DNA from: PVC group bacterium
GTDB lineage: Bacteria > GCA-001730085 > JADFSZ01
Assembly (NCBI GenBank): GCA_022560555.1
Contig: JADFSZ010000086.1
Span: forward strand, 1-7,355
Length of the DNA stretch: 7,355 bases
Direction: 5' to 3'
Shown: piece by piece, positions 1-7,355 of the stretch
Layout: every line of letters begins with the position of its first letter
How positions within the stretch are numbered: the stretch's first letter is position 1
Notes under the pieces: model-generated
Told to the model about the DNA's origin: nothing
Databases searched by the model: none
What the model saw: only the letters and a program-made list of their open reading frames with translations
Program-made: the position numbers and the translations under genes

Positions 1-171
1 GGGGTGTGCTCGATCGGATGGGCCAAGTGCAGTGATGATCATCCCTGTCCTCTGCATCCTCACTTTAAGAAGTTGCGAGAGGCCATTCGTTCTTTTCTTG
101 AATCCGTTGATATTGCCGTTTTTGCCGAGGTGGAAAAGTTTAAGAAGAAGAAACAAAAAACACTGAAATAG
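1..171 (+). CDS. 3' end (56 codons) of an unidentified protein: Cys/His-rich segment followed by a Lys-rich tail. The 5' part lies outside the window.
   Basis: Frame 1 is open from position 1 to TAG at 169-171 (GVCSIGWAKCSDDHPCPLHPHFKKLREAIRSFLESVDIAVFAEVEKFKKKKQKTLK*). Three Cys and three His within about 20 residues hint at a metal or Fe-S site. No family can be assigned from this fragment. It is on the same strand as the next gene and 53 nt upstream of it. Confidence 0.45.
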   Translation, partial: GVCSIGWAKCSDDHPCPLHPHFKKLREAIRSFLESVDIAVFAEVEKFKKKKQKTLK

Positions 172-211
172 GAGTACATAGCCGATAGGCTAGGACAAAT
201 TTATATGACAA

Positions 212-217
212 AAGGAG
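212..217 (+). promoter_or_regulatory. Shine-Dalgarno sequence (AAGGAG) for the cytochrome c / EB_dh gene
   Basis: AAGGAG lies 7 nt upstream of ATG 225 and only 4 nt upstream of GTG 222, which favours ATG 225 as the start. Confidence 0.6.
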
Positions 218-224
218 TATCGTG

Positions 225-317
225 ATGGAGTGGAGGAGTTTTAATTTTAAGAAATGGGTCGTTAGATTTGTCATGATGTCTATGGGCTTTTTTACAATGA
301 TATGTGTGCTTGGGGCT
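225..317 (+). other. Predicted Sec signal peptide of the cytochrome c / EB_dh protein
   Basis: MEWRSFNFKKWVVRFVMMSMGFFTMICVLGA|ES has a basic N-region, a hydrophobic core and a small-residue site (LGA). There is no twin-arginine motif. This fits covalent heme c attachment in the periplasm. Confidence 0.6.
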
Positions 318-1889
318 GAATCCGTTAAAAAGAGTCCTGGCCCGACACCCGAACTCTTCGATCGTGGTCGGGTGATTTATGAAAAGCAGTGTGCCGTTTG
401 TCACGGTGCGGATGGGGCAGGGGATGGCGAAGCTGCGTATCTTTTATACCCCAAACCAAGAGATTTTACGCAAAATAAATTTCGTCTGGTTTCGACGAAA
501 AACATGAAAGCCACGGATGAAGATTTGTTTTCTTCAATCAGTCGAGGAATGCCCGGATCGTCCATGCCGTCCTGGGAACACTTAAGTGAAAATGACCGCT
601 GGGGACTTGTGTACTATGTGCGTTATCTCGCAGAAAAAAAGTCTTCTAGTGGTGAAGAAGGCGTTTTGTCGGGTATCGAGACAGAAACAATCCCGTGGGA
701 TGATTTAATCAAGATGCTTTCGAGCGAACCTAATCCAAAGTCTAGTATCCAGGTTACAGAAGAACCTCAGATCACCCCGGAAGGAATTGAAAAGGGAAAA
801 GAGCTTTTTGCAATGGCCTGTGCAGACTGCCATGGGAAAGAAGGCAAAGGAGACGCCGTCCAGAAGATGACGGATAGTTCCGGATATGCGATCCGTCCGA
901 GAGACCTGACAACAGGTGTTTTTATGCGCAATGATAGCTCAAAAGAACTGTATTGGCGTATTATCGGCGGATTGCCGGGGACCCCGATGCCGTCCTACTA
1001 TGAAGTTTTTACAGAAGAAGAGCTATGGAACCTCATTCATTATACACAAACTCTTTCTCCGCCGAATTCTCATAATCGCCAGCGGCTTTTCAGGAAGGAA
1101 ATCCCCGTGCAGGAAGTTCAGAATGTACTTGAGAAGGATCCTCTCGCACAACAATGGATGGGTCAAACCCCCATCCATATTACTATGGCGCCTCTGTGGC
1201 GGACGGCCGAACAAATCGAGAGTATTGATGTCAGAGTTCTCCGGAATGATAAACAAGTAGGCATTCATATGACTTGGAAAGATGACACCCTGAATGATTC
1301 TTTAGTCAAGACACAGTCTTTTTCGGATGGGGTTGCACTGCAGTTCTCTAATGAGGAGGATCCTCCCACTTTTACCATGGGGTCTAAAGATTCCCCGGTC
1401 ACTATTTGGCACTGGAAAGCGGCTTGGCAAAAAGATTTGAACCAAAGAGAAGATATCGAAGACGAGTATCCCAATGCCGCGGTTGATTGGTACGAGTCGG
1501 AAACAACCTATGAACATGGCACACCTTTTGAGTTGAGCCAATCAAAAACAGAGTTGCACGCGACAGAATATCTCACGGGACACAAAGCAGGCAACCCATT
1601 GTCTGATCCTAAAAGGAAAACGGCCGTTGAAATCGCCAGAGCCAAAGGGTTTGGCACCTTGACGCCTATGAATCTTAAAAAAGAAAATGTTCTTGTAAAA
1701 GGATCCTGGAAGGACGGTGTGTGGCATGTTGTTTTTATCCGAGACTTAAAATCGGGCGAAGGGGTGGAATTTTCTCCCCAGAAGAAGTTGAGTATTGCGT
1801 TTGCCGCTTGGGATGGAGAGGAAAAGGACCGCAATGGTCAAAAGGTTGTTTCAAGCTGGAATCGTTTATTGTTGATGAATTCAAAATAA
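225..1889 (+). CDS. Periplasmic diheme cytochrome c fused to an EB_dh/DOMON-type heme b domain (NxrC-like gamma subunit of a type II DMSO-reductase-family enzyme)
   Basis: Long ORF (track 222..1889), TAA stop at 1887-1889. There are two CXXCH heme c sites: CAVCH at 390-404 and CADCH at 819-833. Each sits in a repeated cbb3/FixP-like class-I cytochrome c module (C-x2-CHG-x-[DE]G-x-GD ... PRD[FL]T ... G[ML]PG[ST]-x-MPS ... W-x-L[IV]-x-Y). The C-terminal half (about 1101-1886) reads like gamma subunits of ethylbenzene dehydrogenase, chlorate, selenate and DMS dehydrogenases and NxrC: FSDGVALQF, PTFTMGSKDSPVTIWHWKAAW, KGSWKDGVWHVVFIRDL, IAFAAWDGEEKDRNGQKVVSSW. Candidate heme b axial ligands, by analogy to EbdC Met/Lys, are Met at 1377-1379 and Lys at 1842-1844. 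Confidence 0.85.
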   Translation: MEWRSFNFKKWVVRFVMMSMGFFTMICVLGAESVKKSPGPTPELFDRGRVIYEKQCAVCHGADGAGDGEAAYLLYPKPRDFTQNKFRLVSTKNMKATDEDLFSSISRGMPGSSMPSWEHLSENDRWGLVYYVRYLAEKKSSSGEEGVLSGIETETIPWDDLIKMLSSEPNPKSSIQVTEEPQITPEGIEKGKELFAMACADCHGKEGKGDAVQKMTDSSGYAIRPRDLTTGVFMRNDSSKELYWRIIGGLPGTPMPSYYEVFTEEELWNLIHYTQTLSPPNSHNRQRLFRKEIPVQEVQNVLEKDPLAQQWMGQTPIHITMAPLWRTAEQIESIDVRVLRNDKQVGIHMTWKDDTLNDSLVKTQSFSDGVALQFSNEEDPPTFTMGSKDSPVTIWHWKAAWQKDLNQREDIEDEYPNAAVDWYESETTYEHGTPFELSQSKTELHATEYLTGHKAGNPLSDPKRKTAVEIARAKGFGTLTPMNLKKENVLVKGSWKDGVWHVVFIRDLKSGEGVEFSPQKKLSIAFAAWDGEEKDRNGQKVVSSWNRLLLMNSK

Positions 1890-1897
1890 AGTATTTT

Positions 1898-1905
1898 GAG
1901 GAGGG
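1898..1905 (+). promoter_or_regulatory. Shine-Dalgarno sequence (GAGGAGGG) for nxrA-like gene
   Basis: A strong purine-rich SD lies 5 nt upstream of ATG 1911. It overlaps the TTG at 1896 used by the ORF track, which argues against that upstream start. Confidence 0.7.
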
Positions 1906-1910
1906 TTTTT

Positions 1911-2000
1911 ATGGGAATTACACGCAGAACATTCCTAAAGATTTCGGGGGCAACGGGAATGGGTCTTTTTCTCGCATCGCGACAGCTCTCCCTTTATGCC
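1911..2000 (+). other. Twin-arginine (Tat) signal peptide of the NxrA-like protein
   Basis: TRRTFLK (1920-1940) matches the S/T-R-R-x-F-L-K consensus. It is followed by the hydrophobic stretch ISGATGMGLFLA and a possible cleavage region SLYA|FE. Confidence 0.75.
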
Positions 2001-5000
2001 TTTGAATCAATCCAAGATGTCGAAAATCCTCTTGATTATTATCCCAATAGAGATTGGGAAAAAATCTATCGTGATCAATACAAGTATGACAGTACTTTTT
2101 CGTGGGTTTGCTCTCCGAATGATACCCATGCGTGTCGCTGTATGGCCTATGTTAGGAATGGGATTGTCTTTCGATTGGGCTCTGAATATAACTACGAAAA
2201 ATATGCAGATCTTTATGGCAACAAAGCCACAGTAAACTGGAACCCACGTCAGTGCTCCAAAGGCTACACGTTTCATCGCCTTCTCTATGGGCCGTATCGA
2301 TTGAAATATCCGCTGATCCGCCGAGGCTGGCGCCAATGGGCGGATGATGGGTTTCCCGATCTTAATCAAAAAAACAAAGTGAAATATAAATTTGATTCCC
2401 GCGGAACAGATACACTTGAAAAAGTTTCTTGGGATGAGGCCAATACATATATTGCCAACGCCATGATTGCCATCGCGAAACGTTACAGTGGAGACAAAGG
2501 GAAAAAGAAACTAAAAGCTCAAGGATATCCCGAAGAAATGCTCAATGCCATGCATGGGGCGGGCACTCGAACATTCAAAATGCGGGGCGGCATGGGGCTT
2601 TTGGGTGTCTTTGGAAAATATGGAATGTATCGACTGAGTAATACGATGGCCCTGCTGGATACATATATTCGGGGGGTCGATGAAAAAAAAGCCAAGGGGG
2701 CACGTGCTTGGTCCAACTATACATGGCATGGGGATCAGGCCCCGGGACATCCGTGGGTGCATGGTCTTCAGAACGCGGACTGTGATTTCAATGACTTGAG
2801 ATCCAGCAAGCTCATCATTCAAGATGGAAAGAATCTGGTTGAAAATAAAATGACAGACTCCCATTGGTTTATCGAATGTATGGAACGTGGTGCAAAACTT
2901 GTCACGATCTCCCCGGAATACAGTCCTCCATCCACAAAATCAGATTATTGGATCCCCATTCGGCCGGGAACCGATGCGGCGCTTTTTCTGGGGATTACAC
3001 GCATCATGTTTGATCAAAATTGGTATGATCGGGATTTTGTTTTGAAATATACAGACTTTCCTTTACTTATCCGCTTGGATAATCTTCGTCGCCTCAGAGC
3101 CAATGATATATTTCCAGATTATCAACTGGGGCTTTCTTCGGATAGTCCCAGTTTTAAATATCAAGGGCTGAAAAAAGAGCAATATGAAAAATTGGGGGAT
3201 TTTGTTGTTTGGGATTCTCTCAAACAAAAACCTGTTCCGTTAACCCGCGATGATATGGGTCAAAGAATGACAAAGAAAAATATTAACCCTATTTTAGAAG
3301 GGACTTTTACCGTTAAAACAGTTGATGGAAAAGAGGTCGAGGTGATGACCTTGTTTTCCCTCTATCAAGGACATCTCAAAGACTATGATCTTGACAGCGT
3401 GGTTGAGATGACGAGCGCGCCCAAAGATCTTATTTTTCAATTGGCTAAAGATCTTGCGACCATTAAGCCTGCGGCCATCCATCAAGGAGAAGGAATCAAT
3501 CATTATTTTCATGCCACCGAAATGAATCGTGCGGCATATCTTCCCATGATGTTAACCGGAAATATCGGGAAACCCGGGGCCGGATGTTTTGGGTGGGCCG
3601 GAAACTATAAAGCCGCGCTTTTTCAAGGATCTCCTTGGACAGGCCCCGGGTTCAAAGGATGGGTGGCTGAAAATCCGTTTCACCCTAACCTTGATCCAAA
3701 AGCCTCGGGACGTGATGTGAAGACCAAGGCATATTTTAAGGATGAAGAACCGGCGTATTGGAATCATGGAGATCGGCCGCTCATTGTCGATACCCCCAAG
3801 AAAGGACGCAAAGTATTTACCGGTGATACGCATATGCCGACGCCGACAAAAATAATTATGACAAATAATGTCAACCTGATTAATAACGCGAAACATGCCT
3901 ACGAAATGATTAAAAATGTCAATCCCAATGTGGAGATGATTGTGACTATCGATATTCAGATGACAGCCACAATCGAATACTCGGATATTGCATTGCCAGC
4001 CAATAGCTGGCTGGAGTTTGAAGGACTCGAAGTGACCGCGTCCTGCTCAAATCCCTTTTTGCAGATATGGGAGGGAGGCATCCCCCCGATTTTTGATTCC
4101 AGGGACGACCTCGTCATCTTGGCTAAAGTTGCAGAAAAATTGGGACAAATCACAGGCGATAAGCGGTTCTATGACTATTGGAAATTTGCACTCGAAAACA
4201 ATCGGGAGATTTACATTCAGCGACTCTTGGATTCAAGCACAACGACAACAGGATATCAACTTGAGGACATCATGAATGGGAAGTACGGCCCTCCGGGCGG
4301 AGCTTTGATGCTTTTCAGGACCTATCCGCGGATTCCTTTTTGGGAGCAAATCCATGACAATGAGCCCTTTCATACGGACACCGGACGGATGCATGCCTAT
4401 ACGGATATTCCTGAAGCCATTGAGTACGGAGAAAATTTTGTTGTGCATCGCGAAGGGCCTGAAGCAACGCCGTATCTTCCGAATGTTATTGTGAGTTCCA
4501 ATCCTTATATTCGTCCGGAAGATTATGGCATTCCGAAGGATGCCGAACATTGGGATCATCGAACAATAAGAAACATTCGTATGTCTTGGGAAGACGTTAA
4601 AAAAACGAAAAACTTCCTTTGGGAAAAAGGATTCCAGTTTTACTGTATGACTCCGAAAAGCCGGCACCGTGTTCATTCCATGTGGAGTAATGTAGATTGG
4701 CATCAGATCTGGGATTCGAATTTTGGCGATCCCTATCGTATGGATAAACGAACTCCGGGAGTTGGTGAACAGCAGCTTCATCTCAACCCTCAGGCAGCCA
4801 AAGACCTGAATATTAAAGACGGGGACTATGTTTATGTGGATGCGAATCCCGCGGACCGACCCTACGTAGGAGCTTCTCCTGATGATCCGTTTTATAAAGT
4901 GGCTCGACTGATGCTTCGTGTAAAATTTAATTCTGCCTATCCATACCATGTCGCTATGATGAAACACGGAACATACATCGCGACTGAAAAATCTGTGAAG

Positions 5001-5351
5001 GCCCATGAAACAAGAAAAGATAAACGTGCTTTATCTGAGGGTGGAATGTATCAGGCGAATTTCCGCTATGGATCCCAGCAAAGTGTGACGCGCAACTGGC
5101 ATATGCCCATGCATCAGACGGATACTCTTTTTCACAAGTCAAAAGTTTTTATGTCCTTTCTGTTTGGCGGGGAAGCTGATAATCACGCGGTCAATACGGT
5201 TCCCAAAGAAACATTGGTTCGAATCACAAAGGCTGAAGACGGTGGGCTTGGGGGAAAAGGTGTGTGGGCCCCCGCGAAAACCGGATATACACCGGCCAAT
5301 GAAAATGACGTGATGAAAAAATATTTAATTGGCGGTTTTATACAAACCTAA
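1911..5351 (+). CDS. nxrA: Tat-exported molybdopterin (Mo-bisPGD) oxidoreductase catalytic subunit, periplasmic nitrite oxidoreductase alpha-like (NxrA/NarG family, type II DMSO reductase)
   Basis: 1146 aa from ATG 1911 (in frame with track ORF 1896..5351), TAA stop at 5349-5351. The N-terminus MGITRRTFLKISGATGMGLFLA carries a consensus twin-arginine motif. An N-terminal FS0-type cluster motif C-x3-D-x3-C ... C lies at 2109-2255. The segment WHGDQAPGHPW...LIIQDGKNLVENKMTDSHWFIECMERGAKLVTISPEYSPPSTKSDYWIPIRPGTDAALFLG aligns by eye with the E. coli NarG region around the Mo-ligand Asp222 (..ADLPP..IIAWGSNVPQTRTPDAHFF..GTKTVAVTPDY..LWLAPKQGTDAAMALA). That places a candidate Mo-ligand Asp at 2733-2735. 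The length of about 1150 aa and the Tat signal fit the Nitrospira/anammox-type NxrA rather than the roughly 900-980-aa Pcr/Clr/Ser/Ebd alpha subunits. Substrate specificity cannot be proven from sequence. Confidence 0.85.
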   Translation: MGITRRTFLKISGATGMGLFLASRQLSLYAFESIQDVENPLDYYPNRDWEKIYRDQYKYDSTFSWVCSPNDTHACRCMAYVRNGIVFRLGSEYNYEKYADLYGNKATVNWNPRQCSKGYTFHRLLYGPYRLKYPLIRRGWRQWADDGFPDLNQKNKVKYKFDSRGTDTLEKVSWDEANTYIANAMIAIAKRYSGDKGKKKLKAQGYPEEMLNAMHGAGTRTFKMRGGMGLLGVFGKYGMYRLSNTMALLDTYIRGVDEKKAKGARAWSNYTWHGDQAPGHPWVHGLQNADCDFNDLRSSKLIIQDGKNLVENKMTDSHWFIECMERGAKLVTISPEYSPPSTKSDYWIPIRPGTDAALFLGITRIMFDQNWYDRDFVLKYTDFPLLIRLDNLRRLRANDIFPDYQLGLSSDSPSFKYQGLKKEQYEKLGDFVVWDSLKQKPVPLTRDDMGQRMTKKNINPILEGTFTVKTVDGKEVEVMTLFSLYQGHLKDYDLDSVVEMTSAPKDLIFQLAKDLATIKPAAIHQGEGINHYFHATEMNRAAYLPMMLTGNIGKPGAGCFGWAGNYKAALFQGSPWTGPGFKGWVAENPFHPNLDPKASGRDVKTKAYFKDEEPAYWNHGDRPLIVDTPKKGRKVFTGDTHMPTPTKIIMTNNVNLINNAKHAYEMIKNVNPNVEMIVTIDIQMTATIEYSDIALPANSWLEFEGLEVTASCSNPFLQIWEGGIPPIFDSRDDLVILAKVAEKLGQITGDKRFYDYWKFALENNREIYIQRLLDSSTTTTGYQLEDIMNGKYGPPGGALMLFRTYPRIPFWEQIHDNEPFHTDTGRMHAYTDIPEAIEYGENFVVHREGPEATPYLPNVIVSSNPYIRPEDYGIPKDAEHWDHRTIRNIRMSWEDVKKTKNFLWEKGFQFYCMTPKSRHRVHSMWSNVDWHQIWDSNFGDPYRMDKRTPGVGEQQLHLNPQAAKDLNIKDGDYVYVDANPADRPYVGASPDDPFYKVARLMLRVKFNSAYPYHVAMMKHGTYIATEKSVKAHETRKDKRALSEGGMYQANFRYGSQQSVTRNWHMPMHQTDTLFHKSKVFMSFLFGGEADNHAVNTVPKETLVRITKAEDGGLGGKGVWAPAKTGYTPANENDVMKKYLIGGFIQT

Positions 5352-5354
5352 AAA

Positions 5355-5360
5355 AGGGAG
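5355..5360 (+). promoter_or_regulatory. Shine-Dalgarno sequence (AGGGAG) for the 97-aa ORF
   Basis: It lies 5 nt upstream of ATG 5366 and only 4 nt after the nxrA stop codon, which suggests translational coupling. Confidence 0.6.
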
Positions 5361-5365
5361 CCGAA

Positions 5366-5659
5366 ATGGTTAAAAAAGACATTGAGCCCGATGATCCCAT
5401 GGAGATGGTAGGGGTGGAGCTTCCCGGACAAACCGAAGAACAGCTTAGGGATATGGTTCTTTGTTTTACAGAAGAATTTGTTCGGAATGGGTGGGATGAA
5501 AATAGGATTTTGTTTGTCTTTCGTAATCCTATGTATTATGGACCTTATATGGCATGGAAACAAAAAGGAACCCAGTATGTGCGCTCTGCCATTCATGAAG
5601 CGATGCGCATGTGGCGTCCCCATCATCGGCCGGGAAAGAGCCCGCGAGGGATATCATGA
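5366..5659 (+). CDS. Small hypothetical protein (97 aa), no family recognised; candidate NXR-associated accessory protein
   Basis: The ORF has a good SD, a 14-nt spacer after nxrA, a TGA stop at 5657-5659, and nxrA-like Arg codon use (mostly CGN). It has an acidic N-terminus (DIEPDDPMEM), an aromatic core (GWDENRILFVFRNPMYYGPYMAWKQKG) and a basic Pro-rich tail (RMWRPHHRPGKSPRGIS). It has no signal peptide, no TM segment and a single Cys. Confidence 0.6.
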   Translation: MVKKDIEPDDPMEMVGVELPGQTEEQLRDMVLCFTEEFVRNGWDENRILFVFRNPMYYGPYMAWKQKGTQYVRSAIHEAMRMWRPHHRPGKSPRGIS

Positions 5660-5751
5660 AAAGCTTTCGTCTATGTGCTTTTAGAGTTTAAACACTAAGT
5701 TGCATTGTATAGAAGCGAGAAAAATATTGGTTTAAAGTTGAATAAAGTCGA

Positions 5752-5756
5752 GAGGA
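5752..5756 (+). promoter_or_regulatory. Shine-Dalgarno-like sequence (GAGGA) for the NMO/FabK-family gene
   Basis: GAGGA lies 3 nt before ATG 5760 and 6 nt before the adjacent ATG 5763. The true start may be either of the tandem ATGs. Confidence 0.5.
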
Positions 5757-5759
5757 AGA

Positions 5760-6851
5760 ATGATGATTGATAAATTAAAACCGTTAGTAATCGGGGACAT
5801 AGAGGTAAAGATCCCAATTGTTCAAGGGGGTATGGGCGTTAGGGTGTCTTTGGCTTCATTGGCAAGCGCTGTAGCCGATTATGGTGGGGCAGGAACTATC
5901 TCGAGCGTAGGTCTTGGTTTTGGCAGCGAAGACCATGAAAGACATTTTGTTAAGGCCTCAAACGAGGGTCTTGAAAAAGAAATTGATAAGGCGAAGGCAT
6001 TAACAAAGGGAGTGATAGGCGTCAATATCATGGTGGCCTTGAGTAATTTCGAAGAACTGGTTCGCACTACAGCACGCCGGAAAGCTGACTATATTGCCGC
6101 TGGTGCCGGGTTGCCGTTAAAATTGCCGGAATATGTTGAGGGCAGCTCAATAAAATTGATACCGATTGTTTCATCTGCAAGAGCGGCGGACATAATAATG
6201 AGGACTTGGAAGAAACGCTATAATCGACTTCCTGATGCTATTATTGTTGAAGGTCCGTTGGCCGGAGGACATTTGGGGTTTAAATTTGAAGAGGTTGAAT
6301 CGAAAAGGGAAAATGTTCTTGAGGATTTGTTTGTGGATGTTTTGAAGCGGGTTCGTCAATACGAAAAAGATTTTAATGTAAATATCCCTGTTATTGCGGC
6401 GGGAGGGGTATTTGACGGAAAGGATGCAGCCAAGTATTTTCGATTGGGGGCTAGGGGGGTGCAGCTGGGCAGTCGTTTTGTTGTAACCCATGAATGCTCT
6501 GTTGCCCATGAATTTAAAGAACTGTATCTAAAGGCACGAGAAGAAGATATCGTTATTATAAAAAGCCCTGTGGGTATGCCGGGGAGAGTTATCAGAACTA
6601 AGTTTGTTGATAGAGTCATGTCCGGAGAAAGGGTGCCGGTCAAATGTCTTTATCGTTGTCTTAAGACTTGTGTTCCTAAGACAACCCCTTATTGCATTGC
6701 CAAGGCATTGTATGCGGCTGCGGAGGGAGACATTGATAATGCTGTTGTTTTTGCCGGAAGTAATGTCTCAAGGATCACGAAAATTGTATCCGTCAAAGAG
6801 TTAATGGATGAGATTGTGGAAGATGCGATTAAAGAGTTAGCCATAACATAA
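5760..6851 (+). CDS. FMN-dependent oxidoreductase of the nitronate monooxygenase / 2-nitropropane dioxygenase-like / enoyl-ACP reductase II (FabK) family
   Basis: 363 aa, TAA stop at 6849-6851. Family hallmarks read directly: IPIVQGGMG (N-terminal FMN/TIM-barrel motif), GVNIM, IIVEGPLAGGHLG (the EAGGH-type catalytic His motif), IPVIAAGGVFDGKDAA, GARGVQLGSRFV. From memory, the stretch FVVTHECSVAHEFKELYLKAREEDIVII parallels S. pneumoniae FabK FVVAKESNAHPNYKEKILKARDIDTTI. No signal peptide, so it is predicted cytoplasmic. It also has an extra C-terminal Cys cluster, C-x3-C-x3-C-x7-C. Confidence 0.85.
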   Translation: MMIDKLKPLVIGDIEVKIPIVQGGMGVRVSLASLASAVADYGGAGTISSVGLGFGSEDHERHFVKASNEGLEKEIDKAKALTKGVIGVNIMVALSNFEELVRTTARRKADYIAAGAGLPLKLPEYVEGSSIKLIPIVSSARAADIIMRTWKKRYNRLPDAIIVEGPLAGGHLGFKFEEVESKRENVLEDLFVDVLKRVRQYEKDFNVNIPVIAAGGVFDGKDAAKYFRLGARGVQLGSRFVVTHECSVAHEFKELYLKAREEDIVIIKSPVGMPGRVIRTKFVDRVMSGERVPVKCLYRCLKTCVPKTTPYCIAKALYAAAEGDIDNAVVFAGSNVSRITKIVSVKELMDEIVEDAIKELAIT

Positions 6852-6915
6852 AATAAAACCAGGTAAGTGCTGGGGTGTGGCAATTGTGGAAAATGAATTA
6901 TGGATATGAACGGAT

Positions 6916-6921
6916 AAGGAG
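6916..6921 (+). promoter_or_regulatory. Shine-Dalgarno sequence (AAGGAG) for nxrB-like gene
   Basis: A consensus SD lies 6 nt upstream of ATG 6928. Confidence 0.7.
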
Positions 6922-6927
6922 TCGAAC

Positions 6928-7290
6928 ATGAGTCAGGTCTATAACTGGCAGATCAATCGTAATATGGAATATCCTCACGAAGAGCATCATCCGGATCGAC
7001 AGTTTGCGTTTGTATTTAATTTGAATCGTTGTATCGGATGTCAGACATGCACCATGGCCTGCAAATCGACGTGGACGTTTTCTAAAGGTCAGGAATATAT
7101 GTGGTGGAACAATGTGGAAACAAAGCCTTACGGGGGATATCCCCAGTTTTGGGATGTAAAACTTTTAAAAATGCTTGATGAGGCCAACCCGAATGAACAA
7201 GTTTGGAACGGAAAAACTTTTGAAGGCAAAACCATCTTTGAAGCCACCAAGAAGAATATTTCCAAAGAGTCCCAAAGAGTGATGGGGTAG
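6928..7290 (+). CDS. nxrB: Fe-S beta subunit of nitrite oxidoreductase/nitrate reductase type (NxrB/NarH-like). The N-terminal 120 codons end at an in-frame TAG, so this is a possible pseudogene, sequencing error or read-through site.
   Basis: MSQVYNWQINRNMEYPHEEHHPDRQFAFVFNLNRCIGCQTCTMACKSTWTFSKGQEYMWWNNVETKPYGGYPQFW closely matches, from memory, the N-termini of Nitrospira and Kuenenia NxrB (..VYNWQLGR.M.YP.EE..P..QFA.VFN.NRC..CQTC.MA.KSTW.F.KGQE.MWWNNVETKPYGG.PQ.W). It includes the first ferredoxin-type C-x2-C-x2-C-x3-C motif. Full-length homologs are about 430 aa, and here the frame stops at TAG 7288-7290. Confidence 0.8.
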   Translation: MSQVYNWQINRNMEYPHEEHHPDRQFAFVFNLNRCIGCQTCTMACKSTWTFSKGQEYMWWNNVETKPYGGYPQFWDVKLLKMLDEANPNEQVWNGKTFEGKTIFEATKKNISKESQRVMG

Positions 7291-7355
7291 ATTCCCACAG
7301 ATGAAGAATGGCGAATTCCGACAATCAATGAAGATAATGCCGTGGGTCCAAAAGG
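7291..7355 (+). other. nxrB: Same-frame continuation of NxrB-like coding sequence downstream of the TAG; runs off the window
   Basis: The codons directly after TAG read IPTDEEWRIPTINEDNAVGPK with no stop up to the window edge. This resembles the (G-Y)-I-P-x-D-x-E-W-R-x-P-N-x-G-E-D-T-A segment I recall in NxrB homologs. Homology therefore crosses the stop codon without a frameshift. Confidence 0.65.

Follow-up and report, generated by a model that had tools for sequence, protein, structure and literature searches.

The question raised by this locus is whether a TAG codon that interrupts an nxrB-like gene belongs to the organism or to the assembly. The window, i.e., the whole stretch of DNA that was analyzed, is itself an entire MAG contig (7,355 bp), the end of which is 66 nt away from the TAG. 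An NxrB-like frame is opened on the forward strand by the ATG at 6928, and its product of 120 amino acid residues ends with ...SQRVMG at the TAG (7288-7290). Past the TAG, the same frame reads IPTDEEWRIPTINEDNAVGPK up to the window edge (22 codons). When the sequence was read again, it agreed with the first-pass annotation in that the TAG is in frame with this ATG and that the frame continues beyond it. This product carries the accession MCH7505033.1 and the annotation 'hypothetical protein IID04_05330 [PVC group bacterium]'.

The NxrB-like frame, its conserved tyrosine and its neighbors

The identity of the gene, which had been proposed as the N-terminus of NxrB, was upheld by matches to a known structure and to models of beta subunits. 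The NxrB of Kuenenia (PDB 7b04_A) was matched by the window product with E=1e-49 (residues 1-138), and residues 23-78 were matched by Fer4 and TIGR03478. The product matches the models for Fe-S beta subunits in the type II DMSO reductase family. The N-terminal CxxCxxCxxxC motif is present, and its four cysteines (C35, C38, C41, and C45) are invariant columns in the alignment of the relatives. Only the first of the Fe-S motifs is visible in the window, which ends 22 codons beyond the TAG; the later Cys motifs are found in the 99.6%-identical scaffold L011 (ENA ERZ23499143, ZHOU22-1_SAMN16252661 scaffold_9192), the gene order of which is the same as in the window. The features of the window are listed in Table 1.

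Table 1. Positions of the genes, the in-frame TAG and the anomalous tip in the 7,355-bp window.
Feature	Position	Strand	Remarks
Weakly Rrf2/IscR-like ORF, 3' end, terminated by TAG 169-171	4..171	+	
Fusion of two cytochrome c domains and an EB_dh (gamma-subunit-like haem b) domain, 555 aa	222..1889	+	
NxrA-like molybdopterin catalytic subunit, TAT signal, 1,151 aa	1896..5351	+	
Conserved 97-aa protein without family assignment	5366..5659	+	Also between nxrA and nxrB in relatives
NMO/FabK-like FMN oxidoreductase, 363 aa, between nxrA and nxrB	5760..6851	+	
NxrB-like Fe-S (beta) subunit, N-terminal 120 codons	6928..7287	+	Motif C35-x2-C38-x2-C41-x3-C45
In-frame TAG at the invariant Tyr position	7288..7290	+	Homologous codon TAT in six relatives
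Anomalous contig tip, 8 transversions relative to L011	7290..7355	+	7290, 7291, 7315, 7322, 7323, 7327, 7348, 7350

The codon replaced by the TAG was then placed in alignments with the relatives. In the 7b04_A alignment, the TAG stands opposite the Y of AVGYIPEDKEWR / AVGYIPEDKEWRSPN, the corresponding Kuenenia segment being GYIPEDKEWR. Tyr occupies this position in all 123 full-length relatives, and among the 264 sequences spanning the site (drawn from 351 relatives that contain the N-terminus), 262 carry Tyr and 2 carry Phe. At the DNA level, the codon is TAT in each of the six relatives L011, L012, L013, L009, L010, and L002. The claim that the TAG sits at a conserved Tyr codon, one substitution away from TAT, was therefore confirmed by the counts of 262 Tyr in 264 relatives and by the Kuenenia alignment on Y. 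The closest relatives are mostly uncultured Omnitrophota/PVC MAGs and do not come from known nitrite oxidizers.

Apart from the TAG, the Nxr-like locus is intact, as is shown by its NxrA-like gene. Alongside the NxrB-type beta subunit, it encodes a molybdopterin alpha subunit with a TAT signal and a haem gamma subunit, and the gene neighbors fit a periplasmic Nxr-like locus. The cytochrome c/EB_dh fusion is also present in L003 and L004 (572 aa), and its parts are called as separate genes in L002. The slot between nxrA and nxrB appears variable among the relatives. The two window genes in this slot (5760-6851 and 5366-5659) correspond to L011 1781-3266, the inter-subunit genes of L012 (compare 3549-4358) encode a 90-aa protein and a VIT1-like protein, and an 86-aa protein is found in L001.

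Two peculiarities of the L011 scaffold were observed within its nxrA. A scaffold gap of 100 N (1326-1425, within 1271-1480) is flanked by a duplicated 55-nt overlap, with window 5011-5065 aligning to both sides of it; given this duplication, the gap is spurious, and the pattern is typical of an assembly-graph break at k=55. In addition, L011 493-1266 (minus strand), equivalent to window 4233-5006 (minus strand), was called as a gene. This 257-aa antisense ORF in nxrA is almost certainly a spurious call, made because the scaffold gap interrupts nxrA there.

The contig tip compared with L011

Up to position 7289, the two contigs are nearly identical. Between positions 3741 and 7289, 15 differences were found in 3,549 nt (12 transitions and 3 transversions), of which 10 are synonymous, 4 are non-synonymous, and 1 is intergenic, and the 360 nt of nxrB before the TAG do not differ at a single base. 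From 7290 to 7355, the final 66 nt, 8 mismatches were found, with no transitions and 8 transversions. The first of them is the G of the TAG itself (7290). They affect six codons, two of which are hit twice, and all six changes alter the protein (Y>stop, L>I, F>I, N>T, Y>N, and T>P). According to these counts, the density of mismatches jumps at the tip (Poisson p=7e-10), transitions give way to transversions (Fisher p=3e-4), and synonymous changes give way to non-synonymous ones (p=0.01).

The residues encoded by the tip were also compared with those of 265 homologs, and three conserved positions were found to hold residues that occur in 0-2 of these homologs. The T sits at a column with N in 260/265 homologs, the N sits at a column dominated by Y/F/H (N in 1/265), and the I sits at a column in which I occurs in none of the 265. 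At the T>P codon, Pro is the commonest residue of the family (84/265 homologs), and the last two mismatches, which give this Pro, may represent real variation rather than error.

The window TAG was judged to be an artefact of a low-quality contig tip, i.e., a sequencing or assembly error, with a probability of roughly 0.78. This reading is favored because the density, type, and coding effect of the mismatches shift abruptly exactly at the TAG, and because the TAG is near the contig end and the 99.6%-identical L011 reads GGG TAT CTT and has an intact nxrB of 412 aa. The TAG would then be foreign to the organism's gene and would open a series of wrong bases that extends through the final 66 nt. 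Behind the tip would be a handful of bases of low quality, probably from a read with a degraded 3' end, and the cause would be a base-calling error rather than a real variant. The true codon would be TAT (Tyr), and the true gene would encode an NxrB-like protein of ∼412 aa with all Fe-S motifs, as in L011. Single-channel errors in Illumina chemistry produce transversions only, most of them changes to A; provided that the reads are from Illumina, the spectrum of the tip would fit such errors.

Judged by its sequence, the tip resembles neither a real allele nor a paralog that has diverged, and it does not look like a pseudogene in decay. The last of these was rejected, given that the 360 nt upstream are the same as in L011 and that two other TAG-bearing contigs (L001 and L014, described below) carry no further lesions after the TAG. 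Adenine mutagenesis of the tip in the style of a diversity-generating retroelement was also rejected, as bases other than adenine were changed too, whichever strand is considered.

Given that nxr loci are often multi-copy, the last 66 nt might instead have come from a second, decayed nxrB copy or from a co-occurring divergent strain, joined to the contig where the two diverge. Such a join would account for a contig that ends just past the divergence point and for the Pro at the last changed codon, which is a normal residue of the family, and a loss of nxrB homology was seen in L003 and L004 (another lineage) ∼five codons upstream of the same site, near the contig end. It was nevertheless considered very unlikely: a paralog or strain diverged by 12% should give mostly transitions and synonymous changes, but 0/8 and 0/6 were seen, respectively. 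Moreover, the tip sequence was found in no other of 5.8 billion proteins, and no evidence of a second copy was obtained.

The break in L003 was located at 10370-10515 (L004 alike), where nxrB homology stops after ...VGPEG and is followed by unrelated sequence for the ∼145 nt before the contig end; a chimera, the boundary of a repeat, or the junction of a mobile element might account for it.

The first-pass annotation had left three explanations for the TAG. An error of base calling or assembly is favored by the mismatches of the tip and by the TAT of L011; a nonsense mutation in a redundant paralog and read-through were not supported for the window. MCH7505033.1 most likely represents the beginning of an ordinary NxrB-like gene spoiled by an unreliable contig tip, and it should not be taken as a pseudogene, a recoding event, or a loss of Nxr function. 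More generally, errors can cluster densely in the final few dozen bases of a metagenome contig and be mistaken for interesting biology.

The same TAT-to-TAG change in two other contigs

The top database match of the product, P0001, likewise ends at residue 120. Its contig, L001 (ENA ERZ27284375, k119_193482, 1,937 bp), is 83% identical to the window in protein and 76% in DNA. At the same codon (1479-1481), L001 reads GGG TAG TTA, and 152 intact NxrB codons with the later Fe-S motifs follow. The TAG is the sole deviation of L001 across 152 conserved columns, and its nearest relatives, which are 89% identical, have TAT. A chimeric breakpoint at this TAG was rejected, the identity to three relatives being even along the gene. 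A third TAG was found in L014, a soil metagenome contig (SRR2071949, k127_150008, 1,002 bp) from a subclade that differs from that of the window. It reads GGT TAG TTG at the same codon (614-616), followed by 128 intact codons; its nearest relatives (90-95% protein identity) have Tyr, and the codon in L015 is TAT. No other stops, frameshifts, or deviations at conserved columns were found after the TAG in the 152 codons of L001 or the 128 codons of L014.

The lineages that bear the TAG are Omnitrophota/PVC-like and a soil Binatota-like clade, and they come from separate datasets. Three independent cases match one of the ∼180 single-base routes to a stop in the gene. This threefold recurrence at one base is not random, even allowing for the bias of the search toward fragments of this size. 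All three TAGs are T>G changes located 3-4 nt after GG (GGGGTAT twice and CGGTTAT once), and they are placed either on short contigs (1,937 and 1,002 bp) or at the tip of the 7,355-bp contig. Because the identical change is found in two independent contigs, site-specific causes retain a small probability.

The recurrence bears on the reading of the window TAG as an artefact in two ways. Against this reading, the TAGs of L001 and L014 lie mid-contig in independent assemblies with no anomalies nearby, and independent random errors would not strike the same base three times. Errors of Illumina sequencing can, however, be systematic: consecutive miscalls arise from sequence-specific start points in one read direction and break assemblies (Nakamura et al., 2011; PMC3141275), and systematic errors occur at ∼1 per 1,000 bp, are replicable across experiments, and have T>G with the miscalled T directly after GG as their signature (Meacham et al., 2011; PMC3295828). 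A technical cause of the recurrence is plausible, with one read direction able to dominate the consensus on short contigs and at tips. For the time being, the change in L001 and L014 was ascribed to a T-to-G miscall near GG that depends on its context, is replicable, and enters the consensus only where coverage is low. The fit of the published motif to the three TAGs is imperfect, the GG being offset from the miscalled T (GG-N-T-A-T), unlike the published GGT motif. As for other triggers of error, GGC is absent from the 10 nt that precede the site on the coding strand, and a search for inverted repeats of ≥8 nt gave none.

A genuine recurrent TAT-to-TAG mutation, arising from a mutational hotspot or present as a loss-of-function polymorphism among strains, would inactivate NxrB in some cells and would have been captured in the consensus of three assemblies. 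The same substitution in three independent datasets and lineages is what such an allele would produce, L001 and L014 are clean except for the TAG, and T>G (A:T to C:G) belongs to a known class of biological mutation, e.g., misincorporation of 8-oxo-dGTP. Nevertheless, this was regarded as quite unlikely. One of ∼180 single-base routes to a stop would have to recur, and we know of no mechanism that targets this one base. In the window, the TAG is bundled with seven other abnormal changes at the contig end, directly after 360 nt that are identical to L011, and TAT is found in every close relative.

If the TAG were translated, for instance as pyrrolysine or, with the help of a suppressor or near-cognate tRNA, as Tyr, full-length NxrB would still be made. 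In all three cases the stop is TAG and the residue is the invariant Tyr, and in L001 and L014 the downstream frame is intact and conserved, as would be expected if it were translated. However, no clade conserves the TAG: of 264 relatives, 262 carry Tyr and 2 carry Phe. L011, which is 99.6% identical, reads TAT, and the relatives of L014 with 90-95% amino acid identity have Tyr. Site-specific recoding was accordingly held to be the most improbable of the explanations. A global reassignment of TAG had already been thought unlikely, and this was substantiated: no in-frame TAG was found elsewhere in the 2,290 codons of the five window reading frames, as against 97 Tyr codons (77 TAT and 20 TAC). 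The only other TAG of the window (169-171) could be read through harmlessly. As had been stated, reading through it adds 17 codons and ends with a TGA beside the next start (GTGATG, 222-227); no evidence was found that it is read through.

Elements that could support translation of the TAG were searched for as well. A tRNA scan of the window, L001, and L011 found none, and an Rfam scan gave no match. The RNA structure 3' of the TAG was unremarkable (z-scores of -1.45 and +0.50) and similar to that of relatives with TAT, and no PYLIS-like or read-through-stimulating RNA structure was found downstream of the TAG. When 185,579 GTDB species-representative genomes and the JGI metagenome contigs were scanned at the DNA level with the degenerate pattern GGN TAG NTN CCN NNN GAY GAR GAR TGG, no TAG-bearing nxrB was found; the four matches to the pattern were attributed to chance, none of them being in nxrB. 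Nothing on in-frame stops in nxrB was found in the literature.

A biological origin of the recurrent TAG, as either a strong natural T-to-G mutational hotspot or a site-specific read-through (e.g., as Tyr) that yields a working enzyme, was considered unlikely; it would mean that three or more uncultured lineages have an amber codon in place of an otherwise invariant Tyr. If the change in L001 and L014 is technical, it offers a clear example of a replicable miscall by which false stops arise and genes are split in public protein catalogues. A real change would mean that amber codons recurrently replace an invariant residue in a core respiratory enzyme, which would be a surprising hotspot or case of site-specific read-through in bacteria.

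Several other relatives with a broken nxrB were inspected. P0077 and P0097 are apparently frameshifted at this site and come from noisy long-read assemblies, and they have no bearing on the TAG; in L002, which encodes P0077, the error is in an upstream homopolymer and the codon at the site is TAT. P0120, in which homology is lost near the contig end, also has no bearing. In P0307 (JGI 3300056388, a 914-bp contig with the gene at 327-539), a 70-aa NxrB fragment stops within the contig, exactly at the other invariant Gly-Tyr (KPYGG/Y, Tyr71, the slash marking the end of the fragment). The next ORF (586-912) lies in another frame than the fragment, as seen at the level of protein and ORF, which suggests an insertion in the Tyr71 codon, and GGN-TAT contexts may be error-prone. 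P0122 and P0330 end in translated adapters, namely EIGRASCRERV (Illumina adapter) and LSLIHISEP (Nextera adapter), and read-level artefacts therefore persist in the public protein collection.

Comparison with known systems

The window TAG resembles pyrrolysine (UAG) recoding and suppression by tRNA-Tyr(CUA) (supF) in that it is in frame and the downstream frame is kept, and it resembles amber suppression in that it stands at a Tyr position, one base from TAT. Known cases of recoding have a TAG that orthologs share and a genome that encodes pylTSBCD or a CUA tRNA. Here, in contrast, the TAG is present in single contigs only, all close relatives have TAT, and the machinery is unseen in the 7.4 kb of genome that the window represents.

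The systematic miscalls of Illumina sequencing are similar in the run of mismatches from a defined start to the contig end, in the T>G change near GG that recurs at the homologous position in independent datasets, and in the confinement of this change to short contigs or a contig tip. The case differs from them in that the T lies 3-4 nt after GG and has neither a GGC in the preceding 10 nt of the coding strand nor an inverted repeat of ≥8 nt.

When the gene itself is compared with the NxrB of Kuenenia stuttgartiensis (PDB 7B04 chain A) and the beta subunits of the periplasmic NXR type, the differences are that the window copy appears truncated by the TAG and that an NMO/FabK-like gene lies between nxrA and nxrB. 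The N-terminal 138 residues align, the first Cys motif is common to both, and the segment G-Y-[I/L]-P-x-D-x-E-W-R-x-P-N is shared by the window frame and Kuenenia NxrB. The neighboring Mo subunit with a TAT signal and the EB_dh-type gamma-like subunit are likewise as in periplasmic NXR-type systems.
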